Assembly: GCA_963760395.1 (NCBI GenBank)
Contig: CAVXCX010000020.1
Coordinates: 87,345 to 151,344 of the forward strand
Direction of reading: 5' to 3'
Source: an uncultured Gammaproteobacteria bacterium
Lineage (GTDB): Bacteria > Pseudomonadota > Gammaproteobacteria > Steroidobacterales > Woeseiaceae
DNA length: 64,000 nucleotides
Shown here: positions 1 to 64,000 of the stretch, in pieces
Layout of the letters: every line of letters begins with the position of its first letter
Numbering within the stretch: the first letter of the stretch is position 1
Made by a program: the position numbers and the translations under genes
The notes under the pieces: generated by a model
Seen by the model: only the letters and a program-made list of their open reading frames with translations
Database searches by the model: none
What the model was told of the DNA's origin: nothing

Positions 1-114
1 CGACGGGATGACCTCGTCGACCAGTCGTATCTTCTCCACTGCGTCGACCTGAAAGTCGTCCGGTTCCTCAATCAGGGTACCGTCGCGATCGATGAACAGG
101 ACCTTCACGGACAT
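1..114 (-). CDS. hisB: HisB (bifunctional histidinol-phosphatase / IGP dehydratase), N-terminal 38 codons only; the gene runs off the window
   Basis: Reverse-strand ATG at 114 gives [24 protein letters not shown]..., which carries the HAD 'DRDGT' signature of the enteric-type HisB N-domain. It starts 1 nt after the hisC stop, in hisGDCB order. Confidence 0.7.
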
Positions 115-115
115 T

Positions 116-1177
116 TCATGACTCCTTCAAGGTTTCGAGTGCTCGCAAGAGCTGGTTGTTCTCAGCTTCGCTGCCGACGGAAATGCGAATACATGACGCC
201 AACGGAGCGCCGAAATACCGTAGAAGAACATGGTGTGCCTCGCAGCGATGCAGCACTTCGCGCGCGTCGTCGACCTCGATCAGAAAAAAGTTCGCGTCGC
301 TTGGCCATACCTTGCGCACGAATGCGAAGGCCTCGATGGCCTGCATCAGACGTTGCCGCTCTCGAATGATCTCGGTAACCGCGCTTTCAGCCAGCGCAAT
401 CTGCTCTTCCTCCAACGCATCCTCAACGCATTCCACGACGGGCGTGGCGAGAGCGTAGGGCGACTGCACGGCGCTGAGCATTCGAACAACAGCCTCGGGA
501 CCAACAACAGCGCCGCATCGTGCACCGGCAAATGCCAGTGCCTTCGAGAGAGTGCGTAACACCAGCAGGTTCGGAAATCGCTCAAGCAATCCAATAACGG
601 AAGGTGATTCGCAAAACTCGACGTAGGCCTCGTCAACCACGACAGCGGACTGGTCACCACGTTCGCGCAATAACTTCTCGAGCTTCGCCTGCGGCAGCGT
701 TGTTCCGGTGGGATTGTTCGGCGAGCAAATGAAGATCAGCCGCGTGTTCTTGTCACAGGCTTCCAGTATCGCGTCGACGTCAATTGCAAAATCATCTTCA
801 GCCGGTGACGCAACCTCGATGAGGCGCGCGCCTTGCACCTCGGCGTAGTGCCGATACATCGAAAATGACGGCGATGTCGTCAACACGCTGTCCTTGCCCG
901 CCCGGCAAAAAGTCCTTACGAGAAGGTCGATGGCTTCACTCGACCCACGGGTTACCAGTAGTTTTTCCGCGGAGCAGCCAAACCGCCGGGCAAGCGATGC
1001 CCGCAGCTTCTGCGGACGCACTTCCGGATAGCGATTGAGCGGCCGCCGAAAACGGTTGTTCGGGTTGACCAGCGGCGACTCGTTAGCGTTAAGACGTATC
1101 GTGTCGTCCACCTGTTCCGCCGCTTCGTAGGCGTGCAGCGCCTGAATCTCGGGTCTTGCGAGTTTCGCTATGTTCAT
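116..1177 (-). CDS. hisC: Histidinol-phosphate aminotransferase
   Basis: 353-aa ORF with a class-II aminotransferase layout (SPNNPTG, LRTLSKA PLP-lysine context). It has a 4-nt start/stop overlap with hisD. Confidence 0.9.
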
Positions 1178-2478
1178 GGCTCGGCACTCAATCTTCGAGT
1201 GACAGCCGCGGCATGTGCATCCAGGCCTTCGAGACCAGCCAGGCTGACAACCGCGGCGCCGAGATTGTCGAGGCCTTCTCGGCTCAATTCCTGAATCGTC
1301 ATCTGGCGCATGAATTGATCGACCCCCAAACCGCTATACGTTTGTGCAAAACCGTAGGTCGGAAGGACGTGGTTGGTGCCGCTGCAATAGTCGCCGACCG
1401 ATTCCGGCGTCCACTGGCCCAGGAAGATCGAGCCCGCGTTGCGCAGCGCGGGCAGCATTCCGCGAGGATCTTCGACCTGCAGGATCAGGTGCTCCGGTGC
1501 ATAGCGGTTACTTACCACCGCTGCCGTCTCGAGATCCGGCACGATGATAATGCGAGAATTCTGCAGCGCCGCAGCGGCGATCTTTGATCGTGACAATCCG
1601 GCGAGTTGCTGGCCGAGTTCCTCTGCAACCGCTTTAGCGAGCCTTGACGATATCGTGACCAGTACGACCTGGGAGTCAACGCCATGCTCGGCCTGCGAGA
1701 GTAAGTCCGATGCCACGAATTCGGCGGAAGCCTGCTGGTCGGCAATGACCAGGACTTCCGATGGGCCTGCCGGCATGTCCATGGCAGCGCCTGACGGATC
1801 GCCTCCTACCTGTGCCTTGGCGCTGGTAACGAAAGCGTTACCAGGACCGAAGACCTTGCAGACCTTGGGGATACTCTCGGTTCCGTACGCCAGTGCCGCG
1901 ATTGCCTGGGCACCGCCAACCTTGAAGATATCGGTGACCCCGGCTCGTGTTGCAGCAACAAGCACGGCAGGATCGGCCGTGCCATCGGCTCTTGGCGGTG
2001 TGCAGAGAACCTTGGTGGGACAGCCGGCGATGGTGGCCGGAACCGCAAGCATGATGGCGGCAGAGGGCAGTGGCGCGGTTCCTGCCGGCACATAGAGCCC
2101 AACGGCGTCGAGCGCATGGCTGACACGCTCACAGACAACCCCGGGCATTGTCTCGACCCGGATTGATGATGGGCGTTGAGCCTCATGAAAAGCACGCACG
2201 TTGCGGATTGCCAGATCGATGGCATCCAGCTGCCGGTCCGTCAGTTGCCGACCAGCAGCTTCGATTTCTTCAGCCGATACCTGGAACGCGTCTATCTCGG
2301 CGCCGTCGTATTTGCGCGTCAGTTCGATGAGCGCGGCATCACCGCGCGCACGGACCGCGGCAATGATGGTCGCAGTGACTTCTCTTGTGGAATCATCCTG
2401 CGCCAAGGCTGGTCGCTGTAACAGCGCGACCCGTTCGGCGTCAGACAATTCAGTCCAGTTGCTGGGCTCGATAATCAT
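1174..2478 (-). CDS. hisD: Histidinol dehydrogenase
   Basis: 434-aa ORF with a full-length HisD-like sequence (SQAEHGVDSQ, APEHLIL motifs). It lies between hisG and hisC. Confidence 0.93.
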   Translation of the reverse strand: MIIEPSNWTELSDAERVALLQRPALAQDDSTREVTATIIAAVRARGDAALIELTRKYDGAEIDAFQVSAEEIEAAGRQLTDRQLDAIDLAIRNVRAFHEAQRPSSIRVETMPGVVCERVSHALDAVGLYVPAGTAPLPSAAIMLAVPATIAGCPTKVLCTPPRADGTADPAVLVAATRAGVTDIFKVGGAQAIAALAYGTESIPKVCKVFGPGNAFVTSAKAQVGGDPSGAAMDMPAGPSEVLVIADQQASAEFVASDLLSQAEHGVDSQVVLVTISSRLAKAVAEELGQQLAGLSRSKIAAAALQNSRIIIVPDLETAAVVSNRYAPEHLILQVEDPRGMLPALRNAGSIFLGQWTPESVGDYCSGTNHVLPTYGFAQTYSGLGVDQFMRQMTIQELSREGLDNLGAAVVSLAGLEGLDAHAAAVTRRLSAEP

Positions 2479-2481
2479 GAT

Positions 2482-3384
2482 TCAGGCCAGCATCTTCTCT
2501 ACCGGTAAGACGAGCAGGGAGCTCGCACCGGCGGCCTTGAGGTTCTCGAGGGTTTCCCAGAACACGGTTTCACGGCAGACAGCGTGCACGGCAACCTTAT
2601 CGTCGTTGCCGTCGAGCGGCATCACCGTGGGTGCTTCTGATCCCGGCAGCAGGTCACGAATCCTGGGCAGGGCATCGCGGGGCGCATGCAGCATAATGTA
2701 CTTGCTCTCGCGCACCTGTAGTACACCGTCAAGGCGTTGCAGGATCTTGTCGACCAGCGCCTGCTTTTCGTCACCCAACGGCGCCAGCGTCTGGATGACC
2801 ACCGCCTCGCTGTCGAGCAGAACGTCCACCTCGGTCAGCCCATTGGCCTTGAGCGTGGATCCGGTCGACACCAGGTCGCAAATAAAGTCGGCACGGCCAA
2901 GTTTCGGCGCGATCTCGACGGCGCCGGAAAGGTAAACAGTCTCGGCACTTACACTGTTTTGATTTAGAAAACGGTTTAAGAGACCGAGGTAACTTGTTGC
3001 AATTCTTTTATTTTCGAGTGATGCTGGCCCTTCGTAGTCGGTCCCGTCAGGAGCCGCCAGTGCCAGCCGGCAGTGGCCGAAATCCAGCTCGTAGATTTGC
3101 TTGAACAGGCCGTCGCGGCCCTCGGACTTCAGCTTCTCGCGCTTTTCCTCGACGATATTCAGGCCGACGATGCCGAGATCACAAACATCCTCGCTGACCA
3201 GCCCTGGAATGTCGTCATCGCGTACGAGCAGCAGATCGATCGGCATGTTTTCGCCGTAGCAGATCAGCTGGTCCTTGCTCTTGGTCAGTTTGAGACCGCA
3301 ACGCTCCAGCAAATCAACGGAGTGGTCGGTCAGACGGCCGGTCTTTTGCACCGCAATCTTGATGCGCTGCTCGGGGGTATCCAT
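2482..3384 (-). CDS. hisG: ATP phosphoribosyltransferase, long form
   Basis: The ORF-track entry runs 2482..3555, but the HisG-like sequence begins at MDTPEQRIKIAVQKTGRL (ATG at 3384) with an AAGGAA Shine-Dalgarno 8 nt upstream. The upstream 57 codons overlap the yerC-like gene and look non-coding. Confidence 0.9.
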   Translation of the reverse strand: MDTPEQRIKIAVQKTGRLTDHSVDLLERCGLKLTKSKDQLICYGENMPIDLLLVRDDDIPGLVSEDVCDLGIVGLNIVEEKREKLKSEGRDGLFKQIYELDFGHCRLALAAPDGTDYEGPASLENKRIATSYLGLLNRFLNQNSVSAETVYLSGAVEIAPKLGRADFICDLVSTGSTLKANGLTEVDVLLDSEAVVIQTLAPLGDEKQALVDKILQRLDGVLQVRESKYIMLHAPRDALPRIRDLLPGSEAPTVMPLDGNDDKVAVHAVCRETVFWETLENLKAAGASSLLVLPVEKMLA

Positions 3385-3394
3385 TGAGTTTTCC

Positions 3395-3715
3395 TTAGTG
3401 GTGTGTGCCGGAGTGGCGGGTTCGTTCGATGGCCGTGCGGTAGCCGCCGAAGCCATCCGACAGGAATCGTGCGACGCGACCGATGGTGGTAACGCTGACG
3501 CCTGTGAGATCGTGAATCTTCCGATAGGGCAGATCCTGTTGCAGGTATTCCACAACCTGCCAGCGATCGACCAGTGCCTGGAGTTCGGCGGGAGTGCAGA
3601 GGTCCTTGAAGAAATTGCGGCACTCAGCGGCCGTCCGGAGGCTGATTATGGCCTCGAAAAGGGCATCCTCGGCACGCTGCTGCTGTCGCTCTGATTCGTT
3701 ACGGTTGGGTTTCAT
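3395..3715 (-). CDS. YerC/YecD-family TrpR-like DNA-binding protein; candidate histidine-operon regulator (HisR-like)
   Basis: 106-aa ORF. The motifs ...FFKDLCTPAELQALVDRWQV... and ...IHDLTGVSVTTIGRVARFL... match the TrpR/YerC helix-turn-helix pattern. Its stop lies 10 nt before the hisG start. Confidence 0.7.
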   Translation of the reverse strand: MKPNRNESERQQQRAEDALFEAIISLRTAAECRNFFKDLCTPAELQALVDRWQVVEYLQQDLPYRKIHDLTGVSVTTIGRVARFLSDGFGGYRTAIERTRHSGTHH

Positions 3716-3905
3716 GTTGGATCAATGTATTAACGTGTTAGTACGCTATTACAATCCACTCAGAATGGCAAGCTCTATATTGATGCTTCGTCCCTGATCC
3801 GCTTGCCGCATGAATAAATGCAGGAAAAACGGTTACTTGTGAGACTAAATATTCTGGCATCAATGCCTTGACCGCCGCACGAAATTACACATACACTCGC
3901 TGAGA

Positions 3906-4026
3906 CTCATCGAGACCGGTCGAGGGATAGGCCCAACGACGCCGGGGCAACCTTCAGGACTAACCATCCTGAAAAGGTGCCAACTCCTGCGATGCCTTGC
4001 TTAAAGCTTGTGCATCGGTAGATGAG
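3906..4026 (+). promoter_or_regulatory. SAM-I (S-box) riboswitch aptamer
   Basis: The sequence CTCATCGAGACCGGTCGAGGGATAGGCCCAACGACGCCGGGGCAACC...AAAGGTGCCAACTCCTGCGA...GTAGATGAG reproduces the conserved SAM-I core (AUC-AGAG, GAGGGA, GGCCC, GCAACC, GGUGCCAA-UCC). P1 closes as CTCATC/GATGAG. It lies 110 nt upstream of a methionine-biosynthesis gene. Confidence 0.8.
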
Positions 4027-4136
4027 GGTTGCTGCAACACGCCGGGGTACCCGGTTGAAGGGCAGAACATCCCTCCCTTGCGGGCTTCGCAGGGTTCCGA
4101 TGAGACGGTATTGGAATCGACTAGCGGAGACCGACA

Positions 4137-5333
4137 ATGACAGCACCAGCCAGCAAAGCCACTCAAGCCGTTCGGGCGTCCATCGAATCGGACACACAGT
4201 ACGGTGCCGTGGTGCCGCCTCTGCATTTATCCTCCAATTTCGCTTTCGAGGGTTTCGGCGAGAAGCGTCAGTACGATTACACACGGTCCGGTAATCCGAC
4301 GCGCGACGCGCTGGCCGATGCGTTGGCGAATCTGGAGGGCGGTGCCGGAGCAGTAGTGACTTCATCGGGCATGGCGGCACTGACGTTACTAACGCAGCTC
4401 CTCAAGCCTGGCGATGTGATTGTTGCGCCGCACGACTGCTACGGCGGCACATTCCGGCTGTTCGAGCAGCAGTCGAAGAAAGGTCTTTTTGAGGTTCGTT
4501 TTGTAGACCAGACCGACCTCGAGGGTTTGCGCGCGGCCTGCGAAGACGGCCCCGCAATCATCCTGGCCGAGACCCCGTCGAACCCGTTGCTCCGCATCGT
4601 GGATATCGCCGCAATTGCGAATATCGCTTCCGATTGCGGCGCCTTGCTCGCAGTCGACAATACCTTCTTGTCGCCGGCGTTACAGAATCCGATTGAATTC
4701 GGCGCCGACCTGGTTATTCACTCCACCACCAAGTACATCAACGGCCATAGTGACGTTGTTGGCGGATGTGTCGTTGCGGCGACCGAGGAGCTTGCTGAAG
4801 AAATCGCTTACTGGGCCAACTGTATTGGCATCACCGGGGCGCCGTTTGACAGCTTCATGACGCTGCGCGGAATTCGCACCTTGCATCCGCGAATCCGTCA
4901 GCATGAGGAGAGCGCGAGCCTCATTGCCAACCTGCTGGACAAGCATAGCCAGGTTGAGCAGGTCTACTACCCCGGCCTCGATACCCATCCAGGACACGAT
5001 ATAGCCAAGCGGCAGCAGCGTGGCTTTGGCGGCATGATCAGTTTCGAGCTTGAGGGCGGCGAGGCCGCTGTGAGGACCTTTGTCGAGCATCTCCGGTTCT
5101 TCTCGCTGGCCGAGTCGCTGGGCGGTGTAGAAAGTCTCGTTTGCCATCCGCGGTCGATGACGCATGCACCGGTCAATGATGATGCGCTCGCCGCGGCGGG
5201 CATCCGGCCAAACCTGGTCCGTCTCTCGATAGGACTCGAGGCTTCGGAAGACCTCGTCGCCGATCTGCTGAGCGCCCTTGAGGCGGCTGCTTCGCTAGCA
5301 ACGCTGAAACCTGTTGCTGCGGCCTGCGCCTGA
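4137..5333 (+). CDS. Cys/Met-metabolism PLP enzyme (cystathionine gamma-synthase / O-acylhomoserine thiol-lyase type)
   Basis: 398-aa ORF carrying YTRSGNPTRDAL and the PLP-lysine context HSTTKYINGHSD. A GGAG lies 7 nt before the ATG. It is followed by metX. Confidence 0.85.
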   Translation: MTAPASKATQAVRASIESDTQYGAVVPPLHLSSNFAFEGFGEKRQYDYTRSGNPTRDALADALANLEGGAGAVVTSSGMAALTLLTQLLKPGDVIVAPHDCYGGTFRLFEQQSKKGLFEVRFVDQTDLEGLRAACEDGPAIILAETPSNPLLRIVDIAAIANIASDCGALLAVDNTFLSPALQNPIEFGADLVIHSTTKYINGHSDVVGGCVVAATEELAEEIAYWANCIGITGAPFDSFMTLRGIRTLHPRIRQHEESASLIANLLDKHSQVEQVYYPGLDTHPGHDIAKRQQRGFGGMISFELEGGEAAVRTFVEHLRFFSLAESLGGVESLVCHPRSMTHAPVNDDALAAAGIRPNLVRLSIGLEASEDLVADLLSALEAAASLATLKPVAAACA

Positions 5334-5338
5334 CCGAA

Positions 5339-6442
5339 ATGAGTCTTCCGTCGCATCTCCAGGCGCATGTTTCGGCGGACACGCGTTTCCTGCGTGTCGA
5401 GGGCGAGTTTGCCCTCGAGAATGGCGAGCAGCTCAGGGATGTGGACATTGCCTACCGGACATGGGGTGATCCAGCCAATGCGGCAGGTGGCGCGATCCTG
5501 ATTTGCCATGCACTAACGGGGTCCGCCGATGTCGATGCCTGGTGGCCGAACATCATAGGCACAGGAAAGGCCTTCGATCCGGCGAACGACTTCATTATCT
5601 GCTCGAACATTATTGGCAGTTGTTACGGCACGACCGGGCCGGTCAGTATCAAGCCGGGTTCGACGCAGCGCTACCGCGCCGACTTTCCGCGCATTTCGGT
5701 ACGCGACATGGTCGAGCTACAGCGCGTGCTGCTCGATGAGCTCGGAGTGTCCCGCCTGGAACTCGTGACGGGGCCCTCTCTCGGCGGTATGCAAGCGCTT
5801 GAGTGGGCGATCAGTTACCCCGATCGGGTGGACAGCGTCGTGCCCATCGGCGTCGGCGGCCGTCATTCCGCCTGGTGCATAGGTGTGAGCGAGGCTCAGC
5901 GAGCAGCGATCGCGGCCGACCCCAACTGGAATGACGGGTTTTACACCGACGCAGCGCCACCGTCGGATGGTTTGGCGGCAGCTCGCATGATGGCCATCTG
6001 TACGTACCGCAGCTGGGAGAGCTTTGATCGCCGATTTGGCCGCGACAAAAGCGAGGACGAGGAGTACCAGGTTCAGTCCTACCTGCGATACCAGGGCGAC
6101 AAGATTAATGAGCGCTTCGATGCGAATACTTACGTAACGCTGACTCATGCGATGCATACGCACGATCTGTCACGGGGCAGGGGCGAATACCTCGACGTAC
6201 TGGCCTCAATCTCGCAGCCGGCGCTGGTTGTCTCGGTGAGTACAGATGCGCTGTATCCGCCGGAGGAGCAGCAACTGTTAGCTGAGCATCTGCCGGCTTC
6301 CAGCTACGAGGTACTGGAATCGGCGCATGGCCATGACGGGTTCCTGATAGAAACTGAGGAGCTGGGTAAGAAGATCATCCGTTTTCGCAACGCCAACAAG
6401 GCACGTGCGAACCTCAGGGCGGTCAGCTCAGGCAGCGAATAA
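5339..6442 (+). CDS. metX: Homoserine O-acyltransferase (MetX family)
   Basis: 367-aa ORF of the alpha/beta-hydrolase MetX type (HALTG, nucleophile elbow [13 protein letters not shown]-terminal HGHDGFL). Confidence 0.9.
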
Positions 6443-7484
6443 TTTCGGCGGTCATCTCGTCGGTCGAGATTGGCTGCTCACCTTTCGCGGCGATATCTGC
6501 AGTCCTCGCACCGCCCGAGATAGCGGCGGCGATGGCGGTCTCTATAGCAACCGCCTCGTCCTCGAGATCCAGGCTGTGGCGCAGCAGCATTGCTGCGCTG
6601 GCAATCGCTGCGCAGGGGTTGGCGATGCCACGACCAGCGATGTCGGGCGCCGAGCCGTGTATGGGCTCATAAAGGCCGCGGCTGGAATCGCCCAGAGATG
6701 CGGACGGTAGCATTCCCATAGAGCCAGCAAGCATCGAGGCTTCATCGGTCAGGATGTCGCCAAACATATTTTCGGTGACGATGACGTCGAACGAAGCCGG
6801 GCGACTCAAGAGGTGCATGGCAGCCGCATCGACCAGCAGCGTCTCGAGCGCAATGTCCGGAAATTCCTCGGCCATTATGCGATCAGTAACCTCCCGCCAT
6901 AGACGAGACGTCTCGAGAATGTTGGCTTTGTCGACCGAGCACAGGCGCTTGTCCCGACCTGCGGCCAGCCGGGCTGCAACGCGCACGATACGCTCGATTT
7001 CATAGCGCTCATAAACGCACAGGTCACTGGCGGAGTCGGCATCGCGAGATTTTTCACCAAAATAAATGCCGCCGGTCAGTTCTCGAACGACCAGTAAATC
7101 TACGCCCTCAAGCAGCTCCGCCTTGAGTGGCGATGCGGCAGCCAGTTCAGGGTAGATTTTTACGGGCCGAAGATTGGCGTACACGCCGAGCAGGGCGCGC
7201 AGCTGGAGCAGACCTTGTTCTGGCCGAACCGGCGCATTGGGGTCCGACCACTTGGGGCCGCCTACGGCACCCAGCAGCACTGCATCGCTCGCCTCACAGG
7301 CGGCTCTGGTGGCTTCCGGCAGCGGATTACCAGTTTCATCAATAGCGATACCGCCCATCAACGCTTCCTGGAACTCGAAGCGATGCCCATTCTTATCAGC
7401 TACGGCTTGCATGACGCGCCGCGCGCTGACCGTGACGTCGGGGCCGATGCCATCTCCGGGCAACAGCGTGATTACGGCTTCCAC
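6423..7484 (-). CDS. leuB: 3-isopropylmalate dehydrogenase
   Basis: 353-aa ORF with isocitrate/isopropylmalate dehydrogenase signatures ([25 protein letters not shown]). It is part of a leu gene cluster. Confidence 0.93.
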
Positions 7485-8056
7485 GTGCGGCTCTCCTCAA
7501 AATTCGCGATTTCATCATGATGCTGAAGTAGAAATCCGAGCTGGTCGATACCTTCGACGAGGCAGTGTTTTGCAAATGCGTCAATCGGGAAGCTCGTGAC
7601 CGTTCCATCCGGGAGCGTGAGAGTCGCATTCTTAACGTCGATCTCGACCTCAACGCCCGGATTGTCGATCAACCAACGATGCGTATCCTGATCAACCACC
7701 ACTGGCACGAGTCCGTTCTTCAGGGAGTTGTTGCGAAATATGTCCGCTATTTCCGTCGAAATAATGGCGCGGAAGCCGAAGTCGAGTAGCGCCCACGGAG
7801 CATGCTCTCGCGACGAGCCGCAGCCGAAATTGTTGCCGGCAATCAGGATTTCGCAGCCTTTTGCGGACGACGTGTTCAACGGGAATTTGCCATTCTCGCT
7901 GCCATCGCTGTTGTAACGCAGGTCGTAGAACAGGTTGCGGCCCAATCCCTCTCGAGAGGTTGTCGTCAGAAAGCGGGCGGCGATGATTTGGTCGGTGTCG
8001 ATGTCTTTTGTCGGCAGCACGACGGTGCGGGATTTTATGTGTGTGATGCCGCTCAT
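7472..8056 (-). CDS. leuD: 3-isopropylmalate dehydratase small subunit
   Basis: 194-aa ORF with [17 protein letters not shown]. It overlaps leuC and leuB. Confidence 0.92.
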
Positions 8057-9453
8057 GAAATTGTCCTCGGGTCCGTCACTCGGCCACGCAGCGCAGAGGC
8101 GGCGGCCGTCGCGGGACTGGCCAGTACAGTGCGAGCGCCAATTCCCTGGCGACCCTCGAAATTTCGATTACTGGTGCTGACACTCAGTTTGCCGCTCGGC
8201 ACCGTATCGCCATTCATGCCGATACACATGGAACAGCCTGCTTCGCGCCATTCGGCGCCGGCCTTCAGGATGATCTGGTCGAGGCCTTCATTCTCGGCCT
8301 CTTTCTTGACCTGTTGTGAGCCGGGCACAACCAGCATGCGCACGCCGTCGGCGATTTTCCGGCCCTGCAGTACACGCGCGGTCTCGCGGATATCGGAGAG
8401 CCTGCCGTTCGTGCAGCTGCCGACAAACACGACGTCGACGTCGTTTTCCGTCATCGGCTTGCCGGATTCAATACGCATGTAGTCCAGCGCTTTTCGGAAG
8501 CTGGGATCGCCACCACCATCCGGCACGGGGTCACCGATGCCAACAACCATTCCAGGGTTGGTGCCGAAGGTAACCATCGGCTGCAGTACCGAGGCGTCCA
8601 GCGCGACCGACTTGTCGAAATGGGCGCCATCGTCGGTGCGCAGTGTCTTCCAGCGGGTGACCGCCGCCTCCCAGTCGGCCCCCTTGGGAGACCTGGGTCG
8701 ATCATGCAAGTACTCGAAGGTCGTGTCATCGGGTGCGATCATCCCGGCACGGGCGCCACCTTCGATCGACATATTACAGACCGTCATCCGGCTCTCCATA
8801 TCGAGCCCGTTTATCGCTTCGCCGCGGTATTCAATAACGTGTCCGGTTCCGCCGTTTACGCCGATTTGGCCAATTACCGCGAGGATGAGGTCCTTGGCCG
8901 AAACTCCCGTGGGCAGATTCCCTTCGACGCTTACTGCCAGCGTTTTCGGTTTACGCTGCAGCAGGCATTGTGTCGCAAGTACATGGCCAACCTCAGTGGT
9001 GCCGATTCCGAAGGCGAGGGCCCCAAAAGCGCCGTGTGTGCTCGAGTGGCTGTCACCACAGACGATCGTTTTGCCAGGTTGGGTTGCTCCCAGCTCGGGG
9101 CCGATGACATGCACAATGCCGCGCTGCTCGTTGCCAAAGCCGATCAGGTCGAGACCGAACTCCTTGCAGTTGATCTCCATCTGCCGGATCTGATTCGCTG
9201 CGCTTTCGCCGACAACAGCCAGATCCTTAAAACTGAAAACCGGTGTCGTAGGCGTCGAATGGTCCATCGTGGGCAAGGTGAGGTCGGGTCGCCGCACCGG
9301 CAGACCCTGTTCCCGAAGCACAGTGAACGCCTGCGGCGTTGTGACCTCATGAATAATGTGCAGGTCGATATAAAGTATTGCGGGCGTGCTGTCTGTTTCC
9401 GTAACGACGACATGATCTGACCAGACCTTGTCAAATAACGTTGTCCTGCTCAC
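8053..9453 (-). CDS. leuC: 3-isopropylmalate dehydratase large subunit
   Basis: 466-aa ORF of the aconitase family ([37 protein letters not shown]). Confidence 0.93.
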
Positions 9454-9464
9454 GGTGCCTCCGC

Positions 9465-11030
9465 CTAGATCGTTGCTTGTTCGGGGTTCGGTTTGCCGCG
9501 CGTCGAGCCTTCATGCCGCTGACGTCGAAGAATCCGGTTCATAACCTCCAGACAGGCGCGGCAGCCGGCTTCGACAATATCCACGCTTGCGCCACGCCCA
9601 CGGAAACTCTCGCCTTCGTGTTCTACGGTGACGGTTACCTCGCCGAGAGCGTCCTCGCCAATTGATGCACTGTGCAATTCGAAGTTACGCAGGGTCAGTT
9701 GTACGCCGGTGGCTTTCTCGAGAGCCAGGAAGGCTGCGGCAACCGGACCGTCGCCATGTGCGCTGGCGTTGCTCTTTGTGCCATCTTCGTTGGCCAGCGA
9801 AACGGCAGCAGTAGCAGGCTGATCGGTGTGCGTCTGTACTTCGAGCGAATCGAGTGTCCAGGGCCCGGAGGAGGTGCCCTCGGCATTCATTATGATGGCC
9901 TCGATGTCACCGTCGTAGACGTCTTTCTTCTGGTCGGCGAGTTTCTTAAACGCATTGAAGGCGCGATTGGTCTCCATTTCATCCAGCTCGAAGCCGAGCT
10001 CCGAGACACGATTGCGGAACGCATGGCGGCCGCTGTGTTTGCCGAGGACGAGATTCGAGCGACTCAGCCCGACATCTTCAGGACGCATGATTTCATAGGT
10101 GGACGCGTGTTGCAGCATGCCGTGCTGATGGATTCCGGCCTCGTGTGCAAAGGCATTTTCGCCGACAATCGCCTTGTTTCGCGGGGTGTGCATACCGGTG
10201 ATATTTGAAACCAGGCGCGAGGTCGGATACAGGCGCGTGGTGTCGATGCCTGTCTCGAGACCAAAGAACTCGGCACGAGTCTTGACGGCCATGACGGCTT
10301 CCTCAAGGCTGCAGTTTCCGGCACGCTCTCCTATGCCGTTAATGGTGCACTCGATCTGGCGGGCTCCGGCATTGACCGCAGCCAGGCTGTTCGCAACGGC
10401 CATACCGAGGTCATCGTGACAATGCACACTCAGGATAATGTCGTCGATGCCCTCGACATGCTCTTTCAGGTAGCGAAACAGGCGGTCGAATTCCGCTGGT
10501 ACCGTGTAGCCGACAGTGTCAGGGATATTGATAGTCGTCGCGCCCGCCTCGATGGCCGCCGACACAACCTCTGCAAGGAAGGAAAGCTCCGTGCGCGACG
10601 CATCTTCCGGTGAGAACTCCACATCGTCTACGAGACCTCGGGCCATCTCGATCGCGCCGACGGCACTCTTGATGATCTCTTTCTTTGCCATTTTCAGCTT
10701 GTGCTCCCGATGAATCGCACTGGTCGCTACAAACACATGAATGCGATGTCGGTCCGCACCTTTGACCGCCTCGTAGACTTTTTCGATATCGGCGGCGTTA
10801 CAACGCGCCAGGCCACAAATAACCGGGCCGAAGTTGCTGTCGGCGATCGCCTTTACGGATTCAAAATCGCCGGGCGAGGCCGCAGGGAAGCCAGCCTCGA
10901 TGACGTCGACATTAAGCTCAGATAGCGCCTTCGCAATACGAAGTTTCTCACTAAGCGTCATACTGCAGCCCGGAGCCTGTTCCCCGTCGCGTAACGTTGT
11001 GTCGAAAATGCGTATCTGTGAATCTGACAT
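9465..11030 (-). CDS. leuA: 2-isopropylmalate synthase
   Basis: 521-aa ORF. The N-terminus [14 protein letters not shown] and the [14 protein letters not shown] motif are typical of LeuA. Confidence 0.93.
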
Positions 11031-11079
11031 CGGCTCTATCCTCCGCTATTGCCTCAATTTCTGCGTGTCGCCCTGGGCA

Positions 11080-12066
11080 CTAGTCTTGTAACCAGTCCAT
11101 GCGACCTCGCAGCTCAGTTCCGACTTTCTCAATTGGATGGTCTAGATCGGCTTGCATACGGCGCTTGAATTCCGGCATGCCGTTCTCATTTTCGGCAATC
11201 CAGTTCTTGGCAAATGTACCGTCCTGAATATCACCGAGTATGTCTTTCATTGCGGCACGCGAGGTACTGTCGACGACGCGGGGCCCGCTAATCATGTCGC
11301 CCCAGGCAGCTGTGTCGCTAATGAACTTGTGCATCTTCTTGAGTCCACCCTCGTGCAGCAGGTCCACGATGAGCTTAAGTTCATGCATGACCTCGTAATA
11401 GGCAACTTCCGGCTGGTAACCGGCTTCAACAAGCGTCTCGAAACCAGCAACAATCAATTCGGTCGCACCGCCGCAAAGCACGGCCTGCTCACCAAACAGA
11501 TCAGTCTCGGTCTCTTCAGCAAAGGTTGTCTCGATTACGCCGGCGCGTGCGCCGCCGATACCGGCCGCATAGGCCAGCGCTATATTAAGTGCGTCGCCGC
11601 TGGCGTCCTGATGCACGGCAACGAGGCAGGGGACTCCGTGACCCTCCTCATACTGCCGTCGGACCAGGCCGCCTGGCCCTTTCGGGGCGATCAGGCTGAC
11701 GTCCAGGTCGCTGCGTGGCTCAACCTGTTTGTAGTGAACCGCAAATCCATGCGCGAACATCAGGGTTGCGCCTTGCTCGATATCCTTCTCCAACGCCTCA
11801 TATAGTGCTTTCTGCACCATATCGGGCGTCAGAAACATCACGATTTTCGCACCTTTCACGGATTCGTTTGGTTCCATCACGGTGAGCCCGTCGGCTTTCG
11901 CTTTCGCCCAGCTGGCGCCGCTGCTTCTCAATCCCACTACGACGTTGAATCCACTATCTTTCAAGTTAAGTGCGTGCGCGCGTCCCTGGCTGCCATAGCC
12001 AAGGATGGTGATCTGACGATTCGCAAGACAAGTTTGGTCGACGTCTGCTTCCGAGTACATTTGCAT
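11080..12066 (-). CDS. ilvC: Ketol-acid reductoisomerase (class I)
   Basis: 328-aa ORF with [19 protein letters not shown] and HGFAVH motifs. A GAGGTA Shine-Dalgarno precedes the ATG. Confidence 0.92.
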
Positions 12067-12096
12067 GTTGGTACCTCAGCCTGATGCAATTTTCAT

Positions 12097-12130
12097 AAAA
12101 AAAACCCCACAATCCATTTGGATGCGGGGT
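12097..12130 (-). terminator. Intrinsic terminator hairpin, likely the attenuator of the ilvC-leuABCD transcription unit
   Basis: The reverse strand reads ACCCCGC-ATCCAAATGGATT-GTGGGGT followed by T8. The T-tract ends 30 nt upstream of the ilvC ATG. Confidence 0.6.
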
Positions 12131-12156
12131 CTTCGTGTCCGTGTGCTGGATACGCG

Positions 12157-12240
12157 CTACCCGCGAAGCCTCCCAAGAAGGAGGTCAAGACCGAGTGCAA
12201 GGCGAATACCCTGCGGCGCGTGAATTGAATATCCAGTCAT
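12157..12240 (-). CDS. Candidate Leu-rich leader peptide (27 aa: MTGYSIHAPQGIRLALGLDLLLGRLRG)
   Basis: Hand-translated from the reverse strand. Seven of the last 14 residues are Leu, including the run CTC-CTT-CTT. Its stop lies inside a segment that can pair with the terminator arm. No clear Shine-Dalgarno is present, so this is tentative. Confidence 0.3.
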   Translation of the reverse strand: MTGYSIHAPQGIRLALGLDLLLGRLRG

Positions 12241-12818
12241 AGCGCCGAATCATGTTGTAAGGTCGCAATGATGTCAACCACTCTATAATCGGTTACGAGT
12301 GTTACTAAAGAAATTCAATTAATAAGTAATGCTAAGTCCATAATTTAAAAGGGTACGAACCGATCGAAGAGCGGCGCGCATCTGTTCGCTGAAGTTATAC
12401 GGGCCGGTCTTGCATTGCTGCAGGGGGAGGTATGGTCGGTGCTGCGAAACAGCCACCAATGTCCTCGCTGGCGGGTGAGGAAAAAAGAACGCCATCAACC
12501 TGTAACGTTATGTTGTTGATGGGCTGGTCATCTCGCAAGCATGTGTTATTCTTGCCCTCGAAGGTCGGGGGACCTTCTTATAAATACAGGAATAAATGGC
12601 GGGGAACCTGGCGGGATTTGTCAGGATTGCCAAAGACTAAAGAGAGAAAGTCAAATTCCATACGAACAACATCGCCGCGCGATGAAAGTGGAGAGAGTCG
12701 CGTGCGCAATAGGGGAAGTAATCTACGCCTCCGTTTTAATTTGTGCATGTATTCAGCGGATACGTTGCATCCCTCTCCGTAACTACTTACAACAACATAC
12801 GACCTTTAAGGAGCGTTC

Positions 12819-13601
12819 ATGAATCGGTGCATAAGCAGCAGTCGGCGCATTACCGCGGCGTTTTTCGGAACAATGGTAATCGCGCTCTCCGGCAGCGTTT
12901 TCGCCCAGACCGTCGATCAGATTTTGCAGGCTGATCAACGACGGCTGAACCTGGCCCAGCAGTCGCAGGAGCGAATTAACAAGATTGTCGAAGGTACTCG
13001 CTCCCTTGAGGACCAGTACCGGGCGATTAACAAGGAAATTGATGGCCTGAAGGTCTACAACCGTTTGATGAGTGCCCAGGTAGAAGGGCAGTCCGCCGTG
13101 TTGGAAGACATTTCGCTCTCGATGGATCAGGTTGACGTTATTAATCGCCAGATCTTCCCCCTGATGGAGCGCATGATCGATGGGCTCGAGCAGTCGGTTA
13201 AGCTCGATATACCGTTCCTCATGAAGGAACGAACGGAGCGCATCGCAAACCTCAAGGAAATCATGGAGCGCTCTGATGTCAGCGTCGCGGAGAAGTTCAG
13301 GAAAGTGATGGAGGCCTACCAGATCGAAAATGACTTTGGCACGACCATCGAGAACTACACCCAGACGATCGACAACTTCGAGGATGCGACACGCTCGTAC
13401 AACATGCTGCGCATCGGCCGAATTGGTCTTTACTTCCAGTCGGATGACACCAAGATCACCGGTCGTTGGAATAACGAGACTCGGGCCTGGGAGCGTGCCG
13501 ATTCCGCCCGTAATGAAGTTCGAAAAGGTTTGCGGGTTGCGAAACAGTTAGTTGCGCCGGAACTGATCATTGTTCCCGTTCCAGCTGCGGAGGCTAATTA
13601 A
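12819..13601 (+). CDS. DUF3450-type periplasmic coiled-coil protein (TtpB-like TonB2-system component)
   Basis: 260-aa ORF with a signal peptide and a coiled-coil sequence. AAGGAG lies 6 nt upstream. It is directly followed, with no gap, by the long MotA/TolQ/ExbB gene, as in TonB2 clusters. Confidence 0.7.
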   Translation: MNRCISSSRRITAAFFGTMVIALSGSVFAQTVDQILQADQRRLNLAQQSQERINKIVEGTRSLEDQYRAINKEIDGLKVYNRLMSAQVEGQSAVLEDISLSMDQVDVINRQIFPLMERMIDGLEQSVKLDIPFLMKERTERIANLKEIMERSDVSVAEKFRKVMEAYQIENDFGTTIENYTQTIDNFEDATRSYNMLRIGRIGLYFQSDDTKITGRWNNETRAWERADSARNEVRKGLRVAKQLVAPELIIVPVPAAEAN

Positions 13602-14966
13602 ATGAAACGTATTACACTCATTATTGCTACCGGGCTCTTGAGCCTGGGCATGATCGCCACCGCAAACGCTCAGAGCGAAGCTCGCAGCATGAGCGAGCTT
13701 CTGCAGCTCATCCAGCAGGGCCAGGCGCGCGATTCTCAGGAGAATCGCAAGCGTGAAGCCACGTTTGCACAGAACAAAAACCAGCAGCAGGCACTGCTTA
13801 ACCAGGCGCGCGCTGAGCGTACCCGCGCAGAGAACACCAGTGCGCAGCTCGAGCAGCAGTTCGAAGAAAACCAGCAGGCCATCATTACGGCACGCCAGGC
13901 TCTGGACGAGCGTCTCGGTGCACTGAAAGAGCTTTTCGGTGTTCTGCAGACTGTCTCAGGTGATGCGCAAGGTCGATTCAGTGCGTCGCTGACAAACATC
14001 GAATATCCGGATCGTTCGGACTTCCTGGTTGAGCTCGGCAGCAAAATGGCTGGCGCCAGCAGCCTTGCGTCAATCGAGGATATCGAGAAGCTGTGGGGCA
14101 TGTTGCAGCAGGAAGTCGTCGAGACGGGCAAGGTCACGCGCTTTAATCACCTCGTGACGAGAGCCGATGGCGAGCAGGAAGAAATGGAAGTTGTTCGCGT
14201 CGGTGCGTTCAACATCATTTCCGAACGCGGTTATCTGAAGTACGACTCGAGCGAGAAGAGCATCGCCGAGCTGCTTCGTCAGCCCGATGGACGCTACCTG
14301 GGTACAACGGGCGACCTGATGGACGCTGACGGTGGCTCGGTTGCTTTCGGCGTGGACGTAACCAAGGGCGGTATTCTGGGTCTGTTGGTTGAGTCGCCGA
14401 CTATTAAGGATCGCATTGAGCAGGGCGGCATCGTCGGTTACTGCATTATTGCACTCGGTATTATCGGTCTGATCATTGCGCTCCTGCGTTGGGTCGCTCT
14501 GACGAATGACAGCCGCAAGGTCACGGCGCAGCTGAAGCGTGACACGGCGAGCACGGATAACCCACTCGGTCGCGTACTCGCGGCGTATGAGAGCAACAAG
14601 GGTGCCGATACCGATACCATTGAACTGAAACTCAGCGAAGCGGCGCTCAAGGAGATGCCGGGGCTGACGAAGGGTCTCTTGTTTATCAAGGTCGTTTCTG
14701 CTGTTGCACCGCTCATGGGTCTGCTCGGTACGGTTACGGGTATGATCAAGACCTTCCAGGTGATAACACTTTACGGTGCGGGCGATCCGAAGATGATGGC
14801 CGGTGGTATCTCTCAGGCGTTGATGACAACGGTATTGGGCCTTGTTGTCGCGATCCCGATGGTGCTGCTGCATACGATCGTTAGCGGGCAGAGCCGCAAG
14901 ATCGTTAACATTCTTCAGTCTCAGAGCGCTGGTCTGGTTGCACAGCATTCCGAACGTAAAGGCTAA
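13602..14966 (+). CDS. Long MotA/TolQ/ExbB-family proton-channel protein (TtpC-like)
   Basis: 454-aa ORF with a signal peptide, a Gln-rich coiled-coil region and a C-terminal channel domain (PLMGLLGTVTGMIKTF). Confidence 0.8.
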   Translation: MKRITLIIATGLLSLGMIATANAQSEARSMSELLQLIQQGQARDSQENRKREATFAQNKNQQQALLNQARAERTRAENTSAQLEQQFEENQQAIITARQALDERLGALKELFGVLQTVSGDAQGRFSASLTNIEYPDRSDFLVELGSKMAGASSLASIEDIEKLWGMLQQEVVETGKVTRFNHLVTRADGEQEEMEVVRVGAFNIISERGYLKYDSSEKSIAELLRQPDGRYLGTTGDLMDADGGSVAFGVDVTKGGILGLLVESPTIKDRIEQGGIVGYCIIALGIIGLIIALLRWVALTNDSRKVTAQLKRDTASTDNPLGRVLAAYESNKGADTDTIELKLSEAALKEMPGLTKGLLFIKVVSAVAPLMGLLGTVTGMIKTFQVITLYGAGDPKMMAGGISQALMTTVLGLVVAIPMVLLHTIVSGQSRKIVNILQSQSAGLVAQHSERKG

Positions 14967-14983
14967 AGCCGAAAGGAGTCACT

Positions 14984-15511
14984 ATGCTTTGGATTGCTGA
15001 TGCTATCGAAGCAATTCGAGACTTCATGAGTCTGGGTGGCCCGGTACTTAAGGTCATCGCGATCACTATCTTTTTGATGTGGGTCGTGATCATCGAGCGG
15101 ATCATGTATTTCCGTACGTCGATGAACAAGATGTCTCGTGAGATCCACGACAACTGGGAATCCCGGTCGGAACGCATTTCGTGGAATGCACTGCAGATTC
15201 GCGAATTGATGATCTCGCGTTTCAGCGAGGCGACCAACAAGGGCATTAACCTGATTCAGACTTTGGTTGCATTGTGTCCGTTGCTGGGCCTTCTCGGCAC
15301 GGTGACGGGCATGATCAGCGTTTTCCAGGTTATGGCTGTTTCCGGTTCGGGAAATGTCAGGGCGATGGCCGCCGGTGTATCCCAGGCTACCGTTCCGACA
15401 ATGGCAGGGATGGTCGGGGCACTTTCCGGAGTGCTGCTTGTAACTCTTCTGACCCGCCGGGCGGCACGTGAAGTCGGCTTTCTTGAAGACTCGCTCACGA
15501 TGGACCACTAG
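14984..15511 (+). CDS. exbB: ExbB/TolQ-family proton channel
   Basis: 175-aa ORF with three predicted TM segments and CPLLGLLGTVTGMISVF. Confidence 0.85.
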   Translation: MLWIADAIEAIRDFMSLGGPVLKVIAITIFLMWVVIIERIMYFRTSMNKMSREIHDNWESRSERISWNALQIRELMISRFSEATNKGINLIQTLVALCPLLGLLGTVTGMISVFQVMAVSGSGNVRAMAAGVSQATVPTMAGMVGALSGVLLVTLLTRRAAREVGFLEDSLTMDH

Positions 15512-15522
15512 GGGTATTTGCT

Positions 15523-15939
15523 ATGAGTCGCCACCACCTCGATGATATTCACTTCGACGAGGAAGAGAATGAGATCAACCTGACGCCGATGCTCGACGTC
15601 GTGTTCATCATGCTCATCTTCTTCATCGTCACCGCCTCGTTTATCAAGGAATCGGGCATTGACGTGAATCGCCCGGATGCACCGGTTACTGAATCCAAGC
15701 CCGAAGATGCGAACATCCTCATAATGATCAGCGCCAACGATGAAATATTTATCGACCGGCGACTGATCGACCCGAGGGCTGTTCGCGCTAACATCGAAAG
15801 GCTGCACGCTGAGAACCCCAAGGGTTCGGTGGTCATTCAGGCCGATATGAAGTCGTCCAACAAGATGCTGGTTGAGGTTATGGATTCCTCACGAAGCGCC
15901 GGCGTTTACAGCATATCAATCGCGGACCGAGGTAATTAG
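15523..15939 (+). CDS. exbD: ExbD/TolR-family protein, copy 1
   Basis: 138-aa ORF with INLTPMLDVVFIMLIFFIV. Confidence 0.88.
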   Translation: MSRHHLDDIHFDEEENEINLTPMLDVVFIMLIFFIVTASFIKESGIDVNRPDAPVTESKPEDANILIMISANDEIFIDRRLIDPRAVRANIERLHAENPKGSVVIQADMKSSNKMLVEVMDSSRSAGVYSISIADRGN

Positions 15940-15975
15940 TCGGACATCACTCGCGTTCCAAACAGGACAATAGCT

Positions 15976-16383
15976 ATGCGAAAAAAACACGGCCTAGGAG
16001 TCGAAGAGGAAGAGAACGAGATCAACCTGACGCCAATGCTGGACGTTGTGTTCATCATGTTGATCTTCTTCATCGTTACGGCCACCTTCATCAAGGAAGC
16101 GGGTATCCAGGTCGAACGGCCGGATACGGTGACCGCTGATACCCAGGACGACGCATCAATTCTCATCGCCATTAGTGCGCTTGACGAAATCTGGATCGAT
16201 CGTAAGAAAAGGGATCCGCGTGCCGTGCGCAGCGTTATTGCGCAGCTGCATGCTGAAAATCCCAAGGGATCGATAGTCATCCAGGCAGACGAGGAATCGA
16301 CGCACGAGACGCTGGTCATTGTCATGGAAGCGGCTAAAGGCGCCGGAGTGACGAATGTCGCGATCGCCTCGGATGATGGTTAG
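15976..16383 (+). CDS. exbD: ExbD/TolR-family protein, copy 2 (tandem paralogue)
   Basis: 135-aa ORF. Its N-terminal half is almost identical to copy 1 (EEENEINLTPMLDVVFIMLIFFIVTA). Confidence 0.88.
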   Translation: MRKKHGLGVEEEENEINLTPMLDVVFIMLIFFIVTATFIKEAGIQVERPDTVTADTQDDASILIAISALDEIWIDRKKRDPRAVRSVIAQLHAENPKGSIVIQADEESTHETLVIVMEAAKGAGVTNVAIASDDG

Positions 16384-16469
16384 GAACCCAGCGTCAGAAC
16401 ACTTGTCTTAAACATGAGGATGCGCCTTTTGAATACCAGGACGCCGCGTCTTCCAAGGAGAACAGGACC

Positions 16470-17075
16470 ATGATAGGTCGTTATGTATTTTCGATTGTGA
16501 TTGGCACCATAGTCACCTTGAGTCTGCTGTTTGTGATGCAGTTACTCATCGTTACGGGTAAGACGGCGCTGACCGATCCACGTGAGCGTCATAAGCTGGA
16601 ATTCGTTCGTGTGAAGCGCAACGAGAATCTCAATGTCGCCGATCTGACACCTGAGAAGCCACCGAAGCCGCCCGAGACTCCTCCGGAAACGCCTCCTCAG
16701 GAGATGGATAATATTAATCCGGACGCGCCATCGATCAATGTCGCTCCCCCTACGGTCTCCGCAGACACAAATATCGGTGGTCCCGGCGGTATGAACATCG
16801 CGGAAGGTGATTATCTTCCAATCGTTCGAGTTGCGCCGGTTTATCCGGCCCGCGCTTTGTCCCGCGGTCTCGAAGGCTTCGTCGATTTGTCGTTTACGGT
16901 GACCTCGGCAGGCACGGTAAAGGACCCGATCGTGCTTCAGTCGAGCAGCAGCCTGTTTGAGCGCGCCGCGACGCGTGCGGTTTTGAAATTCAAATACAAA
17001 CCCAGAGTTGTCGACGGCGTGCCCGTCGAAGTGAAGGGCGTTAAGACACGAATTTCATTCCAGCTCGAGGAATAG
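16470..17075 (+). CDS. tonB: TonB energy transducer
   Basis: 201-aa ORF with an N-terminal TM segment, the Pro-rich spacer PEKPPKPPETPPETPPQE, and a TonB C-terminal domain (YPARALSRGLEGFVDLSF). Confidence 0.88.
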   Translation: MIGRYVFSIVIGTIVTLSLLFVMQLLIVTGKTALTDPRERHKLEFVRVKRNENLNVADLTPEKPPKPPETPPETPPQEMDNINPDAPSINVAPPTVSADTNIGGPGGMNIAEGDYLPIVRVAPVYPARALSRGLEGFVDLSFTVTSAGTVKDPIVLQSSSSLFERAATRAVLKFKYKPRVVDGVPVEVKGVKTRISFQLEE

Positions 17076-17126
17076 AACAGTTGAATGTGAGGGCGGGAAA
17101 AAGCCATCCAAGAGGATCTTCTTAAC

Positions 17127-18480
17127 ATGAAAATTAGTCATGAAATTTTTTCAAAGCTCTGCCTGACATTGATTGTGGGTGTCTTTGCGTTTGGCAACGC
17201 TGCGGCGCAGAAGGCGACGGATGAAGATCGCGACAAGCAAAAGACCAAGCAGGCGCAGGCGGTCAGCAAAGAGGTTTACGAAAAAATCCAGAAGGCGCAG
17301 GAGCTGGTAGATGCGAAAGAGTACAGGGCCGCATTGAAGTCACTGAACGCGTTGTATAACCCGGATAAGCTGACTGAGTATGAGCAGGCGAACGTACTAA
17401 ACTATCTTGGTTTCGTGTACTACAACATGGACGACACCAAGGGCGCTATTCGCATCTACGAGAAGATGCTGGCCATCCCATCGCTTGAACCACAGATGGC
17501 CAAACAAACGACTTTTACCATGGCGCAGTTGCTGACTATGGAAGAGGACTACGGCAGGGCGCTGCAAACGATAGACAAGTGGTTCATTCTGGAGACCAAT
17601 CCGGCACCCCAGCCGTTTATCCTGCGGGCGCAAATCCTTTATAACCTGAATCGCTTCAAAGAGATGGTTGAACCCATCGAGAATGCAATGCGTGTCGCAA
17701 AGGAACGGGAACTACCGGTAAAAGAAGACTGGTACGGCCTTCTGAATTTCGCGTATTTCCAGCAGGAAAACTACCAGATGGTCCGCGACATCCAGAAAAC
17801 CCTGTTAATGAACTGGCCGAAGGCGCGTTACTGGAAGTCTCTTGCCGGCGCCTACACTGAGCTCGGCGAGGATGAGAAACTCATCTATGCGTACGATGCC
17901 GCCCATACACAAGGAATGCTGGAGAAAGACACCGAGTTCGTGACGATGGCGCAGCTCTACCTGCAGGCCGAGGTTCCTTACAAGGCGGGCAAACTTCTGG
18001 AAGAGAAGATGGCCGCTGGTATCGTGCCCAAGACCGAGAAGAACTATCGCCTGTTGTCGCAAGCGTGGATGCTGGCAATGGAGGACGAGAAGTCCATTCC
18101 TGCTCTGCAAGCGGCTGCCAGGCTTGGCGACGCATGGAGAGTTGGACCAAAGACTCGCCAACGCTTACCTGAACGTCGGTAACTACGGTGAGTGCGTGAA
18201 ATCAGCGAACAATGCTATCCGCAAAGGTGGTCTCAAGAATCCCGACAATATGCAGATTTCCCTGGGTATGTGTCTTTACAACCAGCGCAAGTACTCTGCC
18301 GCCAAGGACGCATTCCGGGCGGCCTCAAAGACACCGCGATCACAGCGCACGTCGAGCCAGTGGATCACGGTTATCGACGCTGATGTCGAGCGCAATCGCC
18401 AGATTCGGCTCGCCGAGGAGGCTGCTCGCAAGAAGCGCCAGGAACTCGATGCCAAGAAAGCTGCAGCGCAGCGCGTCTAG
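17127..18480 (+). pseudogene. TPR-repeat protein of the TonB2 cluster (TtpD-like), split by a +1 frame change near 18131-18136
   Basis: The 17127..18182 ORF ends in an Arg-rich nonsense tail (DAWRVGPKTRQRLPERR). The TPR-like sequence continues in the next frame (GELDQRLANAYLNVGNY...) to 18480. This is a true pseudogene or a 1-nt sequencing error. Confidence 0.65.
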
Positions 18481-18521
18481 AGTTTCTCGACTGATACCAA
18501 GGTTTTTTCGTGTAATTAATG

Positions 18522-18549
18522 GGGCGTTGACCGGAAACGGTCAACGCCC
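18522..18549 (+). terminator. Hairpin terminator after the TonB2 cluster
   Basis: Perfect 11-bp stem GGCGTTGACCG-GAAA-CGGTCAACGCC. The U-tract is weak. Confidence 0.5.
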
Positions 18550-18585
18550 TTAAAATTGCGCGTCAAATTAGCAAGGACTGCAACA

Positions 18586-18906
18586 ATGCCAACGATCATC
18601 TATGTCACAACCGACGGACAGCGCCACGAAGTTGCGGTGGAGAACGGCTACTCCGTCATGGAAGGTGCAATCAATAACAACATAGAGGGTATTGTTGCCG
18701 AGTGTGGCGGTGCCTGTGCGTGTGCTACGTGCCATGCCTATATCGACGAGCAGATGCTGGACAAGCTGCCGGAAATGGATGACATGGAAGACAGCATGCT
18801 GGATGCAGCCTATGAGCGTAAGGCAAACAGCCGCCTGACCTGCCAGATTGAGGTGTCAGACGAACTCGACGGGCTTGTAGTCCAGGTTGGCGAGAACGAC
18901 TACTAG
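18586..18906 (+). CDS. 2Fe-2S ferredoxin (adrenodoxin/putidaredoxin type)
   Basis: 106 aa from ATG 18586 (MPTIIYVT...). Cys ligand pattern is CGGACACATCH...C. The ORF-track start at 18556 was judged too far upstream. Confidence 0.85.
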   Translation: MPTIIYVTTDGQRHEVAVENGYSVMEGAINNNIEGIVAECGGACACATCHAYIDEQMLDKLPEMDDMEDSMLDAAYERKANSRLTCQIEVSDELDGLVVQVGENDY

Positions 18907-20069
18907 CGCAGACCTGTTTCTGTGCGGCCGATCACCATTCTCTGGATTTCGCTGGTGCCTTCGTAGATCTCTGTGATTTTCGCGTCGCGGAAGTAGCGTT
19001 CAAGCGGAAGCTCCTTGCTGTAGCCCATACCGCCATGAATCTGTAGGGCCTGATGTGTGACGTACATAGCCGTCTCCGAGGCATACAGCTTGGCAATGCT
19101 TGAGTTCAGTGTATTGCGTGCGCCAGTTTTCTTCGCCAGTTGTTTCGACCAGGCCGCTCGCAATACCAGCAACCGTGAAGCGTCGATCCGCATTTTCATA
19201 TCGGCAATCTTGTGTTGAATGGCCTGAAAACTGCCGATCGCGGATCCGAACGCCTTGCGTTCACGCGAGTATTCGACGGCCGCTTCGTAGGCCGCTTGTG
19301 CGATGCCGACGGCCTGTGCCGCAACACCGACGCGACCGGCATCCAGCACGGTTAGTGCAATCTTGAAACCCTGGCCTTCGTCGCCGATCCGGTTCTCGGC
19401 CGGGCAGACATAGTCTTCGAATTCAATTTCGCAGGTTGCCGAAGCCCGTATTCCAAGCTTCGGCTCCGTCTTGCCCACGCGGAAGCCTGCTATTTCCGTA
19501 TCGATGACAAAGGCGCTGATTCCTTTCGATTCACCGTCACTGCCAACTGTCTGAGTGAAGACGATCATGTAGCGTGCGACCGGCCCGGATGTGATCCAGG
19601 CCTTCTTGCCGTTGAGCGTGTAGGTGCTGCCATCTGCCGACCGTTCTGCCTTTGTGCGCATCGTCGCGGCGTCCGAACCGGACTGCGGCTCGGTGAGGGC
19701 ATAGGCACCGTTTACTTCGCCCGATGCAACGGGACGCAGATAAGTCTGTTTTTGTGCTTCGGTGCCGAAGTCAACCAATGGCACACCGAACAAGGAGTTG
19801 TTCACCGATACGATCGTACCGTGTGAAGCATCTGCCGCCGAAATTTCTTCCATTACCAGCACATAGCAGATCGAATCGAGCTCAGAGCCGCCGTATTCGG
19901 TCGGCACCTCGACCCCCATAAAGCCAAGTTCCCCGGCTTGCCGAATGGTCTCGAGCGGAAACATGCCGCTGGCGTCGAATTCTGCGGCTACAGGGGCGAT
20001 TTCTTTTTGTGCGAATTCACGAGCAGCGTCCCGAATGAGTTCCTGCTCTTCCGTCAAAGCGAAGTCCAT
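18903..20069 (-). CDS. Acyl-CoA dehydrogenase (short/medium-chain type)
   Basis: 388-aa ORF with ACAD signatures (ALTEPQSGSDA, QIHGGMGY, IYEGTSEIQ). Confidence 0.9.
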   Translation of the reverse strand: MDFALTEEQELIRDAAREFAQKEIAPVAAEFDASGMFPLETIRQAGELGFMGVEVPTEYGGSELDSICYVLVMEEISAADASHGTIVSVNNSLFGVPLVDFGTEAQKQTYLRPVASGEVNGAYALTEPQSGSDAATMRTKAERSADGSTYTLNGKKAWITSGPVARYMIVFTQTVGSDGESKGISAFVIDTEIAGFRVGKTEPKLGIRASATCEIEFEDYVCPAENRIGDEGQGFKIALTVLDAGRVGVAAQAVGIAQAAYEAAVEYSRERKAFGSAIGSFQAIQHKIADMKMRIDASRLLVLRAAWSKQLAKKTGARNTLNSSIAKLYASETAMYVTHQALQIHGGMGYSKELPLERYFRDAKITEIYEGTSEIQRMVIGRTETGLR

Positions 20070-20161
20070 CGTGTTTCTCTTCCTGCTAGAATTGTTCCAA
20101 GGCGGGCGAAAATCATCACCGATTGCGCCCAGAATCTCAATACCTCAACAGGAGTAATTTA

Positions 20162-20644
20162 ATGACGATTTCAGCTGGCCAGAAAATGCCGTCGGGAGTG
20201 TTCGGCGTAATGACCGACGCAGGTCCTGGCGCAATGTCCACCGACGAGTTGTTTTCGGGAAAAAAGGTGGTGCTTGTATCGGTGCCTGGCGCATTCACGC
20301 CGACGTGCTCTATGAACCATCTTCCCGGATTCGTCGATCAGGCGGCGGCATTGAAGGGCAAGGGCGTCGATACGATAGCCTGTATGGCGGTCAATGACGT
20401 ATTTGTTATGGATGCCTGGGGCAAAGACCGTGGCGTTGGTGATGATGTTGTCATGCTTGCCGACGGCAATGGGGAATACTCCGGGGCCCTGGGTCTCGAA
20501 ATGGACGCATCCGGTTTTGGCATGGGCATGCGTGGTCAACGTTTCGCGATCATCGTCGATGATGGCGTTGCGACACACGTTGCTGTCGAGGCGCCGGGTC
20601 AGTTTGAAGTCAGCAAGGCAGAAGCTGTTCTGAAAGCCCTGTAA
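20162..20644 (+). CDS. Peroxiredoxin (PRX5-like)
   Basis: 160 aa from ATG 20162 with AGGAG upstream. Active site is PGAFTPTCS. Confidence 0.85.
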   Translation: MTISAGQKMPSGVFGVMTDAGPGAMSTDELFSGKKVVLVSVPGAFTPTCSMNHLPGFVDQAAALKGKGVDTIACMAVNDVFVMDAWGKDRGVGDDVVMLADGNGEYSGALGLEMDASGFGMGMRGQRFAIIVDDGVATHVAVEAPGQFEVSKAEAVLKAL

Positions 20645-20662
20645 CCCGACTGAGGCAGGAAT

Positions 20663-20698
20663 AAAAAAGGAGTGGTCCGGCGTCGGGCCACTCCTTTT
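20663..20698. terminator. Bidirectional hairpin terminator between the peroxiredoxin gene and etfA
   Basis: AAAAAA-GGAGTGGTCC...GGGCCACTCC-TTTT lies between convergent genes. Confidence 0.65.
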
Positions 20699-20720
20699 CC
20701 AATTGTGGTGCTCTATACGC

Positions 20721-21665
20721 TCAGCTTAGTCCGTCGGTTAACTCCGGCACCAGCGAGAACAGGTCGCCGACCAGGCCGATATCGGCAACTTCAAAGATGG
20801 GCGCTTCCTCGTCCTTGTTGATCGCGACGATGGTGCCGGCATCCTTGATTCCCGTAATGTGCTGAATCGCTCCCGAAATTCCGATCGCGATATAGAGATC
20901 GGGAGCGATGATCTGACCCGTCTGTCCTACCTGCGTCTCGGGCGGCACGTAACCTGCGTCAACGGCTGCGCGAGAAGATCCGACCGCAGCACCAAGTTGA
21001 TCGGCGAGTTTGTAAATCAGCTCGAAATTTTCTTTGCTCCCCAAAGCACGACCGCCTGAGACCACCTTCGCCGCACTTTGCAGATCGGGGCGATCCGAAG
21101 CGCCGGTCTGCAATTCTACGAATCGCGTGTGGGTGGGGATGTCTACATCCACGGCAGCACTCTCTATTGCCGCATTGTTACCATTTTCAACGGCTTGGTA
21201 GGAGGCCGTCCTTACCGTTGCGACAACAATACTATCTGCGGGCGCCTCGACGGACACAATTGCGTTGCCGGCATAGATTGGGCGTTTGAAATGGTGACTG
21301 CCGTCCACACTCATGATATCGCTAATCTGATTGACGCCCAGAAGCGCGGCGACGCGCGGCATCAGGTCCTTGCCAAACGCCGTAGAAGGGCCGAAGACGT
21401 GGCTGTAGTCCGCTGCCAGGGCAACAATCTGGGGCGCCAGAATGGCAGCAATCGCGGCATCGTTTTCGGCACGCTCGACGGTCAGCACGCGGCTGACGCC
21501 GGCAAGCGTCGCCGCTTCCGCCGCAACGTCGGCAACCGAAGCGCCAAGCACAGCCAGATCGATCTCCGCGCCCTCAATTTGCGTTGCACACGCCACGGTC
21601 TTGGCCGTGCTCGGATTGAGCGCTGTGCCATTATGCTCAGCAATTACGAGTATCTTTGCCATCAC
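20721..21665 (-). CDS. etfA: Electron transfer flavoprotein alpha subunit
   Basis: 314-aa ORF with YIAIGISGAIQHITG. Confidence 0.92.
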   Translation of the reverse strand: MMAKILVIAEHNGTALNPSTAKTVACATQIEGAEIDLAVLGASVADVAAEAATLAGVSRVLTVERAENDAAIAAILAPQIVALAADYSHVFGPSTAFGKDLMPRVAALLGVNQISDIMSVDGSHHFKRPIYAGNAIVSVEAPADSIVVATVRTASYQAVENGNNAAIESAAVDVDIPTHTRFVELQTGASDRPDLQSAAKVVSGGRALGSKENFELIYKLADQLGAAVGSSRAAVDAGYVPPETQVGQTGQIIAPDLYIAIGISGAIQHITGIKDAGTIVAINKDEEAPIFEVADIGLVGDLFSLVPELTDGLS

Positions 21666-22411
21666 ACCAGTCCTTTATCTTTGAGTGCAGTGATTAGTCC
21701 GGCGACATCTTCCACCATGACACCGCGCTGCCGACCTTCGGGCGGCTTGAATTCGGTTTCCTTGACAGCCGGTGCCGGAGCGACCTCGAGTTCGGCGAGC
21801 GACATCGTATCCAGCGGCTTCTTCTTGGCCTTCATGATGTCAGGCAGCTTGACGTAGCGAGGCTCATTGAGCCTCAAATCTGCGGTTATCACCGCCGGCA
21901 GGTCGACTTCGATCGTCTCAAGGCCGCTATCAACCTCTCGTGTAACTTTAGCGACGCCGCCATCAATACTGACGGCCGATGCAAAAGTGGCTTGCGGTCG
22001 GCCCCAGATAGCTGCAAGCATCTGGCCCGTCTGGCTGTTGTCATCATCGATGGCCTGCTTCCCAAAGATCACGAGGTCAGCGTTCTCGCGATCAATAATG
22101 GCTTTGAATACTCGGGCCACTGTCAGCGCGTCGGTTGAGGACTCCGTCTCAACGAGGATGGCGCGGTCCGCACCCATGGCCAGTCCCGTGCGAAGTTGCT
22201 GCTGTGCTTCAGACGGGCCGATAGACACAACAATGACCTCTGTAGCCTCACCGCGTTCTTTAATTCGAAGCGCCTCTTCGAGGGCAATTTCGTCGAACGG
22301 GTTGATGCTCATCTTGACGCCGTCCGTCTCGACACCACTACCGTCGCTCTTGACCTGCACCCGAACGTTGTAGTCCACCACTCGTTTCAGGCCGACAACT
22401 ATCTTCTCCAC
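21662..22411 (-). CDS. etfB: Electron transfer flavoprotein beta subunit
   Basis: 249-aa ORF with VKRVVDYNVRV. It has a 4-nt overlap with etfA. Confidence 0.92.
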   Translation of the reverse strand: MEKIVVGLKRVVDYNVRVQVKSDGSGVETDGVKMSINPFDEIALEEALRIKERGEATEVIVVSIGPSEAQQQLRTGLAMGADRAILVETESSTDALTVARVFKAIIDRENADLVIFGKQAIDDDNSQTGQMLAAIWGRPQATFASAVSIDGGVAKVTREVDSGLETIEVDLPAVITADLRLNEPRYVKLPDIMKAKKKPLDTMSLAELEVAPAPAVKETEFKPPEGRQRGVMVEDVAGLITALKDKGLV

Positions 22412-22527
22412 TTTTTCGACTCCCTGTTTGCCAGTGTGGCTGCCGCAGGCGGCGCCTGCGACAGGCTATTGTCTACGACGGTTCCGCGGTGTACAAGATG
22501 AAACGCAGTAATACTCAAGGCCGTGAA

Positions 22528-23418
22528 ATGACGCTCCATCGCAATCTGATTAGCGCAAAAGACCTCGAGTCGTGTCTGGACGGTCCCGACATTCGCATCG
22601 TCGACTGTCGTTTTGATCTTGCGGACCCGCTGGCCGGCAGACGAGCGTACGAGCAGGCACATATTCGAGGCGCTGTGTTTGCGGATCTTGATCGGGATCT
22701 GGCCGCTCCCATTGGTTCCGGCACGGGTCGACATCCGCTGCCGGATGTCGTGCAATTGTCTGAGACGCTTGGCCGCTTGGGTATTGGTAACAATACCGAC
22801 GTTATCGTCTACGACGCAGGTCCGGGTGCTCTGGCCGCTCGCGCCTGGTGGTTATTGCGTTGGGTGGGTCATGAAAGGGTGCGGCTGCTGGACGGCGGCT
22901 TGCAGCAGTGGGTCGCCGATGCACGTCCAATCAGTGCGGGCGAGGAGCATGCTGCGCCATCGACGTTCCTGCCGCGTCCAAACAACGAAATGATCGTCAC
23001 GACAGCAGAGCTCGCCCGCGACGTCGAGGGAATCAAAGCACTGAATCTGATTGATGCGCGTGATGCCGCTCGTTTTCGCGGGGAGCTCGAGCCGATTGAC
23101 CCAGTCGCCGGCCACATTCCGGGATCGATCAACTTGCCCTATACGCTAAGCCTTAACGAAGACGGCCTCTGGCGGAGCCGGGAAGAACTCGCGTCATTGT
23201 GGACCGGAGTACTGGGTGGCGATGCCCGAACGCCCTGGATAGCAATGTGTGGATCCGGCGTCACGGCTTGCCATCTGGCAATTTCCGCGATGGAAGCGGG
23301 CTTCCGGGAGCCGCGCCTGTACGTTGGCTCCTGGAGCGAGTGGATTCGAAATCCGGAGCGGCCGATAGGCCTCGGGGATGCCCTAAACAGGGCCTCTCAG
23401 GGCGCGGATTTGGCGTAA
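22528..23418 (+). CDS. sseA: Two-domain rhodanese sulfurtransferase (3-mercaptopyruvate/thiosulfate sulfurtransferase type)
   Basis: The ORF-track entry is 22489..23418. ATG 22528 (MTLHRNLISAKDLE) fits family N-termini better. The active-site loop is CGSGVTAC. Confidence 0.8.
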   Translation: MTLHRNLISAKDLESCLDGPDIRIVDCRFDLADPLAGRRAYEQAHIRGAVFADLDRDLAAPIGSGTGRHPLPDVVQLSETLGRLGIGNNTDVIVYDAGPGALAARAWWLLRWVGHERVRLLDGGLQQWVADARPISAGEEHAAPSTFLPRPNNEMIVTTAELARDVEGIKALNLIDARDAARFRGELEPIDPVAGHIPGSINLPYTLSLNEDGLWRSREELASLWTGVLGGDARTPWIAMCGSGVTACHLAISAMEAGFREPRLYVGSWSEWIRNPERPIGLGDALNRASQGADLA

Positions 23419-23472
23419 ACTTAATCCCGGATAGCTGTCTAATTCGAAGGCGGGCGGCGAAATTACCTGGAA

Positions 23473-23997
23473 ATGGATATTACTGTGATGCGTCACTTTG
23501 AAGAAAATAAAACGCTTATTAAACATATACTTATTCTCTTTACTTTAAGTGGATTAGTCGCTTGTGCCGGCACTCGGAGCGAGAAAGAGGGGGCAGATTC
23601 GGCCCGCTCGGATTGCATCTATCAGCCAAGTATCCGAGGATACACCGTCCTTGATGAGTCGAATCTCATTGTGTCCGCCTCGGCACGCCGTCAGTACCAC
23701 ATGGCCCTTCAAAGAAGGGCGTTCGGACTCCGGTCGACCTGGTCAATAGGCTTCAAATCACCGACTGGCAGGATTTGCTCGGGATTCAGTGAGGTCATCT
23801 TTGACGGTCAATTTGACGGCGAGTCGATACGTATAGCGTCGATCAGGGAACTGAGTAAGGAAGAGGAAGAAGATCTCCTGATTCGCTACGGCAAGAAGGA
23901 GCCAGAATACGAACAAACACCGTCGCCTCAAGATGTAAAAGGCGCCGATGTAGAAGAGCTGGACACAGCCGCTGACGATAATTCGTCGGTCGACTGA
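23473..23997 (+). CDS. Putative lipoprotein of unknown function with an acidic C-terminal tail
   Basis: 174-aa ORF with lipobox LSGLVAC. No recognised catalytic motif. The start could instead be the second Met at 23488. Confidence 0.55.
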   Translation: MDITVMRHFEENKTLIKHILILFTLSGLVACAGTRSEKEGADSARSDCIYQPSIRGYTVLDESNLIVSASARRQYHMALQRRAFGLRSTWSIGFKSPTGRICSGFSEVIFDGQFDGESIRIASIRELSKEEEEDLLIRYGKKEPEYEQTPSPQDVKGADVEELDTAADDNSSVD

Positions 23998-24029
23998 GTC
24001 ACGCAATCCGCAATCTCCGTGCGGACCCG

Positions 24030-24062
24030 CCCGGCCAACCGCAAGGTTGGCCGGGTTTTTTT
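24030..24062 (+). terminator. Rho-independent terminator
   Basis: CCCGGCCAACC-GCAA-GGTTGGCCGGG followed by T7. Confidence 0.8.
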
Positions 24063-24094
24063 GAAGCGAATATTGTCAGGAGTCTCTTAATTCC

Positions 24095-25306
24095 ATGAGT
24101 GCGCCCCTCACGAATGTCCGGGTACTCGACATGAGCCGCATACTCGCCGGGCCTTGGGCAGGACAGTTACTTGGCGACTACGGTGCCGATGTGGTCAAGA
24201 TCGAGCGGCCTGGTTGCGGCGACGATACGCGACAATGGGGCCCACCGTGGCTGGATGGTGATAGTGCGGGAGAGTCTGCCTACTTCCTGTCCGCGAATCG
24301 CAACAAGCGATCGGTCACCGTGGATATCGCCAAGCCGGAAGGTCAGCAGGTAATTCGGGATCTGGTGGCTCAGGCCGATGTACTGCTGGAGAATTTCAAG
24401 GTTGGAACGCTGTCGCGCTATGGCCTGGGTGCCGAGGACATGCTCGCGCTCAACCCGCAGCTGATCTACTGCTCAATATCGGCGTTCGGACAAAGCGGCT
24501 CCAAGGCGGGCGAGCCGGGATACGACGCGATGATCCAGGCGTCGGCCGGATTGATGAGTATCACCGGGCCCGCGGCAGATGAGAACGGTGGCCCACAGAA
24601 AGTTGGCGTGGCTGTCGCCGATATTATGGCCGGCATGTACGCGACTACGGCGGTTCTGGCGGCATTGAATGCACGTGCGCAGAGCGGCGCCGGACAACAC
24701 ATCGATGTGCCGCTCTATGATAGCCAGGTTGCCTGGCTCGCCAATCAGTCGATGAACTTTCTGGTGGGTGGGGTCGTGCCGGAGCGCATGGGAACCGCCC
24801 ATCCAAATCTTGTTCCGTATCAGGCTTTCGCGAGCCGTGATGGCAGCCTGATGCTGGCGGTGGGCAACGACAAACAGTTCGCTGCGTGCGCTGAATGTGT
24901 GGGCTTGCCCGAACTGGCGGCCGACGACCGTTTCCAACACAACAGCAACCGTATCGCGAACCGCGTGGAACTGGTCGAATTGCTGGCGCGCTGTTTCAAG
25001 ACGAAGACCACGAATGAATGGCTCGCAAGCTTCGCGGAAAAGGGTATCCCGGCCGGGCCAATAAACGATTTGCAGCAGGTACTGACCGGGGAGCATGCCG
25101 AAGAGCGGCAGCTGGTAAGACATCTTTCCAACACACGTGGGCAGAGCGTACCTGTCGTTTCCAACCCGGTTGACTTCAGCAGCACGCCTGTCAAATACCA
25201 GTACGCGCCGCCGCTGTTGGGAGAACACACGGATGAGGTTTTGCGTGAGTGGTTGGGGTACTCTGAGAAATTAATCGCCGAACTTCATAGAAGCGCGGCC
25301 GTGTGA
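24095..25306 (+). CDS. Family III CoA-transferase (CaiB/BaiF type)
   Basis: 403-aa ORF with RVLDMSRILAGPWAGQLLGDYGADVVKIE. Confidence 0.88.
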   Translation: MSAPLTNVRVLDMSRILAGPWAGQLLGDYGADVVKIERPGCGDDTRQWGPPWLDGDSAGESAYFLSANRNKRSVTVDIAKPEGQQVIRDLVAQADVLLENFKVGTLSRYGLGAEDMLALNPQLIYCSISAFGQSGSKAGEPGYDAMIQASAGLMSITGPAADENGGPQKVGVAVADIMAGMYATTAVLAALNARAQSGAGQHIDVPLYDSQVAWLANQSMNFLVGGVVPERMGTAHPNLVPYQAFASRDGSLMLAVGNDKQFAACAECVGLPELAADDRFQHNSNRIANRVELVELLARCFKTKTTNEWLASFAEKGIPAGPINDLQQVLTGEHAEERQLVRHLSNTRGQSVPVVSNPVDFSSTPVKYQYAPPLLGEHTDEVLREWLGYSEKLIAELHRSAAV

Positions 25307-25331
25307 ATTATAGAAAACCAACTGATACCTG

Positions 25332-26546
25332 ATGGAAGCACCTATCCGTACGAGTGACACGCTCAAGGACGTCCGCTATGAAATCCGGGGCCAGCTTGCG
25401 AATCACGCACTGGAACTGGAGAAACGCGGTTACGAAATAATATCCCTGAATATCGGTAATCCGGGCTTGTTCGGCTTTCGGACGCCTGAAACGATGCGTC
25501 TTGCCATGATCGAGAACCTCGGTCAGGCCGAGCCGTATTGTCATCAGAAGGGCATATTCCCCGCGCGCGAAGCAATCGTCATGCAGCAGCAGAGTCGCGG
25601 CGTCATGGACGTCAGCGCCGACGAGGTTTTTATCGGCAATGGCGTCAGTGAGCTGATCGACCTTTCCTTGCGCGCATTGTTGAATCCGGGCGACGAGGTG
25701 CTTGTCCCCAGCCCTGACTACCCGCTCTGGAGTGCCGCCGTTGCACTCAATGGTGGCGTGGTCAGGCACTACGCGTGTGAGCCGGATAATCGATTCATTC
25801 CGGACCTGGCCGATATCGAAAGACAAATCAGTAAGAAAACCAAAGCCATCGTAGTAATCAACCCGAATAATCCAAGCGGCGCTGTTTACGGCAAGGAGAC
25901 TCTGAGCGGACTCGTAGGGTTGGCCGAACGACACGGCCTGGTGATTATGGCGGATGAGATATACGACCAGATGGTCTACGACGATGCGCAGTTCATACCG
26001 ATGGCCACACTCGTCGATACTGCGGTCTGCCTGACGTATTCTGGACTCTCGAAGGTTTATCGTGCCTGCGGTTACAGAGTCGGCTGGTGCGTGTTCAGCG
26101 GTGATCTCGAACGAGCAGCTGATTACATCCACGGTATGGAGTTGCTGTCGGCCTTGCGCCTTTGCAGTAACGTGCCCGGCCAATGGGCCGTACAGACCGC
26201 GCTGGGTGGCTTCCAGAGCATTGTCGACCTGGTGCAGCCGGGAGGGCGACTCTATCAATCGAGGCAAGCGGTCATCGATCGCGTTGCCGCCAGCAAATTC
26301 CTCACCGCGCAGTCGCCGATGGGTGCCATGTATGCGTTTGTCCGGCTGGATAAGCGTTTCGCCGGACAATTGGATGACCAGGCATTTGCACTGGATTTGC
26401 TGGAAAACCACCACGTTCTGGTCGCGCCAGGCAGTAGTTTCAATACTCCGTATTCGGACCACTTCAGAATCACAACCCTGCCGGACCCGGAGACGATCAA
26501 CGTAGTCTTTGATCGTATTGAGTCCTGCCTGGAGCAACACGCCTGA
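25332..26546 (+). CDS. Class I/II PLP aminotransferase (AlaA/YfbQ-like)
   Basis: 404-aa ORF with INPNNPSGAVY and a SGLSKVYRACGYRVGW lysine context. Confidence 0.88.
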   Translation: MEAPIRTSDTLKDVRYEIRGQLANHALELEKRGYEIISLNIGNPGLFGFRTPETMRLAMIENLGQAEPYCHQKGIFPAREAIVMQQQSRGVMDVSADEVFIGNGVSELIDLSLRALLNPGDEVLVPSPDYPLWSAAVALNGGVVRHYACEPDNRFIPDLADIERQISKKTKAIVVINPNNPSGAVYGKETLSGLVGLAERHGLVIMADEIYDQMVYDDAQFIPMATLVDTAVCLTYSGLSKVYRACGYRVGWCVFSGDLERAADYIHGMELLSALRLCSNVPGQWAVQTALGGFQSIVDLVQPGGRLYQSRQAVIDRVAASKFLTAQSPMGAMYAFVRLDKRFAGQLDDQAFALDLLENHHVLVAPGSSFNTPYSDHFRITTLPDPETINVVFDRIESCLEQHA

Positions 26547-26549
26547 CCG

Positions 26550-29139
26550 ATGTACCAGTGGCTGCCGGATGCGTTGCAGGGACCTTCGACCGTAATCACT
26601 GCGAATCGTCGACTCGCACGCATTTTGCAGGGCGAATTTGCCCGACAGCAGGTGCGGCGGGGCATCGCCGCCTGGGAAAGTCCGGCAATCTATTCCTGGC
26701 ACGACTGGCTCACGAGAACCTTACAGAGTGTGCCTTCCCAGCAGGAACTACCGACTCGATTGAACGCGCAACAAAGTCAGCTCCTGTGGGAGCGCTGCCT
26801 TGTCAAAGAGATCGGAGAACCGCTGTCAGGTACGGCGAACCTGGTGCGGCTCGCGCGCGACGCCTGGCAGCGCATGGCCGACTGGCAGGTGTCCATCCGG
26901 GAGGTCGCTCGGGCGTCCCAGAGTGACGACCAGCGGTTGTTTGCGGCCATCGCGGGACGTTATCTGGGCATTCTGGAGCGCGAGCACTGGGTGGACGATG
27001 CGGGGCTCGGCGCGCTGGTGGATGGTCTGCTCAGGTCACGGCGCGCAGTCGTCGAGGGGCGCGTAACCTTCGTTGGATTCGATCGCGAACGTCCCCTGGT
27101 TCGCTCGATTAAAGAGGCCCTTTTGGCGAGTGGTTGTGAGGTTTGCTCGGCGCCCACTCGGGAGATTGCACACCCGGTTGGATTGCACTGTTTTGACACG
27201 GTCGAGATGGAAATGCGGGCCGCCGGCGCATGGGCGCGGGCGCGGCTTGAGGAGGCTCCGGGTCAGTCGATCGCAATCATAGCCGGCAACCTTGAGCAAA
27301 GCGCAGAACGTATGACGCACCTCGTGCGTGAGGGGCTGGTGCCGGGCTGGCAGTACGGGTCCGCTTCGGTTGCTGCAGGCGTGAACGTCTCCTATGGCCG
27401 CAAGCTCATCGAGTTTCCGGCGATCTCGATAGCGTTGTTATGGCTCACATGGCTCGTTCGGGATCTTTCCACTACCGAGATAGGCCATCTGCTCCGTACA
27501 CCACTACTTGCGGACGGCTCGCTGGGTGCACGCAGTCGACTTGAGCTCAGGCTGCGAAAGATGCCCGATCGGGACTGGTCTCCGACAATGATTTCTTCGG
27601 CACTGAGGGGACTGGAGAGCGGCAGTGGCGATATTGAATGGCTCAGCCGAGTTGCCGAGCTAACGAAGTCCAGGCGAGAACTAAAGCGGCGCGCATCGCC
27701 TGCGCAATGGGCGGTCTACATAGACGCCGTACTTTCGGCCTGCGGCTGGCCGGGGACCGGTAGCCTTTCGAGTTTCGACTTTCAGCTCATAAATCGCTGG
27801 CGTGATGCCCTGAACGACCTCGCACGACTGGACCTCGTCAGCCCAACCATGGACCTCAAAGGGGCCATTCGGCGTCTTGAGCAAATCGCAGCCGAGGCCA
27901 TATTCCAGCCTGAATCAGACCCGGGTGCGGTGCAGCTAATGGGCCCCCTGGAAGCTTCTGGCGCGGAATTCGACGCGGTCTGGATCAGCGGTCTCTCCGC
28001 GGCGAGTTGGCCACCGTCGGGTAATCCGTCACCGTTGTTGTCGCGGCAGTTGCAGCGTCAGAAGGGCATGCCGGATGCAGACCCGGCCGATACTGTCGAC
28101 TACGCGCAAAGATTATTGTGCATGCTTGGCAGCTCGGCAGAGCATGTCTTATGTAGCTACGCCCTGCATGAAGACGATACGGAGCAGGCACCCAGCGGAC
28201 TTCTTGCGGCGCTGGACGCACAGTCGACAACCGCAGAGGTGGACCCGGGCTGGCATGCTGCGCATCTGGCAAACGAAATGCGCACCGTAAGGGTCGCGGA
28301 ATGCGCGCCACAAATACACGAGAGTGAACAGATTTCGGGCGGCGCCGGCGCGCTACAGCGTCAGCTCAACGATCCAATATCCGCATTCATCGTAGCGCGT
28401 CTCGGCGTGGCGTACCTGCCACCACAGGCAATCGGGCTGCCGGCGCCACTGCGTGGCAACATTATTCATGACGCCTTGCACCAGTTGTACATCGATACGC
28501 CAAGCCAGCAAGAGATTGGCTCGTGGACAGGAAAACCAGTTGCAGATGCGTATCGATAGCGCGGTCAACGCTGCGTTTAGCCGCCATGAACGTAATACCG
28601 ACGACGTGCTTAACCAACTACTCAGATTGGAGCGTGTGCGCGTTGCCGGTCTCCTCAGGCAGTTTGTCACGATGGATGTGAGTCGCGAGGACTTCAACAT
28701 CGCTGCCGTCGAACACCCGATTTCGTTCCAGGAGGCTTCAGTACGCCTGCAGCTGCGAATAGATCGTCTTGACCGTCGCAGCGACGATACGGTCGTGATT
28801 CTCGATTACAAAACGGGCGCGAGAAAGACGCTTCTTGGCAGTGACGGACGGCCCAAAGAAATTCAGCTGATTGTGTATGCGATGGCACTGAAAGCGGCGA
28901 TCTCGGCGGTTGCACTGGTCAATATCGACTCACGTGAAATGGGATTCACTGGTGCCGGTGAAGGCTACACAGATGCCACGACATGGGAGGTGTCGCTGGA
29001 TCAATGGAAGTTACTCGTGCGCGGGGCCTGCCGCGACTTGAGCGACGGGGACGTACGCATCAATGTGCTGCAAGGTCCCAAGGAAGCGCGTCCATTCAAC
29101 TTGTTGAGCCGCTATACGGAATTGTTGCGTGTCGAATAA
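26550..29139 (+). pseudogene. AddB-like PD-(D/E)XK nuclease family DNA-repair protein, read in two frames (frame change near 28520-28540)
   Basis: The 26550..28559 ORF and the 28453..29139 ORF are contiguous in sense (...SQQEIGSW / ENQLQMRIDSAV...). The C-terminal part carries the RecB-type nuclease motif IDRLD...VVILDYKTG. It overlaps the downstream helicase gene by 11 nt. Confidence 0.65.
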
Positions 29140-32100
29140 CAGTGATCTGATCAAGGCGGATGAGCAAGCGCGACTGGACTCGCTGGACCTTTCACGGTCT
29201 TTCATTGTGCAGGCACCGGCAGGCTCCGGCAAAACCGAATTGCTGATCCAGCGTTACCTGAAGCTCCTGTCCGTCGTTGACCATCCCGAAGAAATCATTG
29301 CGATCACCTTCACTCGTAAAGCTGCCGCCGAGATGCAGTTTCGTGTATTGAACGCGCTGAAGATGGCGTGTCAGGGAGAACAGCCCGCTGAGGCGCATCG
29401 ACAAATAACACTGTCGCTGGCGCAGGCCGTGTTGAAAAGAGACGCTGACAAACACTGGCAGCTTATTGCGAATCCCCGTCGTCTGCGCATTCAGACTCTG
29501 GACTCACTTAACGCCCTGGTAGCTCGTCTGCGCCCCATCAGTTCGCCGGAGAGTGCCAGTGGCGTTCGTATCGCAGTCGATGCCGAAATAAAAGGCCTTT
29601 ATCGAGCATCGGCGTTGGCAACCCTTGACTGGTTGTCCGAAGCGGGCGAAATGCAGGAGGCGACGCGTGAGGTCCTGGTGCACGTCGACAACAACACCTG
29701 GCTCTACGTTTCGTACCTGGCACAAATGCTGGCAACCCGGGATCAATGGTTACCGTTTGTCGGTAGTGGCCTGCTGGCAGATGACGAATCTGCGGCGCTG
29801 CGCGCATCATTCGAAGAAAACCTCGAGCGTGCAGTTACGGACCATTTGCAGAAAACGGCCGCGGCATTTTCGCCGGAGCTGGCATCTCAACTGGCGTCTT
29901 TGCAATGCTATGCGGCGAGCACACTTCTCGAAAACGGACAAGAGTCCCACCCAATTGCCGCGCTGCATGGAGTCACAGATCTGCCGGCGGCAGAAGTGAG
30001 TGCGATGGCGCAGTGGCTCGGTCTTGGCGAACTGCTGTTAACCAAGACCGGTGACTTTCGGAAGAAGGTCGACAAGCGCCAGGGATTTCCACCGGGCGAC
30101 AAGGGACAGAAAGCGACACTGCATGATTTGTTGGCGCAGCTGATCGAGGAGCGGGGCCTCGGTGATCTGTTGCACGGCGTTCGGGCGTTGCCCCCCGTTC
30201 GTTACAGCGACGAGCAATGGCATGTGCTACGAGCGCTTTTCCGATTATTGCCGTTAGCAGTTACGGAGTTGAAGCGGCTGTTCGCGCAACAAGGCGTTGC
30301 CGACCATATCGAGATCGCGCTCACTGCGGCAGCGGCATTGGGCACAGCGGAGGATCCTGGCGATGTTGCGTTACTGCTGGATTACCAGGTCCGGCACCTT
30401 CTTGTTGACGAGATGCAGGATACGTCCAGCGCCCAATACCGCATGCTCGAAGCCCTGACCGGCGGCTGGGAGCCGGGCGATGGCCGCACGCTTTACTGTG
30501 TTGGAGACCCAATGCAGTCAATTTATCGATTTCGGAATGCCGAAGTGGGGCAGTTCCTGCTGGCGCGACAGCACGGCATAGGCAGTGTAAAGCTCGACTC
30601 ACTGTTGCTGCGAAGGAACTTTCGTTCCGGACAGTTTCTCGTGGACTGGTTCAATACCGTCTTTCCAGAGATTCTCGCCGCTGATGATGAGCCTTTAAGT
30701 GGTGCTGTTGCCTATTCCGAGGCAGTAAGCGTGCCGCAACTGGCTGGAATCGGAGATTGCTGCGTGCACCCGGTTTTCGACAGTCGCAGCGAGCATGAGG
30801 CGGCTCTCGGCTGCAATGTGATTGCGGGAATACTGGCTGACCACCCCGAAGACGAGGTCGTGGTACTTGTGCGAGGCCGAACGCAATTACCCGATCTGCT
30901 GTCAGCGTTACGCGAGGCCGGTATCGACTACCAGGCTATAGAAATCGATCGCCTGACAGATTTGCCCGAAATCATCGAGGTTCTTGCGCTTACCCGTGCC
31001 GCTACGCATCAGGGCGACCGGCTGGCCTGGCTCGCATTGCTGCGGGCGCCCTGGATAGGTCTTGACTGGACCGACCTGCATACGTTGGTGATGAACGACA
31101 CGAAAAGCACCGTCTGGGAATTGCTTCAGGACACGGATCGGATTGACGCGCTGAGCGCTTCCGGCAGGGCGTCGATCGATGCGGCGCGCGAGGTGCTGTC
31201 CGGTCTCGTGGCGCCGCGACGATTTCAAAGCCTGAGAGAACTGGTGGAAGCAAGCTGGATTCGGCTCGGTGGTCCCGCCATTCTCAACGACGAGTACGCT
31301 GTAGCCAACGTCTATCGTTATCTTGAGGTACTCGACAAGCACGAGCGTTGTGGTTCACTGGACGATGTCGCCGAGCTTGAGTCGATGCTCGATCAGGAGC
31401 GTGTATCCAGCGACATTAAAGCTCGCCTGCAAATCATGACCATGCACCGGGCGAAGGGGCTGGAGTTCGAACACGTCGTTTTGTTCGGCCTGGGGCGCCT
31501 GCCGGGCAGCGGCGATCATCGCGTATTGTCCTGGTTCGACGTGCCCGATGAGCATGGCAGCACGAGAAAGGTCATCAGCCCGGTCGGGCCGCGAAACGAG
31601 CTTACCCGCGACCCCGTGCATCGCTTTATCCAACTCAGTGAAACCGCGAAAGATCGTCACGAACAGGCACGTTTGCTGTACGTGGCATGTACACGGGCCC
31701 GCAAGACACTGCACCTGGTTGGACACACATCGATCACGAACGACGGCGATGCGTTCAAGCCGCCGGCAAAACGCAGCTTGTTGAACATGTTGTGGTCGGC
31801 GCTCGAGCCGCAGTTTGCGCAGGCGTTTTCTTCAGAGAGCCAGGTAGAAGCGGCGGAAAGTGAGCTATGGATGCAGCCGCTTTTACGTCGCTTCGAGACA
31901 GGCTGGACACTGCCACCGGTGTCGGGTGTGCCCGGCTGCAGTGTGGCAGAGGACGGCGTCGGGAAGGATGAAGAAGTCGAATTCTATTGGGTGGGTACGG
32001 ACGCGCGCCTGGCCGGTACTATCGTACATCGCTGGCTGCATGCCTTCAGCGAAGGTCGCGCGGCGCCGGACACCGCACTACTTGAACAATATCGTCCAAT

Positions 32101-32509
32101 CACGCACCGCTGGTTAAAGGAAATGGGGGTTGGCGACGGCATGATTCCGGGTATCAATGAGCGCGTCGAAACGGCCCTGGAACGGATTCTCGGCGACGAA
32201 AAAGGCCGCTGGATTATCAGCGGCGAGGGGCGTTCAGAACTTGGCTTGACCGGCGTCGTCGAGGGTGAGGTTGAGTCCGTGATACTGGATCGGGTGCGTA
32301 TCGATTCGGACGGAACCCACTGGATTGTTGATTACAAGACAAGTTCTCACGAAGGTGGCAATCTCGAAGGCTTCCTGCAGGCGGAGGAGGCGCGTTACAC
32401 ACCGCAGCTGCGCAAATACAAGGCCATCTATAGTGCATATGCGAAAGCCGACGTCCGCTGCGCACTATATTTTCCGTTACTACAGACGTTCCTCGAAGTA
32501 GACGTATAG
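29129..32509 (+). CDS. AddA-like UvrD/REP superfamily-1 helicase with a C-terminal PD-(D/E)XK nuclease domain
   Basis: 1126-aa ORF. It has Walker A APAGSGKT, motif II LLVDEMQDTS, helicase motifs (GDPMQSIYRFR, TMHRAKGLEFEHV, LLYVACTRAR) and a C-terminal DSDGTHWIVDYKT. Confidence 0.85.
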   Translation: MSNNSDLIKADEQARLDSLDLSRSFIVQAPAGSGKTELLIQRYLKLLSVVDHPEEIIAITFTRKAAAEMQFRVLNALKMACQGEQPAEAHRQITLSLAQAVLKRDADKHWQLIANPRRLRIQTLDSLNALVARLRPISSPESASGVRIAVDAEIKGLYRASALATLDWLSEAGEMQEATREVLVHVDNNTWLYVSYLAQMLATRDQWLPFVGSGLLADDESAALRASFEENLERAVTDHLQKTAAAFSPELASQLASLQCYAASTLLENGQESHPIAALHGVTDLPAAEVSAMAQWLGLGELLLTKTGDFRKKVDKRQGFPPGDKGQKATLHDLLAQLIEERGLGDLLHGVRALPPVRYSDEQWHVLRALFRLLPLAVTELKRLFAQQGVADHIEIALTAAAALGTAEDPGDVALLLDYQVRHLLVDEMQDTSSAQYRMLEALTGGWEPGDGRTLYCVGDPMQSIYRFRNAEVGQFLLARQHGIGSVKLDSLLLRRNFRSGQFLVDWFNTVFPEILAADDEPLSGAVAYSEAVSVPQLAGIGDCCVHPVFDSRSEHEAALGCNVIAGILADHPEDEVVVLVRGRTQLPDLLSALREAGIDYQAIEIDRLTDLPEIIEVLALTRAATHQGDRLAWLALLRAPWIGLDWTDLHTLVMNDTKSTVWELLQDTDRIDALSASGRASIDAAREVLSGLVAPRRFQSLRELVEASWIRLGGPAILNDEYAVANVYRYLEVLDKHERCGSLDDVAELESMLDQERVSSDIKARLQIMTMHRAKGLEFEHVVLFGLGRLPGSGDHRVLSWFDVPDEHGSTRKVISPVGPRNELTRDPVHRFIQLSETAKDRHEQARLLYVACTRARKTLHLVGHTSITNDGDAFKPPAKRSLLNMLWSALEPQFAQAFSSESQVEAAESELWMQPLLRRFETGWTLPPVSGVPGCSVAEDGVGKDEEVEFYWVGTDARLAGTIVHRWLHAFSEGRAAPDTALLEQYRPITHRWLKEMGVGDGMIPGINERVETALERILGDEKGRWIISGEGRSELGLTGVVEGEVESVILDRVRIDSDGTHWIVDYKTSSHEGGNLEGFLQAEEARYTPQLRKYKAIYSAYAKADVRCALYFPLLQTFLEVDV

Positions 32510-32525
32510 ACGCGTTTGTTCCGGT

Positions 32526-33266
32526 CTACAACATGCCTTCGAGCCGCAGCTCTCGCCGCCCGCGCTCGTCGGCCGACCCAAGGTATTCGAGTTGCCGGGT
32601 CAGGCTCTCGGGGGCCGCTGGTTTGGCCATGACTTTGCCAAGAAACTGATAGCTCCTGTCTTCCTTGACCTGCAGGCTGCCGGCCAGGTCGACAACACCA
32701 TCAGTGTCTTCGACGGTTGCGGTTATCCCGCCGTCCTGCGAAAAAAACTCAGCCTGGTAGCCACCGATTGACTCACGACTGAGGCGCGGCGCAATCACAT
32801 TGCTAACTCTTACACTGCCTTCCGCAGCCACCGGTAGTCCATCGCGCATCTCGATACGCTCAAACTGCAGGCTTGCGTCACCTTGCAGACCGGTGACATT
32901 GAATGACTTGGCGAACAGGTACAGAGGTAGTGATGCATTGAAATCCGAAACGCTCATTGTGCCACCCAGGCTGAAACCGACAGTAGCCTCGACAAAACCG
33001 GACACCGGAGATCCCTTTACTTGATAGCTGGCCTGCGCAAGAAGCAGGCGAAGCGGATTTATCTGCCAGCTGACGTCGCTGACGTAGACCCCCTGCGCGG
33101 ACAGCGCGTCTGCTCGGCCTCGCCATACGGTGCCCTCGATACCGCTGGCCACGATTCCACTCGGTGCAACCCATCGGTACGCAACGCGCGCCGGAATCGT
33201 CAGGATCAGGGTTACCGCCAGCGTCAACAATGCGACGAGCAGGAGGCCGCGTTTTGTCTTGATCAA
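32526..33266 (-). CDS. gspN: Type II secretion system protein N
   Basis: The GspN-like sequence starts at a TTG (33266) that overlaps the gspM stop as TTGA. It has an N-terminal TM segment (LLLVALLTLAVTLILTIP) followed by IEGTVWRG. The ORF-track 5' extension was rejected. Confidence 0.75.
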   Translation of the reverse strand: MIKTKRGLLLVALLTLAVTLILTIPARVAYRWVAPSGIVASGIEGTVWRGRADALSAQGVYVSDVSWQINPLRLLLAQASYQVKGSPVSGFVEATVGFSLGGTMSVSDFNASLPLYLFAKSFNVTGLQGDASLQFERIEMRDGLPVAAEGSVRVSNVIAPRLSRESIGGYQAEFFSQDGGITATVEDTDGVVDLAGSLQVKEDRSYQFLGKVMAKPAAPESLTRQLEYLGSADERGRRELRLEGML

Positions 33267-33751
33267 AGACCGCGCTCCAGTGTCAGCGTTGCATTGACAC
33301 GCCCGGGCCCGGATTGTGACCCCTTCGAGAGACTGCCTGCCTGAACGTGCATTGCATACTGATCGCCAAGATCGCCAAGCCAAAGCACGAGATCGTCGAA
33401 AGCCACGTTCTCGAACTCGACGCGAATGCCGTTGCTTGAGGTGGGCTGACTTCGGCGCCGAAACTGTTCGAGCTGCCGACTGCGTAGCGTCTGGTCGACA
33501 ATAATTATGGGCGCCTGCTGGTTGGTGCTGCTGGTAGCCGTCGTCGAGCCGCTGGTTTGTGCCATACCTTTCAGAGGCGCCAGTTCCGCGAGCGAGCGTT
33601 GCCAGTCATCGACACTGACCGCCATCGCGTCGTGATTCCTGTCGAGCGGCGCCCAGATCAAACCGTAGAACAACGCGACGGCGACAATGACTGCGCCCAG
33701 AGATACGAACAGCTGCTCGCGCGACTCCAAACCATCAAACCAGTCCTTCAT
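33263..33751 (-). CDS. gspM: Type II secretion system protein M
   Basis: 162-aa ORF with a single N-terminal TM segment. It sits between gspL and gspN. Confidence 0.8.
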   Translation of the reverse strand: MKDWFDGLESREQLFVSLGAVIVAVALFYGLIWAPLDRNHDAMAVSVDDWQRSLAELAPLKGMAQTSGSTTATSSTNQQAPIIIVDQTLRSRQLEQFRRRSQPTSSNGIRVEFENVAFDDLVLWLGDLGDQYAMHVQAGSLSKGSQSGPGRVNATLTLERGL

Positions 33752-35013
33752 GACCCGGACTCACGAATTTGCAGGCGGCTGCTGATTTCACTGCCAAGCT
33801 GGTCGCTTGATTGGATGGACGCGGTGAAGCGGCCGGAGGCACTGACCGATTTCTGGATATTGTCCAGCGTCGGCACATCCGGAGAAGTAATTCGCACGTC
33901 GACGACGCCGGCCCGATAACTGATGGTTTCAATTCGCGCGCTCGAATTTTTCGCCATCGCGTCACCCAACTGTCGGAGCGACGGCAGGAATACCTGCGGC
34001 CCGGTTGCCGCACCGAGGCCCTGCTTGATCGAGCGCACCGCGTTGATCGGATCCAGAACCTCGCGCGTATCGCCAGGCCGTAGCTGTCGATATTCCTCTG
34101 TAAAGCGGGCCTGCAGGACCGTTGCTTCCTCGGACAAGCGGTAGTAGTCAACGGCTTTGAACGTTAAGCCCAGAAACATCAGTCCGACAAGGAGTGCGGC
34201 TACATTACGCCAGGGCCGCAGCTGCGAACGATAATCCGTTTTCGCGCCGTAGTCGCCTTGTAACAAATTGACTCCCGCACCACTGGCAACGGTCACGGCA
34301 AGTTTCGGCAATGCGCCATCTGCCAACAGATTGATATCAACGCTGTGCAGCTCATGTCTCAGCGCTATCCAGTCGTGCGACCAGCGTTCTTCGTCGGCCG
34401 CCTCGCAATAAGCGAGAAGATGACCGGCAGATTCGCCGGCGTCGGCATCATCATCGCTGCGGTCGGTCAGCGCTCCAGCAGCTACCAGCGTGTCGCTGGG
34501 ACGCGCACCCTGCATGGCAAACTCGACGTCGCCACCATCGTTGAAGTAGACGAAGTCGCCGTCAATCAAAATACTCAATGTTCCCGGAATTCGCGCAAGA
34601 CCGTAATTCTCGGGAATCATCTGATCCGGCTTGATGCCCGCACTATCCAGCGCTGCCATCCACGCGTCCATCTTCTCACGAGAGACAACAGCGACAGGTA
34701 GCTGCCCGTTCTCTCGCCGCGTTCCGGATGCGAAATGCAGGTTTTCAACATCTTCCGCCATGCTTTCTTCAAGCGCGAAGGGCAGTGCCGCACGCAAGCG
34801 CGCGCCGCCGCGAATTGGTACGTAGACGGTCGTCGTAATTGCCTCGATCGCGGGGACCAGGACGATCACGGCCCGGCCGGCGATTTCGGTAGCGGCCTGT
34901 TCGAGCGACCCCGTCCCGGGTGCACCCCTTCGCGTGCCGTTATTGTCAACGGCAATCCATTCCGCCTGTTCCACGGATGGGTGACCCAGGCGAATGACGA
35001 GAAACTCGGCCAT
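33748..35013 (-). CDS. gspL: Type II secretion system protein L
   Basis: 421-aa ORF with a cytoplasmic actin-like N-domain, a TM segment and a periplasmic domain. It has a 4-nt overlap with gspM. Confidence 0.85.
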   Translation of the reverse strand: MAEFLVIRLGHPSVEQAEWIAVDNNGTRRGAPGTGSLEQAATEIAGRAVIVLVPAIEAITTTVYVPIRGGARLRAALPFALEESMAEDVENLHFASGTRRENGQLPVAVVSREKMDAWMAALDSAGIKPDQMIPENYGLARIPGTLSILIDGDFVYFNDGGDVEFAMQGARPSDTLVAAGALTDRSDDDADAGESAGHLLAYCEAADEERWSHDWIALRHELHSVDINLLADGALPKLAVTVASGAGVNLLQGDYGAKTDYRSQLRPWRNVAALLVGLMFLGLTFKAVDYYRLSEEATVLQARFTEEYRQLRPGDTREVLDPINAVRSIKQGLGAATGPQVFLPSLRQLGDAMAKNSSARIETISYRAGVVDVRITSPDVPTLDNIQKSVSASGRFTASIQSSDQLGSEISSRLQIRESGS

Positions 35014-35026
35014 ACAAGTGGTCCCT

Positions 35027-35965
35027 TTAAATAGTTCCCAGGCTGCGGAGAATTGGTATCACATCGGAACTACTGGCGTTTCGATGCAGCACCGTGAATA
35101 AGCTAATGCGAACGGTATCAATCTGTACGACGGCCTTCAATTGAAAATAACTCGTGGTTTCGGAAAAGGCCTGCTGTAAATCAGGGTCGACGAGAGGCGC
35201 AAATACGCCGCCGTAGTCCGCGAAGCCACCGTCAGCCCGTAATGCGATCAGTCCCTCGGCATCGCTGAGGGTAATGTTATCACCGAGTGACTGCAGAACT
35301 GGCGCTGTCGCAGTATTTACGTTGACGGCCGTTTTCTCGGGCAGAGCCACCACGTGAGGCAATAAGAGATCGAAGCTGCTGCGATCCATTCCGTCCAGTG
35401 CGGCCAGCTCAGTAATCGTGGTTATTCGCTGATTGGCCGTGCGATAGGCCGGAGTTAACGCGGTATACAGCGGGTCTTCCGCGCCGTAGGGAATGCTTTC
35501 GGTCTGATCCGCATCCAGCCAGTCGGCGGCAACACCTGCAAGGCGAACCTCAAGGCCGAGCGCCTCGAGCAGGCGCTCAAACTGTCTTAGCGCTGGCTGG
35601 TCGATCTTGCCATTGGCATCCAGCAGGTTGTTGATGTTAAAGCGCCCCTGCAAATCCTCTATCTGGCCGTAGATTTCGCCCTGAACTGCTTCTGCATCGA
35701 TAGGCAGCGCCGGTATCTCCGTCGCCCAGATTTCATCGAGATGGTCGGACGTGCTGTTTGCCTGATCGTCACGCAGGATTCCGCGCACCCAACCCTCTGA
35801 GCCCACCGCGACTTGTATCGCCTGGTCCCGGTACAACATCACCATGGTGCGCCTTACGTCGAGCGCGTTATCCCAGGACAGGCTTGCCGCGACCGAGCCC
35901 GCCAGGGCGGTGATCAGCATGGCCGTAATCAATGCGACGCCTTGAGTCCTTGTCTGCTGTTTCAC
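35027..35965 (-). CDS. gspK: Type II secretion minor pseudopilin K
   Basis: 312-aa ORF beginning GVALITAMLITAL. Confidence 0.85.
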   Translation of the reverse strand: MKQQTRTQGVALITAMLITALAGSVAASLSWDNALDVRRTMVMLYRDQAIQVAVGSEGWVRGILRDDQANSTSDHLDEIWATEIPALPIDAEAVQGEIYGQIEDLQGRFNINNLLDANGKIDQPALRQFERLLEALGLEVRLAGVAADWLDADQTESIPYGAEDPLYTALTPAYRTANQRITTITELAALDGMDRSSFDLLLPHVVALPEKTAVNVNTATAPVLQSLGDNITLSDAEGLIALRADGGFADYGGVFAPLVDPDLQQAFSETTSYFQLKAVVQIDTVRISLFTVLHRNASSSDVIPILRSLGTI

Positions 35966-36573
35966 GGCGCTACCTCGATGACGCGTGTGACTTCGCCTTC
36001 ATCGGGGAGTGCGAGAACGATCTCAACCGCACGCGGCAGGCTCGCCACGGGGCCGCCCTGTGCTGTCAATGGTGGCCACTGCCCAACCCATTCATCGTTT
36101 GCGGTCAGGAAACGAAAAGTCAGGCTGTCGACCTCCTCGAGCATCACCGTTGTGATTGGCGTGTTATTCACCGTCCGGTCGAGTACGTTCCAGTGATAAC
36201 GAATCAGTTCGCCTTCTTCAATTCTATAGGCCGTACGCTGTAGCGTGCTGCGCGGCACGCCTGCCGGATTTGGCCAGCCGCCGTGTGTCAGCTGCAATGA
36301 AAATTCAGAGCCCAGGGTTGACTGCAGCGCGGCAATCGGGTCGTTGCCGAGTTCAACGCGCACCGACCGTGGCGCGGCCTGCAGTAATTCGCTACTGAGG
36401 TAGCTGATTGTTCGCTGTATGGACTGCAGACGATCCATGCGCACAGTGAGCATGTCAGCATTTGCCAACGTTTGGCCTAACGACATATAGGCGAGCAGTG
36501 ACATCACCCCGAACACTGCGAGCGCGACCATTACTTCGATAAGCGTGAAACCCTTGCTGCTAACGTTTCTCAT
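35962..36573 (-). CDS. gspJ: Type II secretion minor pseudopilin J
   Basis: The start was moved to ATG 36573 (MRNVSSKGFTLIEVMVALAVFG, a prepilin N-terminus). This gives an ATGA overlap with gspI. Confidence 0.85.
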   Translation of the reverse strand: MRNVSSKGFTLIEVMVALAVFGVMSLLAYMSLGQTLANADMLTVRMDRLQSIQRTISYLSSELLQAAPRSVRVELGNDPIAALQSTLGSEFSLQLTHGGWPNPAGVPRSTLQRTAYRIEEGELIRYHWNVLDRTVNNTPITTVMLEEVDSLTFRFLTANDEWVGQWPPLTAQGGPVASLPRAVEIVLALPDEGEVTRVIEVAP

Positions 36574-37010
36574 GTTGTTGGTCCACTCGGGGAGACGGGC
36601 AGCCCACCTGACCAGATCCGGTTGCTCTGGCCGACCGGCATGGGTTCGCCAATGAATCCCGTCACCGTTCGAATGTTGTAGTCGCTGCCCGCCAGCGAAA
36701 CGGAGATGTCGACTCGATAAAAAGACTCGATGCCGGTTTCGGATACGACAGCCCGCCAGGTCCACTGGGCGTTCGCATAGTCGACTTCGCCACTGGTAGA
36801 GCTGACTTCGGGGGTTACGTTGGCAAGCCGTAACTCAGCGATCTTGTTGAGCGCGATCCAGCTCGCATACGTTCGCTCACGCATCGCGTTGGCTGCGTCG
36901 ATCATCTGATTCATGCTGGCGGCAATTGCAGTGAGTGAAAATGCAACGATCGTTAGAGCAACCATCACTTCGACCAGCGTGAAACCGTCATTCTTGGCGC
37001 GCAGTATCAT
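36570..37010 (-). CDS. gspI: Type II secretion minor pseudopilin I
   Basis: 146-aa ORF with DGFTLVEVMVALTIVA. Confidence 0.85.
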   Translation of the reverse strand: MILRAKNDGFTLVEVMVALTIVAFSLTAIAASMNQMIDAANAMRERTYASWIALNKIAELRLANVTPEVSSTSGEVDYANAQWTWRAVVSETGIESFYRVDISVSLAGSDYNIRTVTGFIGEPMPVGQSNRIWSGGLPVSPSGPTT

Positions 37011-37013
37011 CGC

Positions 37014-37574
37014 CTAATCGTCCTCGCTCACAAACTCGATTTCGCCGAAAATGTCGCCGCGCATAACAAGCTGCTGATCATCTTGCGGCCGCCGGATTCG
37101 GATTTCATAGGCGGTCGATTCGCCGCTGGAAAATACGAAAACATGCGGTGCATATTTCTCAACGGTCAGCGACATGCTGGCCTTATTAGGGTCGTCGAAC
37201 TCCTTCGGATCATCTTTTAAAACGATCCGTTTGTCCTCAACGTAGAGTTCGAATTCCATACCCTCGGGCAATTGCCGCAAACGGAAAAGCTCGTCTCCGA
37301 TAATCTCACTCCATAGCGAGGCATACGGATCGAATTCAACGAAGCGGTAGGTGGATGTCATCATCTCAAGCCCAAATTCGCGCCCCTGCATGGTTGCCTC
37401 ATCCTGCGCCACCTCGATTAGCGAGGCTAGACGCTGGCGCTCCGTTTTCAACTCCCGGTCATCGCCAATCAGGCCGATTGACATCAAAGCGATACCTGAG
37501 ACCGTCGCGATAATAATAACCACGACCAGGATCTCAATCAGGGTGAATCCACGCGTTGTGCGAATCGTCGGCAT
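37014..37574 (-). CDS. gspH: Type II secretion minor pseudopilin H
   Basis: The start was moved to ATG 37574 (MPTIRTTRGFTLIEILVVV). Confidence 0.85.
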   Translation of the reverse strand: MPTIRTTRGFTLIEILVVVIIIATVSGIALMSIGLIGDDRELKTERQRLASLIEVAQDEATMQGREFGLEMMTSTYRFVEFDPYASLWSEIIGDELFRLRQLPEGMEFELYVEDKRIVLKDDPKEFDDPNKASMSLTVEKYAPHVFVFSSGESTAYEIRIRRPQDDQQLVMRGDIFGEIEFVSEDD

Positions 37575-37606
37575 CGGGTCACTCGACCTTCGGCACCTGG
37601 GCCCGT

Positions 37607-38059
37607 TTACTCGGGGTCCCAATTCCCGATATCGCTATCAAGTCCCTCGCCACCCGGTCTGCCGTCGCGCCCAAGCGTGTAGATATCTATTTCGCCGTTG
37701 TTGCCTGGGTTCAGGTACTGGTAGGGATTTCCCCAGGGATCTTTCGGCATGCGATCGAGGTATCCACCGGGCTTCCAGTTGCGGATATTAGGGTCGGTTG
37801 GCTTCGTCACTAAAGCATCGATGCCTTGTTCGGTGCTTGGATACGCGAAGTTGTCGAGCCTGTAGAATTTCAGCGCATTTTCGATGTTCGAGATTTCGGC
37901 CTTGGCCTTCGTAATCTGAGCATCGTCAACACGGCCAATTACGTTTGGCGCCACGATGGCAGCAAGAATGCCGATAATAATGACGACGACCATGATCTCG
38001 ATTAGGGTGAAACCCTGCTGTCTGCTGATGATCGGTCTTGTCGGTAGTTGATGACTCAC
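37607..38059 (-). CDS. gspG: Type II secretion major pseudopilin G
   Basis: 150-aa ORF with QQGFTLIEIMVVVIIIGILAAIVAPN and a GspG-typical C-terminus (DPWGNPY...LGRDG). Confidence 0.92.
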   Translation of the reverse strand: MSHQLPTRPIISRQQGFTLIEIMVVVIIIGILAAIVAPNVIGRVDDAQITKAKAEISNIENALKFYRLDNFAYPSTEQGIDALVTKPTDPNIRNWKPGGYLDRMPKDPWGNPYQYLNPGNNGEIDIYTLGRDGRPGGEGLDSDIGNWDPE

Positions 38060-38143
38060 TGATGCTGCTCCAATGCGGCGCCACGCGACAGCGCGACGCG
38101 GCTGAATTGACTCTCAAATAACGTAAACGTCAGTATATCAAAC

Positions 38144-38761
38144 ATGGGGTTAGACAAACTCAAACTAATTGACGCGCGGGCAACGGTTATCAAGGCCTGG
38201 TGGTTACCGTTTTCGATGTTCCTGCTGGCTCTCGTCCTCGCGTTTGGCGGAGAAGCGACCAGAGTCGCGCTTCGCTTCGACCGTCCCGGGATCCTCGAAG
38301 GGGACTGGTGGCGGCTTATTTCCGGGCATTTCGTGCACCTTGGCGGTGCCCATTTCGCGCTGAATGCGGCAGGACTGGGTCTCGTCTGGTACCTGGTGGG
38401 TAAGTCATTTAACGGCTCGCGATGGCTCCTAATCGTTATCGCATGTCTGCTTGGAATGGACCTGGGTTTCTGGCTCCTGAAACCGGAGCTCAGTTGGTAC
38501 GTAGGTCTGTCAGGCCTGTTGCATGGCCTGCTCGCAGCAGGCTTGGCAGAAAAGCTCCGTCAGCCCGATACAGAGACGTTCATTCTGGCGGCGCTGTTGC
38601 TCGGGAAACTGGCGTTCGAGCAGCTCAGTGGCCCTTTGCCCGGGTCGGAAGGGACCGCAGGCGGCCCTGTGGTCGTGGACGCCCACCTTTTCGGCGCTGT
38701 TTCGGGGGCGCTGGCCGCCATTTTGTTGCGGATTAGAGTCCAGCCGGGCGCACCTATATAA
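38144..38761 (+). CDS. rrtA: Rhombosortase (rhomboid-family intramembrane serine protease of the GlyGly-CTERM sorting system)
   Basis: 205-aa polytopic ORF. It has WWRLISGHFVHLGGAHFALNAAGL, the catalytic-Ser motif GLSGLLHG, and a distal His (VDAHLFGAVSG). Confidence 0.75.
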   Translation: MGLDKLKLIDARATVIKAWWLPFSMFLLALVLAFGGEATRVALRFDRPGILEGDWWRLISGHFVHLGGAHFALNAAGLGLVWYLVGKSFNGSRWLLIVIACLLGMDLGFWLLKPELSWYVGLSGLLHGLLAAGLAEKLRQPDTETFILAALLLGKLAFEQLSGPLPGSEGTAGGPVVVDAHLFGAVSGALAAILLRIRVQPGAPI

Positions 38762-38787
38762 TTTGCGGCCACTTTGGCCTGCAGGGA

Positions 38788-39726
38788 ATGGAGAATAAAT
38801 TGACGATCGCAATGGTATTTCCAGGACAGGGCTCCCAGTCGCCAGGTATGCAGGCGGATCTGGCGTCCGAGTACCCGGTAGTAGAGGAGACCTATGCCGA
38901 AGCCAGCCAGGTTTTGGGCTACGACCTCTGGGAATTGGTGCAAAGCGGCTCCACGGAACAACTGGGGGAGACCGTCGTGACGCAGCCAGCCATGCTTACC
39001 GCGGGAGTTGCCGCGTATCGCGTCTGGCAGCAGGCCGGTGGCAGCACACCGACGCAAATGGCGGGACACAGCCTCGGTGAATATACGGCGCTGGTCTGTG
39101 CGGGGGCCGTCAACTTTCTCGACGCACTGCGGATCGTCAAACGTCGCTCAGAGCTTATGCAGGAGGCCGTACCCGTAGGTATCGGTGCTATGGCGGCCGT
39201 TCTTGGGCTGGACGATGAGACCATTATCTCCTTGTGTGATGAGGCTTCGACTATAGGCATCGCCGAACCGGTGAATTTCAATTCTCCGGGCCAGGTGGTC
39301 ATTGCGGGTCACGCCACCGCCGTGGCGCAGGCCGTTGAATACGCCAAGGAACACGGCGCGCGGCGCGCCATCGTCCTGCCTGTCAGCGTACCGTCCCACT
39401 CGTCCCTGATGCGCGACGCCGGAGTGTCGCTTGCAGAGACGCTGGCGGCGACCGAGTTCAGCAAGCCGGCGATTACGGTTGTCAGCGCGGCGACGGCGGT
39501 TCCTTACGTGGATGCGGCTGACATTCGCAGCAAACTGTCTGCGCAGGTCTACAGTCCGGTATTGTGGGTTCGAACCGTCGAGGCAATGGTTGCGGCTGGT
39601 GCAAGTTCGATTGTCGAATGCGGGCCTGGAAAAGTACTCGCCGGCCTCGTGCGCCGCATTGCCAAGGGCACGACCGTGGCTTTTATAGACAACAACGACA
39701 GCCTGCAGAAAGCACTGCACGGTTAG
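38788..39726 (+). CDS. fabD: Malonyl-CoA:ACP transacylase
   Basis: 312-aa ORF with FPGQGSQ and GHSLGEYTAL. Confidence 0.93.
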   Translation: MENKLTIAMVFPGQGSQSPGMQADLASEYPVVEETYAEASQVLGYDLWELVQSGSTEQLGETVVTQPAMLTAGVAAYRVWQQAGGSTPTQMAGHSLGEYTALVCAGAVNFLDALRIVKRRSELMQEAVPVGIGAMAAVLGLDDETIISLCDEASTIGIAEPVNFNSPGQVVIAGHATAVAQAVEYAKEHGARRAIVLPVSVPSHSSLMRDAGVSLAETLAATEFSKPAITVVSAATAVPYVDAADIRSKLSAQVYSPVLWVRTVEAMVAAGASSIVECGPGKVLAGLVRRIAKGTTVAFIDNNDSLQKALHG

Positions 39727-39753
39727 TTCTATTGCCAAGCGAAAGGAATTTTT

Positions 39754-40509
39754 ATGAGCAAGCTGTTTACTTCAAATGCCCTTGATGGCGAGATCGCCCT
39801 GGTAACGGGCGCATCGCGTGGTATTGGCGCCGCCATCGCGGAAGTTCTCGCTGCCGCGGGGGCTACGGTTGTGGGTACGGCCACGAGCCAGGGCGGTGCC
39901 GATGGCATTTCGAAGACCCTTGGAGAAAGCGGCCGGGGCGTCGTACTGAATGTTGCGGACGATGCTTCCGTGCAGGCTGCGCTCAAGGACATTCAGGCGA
40001 ACGAGGGCACACCGACGATTCTCGTCAACAATGCCGGCATCACGCGGGACAATCTGCTCATGCGAATGAAGCAGGAGGAGTGGGACGACGTTATCGCCAC
40101 CAATCTCACCGGTCTGTTCCGAATGAGCAAGGCTTGTCTCAGAGGCATGATGAAAGCGAAGAAGGGGCGCATCATCAATATCGCTTCGGTGATCGCGGTC
40201 ATGGGTAATGCGGGCCAGGCCAACTACGCGGCAACCAAGTCGGGCATGGTTGGTTTTTCGAAATCGCTGGCTCGGGAAATTGGTTCGCGAGGCATTACTG
40301 TGAACGTCGTCGCACCCGGATTTATCGACACCGACATGACAAAAGTCCTGAGCGATGAGCAGCGCGCCGCAATGCTGGATCAGGTGCCGCTCGGTCGTCT
40401 TGGTGCATCTGAGGATATTGCGAACGCCGTGCTTTTTCTTGCCTCTGAAGGGGGTGCATACATCACTGGTGAGACAATGCACGTCAACGGCGGCATGGTA
40501 ATGGACTAG
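39754..40509 (+). CDS. fabG: 3-oxoacyl-ACP reductase
   Basis: 251-aa SDR with TGASRGIG and YAATKSG. Confidence 0.93.
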   Translation: MSKLFTSNALDGEIALVTGASRGIGAAIAEVLAAAGATVVGTATSQGGADGISKTLGESGRGVVLNVADDASVQAALKDIQANEGTPTILVNNAGITRDNLLMRMKQEEWDDVIATNLTGLFRMSKACLRGMMKAKKGRIINIASVIAVMGNAGQANYAATKSGMVGFSKSLAREIGSRGITVNVVAPGFIDTDMTKVLSDEQRAAMLDQVPLGRLGASEDIANAVLFLASEGGAYITGETMHVNGGMVMD

Positions 40510-40765
40510 GCTTGAAAGCCGGCGGCAGTTTCAGGCCGAAATTAACGGCCCCGGCGTGTAGATTGCCATGGATGATTCACATACAATAGCCACCCACGAC
40601 CGGCGATCGCCTTGAATTATCAAGGACTTACAGTGAAATCGGCGTGGAATTCGGGCCAACTATAGCGCCGTTTGATTAGCTTTTTCGAGCTAGCCGGGCG
40701 GGGGAAAACAGCGGTTTCAGGTCCACCGCAACTGATTTTGAGTCTTCTCGGGAGAAGCAATCGTT

Positions 40766-41008
40766 ATGAGTAGTATCGAAGAACAAGTTAAAGGCATCGT
40801 TGCCGAGCAACTCGGCGTCAAAGAAGACGAGGTAACGAACGATGCCTCATTCGTCGATGATTTGGGCGCAGATTCGCTCGACACCGTCGAGTTGGTAATG
40901 GCCCTCGAAGAGGAGTTCGAGACCGAGATCCCCGATGAGGATGCCGAGAAGATCACGACCGTCCAACAGGCGATCGACTTCGTAACCGCACGCCAAAGCG
41001 AAGCTTAA
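40766..41008 (+). CDS. acpP: Acyl carrier protein
   Basis: 80-aa ORF with the [20 protein letters not shown] phosphopantetheine site. Confidence 0.95.
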
Positions 41009-41014
41009 GAATAC

Positions 41015-41039
41015 AGGCGCGGGTCCAATGCCCGCGCCT
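41015..41039 (+). terminator. Hairpin between acpP and fabF (partial terminator/attenuator)
   Basis: AGGCGCGGG-TCCAATG-CCCGCGCCT followed by TTATT. Confidence 0.5.
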
Positions 41040-41091
41040 TATTCCCCCCAGTTCTGAAGGGCAGCCCTGCCATTCATTGACGGACAGACTC

Positions 41092-42333
41092 TTGACTAAA
41101 CGACGTGTCGTTATAACCGGTATGGGGATTGTCTCGCCGGTGGGCAGTCGCCTTGATGACGCATGGCGAGCTGTTTGCGAGGGCGAATCCGGTATTTCCC
41201 TAATAGAAGACTTTGACACCAGCGCATTCCCGACGCGGATTGCCGGCCTCGTCAAGGACTTCGATGTCGACGACTACCTCAGCAAGAAAGACCAGCGCAA
41301 GAATGATCCGTTTATCCATTACGGGTTCGCTGCTGCGGTAAAGGCAATTGACGATGCGGGTCTCGAGATCACGCCCGACAATGGTCACACCATTGGTATC
41401 GCCATGGGGTCCGGTATCGGTGGCATCAAGTACATTGAAGACAACCATAATAAGATGCTGGCTGGCGGACCTCGCAAGGTTTCGCCGTTCTTTATCCCGG
41501 GCAGTATTATCAATATGACCTCAGGGCAGGTCAGTATTCTGCAGCACATCACTGGCCCGAACATTTCGATTGTTACCGCCTGCGCGACATCAACGCACTG
41601 CATTGGCCTCGCTGGTCGCAGCATCGAACATGGCGATGCCGAAGTTATGCTTGCTGGCGGCTCGGAATTTGCGACGACACCGCTCGCCATGGGTGGATTC
41701 TGTTCCGCGCGTGCCATGTCCACACGCAATGATGACCCAACCCATGCCAGTCGTCCGTTCGATACTGACCGCGACGGATTTGTTCTTAGTAACGGTGCCG
41801 GATGTGTTGTCCTCGAGGAGTTGGAACATGCAAAAGCTCGCGGGGCGACCATCTACGCGGAGCTGGTTGGTTTCGGTATGAGCGGCGACGCCTATCATAT
41901 TACGTTGCCACCCGCGGATGGCGAGGGCGCGCGAAAATGCATGACCGCGGCGCTTCGAGATGCGGGCATCGACGCGAGTGAAGTCGACTACGTGAATGCT
42001 CATGGGACATCAACTCCCGCCGGTGATATCGGTGAAACCGTAGGCATCAAGCGGACATTTGGTGACGCCGCAAAGAATCTGGCCGTTAGCTCAACCAAGT
42101 CCACGACCGGTCATTTGCTGGGTGCTGCCGGTGTTGTTGAAGCCATATTCTGTGCTTTGGCAATCAGGGATCAGGTGATTCCACCAACAACGAATCTGGA
42201 AAATCAGGACCCCGAATGCGATCTCGACTACGTGCCGAATGAGGCACGAGACGCGAAGGTCCGGACCGTCGTATCGAACTCATTTGGATTTGGCGGCACC
42301 AACGGAAGCCTGGTTCTTCGCGCACTTGATTGA
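41092..42333 (+). CDS. fabF: 3-oxoacyl-ACP synthase II
   Basis: KAS II sequence (active-site context VTACATSTHCIG, HGTSTP, GHLLGAAG). TTG 41092 gives (M)TKRRVVITGMG. TTG 41077 is an alternative start. Confidence 0.9.
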   Translation: MTKRRVVITGMGIVSPVGSRLDDAWRAVCEGESGISLIEDFDTSAFPTRIAGLVKDFDVDDYLSKKDQRKNDPFIHYGFAAAVKAIDDAGLEITPDNGHTIGIAMGSGIGGIKYIEDNHNKMLAGGPRKVSPFFIPGSIINMTSGQVSILQHITGPNISIVTACATSTHCIGLAGRSIEHGDAEVMLAGGSEFATTPLAMGGFCSARAMSTRNDDPTHASRPFDTDRDGFVLSNGAGCVVLEELEHAKARGATIYAELVGFGMSGDAYHITLPPADGEGARKCMTAALRDAGIDASEVDYVNAHGTSTPAGDIGETVGIKRTFGDAAKNLAVSSTKSTTGHLLGAAGVVEAIFCALAIRDQVIPPTTNLENQDPECDLDYVPNEARDAKVRTVVSNSFGFGGTNGSLVLRALD

Positions 42334-43669
42334 AACCATCAATGAGATCGCCGGCCCCGGTGATCTGCAGTTATTGCATCGTGAGCACCCCTCTCGATAC
42401 CCGTTCCTTCTGCAAAGTACAACGCGCAGTGGGGCGTTGGATCGTTTCGATATTCTGTTCGCCTTTCCTCGCGAGGAATTAGCCTTGCACGCCAACGGTG
42501 AGCTCAGTGGTTCTGGTGAGGCGAAAGGGTTTCTTGATGCCCTGGACCAGCAGTGGGTTGCCGAGCAGGTTCCGGCAGGGGGTGAGACGGTTCTGCCATT
42601 TTCCGGCGGCTGGTTCCTGTATCTCGGTTATGAGCTCGCCGGCGAAATCGAACCCGCTTTGCAGCTGCAGCAGGACTCGGTCCTGCCGGTGGCATTTGCC
42701 GTGCGTTGCCCGGCTGCGCTGATTTTTGACCACGAGAAGTCGGCCTGCTTCCTGGTCCGGGAGGCGCAAGCCTCGGCCGATTGGGACATTGTAAAAAGGG
42801 ACCTTTCAAATCTGAACAAATGCGTACCGCGACCATCTCGGATGATCGACGTCGTGCGCGAAGATGAGCCGAATCGATTCGTTGATGCGGTGCAACAGGC
42901 GCAACGCTATATTGCGGCTGGAGATATCTACCAGGCAAATCTCTCCCGGGAATGGTCCTCCGATCTTGCAAGCAATGTGTGCGGCAGTGATATCTATACG
43001 TCGCTGTGTGAAGCGAATCCAGGACCTTTCGCCGGTATTGCCCATTGGCACGGTGTGGACATCATTTCATCATCTCCGGAGCGTTTGTTGAGCGTGCGCA
43101 ATGGCATCGCGGCAACACGACCTATTGCAGGTACGCGGCCGCGTTCTGAGAACGATCAACAGGACGCTTCCTTGTCCACCGAACTGTTTTCACACCCCAA
43201 GGAGCTTGCGGAGCATGTCATGCTGATTGATCTCGAGCGCAATGACCTTGGTAGAGTCTGCGTAGCCGGATCGGTTGAAGTTGACGAGATGATGGTTCTG
43301 GAAAGCTATGCGCATGTTCACCACATAGTTTCAAACGTGCGCGGCCGAATACGCGATGACGTGAAGCCGGGGCAGGCCATCGCTGCTGTATTCCCCGGCG
43401 GAACCATTACCGGTTGCCCGAAGGTTCGGTGTATGGAGATTATCTCCGAGCTGGAAGTTGGCCCGCGCGGTGCTTATACGGGATCTTTCGGCTACCTCAA
43501 TCGTGACGGCAGCATGGATCTCAATATTCTCATTCGCACCATGGTGAAGGATGGCGACAGACTCACATTTCGTGCCGGTTGCGGTATCGTTGCGGACTCT
43601 GATGCCAGTGCTGAACTTGAAGAAACACGTGCAAAAGCCAAGGGAATGTTGAGGGCGCTGGAGCGATGA
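42326..43669 (+). CDS. pabB: Aminodeoxychorismate synthase component I
   Basis: Chorismate-binding family (SPERLL, PGGTITGCPK, YTGSFGY). The ORF-track start at 42239 overlaps fabF by 95 nt, so TTG 42326 is preferred. pabC follows. Confidence 0.75.
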   Translation: MIETINEIAGPGDLQLLHREHPSRYPFLLQSTTRSGALDRFDILFAFPREELALHANGELSGSGEAKGFLDALDQQWVAEQVPAGGETVLPFSGGWFLYLGYELAGEIEPALQLQQDSVLPVAFAVRCPAALIFDHEKSACFLVREAQASADWDIVKRDLSNLNKCVPRPSRMIDVVREDEPNRFVDAVQQAQRYIAAGDIYQANLSREWSSDLASNVCGSDIYTSLCEANPGPFAGIAHWHGVDIISSSPERLLSVRNGIAATRPIAGTRPRSENDQQDASLSTELFSHPKELAEHVMLIDLERNDLGRVCVAGSVEVDEMMVLESYAHVHHIVSNVRGRIRDDVKPGQAIAAVFPGGTITGCPKVRCMEIISELEVGPRGAYTGSFGYLNRDGSMDLNILIRTMVKDGDRLTFRAGCGIVADSDASAELEETRAKAKGMLRALER

Positions 43670-44511
43670 GTCAGTGGTTTCGCAACGGTGAATCACTGAG
43701 CGAGGTTTCGATCGACGATCGCGCCTTTCAGTATGGTGACGGGCTGTTTGAGACGGTGGCAATCCGTGATGGTCGGCCGAGACTCTGGAATTATCATCTC
43801 GAACGCCTGCAGCTCGGCTGTGAAAAACTGCGCCTGCTTAAACCAGCCGATGAGGCGCTGCGAGCTTCGTTGGACCTCGCCATTCGGGCCAGCGACGCAG
43901 ACCGGTCACACTGTACGGCCAAGATCATACTGAGTGCCGGAATTTCTGCGCGCGGTTATGCGCGTAGCGCAGCAACTTCAGGCACCGAATTTGTGGGCGT
44001 ATTCTCGTCGCAGGCACTTGCGGCGGAACATTATCGCGAGGGCGTCGATACAATGCTGTGCGATACTCGCCTTGCGATGTTCTCGGCAACTGCCGGCTGC
44101 AAAACACTGAATCGACTTGAACAAGTACTCGCCCGACTTGAAATTGCGCCCGGTGAAGCGTTCGAGGGGTTTACGCTGGACGCAGATGGTCGCGTTATCT
44201 GCGGTACCATGAGCAACGTGTTCATTGTCACCGCTAACACCATTGCCACACCGTCTCTCGATCGTTGCGGCGTTGCCGGCGTAATGCGGCGTCATACGAT
44301 CGAGACTCTGCGTCAAACCGGCGATACCGTGATGATTCGGGATATCAGCGAGTCGGAGCTTATGCACAGCGATGAAGTATTTATCTGCAACAGTCAGTTC
44401 GGAATTCTGCCGGTGCGGCGTTGCGGCGATAAGGTGTGGCATGCACATACGAGGACGCGCTCCGTCATGAGGGCGCTGGCGAGTAGCGGCATCGTAGAGT
44501 GCACACAATGA
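43666..44511 (+). CDS. pabC: Aminodeoxychorismate lyase (class IV aminotransferase fold)
   Basis: 281-aa ORF with DRAFQYGDGLFET. It has a 4-nt overlap with pabB. Confidence 0.8.
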   Translation: MSQWFRNGESLSEVSIDDRAFQYGDGLFETVAIRDGRPRLWNYHLERLQLGCEKLRLLKPADEALRASLDLAIRASDADRSHCTAKIILSAGISARGYARSAATSGTEFVGVFSSQALAAEHYREGVDTMLCDTRLAMFSATAGCKTLNRLEQVLARLEIAPGEAFEGFTLDADGRVICGTMSNVFIVTANTIATPSLDRCGVAGVMRRHTIETLRQTGDTVMIRDISESELMHSDEVFICNSQFGILPVRRCGDKVWHAHTRTRSVMRALASSGIVECTQ

Positions 44512-45530
44512 AGCGCGTGCCGGCCATTTTGCTGATCCTGGCGCTGGTGCTGGCGGCGGGTCTCGGCACGATCGCAATTCAGGTCGATCGCTTCATGTCG
44601 AGCGAAGCATCGGTTCCCGATAACGGCCTGGACTTCGAAATTCCCAACGGCAGCTCATTCTCGGCTGTCGCCGGTAAACTCGTTAAACAGGGCATCATTG
44701 AGAATGATCGCTGGTTTCGGCTTTACGCGCGCTGGAGCGGTGCGGCAAGCCAGGTGCAGGCCGGCCACTACCTGTTGTTACCGGGAGCGACCCCTGCGTC
44801 GATGCTGGAACAATTTACCAGTGGCGCGGTGAGATTGTTTTCTTTCACGATTATTGAGGGCTGGAACCATCGCGATCTTCTTGCGGCACTTCATGCTGAT
44901 GAGGCGATCCAGGCGACGATGACGGACGAAGACTGGCCGGGATTGCTCACCGAGCTTGGCGCTGACGTAATGCATCCGGAAGGGCTGTTTTTGCCTGAGA
45001 CCTATCGGTTCGCGCGCGATACCACCGACCGTCAGCTGTTGGCCCAGGCCTATACGCTCATGCAGAAGGTCCTGGCCGTTGAATGGAGCGATCGGGATTC
45101 GGCAACGCCGCTGAAGTCGCCGTATGAAGCGTTGATTCTCGGCTCCATCGTCGAGAAGGAGACAGGGCGCGCAGACGAACGACAACGCATTGCGGGTGTG
45201 TTTTCGCGCCGGATGCAAATTGGCATGCGTCTGCAGACGGATCCAACGGTCATCTACGGTATTGGGGCCGGCTTCAATGGCAACTTAACGCGGAAAAACT
45301 TACGTACCGATACGCCCTACAACACGTACACTCGGAGTGGACTGCCACCGACGCCCATAGCGATGCCCGGGCGAGCAGCCATTCATGCGGCGCTCAATCC
45401 GGCGACGGGAAACGAGCTGTACTTCGTTGCAACCGGACTCGGCGATGGAGGTCATCGCTTTTCGGCGACTAAAGCGGAACATGATGCGGCCGTTGCAGAA
45501 TATCTGAAGCAACTGCGTAAGCGCCGTTGA
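44508..45530 (+). CDS. mltG: Endolytic murein transglycosylase (YceG family)
   Basis: ATG 44508 (MKRVPAILL...) forms an ATGA overlap with the pabC stop. YceG-like motifs are present (ASIVEKET-like GSIVEKETG, YNTYTRSGLPPTPI). Confidence 0.88.
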   Translation: MKRVPAILLILALVLAAGLGTIAIQVDRFMSSEASVPDNGLDFEIPNGSSFSAVAGKLVKQGIIENDRWFRLYARWSGAASQVQAGHYLLLPGATPASMLEQFTSGAVRLFSFTIIEGWNHRDLLAALHADEAIQATMTDEDWPGLLTELGADVMHPEGLFLPETYRFARDTTDRQLLAQAYTLMQKVLAVEWSDRDSATPLKSPYEALILGSIVEKETGRADERQRIAGVFSRRMQIGMRLQTDPTVIYGIGAGFNGNLTRKNLRTDTPYNTYTRSGLPPTPIAMPGRAAIHAALNPATGNELYFVATGLGDGGHRFSATKAEHDAAVAEYLKQLRKRR

Positions 45531-45543
45531 CAGGGAGGGTGAT

Positions 45544-46173
45544 GTGGAGCGCGGCAAGTTCATAAGCATTGAAGGGATCGAAGGCGTCGGCAAGTCGACA
45601 AACATGGCGGTCCTGGTGAAGCACATCGAGACTGCCGGGCACCAGGTACTGACGACCCGTGAGCCGGGCGGCACACCGCTCGCCGAAGAGATCCGCGACA
45701 TGCTGAAGGATCGCAACGACGAGCCTATTCCCGAGGTCGCCGAGCTGCTGCTGCTGTTCGCGGCGCGATCCCTCAACGTCAACAACGTGATTTTGCCTGC
45801 CCTGGAGGCGGGTACCTGGGTCGTTAGTGACCGATTTACAGACTCCAGTCGCGCCTATCAGGGGGGCGGTCGTGGAATCCCGATGGACACCATTGATCGG
45901 CTTGCCGACTGGGTTCATGGCGATACCTGGCCCGATCTGACGATATTGCTGGATGCCCCGGTCGAGATCGGCATGCAGCGGGCAGACGAGCGGGGCGTGC
46001 GCGACCGTTTCGAACAGGAGCGACATGACTTTTTCCAACGTGTTCGGGAGTGCTATCTGCAACTTGCGTTGACGGAGCCCGAGCGCTTCGTCGTTCTGGA
46101 TACCACGCAGAGCCGCGATGCGGTGGCTGCAGAGATTCGCCTGCTCGTCGATCAGCTCTTAGTTAATAATTAA
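45544..46173 (+). CDS. tmk: Thymidylate kinase
   Basis: 209-aa ORF with a GTG start and P-loop FISIEGIEGVGKST. Confidence 0.9.
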   Translation: MERGKFISIEGIEGVGKSTNMAVLVKHIETAGHQVLTTREPGGTPLAEEIRDMLKDRNDEPIPEVAELLLLFAARSLNVNNVILPALEAGTWVVSDRFTDSSRAYQGGGRGIPMDTIDRLADWVHGDTWPDLTILLDAPVEIGMQRADERGVRDRFEQERHDFFQRVRECYLQLALTEPERFVVLDTTQSRDAVAAEIRLLVDQLLVNN

Positions 46174-46203
46174 CCTTAATAAAATAATATAAGTAATTGT
46201 TTT

Positions 46204-47190
46204 ATGGAATTATCCTGGCAATCTGAATTTGCAAGAAATTGGCGCGATCGAATCGCCCAAGGGCGTCAGCCTCACGCGATCCTGTTGCTGGGCCCGGCAG
46301 GTGTGGGCAAGCGGGCCGCCGCAGCCTGGATCGCCCGACTGGCCCTGGAGCCGGCGCAATGCGGGCAACTACCGAGCCATCCGGTCGAAATCCTGGAGCA
46401 CCCGGATCTTCGCTGGATATCCCCGCTGGAGGACAAGCAGGCCATCGGTATCGACCAGATTCGCCGCCTCGTCAGCGATCTTGGCCTGACCAGCTATGCC
46501 GGCGACGGCAAGGTAGCGGTAGTCGAACCGGCCAACGCCATGACCGACAGCGCCGCCAACAGCCTGCTCAAGACGCTTGAAGAACCCCCTGGTGATGCGC
46601 TGCTTATCCTGATTGCCGATCGGGTGGGCCGGCTACCGGCGACCATCTTTAGTCGATGCCAACGCATCGAATTTACGCAGCCAGCCGAAGCGGCGGCGCT
46701 GGAGTGGCTCAATCGACTGCATCCAGGCAGCGCCTGGACAGAAGCCTTGCGATCCGCCGGAGGCGCGCCGATAGGCGCGATCGCGGCCTTAGACAATCTC
46801 GAAACCAGCGCGGCGATGGCGCGCGATTTCAACGCAGTTGGGCGAGGCGAGAGCTCACCGGTTGCCGTCGCTGCGCGCTGCTCGAAGCTCGACCCTGCGT
46901 TCGTTCTGAACTGGTTGGCTCAACAGGTCAATCTGATGGCTGTCGCGCAATCTGCGGGTCGTGACAAGGCCCAGGGTCTGGTAATCGACGATTCTGTGCT
47001 ACGGCGCATGGACAGGCGAAATCTGTTCTGCTATTTAGACATAATAAATCGGCTACGTGGTCAGCCTGGCGGTTCCTATAACGTCCAGCTGACTTTTGAG
47101 GGCCTCTTGATCGATTGGGCTGGCGGGCTTAAGGACTGCGGGCCCGAAGAACCAAACGACGGCATGAACCTGATGCTGGCGAGCCGCTAG
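46204..47190 (+). CDS. holB: DNA polymerase III delta' subunit
   Basis: 328-aa ORF with HAILLLGPAGVGKR and the SRCQ motif (IFSRCQRIEF). Confidence 0.85.
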   Translation: MELSWQSEFARNWRDRIAQGRQPHAILLLGPAGVGKRAAAAWIARLALEPAQCGQLPSHPVEILEHPDLRWISPLEDKQAIGIDQIRRLVSDLGLTSYAGDGKVAVVEPANAMTDSAANSLLKTLEEPPGDALLILIADRVGRLPATIFSRCQRIEFTQPAEAAALEWLNRLHPGSAWTEALRSAGGAPIGAIAALDNLETSAAMARDFNAVGRGESSPVAVAARCSKLDPAFVLNWLAQQVNLMAVAQSAGRDKAQGLVIDDSVLRRMDRRNLFCYLDIINRLRGQPGGSYNVQLTFEGLLIDWAGGLKDCGPEEPNDGMNLMLASR

Positions 47191-47234
47191 ACCAATTGCA
47201 ATAAACGTCGCCAACCGGGCAAAAAGGGCAAGTA

Positions 47235-47573
47235 ATGAGCAAACCAGGACTGCTAACACTCACCATTAAGGACAAGAGTGCGCTGTATCTCGCGTACATG
47301 CCCTACGTAATCAATGGCGGGCTGTTTATTCCTACCAGTAGCTCCTACAAGCTTGGCGATGAGGTATTCATGCTGCTGAACCTGATGGGCGAGGAGGAGA
47401 AAATACCGGTCGCAGGAACGGTGATCTGGATGACGCCGAAAGGCGCTCAAGGCAAGCGGACGGCGGGCATAGGCGTGCAGTTCAGCGACCAGGACCAGGG
47501 AAACACGCAGAAGAAAATCGAAACCTACCTGGCAGGCGCACTCGGCGGCGACAAACCTACCCACACGATGTAA
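47235..47573 (+). CDS. pilZ: PilZ-domain protein (type IV pilus assembly PilZ type)
   Basis: 112-aa ORF with GGLFIPT and GIGVQF. It has the conserved position after holB. Confidence 0.8.
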   Translation: MSKPGLLTLTIKDKSALYLAYMPYVINGGLFIPTSSSYKLGDEVFMLLNLMGEEEKIPVAGTVIWMTPKGAQGKRTAGIGVQFSDQDQGNTQKKIETYLAGALGGDKPTHTM

Positions 47574-47594
47574 TCCCGGCTGGGCTGAATCCCG

Positions 47595-48641
47595 CTAGCC
47601 CTGCTCTGTGTTGATGCCGTCGCGCAATACGTAGGCTTTGTAGCCGCGCTCACTGAGAATATAGGCTCCGGCCGAGCTACGGCGTCCGGTATCGCAACAA
47701 ACGATGTATTTCTTCTCAGGGTCCAGCGTCGATATCTTGAGGCGTATGAAATACAGCGGGATGTTGATGGCACCATCAAGGCGCTGATTTTCAAATTCGC
47801 TGGGCAACCTCACGTCGAGCCACTGGCCGCCGGACTGCACAATCTCCTGTGCCTGTTCCTTGGAAACCCAGTCCAGCATCGGCTCGTTCAATAACTTCTT
47901 GAAGTCCTCTTTGCCGAGGCGCATCACCGATCCGTCCGTCTGCATCGTCACCGTGGCGTTGCGCTTGGCTTCGGATATCAAAGCTTCCTCGCCAAATGTG
48001 TCACCTACGTGCAGCTCCGCGAGTTTAATCCCTTCCTTACTGAGCGGCGTTTCGCGGGTCACCAGCGCATTGCCGCGGATCAGTACATAAAAGTAGTCGC
48101 CTTCGGCACCTTGTTTCAGGATGACATCACCGGACTTATAGTTGATCTGCTGCATGCGCATGAAGATCGCCTGGATATTGGCAGGCGGAATCTTGTGGAA
48201 CGCCTTGGTCTGCAGCAACATCGTCATCCAGTCTTCATTGCCCTCATCAGACCGACCGGCCAGTTCCGAAACCTCGTAGGTGCCGGTCTGGTCCCAGGTA
48301 AGCATGACGTCAAGCAGATCGCTGTCGATCGACAAGAACTGCACTCGATCACGGGCACGAGCGGAGATGCGGCGCGGGAAGACCGGTGCGACAGGATTGC
48401 GGGCAAACTCGGTGCCGCCATCGATTTTGCCGACGACTTTGGCCTGATCGACCAGCTCGAGCGTACCGGAAACCACATAAATCGTGCGTTTTTCGGTGTC
48501 ACCCTCTTTGAAGAGCATTTGTCCGGGCGATAGCTCCCGAATCTGCACCTTACGGGCGAGCGCCGCGAGATTGTCCCGTTTGAGACCATCCAGCGGAGAA
48601 AACCGCCTGAGCATTTCAGTGCTTACCTGCTCAGCTGCCAT
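47595..48641 (-). CDS. Protein with two cyclic-nucleotide-binding domains and a C-terminal rhodanese domain
   Basis: 348-aa ORF. It has two cNMP-like beta-barrel regions (second: GDYFYVLIRGN...FGEEALISEAKRNATV) and a rhodanese loop CCDTGRRS. Confidence 0.7.
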   Translation of the reverse strand: MAAEQVSTEMLRRFSPLDGLKRDNLAALARKVQIRELSPGQMLFKEGDTEKRTIYVVSGTLELVDQAKVVGKIDGGTEFARNPVAPVFPRRISARARDRVQFLSIDSDLLDVMLTWDQTGTYEVSELAGRSDEGNEDWMTMLLQTKAFHKIPPANIQAIFMRMQQINYKSGDVILKQGAEGDYFYVLIRGNALVTRETPLSKEGIKLAELHVGDTFGEEALISEAKRNATVTMQTDGSVMRLGKEDFKKLLNEPMLDWVSKEQAQEIVQSGGQWLDVRLPSEFENQRLDGAINIPLYFIRLKISTLDPEKKYIVCCDTGRRSSAGAYILSERGYKAYVLRDGINTEQG

Positions 48642-48799
48642 TGTGTGTCCAGAAATAAATCGCCATTCGCTCTTCGTTGTGGTTCTTGCTTTGCAGGCGG
48701 CATTCTACCTTTAATTCAACGACTTCCGGTACCCGTTAAATAGCGCATCGTGAATCACCGCACAGTTTATTATCCAATATGGGGCTCAGGTCACAACCG

Positions 48800-50815
48800 T
48801 TACAGCTCTGACCAGCCTGCATGCGGCTTAAATCGGTCGCCGTGGCGATCAGCAAGCCTCTTGAGCGCCGAGAGCACCTCTGCTTTGCCTCGTTCCCGCG
48901 CGTAGTTCAGTGGGCCACCGCGAAATGGAGCGAATCCTGTCCCGAAGATGACGCCGGCGTCCAGGAGATCGGCCTCTTTGACGACTCCTTCATGCAGGCA
49001 AGCCACTGCTTCGTTGACCATCGGCAGGATCAGCCTGTCCTGGATATCGTCCGGAATATTTGCGTTATCTGCCGCCGGTTTGATGGCCTTGCCATCCTCC
49101 CAGCGATAAAAGCCCTGACCGGATTTCCTGCCTATCAAGCCTTCGTCCACCATCTTCGAGAGGTGTGCCGGGATCGGACGATTCATGGCAGCACCCAGCA
49201 CTTTCGAAACATGCAGCGCAACGTCGAGCCCGACGCTGTCGACCAGTTCGACAGGTCCCATCGGCATGCCGAAGGCCTCCGCCGCCCGATCAATCTCCAC
49301 CAGCGGCACACCATCCTCGTGCAGATGCATCGCCTCCGCCATGTAAGGGGCGAGGATACGATTGACCACAAACCCTGGCGAACTGGCGCACTCCAGCGGC
49401 AATTTGCCGATGCCCTTGGTGAATGCGAAGCCGATGTCCATTGCTTCCTGATCGGTGTCTTCACACCGTATGACCTCGACCAGCGGCAACATTGCCACAG
49501 GGTTAAAGAAGTGCAGTCCGATGAAACGCCGCGGCTCATCAAGCACTGTGCGCAGTTCCTCCAGCCGAATACTGGAGGTGTTACTGGCAAGCAGGGCGCC
49601 GGGTTTCATCTTCGCTTGCAGCACTTTGTACAGCTCCTGCTTTGCTTCGAGGTTTTCATAGATGGCCTCGATGATCAGGTCGGCGTCGGCCGCGCCGTCA
49701 CCGTTCACGTCGGCGCGCAATCGCTGCTCCGTCTTTGTTCGTTCGTCCGCATTGCGAACGCGTTTTTCGAACAGTTTCCTGGCCCGCGCAAGTGCCGGAT
49801 CGATATATTTTTGCTCCCGATCCTGCAAGGTTACGGTGTGCCCGCGCAGCGCACACCAGGCGGCGATATCGCCACCCATGACCCCGGCTCCAACAACATG
49901 AACATGCCGGATCTTCGTTTCGGTCTTGCTACCTTGTCCCTTCAGGCGGCTTTGCAGGAAGAATACGCGCACAAGATTGCGTGAACTGCTGCTGCACATC
50001 AGGCTGGCGAAGCTTCGTGCCTCCGCCTCATAGCCGCTCTTTGTCGACGCTCCATCGGATGCCCAGATGTCGATCATTGCGTAAGGGGCAGGGTAATGTT
50101 CCTTGCGAGCCTTGCTGCGAACCTGCTTCAGCAACATGTTGCGAACGAATGACCTCGCCACTTTGAGGTTCATCAGGCGATCGACCAGCGGCGCACGTTG
50201 CTTTGGTTTAGCTGCCTGAATCAGGTTAGCCGCGGCGCTGCGCCAGTCATCATCAGCAACGATCTTATCTATCAGCCCGATTCGGCGTCCCTTGGATGGC
50301 GTGATCGGGTTACCGGTCAGCATCAAAGGCATGCCAGCCCGGACGCCGCAAATCTGGATGGCACGAACGGTGCCACCAAATCCCGGATGCAGGCCGAGCT
50401 TCACCTCCGGAAGACCCAGGATGCGCTGATCGGATTCCAGCGAAATCCGGTAATCGCAAGCCATCGCAAGCTCCAGGCCGCCGCCAAGGCAGACACCGTT
50501 GATTACCGCGACGCTTGGGCACTTGAGATTTTCGATACGATTGAATAACTGCTGGCCCTGTGAGACGAGTTCATAGGCCAGCTGCTCTGATTCGATGCCA
50601 ACGAATTCCTTGATGTCGGCACCCATGACAAAGCTACCTGATTTGCCCGAATGCACGACAAGTCCACGAGGCGGCTTCGCCTCGAGCTGCTTCAGGATGT
50701 CATCGAGTTCGAGCATGACCTCTGACGAAAGCACATTTGCACTTGCGTCGGCCTTGTCAATGCACAACCAGAAGATTCCGTCGTCGTCAGTGTTCGTTTT
50801 CCAATGTTGGTTCAT
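48800..50815 (-). CDS. Fatty-acid oxidation complex alpha subunit-like enzyme (enoyl-CoA hydratase + 3-hydroxyacyl-CoA dehydrogenase)
   Basis: The start was moved to ATG 50815 (MNQHWKTN...), which removes the overlap with the next gene. It has a crotonase N-domain and a GAGVMGGDIA Rossmann motif. Confidence 0.85.
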   Translation of the reverse strand: MNQHWKTNTDDDGIFWLCIDKADASANVLSSEVMLELDDILKQLEAKPPRGLVVHSGKSGSFVMGADIKEFVGIESEQLAYELVSQGQQLFNRIENLKCPSVAVINGVCLGGGLELAMACDYRISLESDQRILGLPEVKLGLHPGFGGTVRAIQICGVRAGMPLMLTGNPITPSKGRRIGLIDKIVADDDWRSAAANLIQAAKPKQRAPLVDRLMNLKVARSFVRNMLLKQVRSKARKEHYPAPYAMIDIWASDGASTKSGYEAEARSFASLMCSSSSRNLVRVFFLQSRLKGQGSKTETKIRHVHVVGAGVMGGDIAAWCALRGHTVTLQDREQKYIDPALARARKLFEKRVRNADERTKTEQRLRADVNGDGAADADLIIEAIYENLEAKQELYKVLQAKMKPGALLASNTSSIRLEELRTVLDEPRRFIGLHFFNPVAMLPLVEVIRCEDTDQEAMDIGFAFTKGIGKLPLECASSPGFVVNRILAPYMAEAMHLHEDGVPLVEIDRAAEAFGMPMGPVELVDSVGLDVALHVSKVLGAAMNRPIPAHLSKMVDEGLIGRKSGQGFYRWEDGKAIKPAADNANIPDDIQDRLILPMVNEAVACLHEGVVKEADLLDAGVIFGTGFAPFRGGPLNYARERGKAEVLSALKRLADRHGDRFKPHAGWSEL

Positions 50816-50831
50816 TTTCAGATTGCTCTTG

Positions 50832-51566
50832 TCAGGCGAGTTCAAAGTCACAGACCAATGGCATATGGTCTGACAGTTTGACATCCGGGATTTCAAACGA
50901 TGTTACCTGGAGGCCATCCTGGTAAAGGATGAAATCCAGTTCCTTGCGTGGTGCACGGCTCGGATACGTTGGTTGGCTTTCTGTGTTCGCTGAACGCAGG
51001 CCTGCCGCTTTCATGAACAGGTAGATTTCGTTTTCACCCCAGAAGGTGTTGAAATCACCGGCTACCAGCACTGGCTTGCTGGTTGCCTGGATCAAGTCAT
51101 ACAGGTGGCGCAGCTGCAAATGGCGATGCCGATACTTGAGCGAAAGGTGCACGAGGAAGATTGCATAGTCCTTCATCTCGAGCTCTATGATAAGGCGCTT
51201 GATACCGGTGTCGAAGTAATGAAAGGTCTCGCCGTGAACTCGCGGCGCAGCCATAAAAGCGTTTCCCTGCATGCGCACGATTGGCAGCAGCTGATTAAAA
51301 GACTTCTGGCCGTACTTGGTCTCGTAGGACGCGTTCATGCCAAGGTCGGCGGCGAGTTTCTCGGCTTGATTGACATTGCGGCTGCGGATGGAGCCCGTAT
51401 CGACTTCGATCAGGCCGACAACGTCAGGATCGACTGATTTGATGAACTTCGCAATCTCCGGCAGCACCGTCTGGTTTCCCAGAACGTAGCCCGCGCCGGG
51501 CAGGGGCATATGCATGCTCGCGCCACCGCCAACCGCGTATCGGATGTTATATAAAAGAAGCCTCAT
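50832..51566 (-). CDS. Endonuclease/exonuclease/phosphatase (EEP) family protein
   Basis: 244-aa ORF with LLLYNIRY, VAGDFN, and a C-terminal SDHMPLVCDF. Confidence 0.75.
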   Translation of the reverse strand: MRLLLYNIRYAVGGGASMHMPLPGAGYVLGNQTVLPEIAKFIKSVDPDVVGLIEVDTGSIRSRNVNQAEKLAADLGMNASYETKYGQKSFNQLLPIVRMQGNAFMAAPRVHGETFHYFDTGIKRLIIELEMKDYAIFLVHLSLKYRHRHLQLRHLYDLIQATSKPVLVAGDFNTFWGENEIYLFMKAAGLRSANTESQPTYPSRAPRKELDFILYQDGLQVTSFEIPDVKLSDHMPLVCDFELA

Positions 51567-51692
51567 GCGGCGCTACGATACCGAAAGCCCCATGGCATGG
51601 AAACCACTGAGATCAATCTGTGACAAGGATTTCGCGGGGAGGCGTCGAATTGGCTAAACTACGGGAAAGGGGCCGCTAAAACGGAGTGCACG

Positions 51693-52169
51693 GTGTCAGA
51701 AAATAACCCGATTCGGGTATTCGCTACCCACACGTTTGAAGAAAACGATGACTACTTGCGCGTATTCGAGTTTCTCGAAAGCCTGGATCGCTTCTACTAC
51801 ATCAACGTCAGCAAACCTGAGAACATCCCGCTGTCGGGCGGAGTACAGGCGATCAAAGACGAGCTCATTGCGCAAATCAAGCAGTGCGAGGCCGTGTTTG
51901 TACTGCCGGGCCTGTATGACGAAAAGACGGACCTGGTTCGTTTCATGATGGATGTCGCCGACGCCAATGACAAAAAGATGATCGCGATAAAGCCCTTCGG
52001 CGGCGTAGCGGAAACGCCTGAAGAGGTGCTCAAGCGCTGCAAGGAACTGATCGACTGGAACGACCGTGAGATGGCGGATGCGTTGCGGCGCCAGGCTCGG
52101 GGCGAAGACACGTCCCGCTGGGAGGTGCTGGATTTCCCTGGCTTTGACGCTGATGGACCTATTGAATAA
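51693..52169 (+). CDS. Hypothetical cytoplasmic protein; possible TIR-like/flavodoxin-like fold
   Basis: 158-aa ORF with a GTG start. RVFATHTFEENDDY...AVFVLPGLYDEKTDLVRFMMDVA...KKMIAIKP weakly resembles stand-alone TIR-like (DUF1863-type) domains. This is not verified. Confidence 0.3.
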   Translation: MSENNPIRVFATHTFEENDDYLRVFEFLESLDRFYYINVSKPENIPLSGGVQAIKDELIAQIKQCEAVFVLPGLYDEKTDLVRFMMDVADANDKKMIAIKPFGGVAETPEEVLKRCKELIDWNDREMADALRRQARGEDTSRWEVLDFPGFDADGPIE

Positions 52170-52216
52170 GTCTAAAAAACAACTATTTATGACTGATATT
52201 TAATGTTGTTTAGATT

Positions 52217-53164
52217 ATGAGGCCAGTCGTCATTGCCCATCGCGGCGCCTCGGGCTACCTGCCGGAGCACACTTTGCCCGCCAAGGCGCTCGCCTATGCC
52301 ATGGGGGCCGACTATCTTGAGCAGGATGTCGTAGCGACACGGGATGACGCCCTGGTCGTTCTGCACGATATCCACCTCGATCGCGTTACCAATGTCGCTA
52401 CCTGCTATCCGGGCCGACAGCGTGCTGATGGACGCTACTATGTTCGGGACTTTGACCTGGCCGAGATCAAGACGCTCAACGTCTGCGAGCGAGTTGGTCC
52501 CGGTGGCTTACCGGTGTACCCGGGCAGATTCAAGGATACGGACGAGGTGTTTCGAGTCCAGACCTTCGCCGAGGAGCTCGAATTCGTACGTTCCCTGATT
52601 TCGGCAAACGATCGGATGGTCGGAATCTACCCTGAAATCAAGCGACCGCAATGGCACCGCAGCGAGGGATTCGACATCACCCTGGAATTTCTCCGTACCT
52701 TGGCCGACTACGGCTACAACAAGCACTCAGATCCGGTCTACGTGCAATGCTTCGACGCCTCTGAATTGCGCCGCATCCGCCACGAGCTGGGCTGCCGGAT
52801 GAAGCTGGTACAGCTTATCGCCGAGGATGGCTGGGCCGAATCGCCTACGAAATATGCGGCGCTGCGCACGCAGAAGGGACTGCAGCGGCTGGCGAAGACG
52901 GTCGATGGCATTGGGCCGTGGCTCAGACGCGCCTACCGTCTGCGAAAACGTGATGGCAAGTTGACGCCGTCCGGGCTGGTGCAACGCGCGCATCAGGTGG
53001 GTCTGGCCGTGCATCCCTATACTTTTCGGACCGACGAGCTGCCACCCGGTTTCGCATCCTTTGACGATTTACTGGCTTATTTCATCCACGATCTGGCCAT
53101 TGACGGCCTGTTTACCGATTTTCCTGACCAGGCTCTGCAATTCTTGCGAAGGATTTCTGCCTGA
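52217..53164 (+). CDS. glpQ: Glycerophosphodiester phosphodiesterase
   Basis: 315-aa ORF with VIAHRGASGYLPEHT and EQDV. No signal peptide is visible. Confidence 0.85.
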   Translation: MRPVVIAHRGASGYLPEHTLPAKALAYAMGADYLEQDVVATRDDALVVLHDIHLDRVTNVATCYPGRQRADGRYYVRDFDLAEIKTLNVCERVGPGGLPVYPGRFKDTDEVFRVQTFAEELEFVRSLISANDRMVGIYPEIKRPQWHRSEGFDITLEFLRTLADYGYNKHSDPVYVQCFDASELRRIRHELGCRMKLVQLIAEDGWAESPTKYAALRTQKGLQRLAKTVDGIGPWLRRAYRLRKRDGKLTPSGLVQRAHQVGLAVHPYTFRTDELPPGFASFDDLLAYFIHDLAIDGLFTDFPDQALQFLRRISA

Positions 53165-53221
53165 CGGGCCTCTAACGCAATGCAATAGTATGGACCTCAA
53201 CGGAAAGCAGGGAGGCTGGAA

Positions 53222-53698
53222 ATGAAAAAACTGCCAATTTTGGGCGCAATTTTGCTGGCGTGGATGATGCTGATGTCGCCGCTTGCGGAGTCTGCGGCAG
53301 CGCCCGGCGAGACACTGGATCTTGCCAACTACGAGGGCAAAGTCGTGGTTCTCGACTTCTGGGCGTCCTGGTGTGTGCCGTGTCGGCGCTCCTTCCCCTG
53401 GCTGAACGAGATGCACAAGAAATATGCCCAGGACGATCTGGTCATTATCGGCGTCAACGTCGATCAGGACCAGGACGATGCGGCTGCGTTCCTCGACAAA
53501 TACCCCGCCCAGTTCCGAATTAGCTACGACGCAAACGGTGTGCTGGCCAAGGCTTATGGCGTTCGAGGCATGCCGAGTTCGTTTGTCATTGGTCGCGACG
53601 GTCAGCTGGCAGCCCAGCACCTTGGTTTTAAAGTGAAGCGACAGGACGAATACGAAGCGGCAATAGTCGCTGCCCTCCAGCAGGAGATATCTAAATGA
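53222..53698 (+). CDS. TlpA-family periplasmic thiol:disulfide oxidoreductase
   Basis: 158-aa ORF with a signal peptide and the thioredoxin motif FWASWCVPCRRSFP. Confidence 0.88.
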   Translation: MKKLPILGAILLAWMMLMSPLAESAAAPGETLDLANYEGKVVVLDFWASWCVPCRRSFPWLNEMHKKYAQDDLVIIGVNVDQDQDDAAAFLDKYPAQFRISYDANGVLAKAYGVRGMPSSFVIGRDGQLAAQHLGFKVKRQDEYEAAIVAALQQEISK

Positions 53699-53913
53699 AC
53701 AAGACGATTGTCATCGCAGCAACGACGCTGCTCATTGCTACCGGATGCTCTTCGATGGGTGTTGAGCCCTGGGAGCGCGATGTACTGGCAAAGGCTGAGA
53801 TGCAGCTGACCACCGACGAACTCGAGGCTGCGACGGATGACCACATCTATTTCAGTAAAGAGGCGTCCAGCGGCGGGCGTGGATTTGGCGGCGGCGGCTG
53901 CGGCTGTAACTGA
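53695..53913 (+). CDS. DUF4266-type small lipoprotein with C-terminal GGGGCGCN
   Basis: 72-aa ORF with lipobox LIATGCS and VEPWERDVLAKAEM. It has an ATGA overlap with the tlpA-like gene. Confidence 0.7.
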   Translation: MNKTIVIAATTLLIATGCSSMGVEPWERDVLAKAEMQLTTDELEAATDDHIYFSKEASSGGRGFGGGGCGCN

Positions 53914-53923
53914 GGGCATACGA

Positions 53924-55232
53924 ATGAGCAAACAAGACAATCGATCGATTTCAGCGGCGCTCGCCACGGCAACATGCACCTTGTTGGGTTCCGGCGTTGT
54001 GCAACCCGCGGTTGCGCAGGAAGAACCGGACTGGGACTTCAATACCTCTCTGCTGTATTACGGGGAGGACGGCGACCGGGTTAAAGATTTCAGCGTCAGT
54101 GCTATTGCACGACGCATGTTCGTTGATGACCGCTTCCTGACCCTGAGCCTGACGGTTGACGGTCTGACCGGTGCCACGCCGAGTGGCGCGATTCGTCAGG
54201 ACGTGCCGCAGACCTTCACGCGCCCATCCGGCAATGCCGCTTATACCGTTCCAGGCGGTGTATTGCCGCTCGATGACACGTTCAAGGACACGCGAGTGGC
54301 AATCAGCGGCGGCTGGCAACAGCCGATCGGCGAGACCAGCCTGATCAATGTTGGCGCCAGTGCTTCCAAGGAATACGATTACATGCACCTCGGGGTAAAC
54401 GCCAAGTACGCCCGTGACTTCAACCAGCGAAATACCACCCTGTCGGCGGGCATTGCACTGTCAATGGATTCCCTGGATCCGGTCGGCGGCGCACCGACGC
54501 CGCTAACGCCGATGCTTGATGTTGGCGATACCAGCAACAGGTTGGGCGACCAGGACAAGGACGTGCTGGACGTGGTTTTCGGCGTGACACAGGTAATAAT
54601 CGCGAAACCTCGTCGTGCAGGCGAACTACTCGTACAGTATGTCGGACGGCTACCTTACGGATCCGTACAAGGTGTTGAGCCTGGTCGATGGCACCACAGG
54701 CGATACGCTGCTGCGAACGTTGACGCCCGGCGTTGAAGGGCCTTCTCACCAATACCTGTTCGAGAACCGACCGGATGAGCGCACCAAGCACAGCCTCTAC
54801 GGCCAGGCAAAGTACTACATGAACGGCAAGGTACTCGACGCGTCCTATCGCTACATGACGGATGACTGGGATATTGACTCTCACACGGTCGACCTGCGAT
54901 ACCGGATCCCGTTCGGTACGGACAGCTATATTGAGCCACACCTGCGTTTCTACACGCAGACTGAGGCTGAGTTCTATCAGCTGAGTATTTCGGATGCGCA
55001 GCCGCTACCGAGCTTCGCATCGGCGGATTATCGTCTCGGCAATTTCGACGCTATTACGGCAGGCGTGAAGTATGGCTGGCGAACGCGCAACGACAATGAG
55101 ATGAGTCTGCGTGTCGAGGCCTATCGTCAGACGGGCACGGTGCCTGGCAGCCAGATTATCGGCAACCAGGCGTCGCGGGATAATTACCCGGACCTGAACG
55201 CCGTAATCGTGCAGTTCGGTTATCGCTTCTAG
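53924..55232 (+). pseudogene. DUF3570-type protein (putative outer-membrane beta-barrel) read in two frames; frame change near 54596-54602
   Basis: The ATG 53924 product has a signal peptide (..PAVA/QEE). The sequence continues across frames (...FGVTQVI / LVVQANYSYSMSDGYLTDPYK...). The C-terminus ...VQFGYRF is OMP-like. Confidence 0.65.
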
Positions 55233-55302
55233 GGGTCCCAGGCAGGCGGATGATATCCGCCTGGAACTGGCCGAAGATGCCTGGCATGGCCGATTTCAGG
55301 CC

Positions 55303-56130
55303 ATGGGGAGCCCTTGCGAGCTGGTTTGTGAGGCGCCGAAAAGAGCGGATGCTCTCAGGCTTACAGAACGCGTCGCGGCCGAGGCCTGGCGTATCGAGGA
55401 GAAATTCAGCCGCTACCTCGAGGGCAATATCGTCGCCCGGATTAACGCCGCAAGCGGTAAGGCTATCGAAGTTGACGAGGAAACCGCGGATCTGCTGGAT
55501 TTCGCGGTAACACTTTACGACCTCAGCGAGCATCGATTCGATATCACCTCGGGCGTACTGCGACGTGTTTGGCGTTTCGACGGTAGCGACTGCATTCCAG
55601 GCGTCTCTGAGGTCGAGGCGGTGATGCAGCTGGTCGGGTGGCACCGGGTCAGTTGGCAACGACCGTATATGCAGATGCCGGCAGGCATGGAAATAGATCT
55701 CGGTGGAATCGGCAAGGAATACGCGGTTGACCGCTGCGCGGCCCTGATTCGGGAGGAGGGGGGCGATCCCTGCCTGGTCAATTTCGGCGGCGACCTGGTC
55801 GCCACGGAAGCACCTCATCGCCGACGACACTGGAAAGTGGCGATCGAAGGTGACAGTGCTGCGGAAGCTGACCGGATCGTCAACCTCAAGCAAGGCGCAC
55901 TTGCCACCAGCGGCGACGCTCGACGATTCCTGCTCAAGGACGGCAGACGTTACAGTCACATTCTGGACCCGACGACCGGTTGGCCTGTACCTGACGCACC
56001 CAGATCGATTACGATTGTGGCCGATACCTGCGTAGAGGCAGGTACAGTCAGTACCCTGGCAATGCTGAAGGGGGCTGCCGCCGAGGACTTTCTCAAGGCA
56101 CAAACGGCGGCCTTCTGGTGCAGACGTTAA
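55303..56130 (+). CDS. apbE: FAD:protein FMN transferase (ApbE family); true start probably upstream of the first ATG
   Basis: 275-aa ORF with AMGSPCEL, DLGGIGKEYAVD, ATSGDARRF and HILDPTTGWP. The frame stays open and protein-like back to 55207, but without a canonical start codon. Confidence 0.85.
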   Translation: MGSPCELVCEAPKRADALRLTERVAAEAWRIEEKFSRYLEGNIVARINAASGKAIEVDEETADLLDFAVTLYDLSEHRFDITSGVLRRVWRFDGSDCIPGVSEVEAVMQLVGWHRVSWQRPYMQMPAGMEIDLGGIGKEYAVDRCAALIREEGGDPCLVNFGGDLVATEAPHRRRHWKVAIEGDSAAEADRIVNLKQGALATSGDARRFLLKDGRRYSHILDPTTGWPVPDAPRSITIVADTCVEAGTVSTLAMLKGAAAEDFLKAQTAAFWCRR

Positions 56131-56320
56131 TTCGCTGCGTGCCTGGCAGATATTAAAAATAGAGTTAATAAACGCCCGTAAGATATTGGTATATAACGGG
56201 TTTATAGTCGGTTTTTCTGGCGTATTGGCGGCAAACCACTGAACTTGTAAGCTGCCCGCCGGTGTCAGTATTGAGAACCCGGTCCTGTTATGAAAAGTAA
56301 ATCCAAATAATCATAGCCTA

Positions 56321-56845
56321 ATGTTTGTCGAACTCCCCGAGAATCTCGTAATGATAGCGGCAGCGTTCTTGCTGGGCCTGCTGCTGGCGACCGTTGTTTC
56401 CTCTATTACGTCTGGCAATCGGAGCAAGAAACGCGATCCTCGAGACGACCGTATCCGGTCCCTCGAAGCCGAACTTCGCGTATCCCAAAGCGCGGCAACC
56501 AAGGCTCAGGAAGAACTCGAAGGCCTTGATGAAGAGCTTAAGGAAACGACGATCGGCATCGAGCGTCGCGATAATGTGATTAGCGAGCAGCAGTCCAAGC
56601 TTGATCGTGTATCCAGAGATCTGAAAGAGTCGGTCATGAAGACGCGGGAACTGCGCTCTGAACTGACTGAGCGTGCTACTGAAAATGTGCATGCGGAAGC
56701 CAAGATCAGGGAGGTCGAGACGGAACTGTCAGTAGCGCAGGCCTCACAGGACCTTCTCGCCACTGGCGTGCTTGACTACAAGTTTGTGCCCGACGAAGAT
56801 GACCCTGACGGCGAACAAGCCGAAGTGAGTGGGGCCACTACCTGA
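56321..56845 (+). CDS. Membrane-anchored coiled-coil protein of unknown function
   Basis: 174-aa ORF with one N-terminal TM segment, a basic cluster, a long heptad-like acidic/basic region, and a C-terminus ...EVSGATT. Confidence 0.6.
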   Translation: MFVELPENLVMIAAAFLLGLLLATVVSSITSGNRSKKRDPRDDRIRSLEAELRVSQSAATKAQEELEGLDEELKETTIGIERRDNVISEQQSKLDRVSRDLKESVMKTRELRSELTERATENVHAEAKIREVETELSVAQASQDLLATGVLDYKFVPDEDDPDGEQAEVSGATT

Positions 56846-56883
56846 TTTTTTCCAACGCTGTAACAGCTCGCCCGTGCCTGGTA

Positions 56884-57654
56884 TTGGCTGGGCTGGTTCT
56901 GCTTCTGTCGAGCGCCTGCTCAAAACCCTACCTTGGGGTCAAGGTGCCATTCGTCGCGACCTGGAATGGCAGTCCGATCGCCTGCGCCGACGAAGGGATC
57001 GCTCTGAGTGATCTGCGGCTATATGTTTCCTCCCTGCAGCTGCTTGACGCGGCTGGTATTGCCCACGACCTGCAATTGCACACTGACATTCCCTGGCAGC
57101 AGCCGGATCTGGCGCTGATCGACCTCGAGAATGGGCAGGATGCCTGTCGGGACGGCACGCCAGGGTTGTTCGCGTACCTGGTCGGCGGCGTGCCGCCAGG
57201 TGAATACAAGGGGCTAAGATTCACCGTCGGCGTGCCTTTTGAACGTAACCATGCCAACCCCCTGATTGCCGAGGCACCGTTAGACGATCCGGCCATGCAC
57301 TGGCACTGGCGCTCCGGCTACAAATTCCTGCGCGCGGGCGTCAGGACGCAAGACGATGGTTTCTGGATGCATATGGGTAGCGCCGGCTGCCAGGGGACCG
57401 TCAGGGATATCAGCGGCTGCCGCTTTCCGAATCGCGTTACCGTTGAACTCCACGACTTTTCACCTAACAGCGATTCAATCGCTATCGATCTGAAGGCGCT
57501 GTTTGATGGTGTGAACTTCGATGACGGCCTACCCGGTGATTGCTCGTCAGGACCTGCAGAGTCTGCCTGCGTTGCCCCGTTCGCCGCACTGGGAATAGAC
57601 TTTGAGACCGGCACAACAAAAGGGCGACAGAACGTATTTTCGACCTATCGATGA
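56884..57654 (+). CDS. mbnP: MbnP-family copper-binding (lipo)protein
   Basis: 256-aa ORF with LLSSAC lipobox-like N-terminus, HWHWRSGYKFLR and multiple conserved-looking Cys. Its stop overlaps the start of the di-haem partner (ATGA). The TTG start is uncertain because the signal peptide is very short. Confidence 0.65.
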   Translation: MAGLVLLLSSACSKPYLGVKVPFVATWNGSPIACADEGIALSDLRLYVSSLQLLDAAGIAHDLQLHTDIPWQQPDLALIDLENGQDACRDGTPGLFAYLVGGVPPGEYKGLRFTVGVPFERNHANPLIAEAPLDDPAMHWHWRSGYKFLRAGVRTQDDGFWMHMGSAGCQGTVRDISGCRFPNRVTVELHDFSPNSDSIAIDLKALFDGVNFDDGLPGDCSSGPAESACVAPFAALGIDFETGTTKGRQNVFSTYR

Positions 57655-58781
57655 GAAACGTACTCCTGGCTTGCGGTGTCGCCGCCGTCCTCGCAATGGT
57701 GTTCTGGTGGCTGCAACGCGAACCCGCCTACGAATGGCGCCTCCCGGCTGACGTTCCAGCGCCATTGGTTCCTGCGGATAATCCGATGTCAGCGACAAAG
57801 GTGCAGCTTGGCCGATGGTTGTTCTATGACACACGCCTGTCTGGCAATGGCAGCATGTCCTGCGCGAGTTGCCATATCCAGGCCCTGGCGTTTACCGATG
57901 GCAAGGCGCGCTCGATCGGTTCCACTGGCGAGGTTCACCCTCGTGCTTCGATGAGTCTCGTTAATGTCGCGTACGCGAGTCGACTGACATGGGCAAACCC
58001 GCTACTGGATCGCCTGGAAGACCAGGCTTTAACGCCGCTACTCGGTGACAGTCCGATTGAAATGGGTTTCGGAAACCACGCCGATGAATTTGCAGTCTTA
58101 CTGGAGAGTGACCCCAGCTATGCCGCGTTAACCAGGGCGGCCTTTTCAGGCGATGAGAATCCCTATTCGCTGCTCAATGGTGTTCGCGCGATTTCCGCAT
58201 TCGTTCGCAGTATTGTCAGCTTTGACACGCCCTATGATCGTTACATGGCAGGGGACGACGACGCTCTTGGCGAGGCGGCCATGCGCGGCATGGATCTGTT
58301 CTTTTCTGAAAAACTCGAGTGCTTCCATTGTCACGGGGGCTTCAATTTTTCAGACAGCACTACGCACGCAAACACACGTGTTGATCCCGTCGGTTTTCAC
58401 AACACCGGCCTTTACAATGTGGGCGGCGAGGGTGCTTACCCTGAGGACAACACCGGTCTATTCGATATGACAGGCGAGCGTCGCGACATGGGTCGATTCA
58501 AGGCTCCCTCGTTGCGAAATATCGCGGTCACCGCGCCTTACATGCACGACGGCAGCGTCGCTACTCTCGGCGATGCGATCTCACATTACTCAAGAGGCGG
58601 ACGCCTCATAGAACAGGGTGAGTATGCAGGTGACGGACGGCTTAGCCCGTACAAGTCTGAGTTTGTAACTGGCTTCGAGCTCTCGGATGAGCAGAGCAGG
58701 GACCTCGTCGCATTCCTGGAATCCCTGACCGATGCAACGGTCTTGTCGGATGAGCGTTTCTCTAATCCGCACCTTGATTAG
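57651..58781 (+). CDS. mbnH: MbnH-family di-haem cytochrome c peroxidase/MauG-like enzyme
   Basis: 376-aa ORF with two CxxCH sites (CASCH, CFHCH) and the CCP/MauG-like motifs FKAPSLRNIAVTAPYMHDGS. Confidence 0.75.
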   Translation: MRNVLLACGVAAVLAMVFWWLQREPAYEWRLPADVPAPLVPADNPMSATKVQLGRWLFYDTRLSGNGSMSCASCHIQALAFTDGKARSIGSTGEVHPRASMSLVNVAYASRLTWANPLLDRLEDQALTPLLGDSPIEMGFGNHADEFAVLLESDPSYAALTRAAFSGDENPYSLLNGVRAISAFVRSIVSFDTPYDRYMAGDDDALGEAAMRGMDLFFSEKLECFHCHGGFNFSDSTTHANTRVDPVGFHNTGLYNVGGEGAYPEDNTGLFDMTGERRDMGRFKAPSLRNIAVTAPYMHDGSVATLGDAISHYSRGGRLIEQGEYAGDGRLSPYKSEFVTGFELSDEQSRDLVAFLESLTDATVLSDERFSNPHLD

Positions 58782-59451
58782 ACGTTCGCACGGTGACGGA
58801 GAAACCGGTTACACGCCAGGCCAGGTAAAGCACGACAAAGTAAGCCTGCATGAACAGAGCCGCAATCCACTCAATGCGATTCTCCGCCATGTCCGCGTCA
58901 TCGAGTATCGATTTTAGTACCAGATTGAGAATACCGAGGGCGAACGGTAAGCCGCACAACCACAACATTGCTGCCGCAATTCGTCGCAGATGCGGGGTGG
59001 TCTCATTATTCGTGTGCCGGAGCAGGGAGAGGGCCAGGGTAAGCTGCGCCGTCGCGGTGCCAAGGAAATAGAAATAGATACCGAAGCGGCGCATGAACTC
59101 GTAAAACGGACCTGTAGTGCCCAGAAATGTCACGTACAGGATCAATGCCAGAGCGCCAAGGGTGCCGGCAAAAACTATCGCATCCGGCGCCTTGGTCTCA
59201 GGAGCAAGCCTGCGCAGCCATCCTGCGGCGAAGCTCCATAGAAATACCAGTATTGCCACCTGCGGCAGCATGACGGCCTGAAATAGCAGGCTTCCGGGCA
59301 AGTAGCGACCGGTGGCACTGACAGACACACAGCCTTCCAGGAACGGCACGCAACTGGGCAGTATGCCGCTCTCGATACCCAGCCAGTACGCAAGCGGAAC
59401 GCCGAGTACAGGGGCGATTCCGGCGATCAGTGGCAGGTACCTAACTAGCAT
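58762..59451 (-). CDS. Polytopic membrane protein of unknown function
   Basis: 229-aa ORF with about six hydrophobic segments. Its 3' end converges on and overlaps mbnH by 20 nt. Confidence 0.55.
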   Translation of the reverse strand: MLVRYLPLIAGIAPVLGVPLAYWLGIESGILPSCVPFLEGCVSVSATGRYLPGSLLFQAVMLPQVAILVFLWSFAAGWLRRLAPETKAPDAIVFAGTLGALALILYVTFLGTTGPFYEFMRRFGIYFYFLGTATAQLTLALSLLRHTNNETTPHLRRIAAAMLWLCGLPFALGILNLVLKSILDDADMAENRIEWIAALFMQAYFVVLYLAWRVTGFSVTVRTSNQGAD

Positions 59452-59512
59452 GCTGCCAGCATAACCGACGCGTATCTGCTATACATAAAGAAAAAAAGAG
59501 AAGGGGGTTGTT

Positions 59513-60058
59513 ATGACGATCATATCTTTGTGGCTGCCAATTCTGGTGTCGGCGGTCGTCGTTTATGTAGCCGGTGCCGCGATCTGGATGGCGATGCCAT
59601 GGCATAAGAAGGAATGGCACAAGACAGCGGACGAAGAGGCCGTCAGGGCTGCGCTCAAAGGCTGTCCGGCCGGTATGTATACGATTCCAAACGTATGCGA
59701 TCAGGCGGATTTCAAGAAGCCCGAAGTGCAGCAGAAATTTGTCGACGGGCCGACGGCATTCATCACCGTAGTGCCCTCCGGGTTGCCGAAGATGGGCGGC
59801 AAGCTTGTCATGATGTTTGCGTACAACCTGGTTGTTGCCATTGTTTGTGCGTACATGGTTAGTCGCACTTTGCCGGCGGATGCCGATTATCTCGCAGTTT
59901 TCAGGATCAGCGGCACGGTCGCTTTTATTGCGTATGGCATGGCCTACATCCAGGAGAGTATCTGGTTCGGCCGGAGGTGGTCGTCGACGCTACTCACGTT
60001 TTTCGATGCGTTGATTTACGCGGTTCTTACTGGCGGCATTTTTGGCTGGCTGGTGTAA
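59513..60058 (+). CDS. Membrane protein of unknown function
   Basis: 181-aa ORF with about four hydrophobic segments. GGGGG/AGAAGG purine-rich Shine-Dalgarno region upstream. Confidence 0.55.
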   Translation: MTIISLWLPILVSAVVVYVAGAAIWMAMPWHKKEWHKTADEEAVRAALKGCPAGMYTIPNVCDQADFKKPEVQQKFVDGPTAFITVVPSGLPKMGGKLVMMFAYNLVVAIVCAYMVSRTLPADADYLAVFRISGTVAFIAYGMAYIQESIWFGRRWSSTLLTFFDALIYAVLTGGIFGWLV

Positions 60059-60099
60059 GCCGACAGGGCCCCTTAGCCTTACTCGGTCGAAGCCTTTGT

Positions 60100-60354
60100 T
60101 CAGTCAAATTCGTGGACCTCGAAACGCGCCGGGCGCGTCAGAACCGTCATGCGCCGGATTCGATCGACACGAATCGACTCATCGCCGGCGGACGTCGTGA
60201 TTATCAGGAACTCCTGACCGTCGCGAGCCTCGAGGCCTGCCGCTACGCCTGACATCGTCTCACTCTCCAGCCGTAATTCGACGTTGTAGCGATCCATACA
60301 GGCTATTTCCAGAAAATCATAGGCGCTGCAATCGATGGGTCGGTATGTTTTCAT
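60100..60354 (-). CDS. rof: Rho-binding antiterminator Rof
   Basis: 84-aa ORF. TYRPIDCSAYDFLEIAC...EFLIITTSAGDESIRVDRI aligns along its whole length with E. coli Rof/YaeO as I recall it. Confidence 0.8.
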   Translation of the reverse strand: MKTYRPIDCSAYDFLEIACMDRYNVELRLESETMSGVAAGLEARDGQEFLIITTSAGDESIRVDRIRRMTVLTRPARFEVHEFD

Positions 60355-60420
60355 CCGGCGTAATTAGGGTCAGCATCACGGCGAGGGTCAGGAAACTCAC
60401 AGCAGCGTGGCTTCCTTGAA

Positions 60421-61107
60421 TTAGACCTTGAGGTAGTTCTGTATTTTGTAGCGACCGCTCCTGGCAAGCAACTCCTGCTGCTCGAAGTCACCGAGCCGCT
60501 CGCGGGGTAGCTCCGTCTCCATACGACGGCGCAGCCGAAGAAGATTGCCCTGGGCGTCGCGCAGCGATGCGCTCACCAATTCGCGCGTACTGCTGCTACC
60601 CGCAATGGCAATGAAGCACTTCATTTCGAAGTAGCGGGCAAAGGTATTCTCATACTGCTGCACCAGGCGAGTACTTGTTTCGTTGTGCATTACATCAACG
60701 ATGTGGTGCGTCGAAATACCGCTAGAAAAAGCGAACATGTACTGGCGATGTTCCACAAGAATGGCGTCATTAAGGTCCATGGTTGAGTGAAACAAGCGAA
60801 ACAGCTGCTCTCGTTGCTCGCTACTGACCGGGTGTGTCTGCAGGTAATTGAAAAAAGCGCGCCGATGCACGAGCTGCATGTTGGCCTTGCGCAGCGCGAG
60901 AATCTGGTACTTCCCGGCATTTTGTTCTGCCATTGGAACCAGGAGATTGGCGTGGCGCACCTCCCACTCGCGATACTTCTGAGAGTCGTCGATGACCGTG
61001 CTGGCGATGCGTGACTCACGCGGCTGATCGGACTTCGCGGCGTCCTGCAACGCATATTCCGAGGCGTCCATCAGTTTTTTGTGCCTGTTGGAGTTGTAGC
61101 GCGCCAT
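60421..61107 (-). CDS. Hypothetical protein, no recognisable domain
   Basis: 228-aa ORF with a coding-like composition. It lies upstream of rof on the same strand. Confidence 0.5.
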   Translation of the reverse strand: MARYNSNRHKKLMDASEYALQDAAKSDQPRESRIASTVIDDSQKYREWEVRHANLLVPMAEQNAGKYQILALRKANMQLVHRRAFFNYLQTHPVSSEQREQLFRLFHSTMDLNDAILVEHRQYMFAFSSGISTHHIVDVMHNETSTRLVQQYENTFARYFEMKCFIAIAGSSSTRELVSASLRDAQGNLLRLRRRMETELPRERLGDFEQQELLARSGRYKIQNYLKV

Positions 61108-61382
61108 TATTGTTTTGCTCTGGATGTCGTGGTCGTTAAGACCACAGCTTATGTCGAATTAGCTGTGTTCTCAAGCCCAGAAAAGCCAACATTCTAGTTT
61201 TGGCATTACGTAATACTTCTTAAAGACGTTGAAGGTGGGCAGGCATAGGATTCACCTGCCGAAAAAGACCCAACGTTCGTGTTGGTACCGTCTGGCATAT
61301 CCGTCTATGTCGGTCGCTTGAGAGATAGCGAACCGGTTCGATCGTTGGAAACGTAGTCAAAACGATTGTGGAGGCGGGTTTA

Positions 61383-63520
61383 ATGTTTATGAATCGTGTA
61401 CGTGGCAAGAGAGCATTGCTCTCTATGTCGACGGCAGTACTTTTTGTATCTTACGGAAATGCGCTGCCCTATGAATCGCCAGTTCATGTTTTTTCTATCA
61501 ACGATGTAATGGGAGGTTTTGACGGCAGTACCTTCGGACCCATTAATGAAACAGGCGCCGCTAGCCAGGACAGCAATATTATTTGTGACCTTGGCACCAT
61601 GGCCTGTCCCTTTGATAATCAACCCTTTCTCGACAAGTCGGGAGTGATGCTGTATCCCGTCGATAGCGAATTTGGATTCTACGTGGTGGATTTCCTGGGT
61701 GCAGAAGGCAAAATCAGGGACGGCGATTACATGGAAGGTTTTGTTGGCAACATCGAGGACGCCGGTGTTCAGATCGGCATCCAGGTTTCCAATGCGCCAA
61801 CCCTTAAATACAAGGTCAAGCCGCCATTGGGTACCTGGTGTCAGGGACTCGGCGGGACATCGGTCAAATGCGAGACCGAGCACTACTCAGTCATGGAACA
61901 TGTGCTCAGCTGCCATGAGACCATTCCCTATTCTTTTGCTGACCCGGTCACCGGAGAACAGGCTACTCTGTCAACACCCGGTGGCAATCTTACTTTTAAC
62001 TGTCTCAATGCGCCGCTGGATGACAACACACTGGTGCTGGTCGACGGTTCCCCAACCGTACGTCTGACCGACGCGACACCCTGTGAGGATCTCGCTGATC
62101 CGCTAGGCTGCCAGATGTTCCCCAATGACAAGACGGACATGCAGAACGATATTGCCCTGAGTTCAGACTATTCGGTCCAGCTGAAGGACGACGGCAAACC
62201 GCTGTATGGCTGGGGTGGTACACACAAACGACCTAATGACGTGCGCATGTACGCCAAGCTGGAACTGCCTGACGAATGGAAAGCTGAGATGGTGCCGATG
62301 ATTTGACGTCACTCAGGGCAGAGCTCGTGGTCAATCACTGGATTACTAACAACCCGAACGATCAGCTGCGCCCGGAAGATTTGGAAAATGAGGCCGCTAC
62401 GGGACGTAAACCTTCCTACAGGATAGAGGGTACGCCAGGCGGTGATGATGAAGTGTGGAAGTCCACGATCGCCTGCTACGAAGGTGACGGTGACCTGATC
62501 GATACCGAGGAGGGTGCTAACGACCGACCTTTATCGGCGTCGGAACGTATCTGAAGAACATGCCGTTTGCGCTTGACCCGGACGTGATATGCCCGGTGAT
62601 CTTGCCAGAGGATGCGCCTTCGCGTTTTCATCAGACCTGGTCAGGAGGCTTTCACCAATGCCTTTTACACCACGATTAACCGCGATCCGTTCGAGTGGTC
62701 CTACGATGCTAACCCGGATCCGCTGGTGCAGGACTTCGTCGGCAGCGCATTCCCTGATGACACGCTGGGAGAGCTGATTTCCGGGCCACGCTGGAGGCTG
62801 AAACCCAACAAGTTTGGTCAGGATCTGCCGGGGCTGGAAATCCCGCTGGTTGAATGCAGCGCGCCGCCGTTCAAGAGCGACAACATCAAGTACGTGGTAG
62901 GCACACCGGTGACCACGGTGATTAACCTGCTTGATTGGGATGATTCTGAAGGCCCATCACCACTTGCTACCAGCAAGGGCTGGGTTGACGTAACGGCAAA
63001 TGAGTTCGTCACCGTCGTTGATGAAATCAATGGGATACCGATTACCAGCAATGGCCTGCCAATGAGCAGTGACTTTGACCTCGCGGTTTATGTCAAGGGT
63101 GATGCTAAGTCGACGGCCGTATATAACGCCAAGCTCATCATCGAATACGAAGGTGAGGATCCGGTGGTACCGACCGATTTCGATCTGGCGATTACGTCAC
63201 TCAACGTGCCGGCACGAATTGGACTTGGCGTTGCAGGCATAGTCGAGCTCACCGTAGAAAACTTCGGCCCGGCGGATGCTAGCGGCACGGTCACTCTGAC
63301 CGGTGTTTCCAACCGCGGTGACGTGTTCTCATTTGATGGGGCTATTTCCTCGTTGACTGAGGGACAGGATGTCGAATTTGAATGGGCATGGATAGCACCG
63401 AGTGGTAGACCACAGACGGTTCAATGGACGGCTACGGTTACTGAAACCGTCGTCGATGGAGACGACACCAATCCGTTGAATGATACCGCCGTCGCGAGCA
63501 CGAAGGTACGACGGAACTAG
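61383..63520 (+). pseudogene. Large secreted Cys-rich protein with a C-terminal CARDB-like domain, interrupted by at least three frame changes
   Basis: GGAGG lies 8 nt before ATG 61383, followed by a signal peptide (..VSYGNA/LP). Sense continues across frames at about 62288-62303, 62520-62535 and 62630-62645. The C-terminal part DLAITSLNVPARIGLGVAGIVELTVENFG...DTNPLNDTAV is CARDB-like. Confidence 0.6.
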
Positions 63521-63619
63521 GGGAGGGTACCTGGTCCGATTTCGGTTCAGTCAAGGTGAGCGCGCCCGTCCGGCGCGTTCACCGGGCTGGATCGTCAAGT
63601 CCGGGAATGGATAAATACC

Positions 63620-64000
63620 ATGCATGGAATAAAACTGAGCACTGCTCTTCCCGCGACCGTCGCACTATTGCTGCTGCCACTTTGGGCAGCTGCTGGCGAT
63701 CCGGTGTCCGTCGAGCAATCAGAAGCGGCAAAAGACGCAGCGGTCGAACCGGAGGTGCAGAAAGAAATGGAGGCACAGGCAACGGGGCCCGGATTTCCTG
63801 GCCATCGTGGCACTGGTGGCAGCGACTATCCGCAGCATCGGCAATATAGCGATCCGCTGCTCGCGGAGACTTCGCCGCAGCGAACGGCCAGACCCGTACC
63901 ACCACCCCCTGCTGGCGCGAACCCAAGAAGCGCTCTGTTGCACGCAGCTGCATTTGGGGATCTGGATGAAACGAGAACCTTACTTGAGTCCGGCGCGTCC
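63620..64000 (+). CDS. Secreted ankyrin-repeat protein, N-terminal 127 codons; runs off the window
   Basis: Hand-translated: MHGIKLSTALPATVALLLLPLWAAAGDP... (signal peptide), then a Pro-rich linker, then ALLHAAAFGDLDETRTLLESGAS (ankyrin repeat start). Confidence 0.55.
   Translation, partial: MHGIKLSTALPATVALLLLPLWAAAGDPVSVEQSEAAKDAAVEPEVQKEMEAQATGPGFPGHRGTGGSDYPQHRQYSDPLLAETSPQRTARPVPPPPAGANPRSALLHAAAFGDLDETRTLLESGAS

Follow-up and report, generated by a model that had tools for sequence, protein, structure and literature searches.

What function is served by four tightly packed genes of an uncultured Woeseiaceae bacterium, and is their association a new one? The genes occupy positions 53222-56130 of a 64-kb stretch of DNA, which we call the window (Table 1). 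A sequence-only reading had assigned them to a TlpA-like thioredoxin, a DUF4266 lipoprotein, a DUF3570 barrel and an ApbE flavin transferase, packed like an operon and forming an uncharacterised module of no experimentally assigned role. Pfam agrees with all four assignments, and the packing is as described, with genes in the same orientation, an ATGA overlap between the thioredoxin and DUF4266 genes (53695-53698), and a gap of 10 nt (53914-53923) before the DUF3570 gene. Because of these assignments, and because the same four-family cluster has been reported (Méheust et al. 2021, eLife 10:e66878, PMC8238504), the genes are almost certainly the Woeseiaceae copy of the known ApbE-DUF3570-DUF4266-thioredoxin-like flavinylation cassette. 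That survey counted 543 such clusters, 227 with DsbD and 316 without (PMC8238504). The role is indeed unassigned, but the module itself is a published one, and the window copy is a routine instance of it, typical of the family.

Table 1. Position of the cassette genes and of their downstream neighbors in the window.
Feature	Position	Strand	Details
TlpA-like periplasmic thioredoxin	53222..53698	+	158 aa; Sec signal peptide; Pfam
DUF4266 lipoprotein	53695..53913	+	72 aa; Pfam DUF4266 PF14086
DUF3570 gene, 5' part	53924..54598	+	codons 1-225; Pfam DUF3570
Extra A in the DUF3570 gene	54598..54598	+	pairwise alignment with L001
DUF3570 gene, 3' part	54600..55232	+	codons 226-435 of the repaired protein; Pfam DUF3570
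ApbE-family FAD:protein FMN transferase	55252..56130	+	Pfam ApbE; first canonical ATG at 55303
174-aa coiled-coil gene (cc174)	56321-56845		lies between ApbE and MbnP/MbnH
MbnP	56884-57654		above NCBIfam cut-off (205 vs 140 bits)
MbnH	57651-58781		above NCBIfam cut-off (486 vs 363 bits)

The comparison of gene order across genomes that had been proposed as a check of the module gave a clear result. All four genes are kept in 70 of the 73 related loci that are not truncated, and most four-gene loci (52 as listed, most of the other listed orders reflecting over-extended ORF starts) show TlpA, DUF4266, DUF3570 and ApbE in this order on one strand; in one locus (L057) ApbE is upstream. Loci of this kind come from Woeseiaceae, Steroidobacteraceae, Marinobacter, Acidobacteriota and further groups, and none of the remaining gene families reaches beyond 24 of 81 loci. 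Chance clearly does not account for the arrangement, and the genes travel as a unit. By scanning 185,579 species genomes for the pattern GYLTDPYK, found in the 3' part of DUF3570, we confirmed 568 stretches encoding relatives, and a protein library contains 1,935 distinct clusters at 50% identity. The module is widespread, and its presence in cultured Marinobacter species makes genetic tests feasible.

The MbnP and MbnH genes, whose identity is upheld by the NCBIfam cut-offs, had been placed directly downstream of the module; the coiled-coil gene intervenes, and the pair accompanies only 7 of 81 loci, all of them close Woeseiaceae relatives. It resembles a clade-local insertion between cc174 and a Frag1-like gene, and on this distribution we consider it clade-local context, outside the module.

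The thioredoxin gene is preceded at 8 nt by a GGGAGG Shine-Dalgarno sequence, and its product matches Redoxin (E = 9e-25), AhpC-TSA (2e-23) and Thioredoxin_8 (1e-18) in Pfam. The active site W50-C51-V52-P53-C54 (WCVPC) is encoded at 53369-53383, and WCxPC is kept in 73 of 76 syntenic homologues. The protein reaches none of the NCBIfam equivalog cut-offs (ResA, 92.3 vs 170; TlpA, 70.1 vs 230; DsbE, 69 vs 123), so that, as judged from these profiles, it is TlpA-like in fold and motif only and stands outside the TlpA, ResA and DsbE equivalogs. Proteins of the TlpA/ResA/DsbE type are typically reductants that receive their electrons from DsbD. No polytopic ORF with the PCxxP/CxxC motifs of a DsbD (PF02683) or CcdA-like protein was found anywhere in the 64-kb window, nor was a recurrent DsbD-like family found among the 81 related loci.

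The DUF4266 protein (PF14086, E = 1.3e-22) has the lipobox IATG|C18 and a glycine-rich C-terminus, GGGGCGCN, that closes with C69-G70-C71-N72 (encoded at 53899-53910). This tail, DDHIYFSKEASSGGRGFGGGGCGCN, is near-invariant among relatives, with a GGCGCN terminus in 78 of 79 loci, and stays so while the identity of the partner barrel falls to 45%. In three loci (L057, L064 and L079), TlpA and DUF4266 are naturally fused, and these fusions carry no lipobox, showing that DUF4266 can do without a lipid anchor and without lipoprotein sorting.

For DUF3570, a putative outer-membrane barrel had been proposed, and the structural prediction agrees. The AlphaFold model (pLDDT 94.3, pTM 0.86) has 16 strands, with long loops after strands 3, 7, 9, 13 and 15 and turns of 2-5 residues after the even-numbered strands. 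The top PDB matches in Foldseek are all outer-membrane barrels (AlgE, OmpG, Occ, FadL and TonB-dependent transporters; E of 4e-10 and below, TM 0.3-0.43). The signal peptide (residues 1-31), the even strand number, the alternation of short turns and long loops, and the C-terminal Phe in ...VQFGYRF, the OMP-like end noted before, are those expected of this class, and the model leads us to infer a 16-stranded outer-membrane beta-barrel for DUF3570.

In the substrates of ApbE-family enzymes, FMN is attached to the final Ser/Thr of [S/T]GA[S/T], and DUF3570 is such a substrate; the Chlorobium luteolum protein was experimentally flavinylated by its cognate ApbE, with two reported motifs that were both modified (PMC8238504). 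In the window protein, the motif reads D79-G-L-T82-G83-A84-T85 (T85 codon at 54176-54178), and among 86 family sequences its columns hold Asp at position 79 in 85, Thr/Ser at 82 in 82, Gly at 83 in all 86, Ala at 84 in 76, and Ser/Thr at 85 in all 86. The adjacent S87-G88-A89-I90, which may correspond to the second published motif, has Ile at the acceptor position, where only 24 of the 86 family members have Ser or Thr. Position 85 ends the strand 70-86 of the model, and the same end of the barrel holds the invariant residues S148, E150, D152, G242-K249, E280, R282, P283, R309, D313, W315, R341, Q345, D368, R370 and Q402. The DSSP strand map and the general topology rule for outer-membrane proteins together predict that Thr85, like nearly every invariant polar residue, faces the lumen at the outer end of the barrel, the end with the long loops. 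No cysteine is conserved in the DUF3570 family, so that direct transfer from a dithiol to the FMN would have to manage without a flavin-proximal disulfide, which speaks against such a transfer.

The four reading frames are not all intact in the window. The interval 53924..55232 measures 1309 nt, which is not divisible by 3, and DUF3570 is split over two frames, 53924-54736 (Pfam PF12094 positions 2-232, E = 3e-51) and 54615-55232 (positions 238-427, E = 1.5e-67). With respect to a Woeseiaceae contig that is 98.4% identical (L001) and encodes an intact DUF3570 of 435 aa, the window has one inserted base, an A at 54598 (GTAATAATCG vs GTCATATCG in L001), followed by two in-frame stops. Deletion of the extra base in silico restores a protein of 435 aa, 99.8% identical to P0001. 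The secreted protein of about 435 aa read earlier from this gene is correct in length only after this repair, and the single ORF it presupposed is interrupted by the overlooked frameshift. One explanation is that the insertion is real and the cassette here is a fresh pseudogene, lacking the barrel and retaining the other three genes as relics; the insertion and the stops, present in the sequence as given, speak for it, as do damaged copies in other MAGs (a split DUF3570 in L059, a lost DUF4266 tail in L014). However, the window and L001 genes differ by 14 synonymous and 1 non-synonymous changes, and the 6 substitutions 3' of the shift are all synonymous, without decay past it, suggesting that the frameshift is either recent or an artefact. 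The other three cassette genes are undamaged. Elsewhere in the window, at least two further pairs of same-strand ORFs resemble split genes, a TPR protein (17127-18182/18124-18480) and a PD-(D/E)XK nuclease (26550-28559/28453-29139), suggesting indel errors in the assembly. From the sequence comparison, an indel introduced in assembly or sequencing is likelier than a genuine inactivation of very recent date, and we regard a pseudogene as rather unlikely. The annotation of the gene, whether intact or pseudogene, should await a read-level check.

The ApbE domain is complete (PF02424, E = 1.4e-64, 218.6 bits vs a cut-off of 25.6), and among its relatives in the PDB are TM1553 and FAD:protein FMN transferases. 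Against NCBIfam PRK10461, the canonical secreted lipoprotein ApbE, the window protein reaches 101.7 bits, with a cut-off of 498. The gap of 70 nt reported before this gene extends only to the canonical ATG, and most of it appears to be translated. In eight related genomes, the 17 codons at 55252-55302 vary 1/3/16 times at codon positions 1/2/3, a coding signature, and the next 9 codons 5' of 55252 vary 6/7/7 times. The codon pattern makes it probable that ApbE uses a non-canonical start codon near 55255, which leaves an actual gap of about 22 nt. We found no signal peptide or lipobox on the window ApbE, and a hydrophobic N-terminus is likewise missing from all 73 syntenic ApbEs, in which just a short hydrophilic stretch precedes the A-M-G/A-S-P-C-E motif. 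This absence escaped the sequence-only reading. Most ApbEs are secreted lipoproteins (PMC12052999), and a second, secreted ApbE may be encoded elsewhere in the genome. In the published experiment, a signal-less DUF3570 was flavinylated although it ended in the insoluble pellet (PMC8238504).

As the best explanation of the whole, we lean towards the following relay, with confidence in its individual steps ranging from rather doubtful to high. The thioredoxin would be held reduced, presumably by DsbD or CcdA encoded elsewhere, and would exchange electrons with the Cys-Gly-Cys pair that ends DUF4266. The slender, invariant, glycine-rich tail would enter the barrel and hand two electrons to the FMN. 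The FMN in turn would reduce an acceptor located at the outer membrane or outside it; the leading guess is a metal, or a chelate of one. Flavinylation of DUF3570 would probably take place in the cytoplasm, on the unfolded precursor and ahead of Sec export, since the ApbE of this lineage lacks an export signal; this order assumes that the FMN-modified chain can pass through Sec. The invariant DUF4266 tail, the three fusions with TlpA and the conserved WCxPC support a thiol relay, for which Erv-family oxidases offer a precedent, as CXC shuttle disulfides on flexible tails feed their flavin centers (PMC3509050). Against the package speak the absence of a DsbD/CcdA-like gene from the 64-kb window, the lack of an acceptor in the putative second flavinylation motif, the chance of a second, secreted ApbE, and the broken state of the barrel gene as sequenced. 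An envelope electron-transfer system, as first suggested from the sequence, fits these data, while the companion suggestion of redox repair finds no specific support.

The metal acceptor could itself be the purpose of the module, the outer-membrane flavin reducing free or chelated Fe(III) or Cu(II) at the surface or in the barrel for uptake. Consistent with this, 11-12 of 81 loci have a trio of ECF sigma factor, FecR and TonB-dependent receptor beside the module, placed in at least three ways (divergent, upstream-codirectional and downstream), 25 published clusters include the iron transporter VIT1 (PMC8238504), and the copper-related MbnP/MbnH pair lies about 750 nt downstream here. However, about 75% of the loci lack a metal-uptake neighbor, the neighboring TonB receptors have no assignable substrate, and MbnP/MbnH look clade-local, so that we consider a dedicated metal-acquisition reductase unlikely.

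Electrons may also flow in the opposite direction, with the flavinylated barrel acting as an Erv/Ero1-like thiol oxidase that passes them from CGC to FMN and on to O2 or another external acceptor; DUF4266 would then oxidize TlpA or its clients, introducing disulfides or disposing of reducing equivalents. A CXC on a flexible tail beside a flavin is the hallmark of the Erv type (PMC3509050). DsbD is not near the module in the window or in 316 of the published clusters, and the FMN is predicted at the outer barrel end, potentially exposed to oxygen. On the other hand, DsbD adjoins 227 published clusters, DUF3570 has no Erv-style flavin-proximal CXXC, and thioredoxins of this type usually serve as DsbD-fed reductants, which makes an oxidase distinctly unlikely in our judgment.

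A more far-reaching version of the relay, which we rate as a long shot, is a haem-free flavin electron conduit across the outer membrane. The signal-less ApbE would load FMN in the cytoplasm onto the still unfolded barrel chain, the flavin would come to lie at the outer rim, inside the lumen, after Sec export and folding by BAM, and the CGC tail would thread the barrel upwards from the periplasm, carrying electrons received from TlpA and DsbD. If true, the conduit would be a trans-outer-membrane redox device of a new class, and the steps of ApbE flavinylation would follow one another in a new order. Finally, a channel or surface-exposure device with the flavin as sensor or gate, in which DUF4266 is threaded through the barrel to the surface (compare RcsF/OMP and Slam-type systems) and the thiol and flavin chemistry is regulatory, without steady electron flux, would suit the pairing of a barrel with a small lipoprotein bearing a long, invariant, glycine-rich tail and the nearest structural matches, the substrate channels AlgE, FadL, OmpG and Occ, but is very unlikely, as the obligatory flavin transferase and CxxC thioredoxin are better explained by redox catalysis and the lipobox-free fusions do without lipoprotein sorting.

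Compared with the published clusters, the window copy shares the four Pfam families, the operon packing, [S/T]GA[S/T] in DUF3570, a small secreted DUF4266 ending in CXC and a CxxC thioredoxin-like protein, and belongs with the 316 that lack a neighboring DsbD. It differs in that its thioredoxin matches Redoxin/AhpC-TSA/Thioredoxin_8 and not the PF13899 of the paper, in having an acceptor in the first published motif (T85) but none in the stretch that may match the second (S-G-A-I), in the frameshift, and in the lack of a signal peptide on ApbE, the C. luteolum enzyme having been expressed "signal peptide-truncated". The survey had proposed a hybrid thioredoxin-like/flavinylation electron relay fed by DsbD (PMC8238504). 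What is new here is the confident 16-stranded barrel model with its predicted outer-end flavin site, the essentially invariant DUF4266 tail, the TlpA-DUF4266 fusions and the signal-less ApbEs. Together with the recurrent ECF-sigma/FecR/TonB-receptor neighbors and the cassettes of cultured Marinobacter, these features make the question of function directly testable.

Other known systems resemble the module in parts. With the DsbD/CcdA-TlpA/ResA/CcmG reductive pathways, it shares a TlpA-like thioredoxin that carries WCxPC and is sent to the periplasm by a signal peptide, but the dedicated partner appears to be DUF4266 instead of a client of cytochrome or copper-protein maturation, and the window has no DsbD. 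Erv/ALR sulfhydryl oxidases such as yeast Erv2p (PMC3509050) likewise use a CXC on a flexible terminus as a two-electron shuttle between a thiol partner and a flavin, without any relationship to the module in sequence or fold; they bind FAD non-covalently next to a CXXC that DUF3570 lacks, whereas the module has its shuttle on a lipoprotein of its own, and its flavin would be a phosphoester-linked FMN in a predicted outer-membrane barrel. The likeness to porin-cytochrome conduits of the MtrCAB/PioAB type, which also combine an outer-membrane barrel, a lipoprotein and periplasmic redox carriers, is one of functional analogy only: the module has no haem-binding motifs, no homology and 16 strands instead of about 26, its cofactors would be thiols and a single covalent FMN, and its trans-membrane electron transfer is putative. 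Other ApbE substrates, namely the FMN-bind domains of NqrC, RnfG and PplA and the DUF2271 proteins of PepSY-like iron-reduction clusters, also carry phosphoester FMN on an [S/T]GA[S/T]-like motif, with the cognate apbE adjacent. These are small soluble or inner-membrane-anchored domains served by a secreted ApbE, in contrast to the predicted integral barrel, signal-less ApbE and thiol relay of the module. Apart from the DUF3570 module, we know of no system where the protein flavinylated by ApbE is predicted to be an integral outer-membrane barrel.

The plus strand between 53222 and 56130 carries four coding regions, all in the same direction and preceded, for the thioredoxin, DUF4266 and DUF3570, by good Shine-Dalgarno sequences. 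ORFs and Pfam matches establish the four families named in the sequence-only reading of this stretch, and the overlap (ATGA) and 10-nt spacing that it described were both found. Within these families, the nearest NCBIfam models of the thioredoxin are ResA, TlpA and DsbE, with scores below every cut-off, and the ApbE scores far under the E. coli-type equivalog cut-off. A promoter and terminator scan returned nothing above chance and no convincing terminator inside the module, an Rfam scan of 50-60 kb revealed no riboswitch (FMN or other) and no other element, and no DsbD/CcdA-like ORF was found in the 64-kb window.

Locations of the module genes, of the predicted barrel strands (residues of the repaired 435-aa protein) and of module-related features in other loci; trio, ECF-sigma/FecR/TonB-dependent receptor
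Feature	Location	Strand	Details
TlpA-like thioredoxin	window 53222-53698	+	Pfam Redoxin/AhpC-TSA/Thioredoxin_8, E 9e-25; signal peptide; active site WCVPC
DUF4266	window 53695-53913	+	Pfam E 1e-22; 72 aa; lipobox IATG/C (cleavage before C); C-terminus GGGGCGCN
DUF3570	window 53924-55232	+	Pfam; two ORFs as sequenced
ApbE	window 55303-56130 (from first ATG)	+	Pfam E 1.4e-64
DUF3570 strands 1-8 of 16	38-48, 54-66, 70-86, 116-135, 139-150, 153-166, 171-184, 210-226		AlphaFold2
DUF3570 strands 9-16 of 16	229-242, 285-299, 302-313, 318-329, 334-345, 374-386, 392-404, 424-434		AlphaFold2
TlpA-DUF4266 single-ORF fusion	L057 9138-9971		signal peptide + TlpA (WCxPC) + DUF4266
TlpA-DUF4266 single-ORF fusion	L064 859-1542		signal peptide + TlpA (WCxPC) + DUF4266
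TlpA-DUF4266 single-ORF fusion	L079 8909-9640		signal peptide + TlpA (WCxPC) + DUF4266
Trio	L021, L023, L025, L026, L028, L029, L030, L034		divergent, upstream
Trio	L070 5238-9222		co-directional, directly upstream of TlpA
Trio	L047, L049, L053		downstream

Synteny of the module was established in related genomes. Related loci were retrieved with those 27 sequences of the 86-sequence DUF3570 alignment that share the motif GYLTDPYK, the full alignment being too diverse for this purpose; the choice biases the retrieved set towards Gammaproteobacteria. Scanning 185,579 species genomes for this motif gave 568 relatives, of which the best 80 loci were taken and, with L001, a Woeseiaceae contig closely related to the window, make up a set of 81. 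By phmmer with the window proteins, DUF4266 was detected in 79 of the 81 loci, TlpA in 77 and ApbE in 73, and all four genes are together in 70. The order TlpA, DUF4266, DUF3570, ApbE on one strand is found in most of these (52 as listed), the other listed orders being mostly due to over-extended ORF starts; L057 has ApbE upstream. Of the remaining 11 loci, eight end at a contig edge, and a module member is truly absent only from L062, L070 and L074. The carriers comprise Woeseiaceae, Steroidobacteraceae, Marinobacter, Pseudoalteromonadaceae, an alphaproteobacterium and Acidobacteriota, and include the cultured Marinobacter salinexigens and M. nitratireducens (loci L073 and L081); for the distant DUF3570 representatives P0239 and P0268, contigs were too short for gene context. 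Any gene family outside the module occurs in at most 24 of the 81 loci, and the most frequent neighbours (GDPD, a 158-aa protein, an EEP phosphatase, a 174-aa coiled-coil protein and a Frag1-like protein) are Woeseiaceae-local synteny. In the window, a 158-aa ORF (51693-52169) that is conserved ahead of the module in some 23 Woeseiaceae loci matches no Pfam family, nor does the 181-aa ORF at 59513-60058, which has three hydrophobic segments.

A full-text literature search brought up, in essence, one relevant study on DUF3570 or DUF4266. Méheust et al. 2021 (eLife, PMC8238504) named DUF3570 a new ApbE substrate, reported 227 clusters combining DsbD, ApbE, DUF3570, a thioredoxin-like protein and DUF4266 as well as 316 that lack a nearby DsbD but have the other four genes, noted that the CXC of DUF4266 is conserved, found VIT1 in 25 clusters, and called the function of the module uncertain. 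A 2023 preprint mentions the DUF4266/DUF3570/TlpA neighbourhood in passing; DUF3570 is absent both from the 2024 follow-up, which treats the structural contexts of flavinylation, and from a 2025 review on ApbE. The sequence-only reading was thus right that the combination has no experimentally assigned role, and its interpretation as an envelope electron-transfer module is reasonable; both the four-family combination and the electron-relay idea were, however, already published (PMC8238504). The window locus is a further example of this cassette and would not surprise a specialist.

As sequenced, the 1309 nt of DUF3570 do not form one reading frame: an ORF at 53924-54736 matches Pfam positions 2-232, and a second one at 54615-55232, in another frame, matches positions 238-427. 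Comparison of window 47103-58633 with L001 (98.4% identity) located the cause, since the window reads GTAATAATCG where L001 reads GTCATATCG, with an extra A at 54598. Deleting one base in silico restores a protein of 435 aa, 99.8% identical to P0001, the DUF3570 encoded on the L001 contig (a Woeseiaceae MAG); the length of about 435 aa proposed earlier is therefore correct after this removal, the frameshift itself having been overlooked. Of the 15 codon differences from L001, 14 are synonymous and six of these lie past the frameshift, which argues that the disruption is either very recent or an assembly error. We lean towards an assembly error, because two other same-strand, overlapping ORF pairs in the window resemble split genes: 17127-18182/18124-18480, a TPR gene, and 26550-28559/28453-29139, which is AddB-like, with a PD-(D/E)XK nuclease that starts mid-profile in the second ORF. 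If both pairs are indeed frameshift-split, indel errors are noticeably frequent in the assembly. Programmed frameshifting was rejected, given that the close relative is intact and all other homologues are single ORFs. A damaged MAG copy of the module, with DUF3570 in two ORFs, is also present in L059 (821-2131).

The structure of the repaired DUF3570 was modelled by AlphaFold2 from the 86-sequence alignment, with very high confidence (pLDDT 94.3, pTM 0.86). The model is a 16-strand barrel in which even-numbered strands are followed by turns of 2-5 residues and strands 3, 7, 9, 13 and 15 by long loops, so that DUF3570 is very probably an outer-membrane barrel, as had been proposed. Foldseek against the PDB returned outer-membrane barrels only (AlgE, OmpG, Occ, FadL, TonB-dependent transporters) at TM 0.3-0.43, the predicted fold being a generic barrel with no close structural relative; a PDB sequence search gave no solved structure of DUF3570 or DUF4266. 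The most conserved stretch of the alignment is D79-x-L-[T/S]82-G83-A84-[S/T]85-P-N-G88-A89. The flavinylation chemistry comes from the literature, where DUF3570 of Chlorobium luteolum was flavinylated by its cognate ApbE, and mutating both [S/T]GA[S/T] serines was required to abolish this (PMC8238504). The acceptor motif is present in the window and reads TGAT, so that FMN is probably carried by Thr85. The neighbouring S87-G-A-I90, which we take to be the second published flavinylation motif, has no acceptor residue.

In the model, position 85 is the last but one residue of strand 3. Outer-membrane proteins have a periplasmic N-terminus and external long loops; by this rule, FMN would more likely than not sit at the outer barrel end, facing the lumen. 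D79, G83 and T85 share one face of the strand, presumably the lumenal one. Almost all the other invariant DUF3570 residues map to the same predicted end (S148/E150/D152, G242-YLTDPYK, E280/R282/P283, R309/D313/W315, R341/Q345, D368/R370 and Q402). No cysteine is conserved in DUF3570.

The 70-nt gap assigned to the region before ApbE (55233-55302) turned out to be mostly coding, the ApbE start having been overlooked. In eight related genomes, the 17 codons before ATG 55303 encode (D/E)IRLELAEDAWHGRFQA and show a variation of 1/3/16 at codon positions 1/2/3, compared with 6/7/7 for the nine codons further upstream. Since this extension has a coding signature and no in-frame ATG, GTG or TTG, ApbE probably starts at a non-canonical codon near ATC 55255, an Ile codon that is ATC, ATT or ATA in seven genomes and, in L002, GTT; in more distant relatives, an ATG stands straight after the DUF3570 stop. 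Translation passing from DUF3570 into ApbE by a prfB-like +1 shift at TTC-TAG-G is unlikely, as the nine post-stop codons lack a coding signature. In none of the 73 module-associated ApbEs of the fetched loci is the N-terminus hydrophobic, just 17-25 hydrophilic residues preceding the conserved A-M-G/A-S-P-C-E motif, and none has a signal peptide or lipobox, despite the secreted outer-membrane substrate. ApbEs are mostly secreted (periplasmic) lipoproteins, and known cytosolic ones act on cytosolic substrates (PMC12052999).

The final 25 residues of DUF4266 (DDHIYFSKEASSGGRGFGGGGCGCN) are almost invariant across 79 loci, while barrel identity drops to 45%, and 78 of the 79 copies end in GGCGCN. 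DUF4266 is a lipoprotein in all copies but three, the TlpA fusions of one unclassified bacterium and two Acidobacteriota MAGs (L057, L064 and L079), which have no lipobox between the domains and keep the invariant CGCN tail. As Rosetta-stone evidence, these natural fusions suggest that thioredoxin works on the CGC peptide and vice versa, with no need for the lipid anchor. Two further candidates were rejected: an apparent DUF4266-DUF3570 fusion (L014 8245-10203), another damaged MAG copy, is an in-frame deletion that takes out the CGC tail and joins the two genes, and the 717-aa P0228, a database protein joining DUF3570 profile positions 2-405 to ApbE positions 15-256, is without the ApbE N-terminus and the final barrel strand and probably reflects a frameshift error where the two genes overlap.

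Of the 81 loci, 11-12 have an ECF-sigma/FecR/TonB-dependent-receptor trio beside the module, and at least three arrangements of it occur; NCBIfam assigned no substrate to the receptors. In the window, the region 56321-58781 contains MbnP and MbnH, both scoring above their NCBIfam cut-offs. They had been placed directly downstream of the module; between them and ApbE lie the coiled-coil gene (174 aa, anchored at its N-terminus) and an AT-rich spacer of 190 nt. This pair accompanies the module in only seven of 81 loci, so we regard it as context and not as module components, and it looks like a clade-specific insertion, since other Woeseiaceae have the Frag1-like gene directly after the coiled-coil gene. 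The trio hints at a function or regulation related to metals or chelates; taken with the published VIT1 and with MbnP/MbnH, it points loosely to metal acquisition. About three quarters of the loci, however, have no metal-uptake neighbour.

Three features of the module invite well-aimed experiments: the invariant CGC tail, the signal-less ApbE and the flavin predicted at the outer end. FMN may be attached in the cytoplasm to the unfolded precursor, ahead of Sec export, a possibility we hold slightly short of even; published flavinylation of a signal-less DUF3570, though it ended in the insoluble pellet (PMC8238504), fits modification of a non-native chain. We favour, with some reserve, an exchange of electrons between TlpA and the DUF4266 CGC. 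More tentatively, the glycine-rich DUF4266 tail might go into the barrel and reduce FMN, which would have to be direct, as DUF3570 lacks a conserved cysteine. That electrons finally leave to an acceptor outside, for which a metal or chelate is the most plausible candidate, would be rather unlikely. In Erv-family oxidases, a CXC shuttle on a flexible tail feeds the flavin centre (PMC3509050); the likeness of the module to them is a functional analogy and not membership in that family.

Follow-up and report, generated by a model that had tools for sequence, protein, structure and literature searches.

Flavinylation of a DUF3570 protein by ApbE has been described in Chlorobium luteolum, in which the cognate ApbE modifies DUF3570 at [S/T]GA[S/T] motifs (Méheust et al., eLife 2021, PMC8238504). 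On co-expression with ApbE, the C. luteolum protein displayed UV-fluorescent flavinylation, which was lost with Ser-to-Ala substitution at both motifs (PMC8238504). The same study described a gene cluster of ApbE, DUF3570, a thioredoxin-like protein and DUF4266, the last bearing a conserved CXC motif, and counted 227 clusters with DsbD and 316 without it (PMC8238504). The ApbE target has been defined as D-x-x-[S/T]-G-A-[S/T], with seven residues as the minimal tag (PMC12052999). A 2024 AlphaFold survey of flavinylated domains did not analyse DUF3570 (PMC11334425), and our search of the literature on DUF3570, DUF4266 and PF12094 turned up only two preprints besides the 2021 study, an unrelated one on macroalgal genomics and one on sorting signals with a mention in passing.

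In this study, we analysed a stretch of 64,000 nucleotides (the window) from a Woeseiaceae gammaproteobacterium. Our results suggested that a four-gene operon in it very probably represents the DsbD-less "DsbD/DUF3570" flavinylation system, with the heptapeptide DGLTGAT as the ApbE recognition motif. Experimental proof of DUF3570 flavinylation dates from 2021, so that only the organism is new and not the system, to which the finding adds another (Woeseiaceae) member. An earlier note on this DNA had proposed a new class of covalently flavinylated protein, a proposal that is not supported, since DUF3570 had already been identified as an ApbE substrate in 2021 (PMC8238504). Covalent FMN has been shown for the C. 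luteolum homologue only, and flavinylation of the window protein at T85 is predicted by analogy with it. The experiments suggested in the earlier note have already been carried out on that homologue (PMC8238504).

Gene content and distribution of the cluster

The four genes lie on the same strand between 53222 and 56130 and encode a TlpA-like protein, DUF4266, DUF3570 and ApbE, which are the four partners of the 2021 system. Their features are as follows.

53222-53698, + strand: TlpA/ResA-like periplasmic thioredoxin-fold protein (Pfam Redoxin 9e-25, AhpC-TSA and Thioredoxin_8; NCBIfam ResA/TlpA/DsbE-like)
53695-53913, + strand: DUF4266 small lipoprotein (Pfam DUF4266 1.3e-22)
53924-54597, + strand: DUF3570 gene, N-terminal 225 codons up to a frameshift (Pfam positions 2-232 of 427, E 4e-51; start and frame from orthologue P0001)
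54158-54178, + strand: ApbE flavinylation motif D79-G-L-T-G-A-T85 (GAC GGT CTG ACC GGT GCC ACG), in frame in DUF3570
54179-54193, + strand: degenerate tandem half-site P86-S-G-A-I90, with Ile at the acceptor position
54595-54600, + strand: frameshift site with an extra A at 54598 (GTAATAATCG here, GTCAT-ATCG in a 98.4% identical orthologous contig)
54599-55232, + strand: DUF3570 gene, C-terminal 210 codons and stop, in the +1 frame (Pfam positions 238-427 of 427, E 1.5e-67)
55303-56130, + strand: ApbE-family FAD:protein FMN transferase, 275 aa from the first ATG (Pfam PF02424, E 1.4e-64, positions 1-258 of 266)

The TlpA-like protein shows an N-terminal signal peptide by hydropathy and a WCVPC (CxxC) active site. 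DUF4266 carries a lipobox (LIATG followed by the lipobox C) and, at its C-terminus, a Gly-rich tail that closes with CGC-N, a CxC motif; its C-terminal GGGGCGCN recurs unchanged in the distant loci L086-L088. The apbE gene starts 70 nt past the DUF3570 stop, directly after it as the earlier note had stated. Its product has relatives in the PDB, among them 1VRM (9e-34) and the ApbE of V. cholerae, 6NXI (1e-24), to which RYSHILDPTTG and ATSGD could be aligned, with the catalytic His falling on the His of V. cholerae RYSHIIDPTTG. H219, TSGD and DxGGIGK were invariant in 71 linked ApbEs. Gly247 was invariant in these 71 as well, in contrast to the Asp of "TAD" in the T. maritima and V. cholerae enzymes, and T251 was kept. 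The Asp of the C-terminal T-A-D-x-x-x-T is what we take to be a Mg2+ ligand, as in the T. pallidum Ftp structures.

A locus search with an alignment of 11 sequences yielded 80 loci, almost all of them from Woeseiaceae, Steroidobacteraceae or Colwellia. The gene order TlpA, DUF4266, DUF3570, ApbE was found in most of 84 related loci and also in the distant loci L085-L088 and L091, and L093 contained DUF4266, DUF3570 and ApbE in this order without TlpA. Loci without ApbE include contigs ending at or just past DUF3570, and the distant contigs L089 and L090 are too short to show ApbE. No DsbD (PF02683) was detected in the approximately 59 of 66 long window ORFs that were scanned, nor among the called genes of L001-L004, L085-L088, L091 and L093; judged by gene content, the window is the DsbD-less form of the cluster. 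MbnP/MbnH were considered as system members and rejected, as they follow the cluster in only about 14 of the 84 loci.

The DGLTGAT motif and the interrupted DUF3570 gene

Both letters and frame of DGLTGAT were confirmed at its position in DUF3570, and the sequence fits D-x-x-[S/T]-G-A-[S/T] ending in an acceptor Ser/Thr, as the earlier note had proposed. The predicted FMN acceptor is T85, encoded by ACG at 54176-54178 (residues numbered from the start at 53924). The pattern D..[ST]GA[ST] occurred twice in the six-frame translation of the window, versus 0.68 copies expected from composition, and once, as DGLTGAT, in the approximately 65 long ORFs that we treated as likely genes, for which 0.15 copies are expected; for one 435-aa protein, the expectation is 0.003. 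The other six-frame copy, at 15675-15695 on the minus strand, is antisense to an ExbD gene, and DGLTGAT is, in keeping with the earlier note, the sole full motif among the likely genes of the window. Considered on its own, apart from its family, the motif is only weakly improbable by chance.

Conservation across DUF3570 was assessed in a family alignment of 132 diverse representatives, 34-63% identical, the check for which the earlier note had called. D79 was kept in 130 of the 132, [TS]82 in 127, G83 in all 132, A84 in 111 and [ST]85 in 131, and the first site matched [ST]G[AS][ST] in 367 of 381 family proteins. Because the motif is near-invariant across the family, it is non-random and chance is excluded as its source. 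DGLTGAT is almost certainly the place where the neighbouring ApbE attaches flavin to the predicted outer-membrane barrel protein, and the earlier biochemical reading of an ApbE target proved right, given the conserved motif, the adjacent apbE and the export signal on the protein.

Directly behind T85 follows the SGAI half-site. G88 and A89 are nearly invariant in the family, and position 90 is occupied by V, T, L, I or A. The full tandem [ST]GA[ST]-P-[ST]GA[ST] was present in 33 of 381 proteins (e.g., P0215, P0235, and P0264), and SGAI in 144. Since the acceptor position is Ile, a second FMN is impossible at SGAI, and by its sequence the window protein is predicted to have room for one FMN only. 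The two sites of C. luteolum probably correspond to the tandem arrangement of such family members.

The window copy of DUF3570 gives no full-length PF12094 match from one ORF. A 1-nt insertion breaks it into the ORFs 53837-54736 and 54615-55232, with the motif in the first, and the real start was judged to be 53924 from the intact orthologue P0001 (435 aa, locus L001, 98.4% identical). With the extra A taken out, the gene again encodes 435 aa, and G145A is the one residue difference from P0001. Residues 1-32 form the signal peptide, followed by strands 1-8 of the predicted barrel, and the part past the frameshift supplies strands 9-16 and the protein end ...GYRF. Comparison with L001 revealed 14 synonymous differences and 1 non-synonymous difference in the gene, with 6 and 0, respectively, located 3' of the frameshift, a pattern that counts in support of purifying selection. 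The insertion at 54598 is probably an assembly error, because a frameshift also interrupts a second, unrelated window gene, which encodes an AddB-like nuclease. A programmed frameshift was ruled out, the gene being uninterrupted in every relative.

Two alternative readings of these data were weighed. The seven residues might be a product of chance or purely structural, for example the end of a Gly/Ala-rich beta-strand, without any flavinylation; a pattern of this length, with about 0.15 copies expected per window proteome, lends itself to such an explanation, yet the 132 divergent homologues hardly vary at D, G and the acceptor S/T, apbE adjoins DUF3570 in nearly every locus, and a homologue is flavinylated at such motifs (PMC8238504), so that we regard this reading as very improbable. 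The locus might otherwise be a pseudogene; with a genuine insertion, no barrel could be produced, and the motif would survive as a remnant on a truncated product without function. The extra A is indeed present in the sequence as given, lies outside any long homopolymer and, among 4 indels over 11.5 kb aligned to L001, is the sole coding one, a pattern expected of true strain variation. The excess of synonymous differences on both sides of the shift speaks against a pseudogene, as do a shifted frame of 210 codons free of stops, an intact DUF3570 in all 84 related loci, and the AddB-like gene, whose frameshift points to indel errors in the assembly; on balance, decay of the locus appears rather unlikely, and we read the gene as one that probably carries an assembly error.

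Predicted barrel, leaderless ApbE and proposed mechanism

The AlphaFold model of DUF3570 (pLDDT 93.2, pTM 0.85) contains about 16 long antiparallel strands, with turns of 2-5 residues at one side and long loops at the other. In a Foldseek search against the PDB, the best 50 matches listed were all outer-membrane beta-barrels (TM 0.3-0.43, at most 12% identity). The strands show a dyad hydrophobic/polar pattern, with L72/L74/L76/V78 opposite T73/S75/T77/D79/T85, and the C-terminal residue is Phe. The signal peptide, approximately 16 amphipathic strands, the asymmetry of turns and loops and the C-terminal aromatic residue are all features predicted for an outer-membrane beta-barrel, and they lend support to the guess of the earlier note that the protein is probably located there. 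From the model, we infer DUF3570 to be exported by Sec and to form an outer-membrane barrel of about 16 strands, the lumen of which is polar and highly conserved. As to the side of the barrel on which the motif lies, which the earlier note had also raised, strand parity and residue alternation in the model place T85 near the probable extracellular end of strand 3 and turn D79 and T85 towards the lumen. With the site in such a position, ApbE would have to act before the barrel folds.

The window ApbE has no signal peptide, and a leader would not fit, since its ATG is preceded at a distance of 32 codons by an in-frame stop (55204-55206). It thus lacks the lipoprotein or secretion signal that bacterial ApbEs typically carry, and by hydropathy the linked ApbE was leaderless in all loci examined (>80), including the distant ones. 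In the same loci, the median of the maximum 10-residue N-terminal hydropathy was 0.54 for ApbE versus 2.68 for TlpA and 2.67 for DUF4266; 67 of 68 ApbE N-termini were below 2.2, and ten further ApbE ORFs had almost no N-terminal extension. The leaderless ApbE facing an exported substrate counts against our best explanation, as do the frameshift in the window copy of DUF3570, the invariant Gly in place of the "TAD" Asp and the lack of a DsbD hit in the window ORFs scanned. The earlier note correctly placed the motif in frame and overlooked the break in the window copy of DUF3570, the second, tandem site present in some family members and the missing signal peptide of the adjacent ApbE. In the papers that we found to name DUF3570, there was no mention of the barrel fold, the motif position, the leaderless linked ApbE, the frameshift in the window copy or the degenerate SGAI second site.

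Modification of the same site may occur in either of two compartments. In a cytoplasmic variant, the leaderless ApbE would flavinylate the DUF3570 precursor, and the unfolded FMN-bearing chain would pass through Sec before insertion by BAM, the alternative being periplasmic flavinylation as in NqrC/RnfG. The cytoplasmic route gains from the hydrophilic ApbE N-termini and the upstream stop reported above, from the predicted place of T85, which would be unreachable in a folded barrel, and from the existence of cytosolic ApbEs (PMC12052999). Furthermore, a signal-peptide-truncated C. luteolum construct was flavinylated on co-expression in E. coli, with most of the construct protein in the pellet of lysed cells (PMC8238504). 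Against it, the signal peptides were called from hydropathy only, and another part of the genome may hold a gene for a second, secreted ApbE. To our knowledge, export of a flavinylated chain by Sec is also without precedent. We therefore treat modification in the cytoplasm as a possibility to be held tentatively.

In the mechanism that we propose, ApbE would move the FMN moiety of FAD onto the T85 hydroxyl through a phosphoester bond, modifying the DUF3570 chain ahead of barrel folding. As a further step, electrons might reach the flavin via a periplasmic thiol relay from the TlpA CxxC to the DUF4266 CxC; the relay could be fed by DsbD/CcdA encoded elsewhere, and the flavin might pass its electrons on to an acceptor. 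A more specific version, in which the barrel bears its own covalent FMN at the lumen face near the extracellular rim, is loaded before Sec export by a leaderless cytoplasmic ApbE and serves as a flavin electron conduit across the outer membrane, fed by the TlpA CxxC through the Gly-rich CxC tail of DUF4266, seems distinctly unlikely when all its parts are taken together. If true, it would parallel the porin-cytochrome conduits but work without cytochromes. The role of the system, the wiring of an outer-end flavin to the periplasm and the action of a leaderless ApbE on an exported substrate, if resolved, could show that widespread bacteria of sediments have a flavin-based route for electrons through their outer membrane.

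Comparison with known systems

The C. luteolum pair of DUF3570 (ABB24424.1) and ApbE (ABB24423.1) resembles the window locus in its PF12094 domain, its [S/T]GA[S/T] motif, the adjoining apbE and the thioredoxin-like and CXC-bearing DUF4266 partners. It differs in having two functional Ser sites, whereas the window protein has one Thr site and a degenerate SGAI, and in the window DsbD is missing nearby, ApbE is leaderless and the DUF3570 copy is frameshifted. DUF2271, the other ApbE substrate identified in the 2021 study, was likewise found via "orphan" apbE neighbourhoods and has a conserved [S/T]GA[S/T], but unlike DUF3570 it is a small soluble single-site domain with other gene partners. The FMN-binding domains of NqrC, RnfG and NosR share with DUF3570 the D-x-x-[S/T]-G-A-[S/T] motif, an FMN phosphoester (predicted in the window protein) on its last residue and an extracytosolic substrate; they are small soluble or inner-membrane-anchored FMN_bind folds served by a periplasmic lipoprotein ApbE, whereas DUF3570, a predicted barrel of about 16 strands, is unrelated to them in both sequence and fold.

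The cytoplasmic ApbE of Klebsiella pneumoniae lacks a signal peptide like the ApbE studied here, and its substrate is a cytoplasmic fumarate reductase (PMC12052999), whereas the sole evident substrate here is an exported protein. The likeness to the MtrAB/MtrCAB conduits is one of functional analogy only, namely a redox cofactor inside an outer-membrane beta-barrel, by which electrons could in principle cross that membrane. In those conduits, the hemes are carried by a decaheme protein that is distinct from the 26-strand porin through which it is threaded, whereas DUF3570, according to the model, would bear a single FMN covalently on the barrel itself.

The DGLTGAT motif and its conservation

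The codons GAC GGT CTG ACC GGT GCC ACG at 54158-54178 (+) translate as DGLTGAT and fall within an ORF (53837-54736) that matches Pfam DUF3570 (PF12094; profile 2-232 of 427, E 4e-51). The true start of the gene, as judged from P0001, the intact orthologue on the closely related contig L001, is at 53924, so that the motif corresponds to D79-T85 (P0001 numbering) and the codon of the acceptor Thr to 54176-54178. An ApbE-family gene (PF02424, E 1.4e-64) starts at 55303, 70 nt past the DUF3570 stop. The earlier note had read DGLTGAT as an ApbE flavinylation motif in a DUF3570 protein with apbE behind it, and the sequence, the Pfam matches and the short gap bear this out. The cluster contains:

53222-53698, Redoxin/TlpA-like protein with a signal peptide and WCVPC
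53695-53913, DUF4266 lipoprotein, ending GGGGCGCN
From 53924, after the DUF4266 gene, DUF3570 protein (Pfam)
55303-56130, after DUF3570, ApbE (Pfam)

Six-frame translation of the window gave two matches to D..[ST]GA[ST] against 0.68 expected; among the ~65 long ORFs treated as likely genes, only the DUF3570 copy matched, against 0.15 expected, or 0.003 for one 435-aa protein. Taken alone, these counts are only mildly improbable. The other six-frame match, DSVTGAS (15675-15695, -), is antisense to an ExbD gene (15523-15939, +) and belongs to no plausible protein, and the claim that no other window protein carries the full motif is therefore correct.

An exhaustive HMMER search of a 50%-identity representative library returned 1,935 DUF3570 relatives, and 132 full-length representatives, 34-63% identical to P0001, were aligned. 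The family segment reads D-x-L-[T/S]-G-A-[S/T]-P-x-G-A, and the conservation on which the earlier note had made its reading depend was found, notably at D79, G83 and [ST]85.

Conservation of the motif segment in 132 aligned DUF3570 representatives
D79: 130/132
[TS]82: 127/132
G83: 132/132
A84: 111/132 (S in 12)
[ST]85: 131/132
G88: 132/132
A89: 125/132

Among all 381 proteins gathered, 367 match [ST]G[AS][ST] at this first site, and no conserved [ST]GA[ST] occurs at any other position of the family alignment. In some members a second complete [ST]GA[ST] directly follows the first (e.g., DSITGASPTGAS, DSLSGASPSGAS and DSITGATPSGAT), a tandem arrangement confined to 33 of the 381. Two conserved [S/T]GA[S/T] motifs have been described in DUF3570, and fluorescence was abolished only when Ser was changed to Ala at both (PMC8238504); from the alignment, we infer that the tandem site is this second motif. 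The second site of the window protein and its clade is SGAI, and since Ile occupies the acceptor position, at most one FMN is predicted to be attachable to the window DUF3570.

The interrupted reading frame of the window copy

Over 11.5 kb, this part of the window shares 98.4% identity with JBATIU010000458.1 (L001, a Woeseiaceae MAG, Gammaproteobacteria), which encodes the intact 435-aa P0001. In the window, two overlapping ORFs, 53837-54736 and 54615-55232, divide the Pfam match between them (the second covering profile 238-427, E 1.5e-67), because of one extra A at 54598 (site 54595-54600), where the window reads GTAATAATCG and L001 reads GTCAT-ATCG. When the extra A is deleted, the product equals P0001 except for one residue (G145A).

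We consider the insertion probably an assembly artefact, which is likelier than a true pseudogene. The DUF3570 codons of the window and L001 differ by 14 synonymous changes and 1 non-synonymous change (6 and 0 past the shift), and the gene is uninterrupted in 84/84 related loci, so the shift is either very recent or artefactual. That the insertion is real and the window copy a pseudogene would agree with its being the sole coding indel among the four in the 11.5-kb comparison; yet the substitutions beyond the shift and the intact relatives speak against this, as does a second frameshift in an unrelated gene of the same window, and we regard a genuine pseudogene as rather unlikely. The second gene encodes an AddB-like PD-(D/E)XK nuclease (+), whose ORFs 26550-28559 and 28453-29139 lie in different frames and align to residues 14-659 and 688-849 of an uninterrupted 872-aa Teredinibacter plasmid homologue. 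Frameshifts in two genes within 64 kb suggest that the assembly contains indel errors.

Predicted barrel and position of the flavin site

The structure of P0001, predicted with a 95-sequence alignment (mean pLDDT 93.2, pTM 0.85), comprises a helix at residues 9-22, taken as the signal peptide, and then ~16 long antiparallel strands. In the model, connections past even-numbered strands have 2-5 residues, and those past several odd-numbered strands are long (87-115, 185-209, 243-284, 346-373 and 405-423). The best 50 of 527 Foldseek matches in the PDB with E ≤ 0.001 were all outer-membrane barrels, including PqqU, OccAB1, AlgE, OmpG, FadL and TonB-dependent receptors, the similarity to these being only generic (query TM 0.3-0.43, identity at most 12%). 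The strands alternate between hydrophobic and polar residues, as in a barrel with a polar lumen, and P0001 ends in GYRF, relatives checked mostly ending in F or W. These predictions support the earlier guess of an outer-membrane protein; the literature found that names DUF3570 does not mention a barrel.

Strand orientation was assigned by counting backward from the C-terminal strand, whose end must lie in the periplasm. In the model, strand 3 (71-86) would run from the periplasmic turn 66-70 toward the long loop 87-115, with L72, L74, L76, V78, G80, T82 and A84 pointing outward and T73, S75, T77, D79, L81, G83 and T85 inward. From this alternation, T85 is predicted to point into the lumen, at a level past the hydrophobic belt and close to the extracellular end. 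The same cavity may be lined by many invariant polar residues, which lie on strands or adjoining loops (E48, R124, E150, D152, R282, R309, W315, R341, Q345, D368 and R370). If this placement is correct, the site would be out of reach of ApbE once the barrel has folded, and the enzyme would have to act on the unfolded chain. Such action agrees with the acceptance by ApbE of a linear tag of seven residues (PMC12052999), and with the flavinylation, on ApbE co-expression in E. coli, of a signal-peptide-truncated DUF3570 construct found mostly in the lysed-cell pellet (PMC8238504).

The linked ApbE and the published system

The window ApbE aligns with T. maritima TM1553 (1VRM, E 9e-34) and V. cholerae ApbE (6NXI, E 1e-24) and keeps RYSHILDPTTG and ATSGD. 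Across 71 DUF3570-linked ApbEs, H219, TSGD and D132-x-GGIGK are invariant. At 56035-56058 (residues 245-252, EAGTVSTL), the 'TAD' Asp of the T. maritima and V. cholerae enzymes is Gly in all 71; this subfamily retains the downstream Thr, the catalytic His and TSGD.

By hydropathy, no signal peptide was found on the linked ApbE in >80 loci, more distant ones included. The median maximal 10-residue hydropathy of its N-terminus was 0.54, versus 2.68 for TlpA, 2.67 for DUF4266 and 1.97 for DUF3570 in the same loci. The window apbE ATG (55303) is preceded, 32 codons upstream, by a stop in the same frame, and relatives carry a hydrophilic N-terminal extension of only 22-29 residues. Between 55207 and 55302, ahead of the Met of AMGSPCE, no ATG, GTG or TTG occurs in the window or its nearest relatives; the in-frame codons there (RLELAEDAWHGRFQA) resemble the relatives' extension, and a non-canonical start is thus possible. 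Cytosolic ApbEs are known but serve cytosolic substrates (PMC12052999), whereas DUF3570 is exported. Either the precursor is modified before export, or the enzyme enters the periplasm along an unrecognised path, or a different ApbE is responsible.

Two features lie just downstream:

56321-56845 (+), 174-aa protein with an N-terminal hydrophobic segment, the rest charged and coiled-coil-like; weak MscS_porin match only
56884-58781 (+), MbnP-family copper-binding protein (TIGR04052, 1e-60) and MbnH di-heme MauG-like enzyme (TIGR04039, 4e-146)

The former is conserved directly after apbE in ~28/84 loci; MbnP/MbnH accompany the cluster in only ~14/84 and are probably an independent module.

The Ser at +2 of the DUF4266 lipoprotein suggests outer-membrane sorting, presuming that the E. 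coli rule applies. The motif and its conservation are shown, as are the operon and, for the family, an experimental precedent; from the models, we propose an outer-membrane barrel with a single FMN that is attached to T85 prior to folding and faces the lumen. As gene context and the 2021 study suggest, an inner-membrane DsbD/CcdA encoded elsewhere would supply reducing equivalents to the TlpA-like CxxC protein, which would hand them to the DUF4266 lipoprotein at its CxC; from there they would reach the flavin and then an acceptor. What remains new is the predicted barrel, the flavin position and the leaderless ApbE; together these would allow a flavin-based outer-membrane electron conduit, a reading that we consider unlikely.

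The order TlpA>DUF4266>DUF3570>ApbE holds in most of the 84 loci (Woeseiaceae, Steroidobacteraceae and Colwellia) and in the more distant L085-L088 and L091; in L093, DUF4266>DUF3570>ApbE occurs without TlpA. Three of the distant loci deserve mention. In L092 (6741-8290), the family member P0173, which keeps DALTGAT, adjoins DUF4266 with neither ApbE nor a thioredoxin-like gene adjacent, and its modifying enzyme must be encoded elsewhere. L085 has a DUF4266 gene (…SLTGCSVLQTQPW…GGGCGCN) at ~3990-4215 that had gone uncalled, flanked by those for the thioredoxin and DUF3570, so published tallies of clusters without DUF4266 may be underestimates. In L091, an MsrP/MsrQ-like pair (Oxidored_molyb and Ferric_reduct; 4644-6187, -) is divergent from the operon; this neighbour may point to a function in oxidative repair of the envelope.

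In 2021, a survey of 'orphan' apbE neighbourhoods by Méheust, Huang, Rivera-Lugo, Banfield and Light (eLife, PMC8238504) revealed DUF3570 to be an ApbE substrate; when C. luteolum DUF3570 and the cognate ApbE were co-expressed in E. coli, a UV-fluorescent band appeared. The hypothesis of the earlier note and the experiments it proposed had thus already been published for the family: its biochemistry stands, but the suggested 'new class of flavinylated protein' is not new. In the same study, ApbE, DUF3570, a thioredoxin-like protein and the small secreted CXC protein DUF4266 were described as encoded together in clusters, 227 with DsbD and 316 without, for which the authors proposed electron transfer along a hybrid thiol/flavin chain. 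The window, where TlpA-like, DUF4266, DUF3570 and ApbE genes stand together as in that description and no DsbD domain was found in the scanned ORFs of the 64 kb, holds the DsbD-less form; the system is known, and this is one more member of it, in Woeseiaceae.
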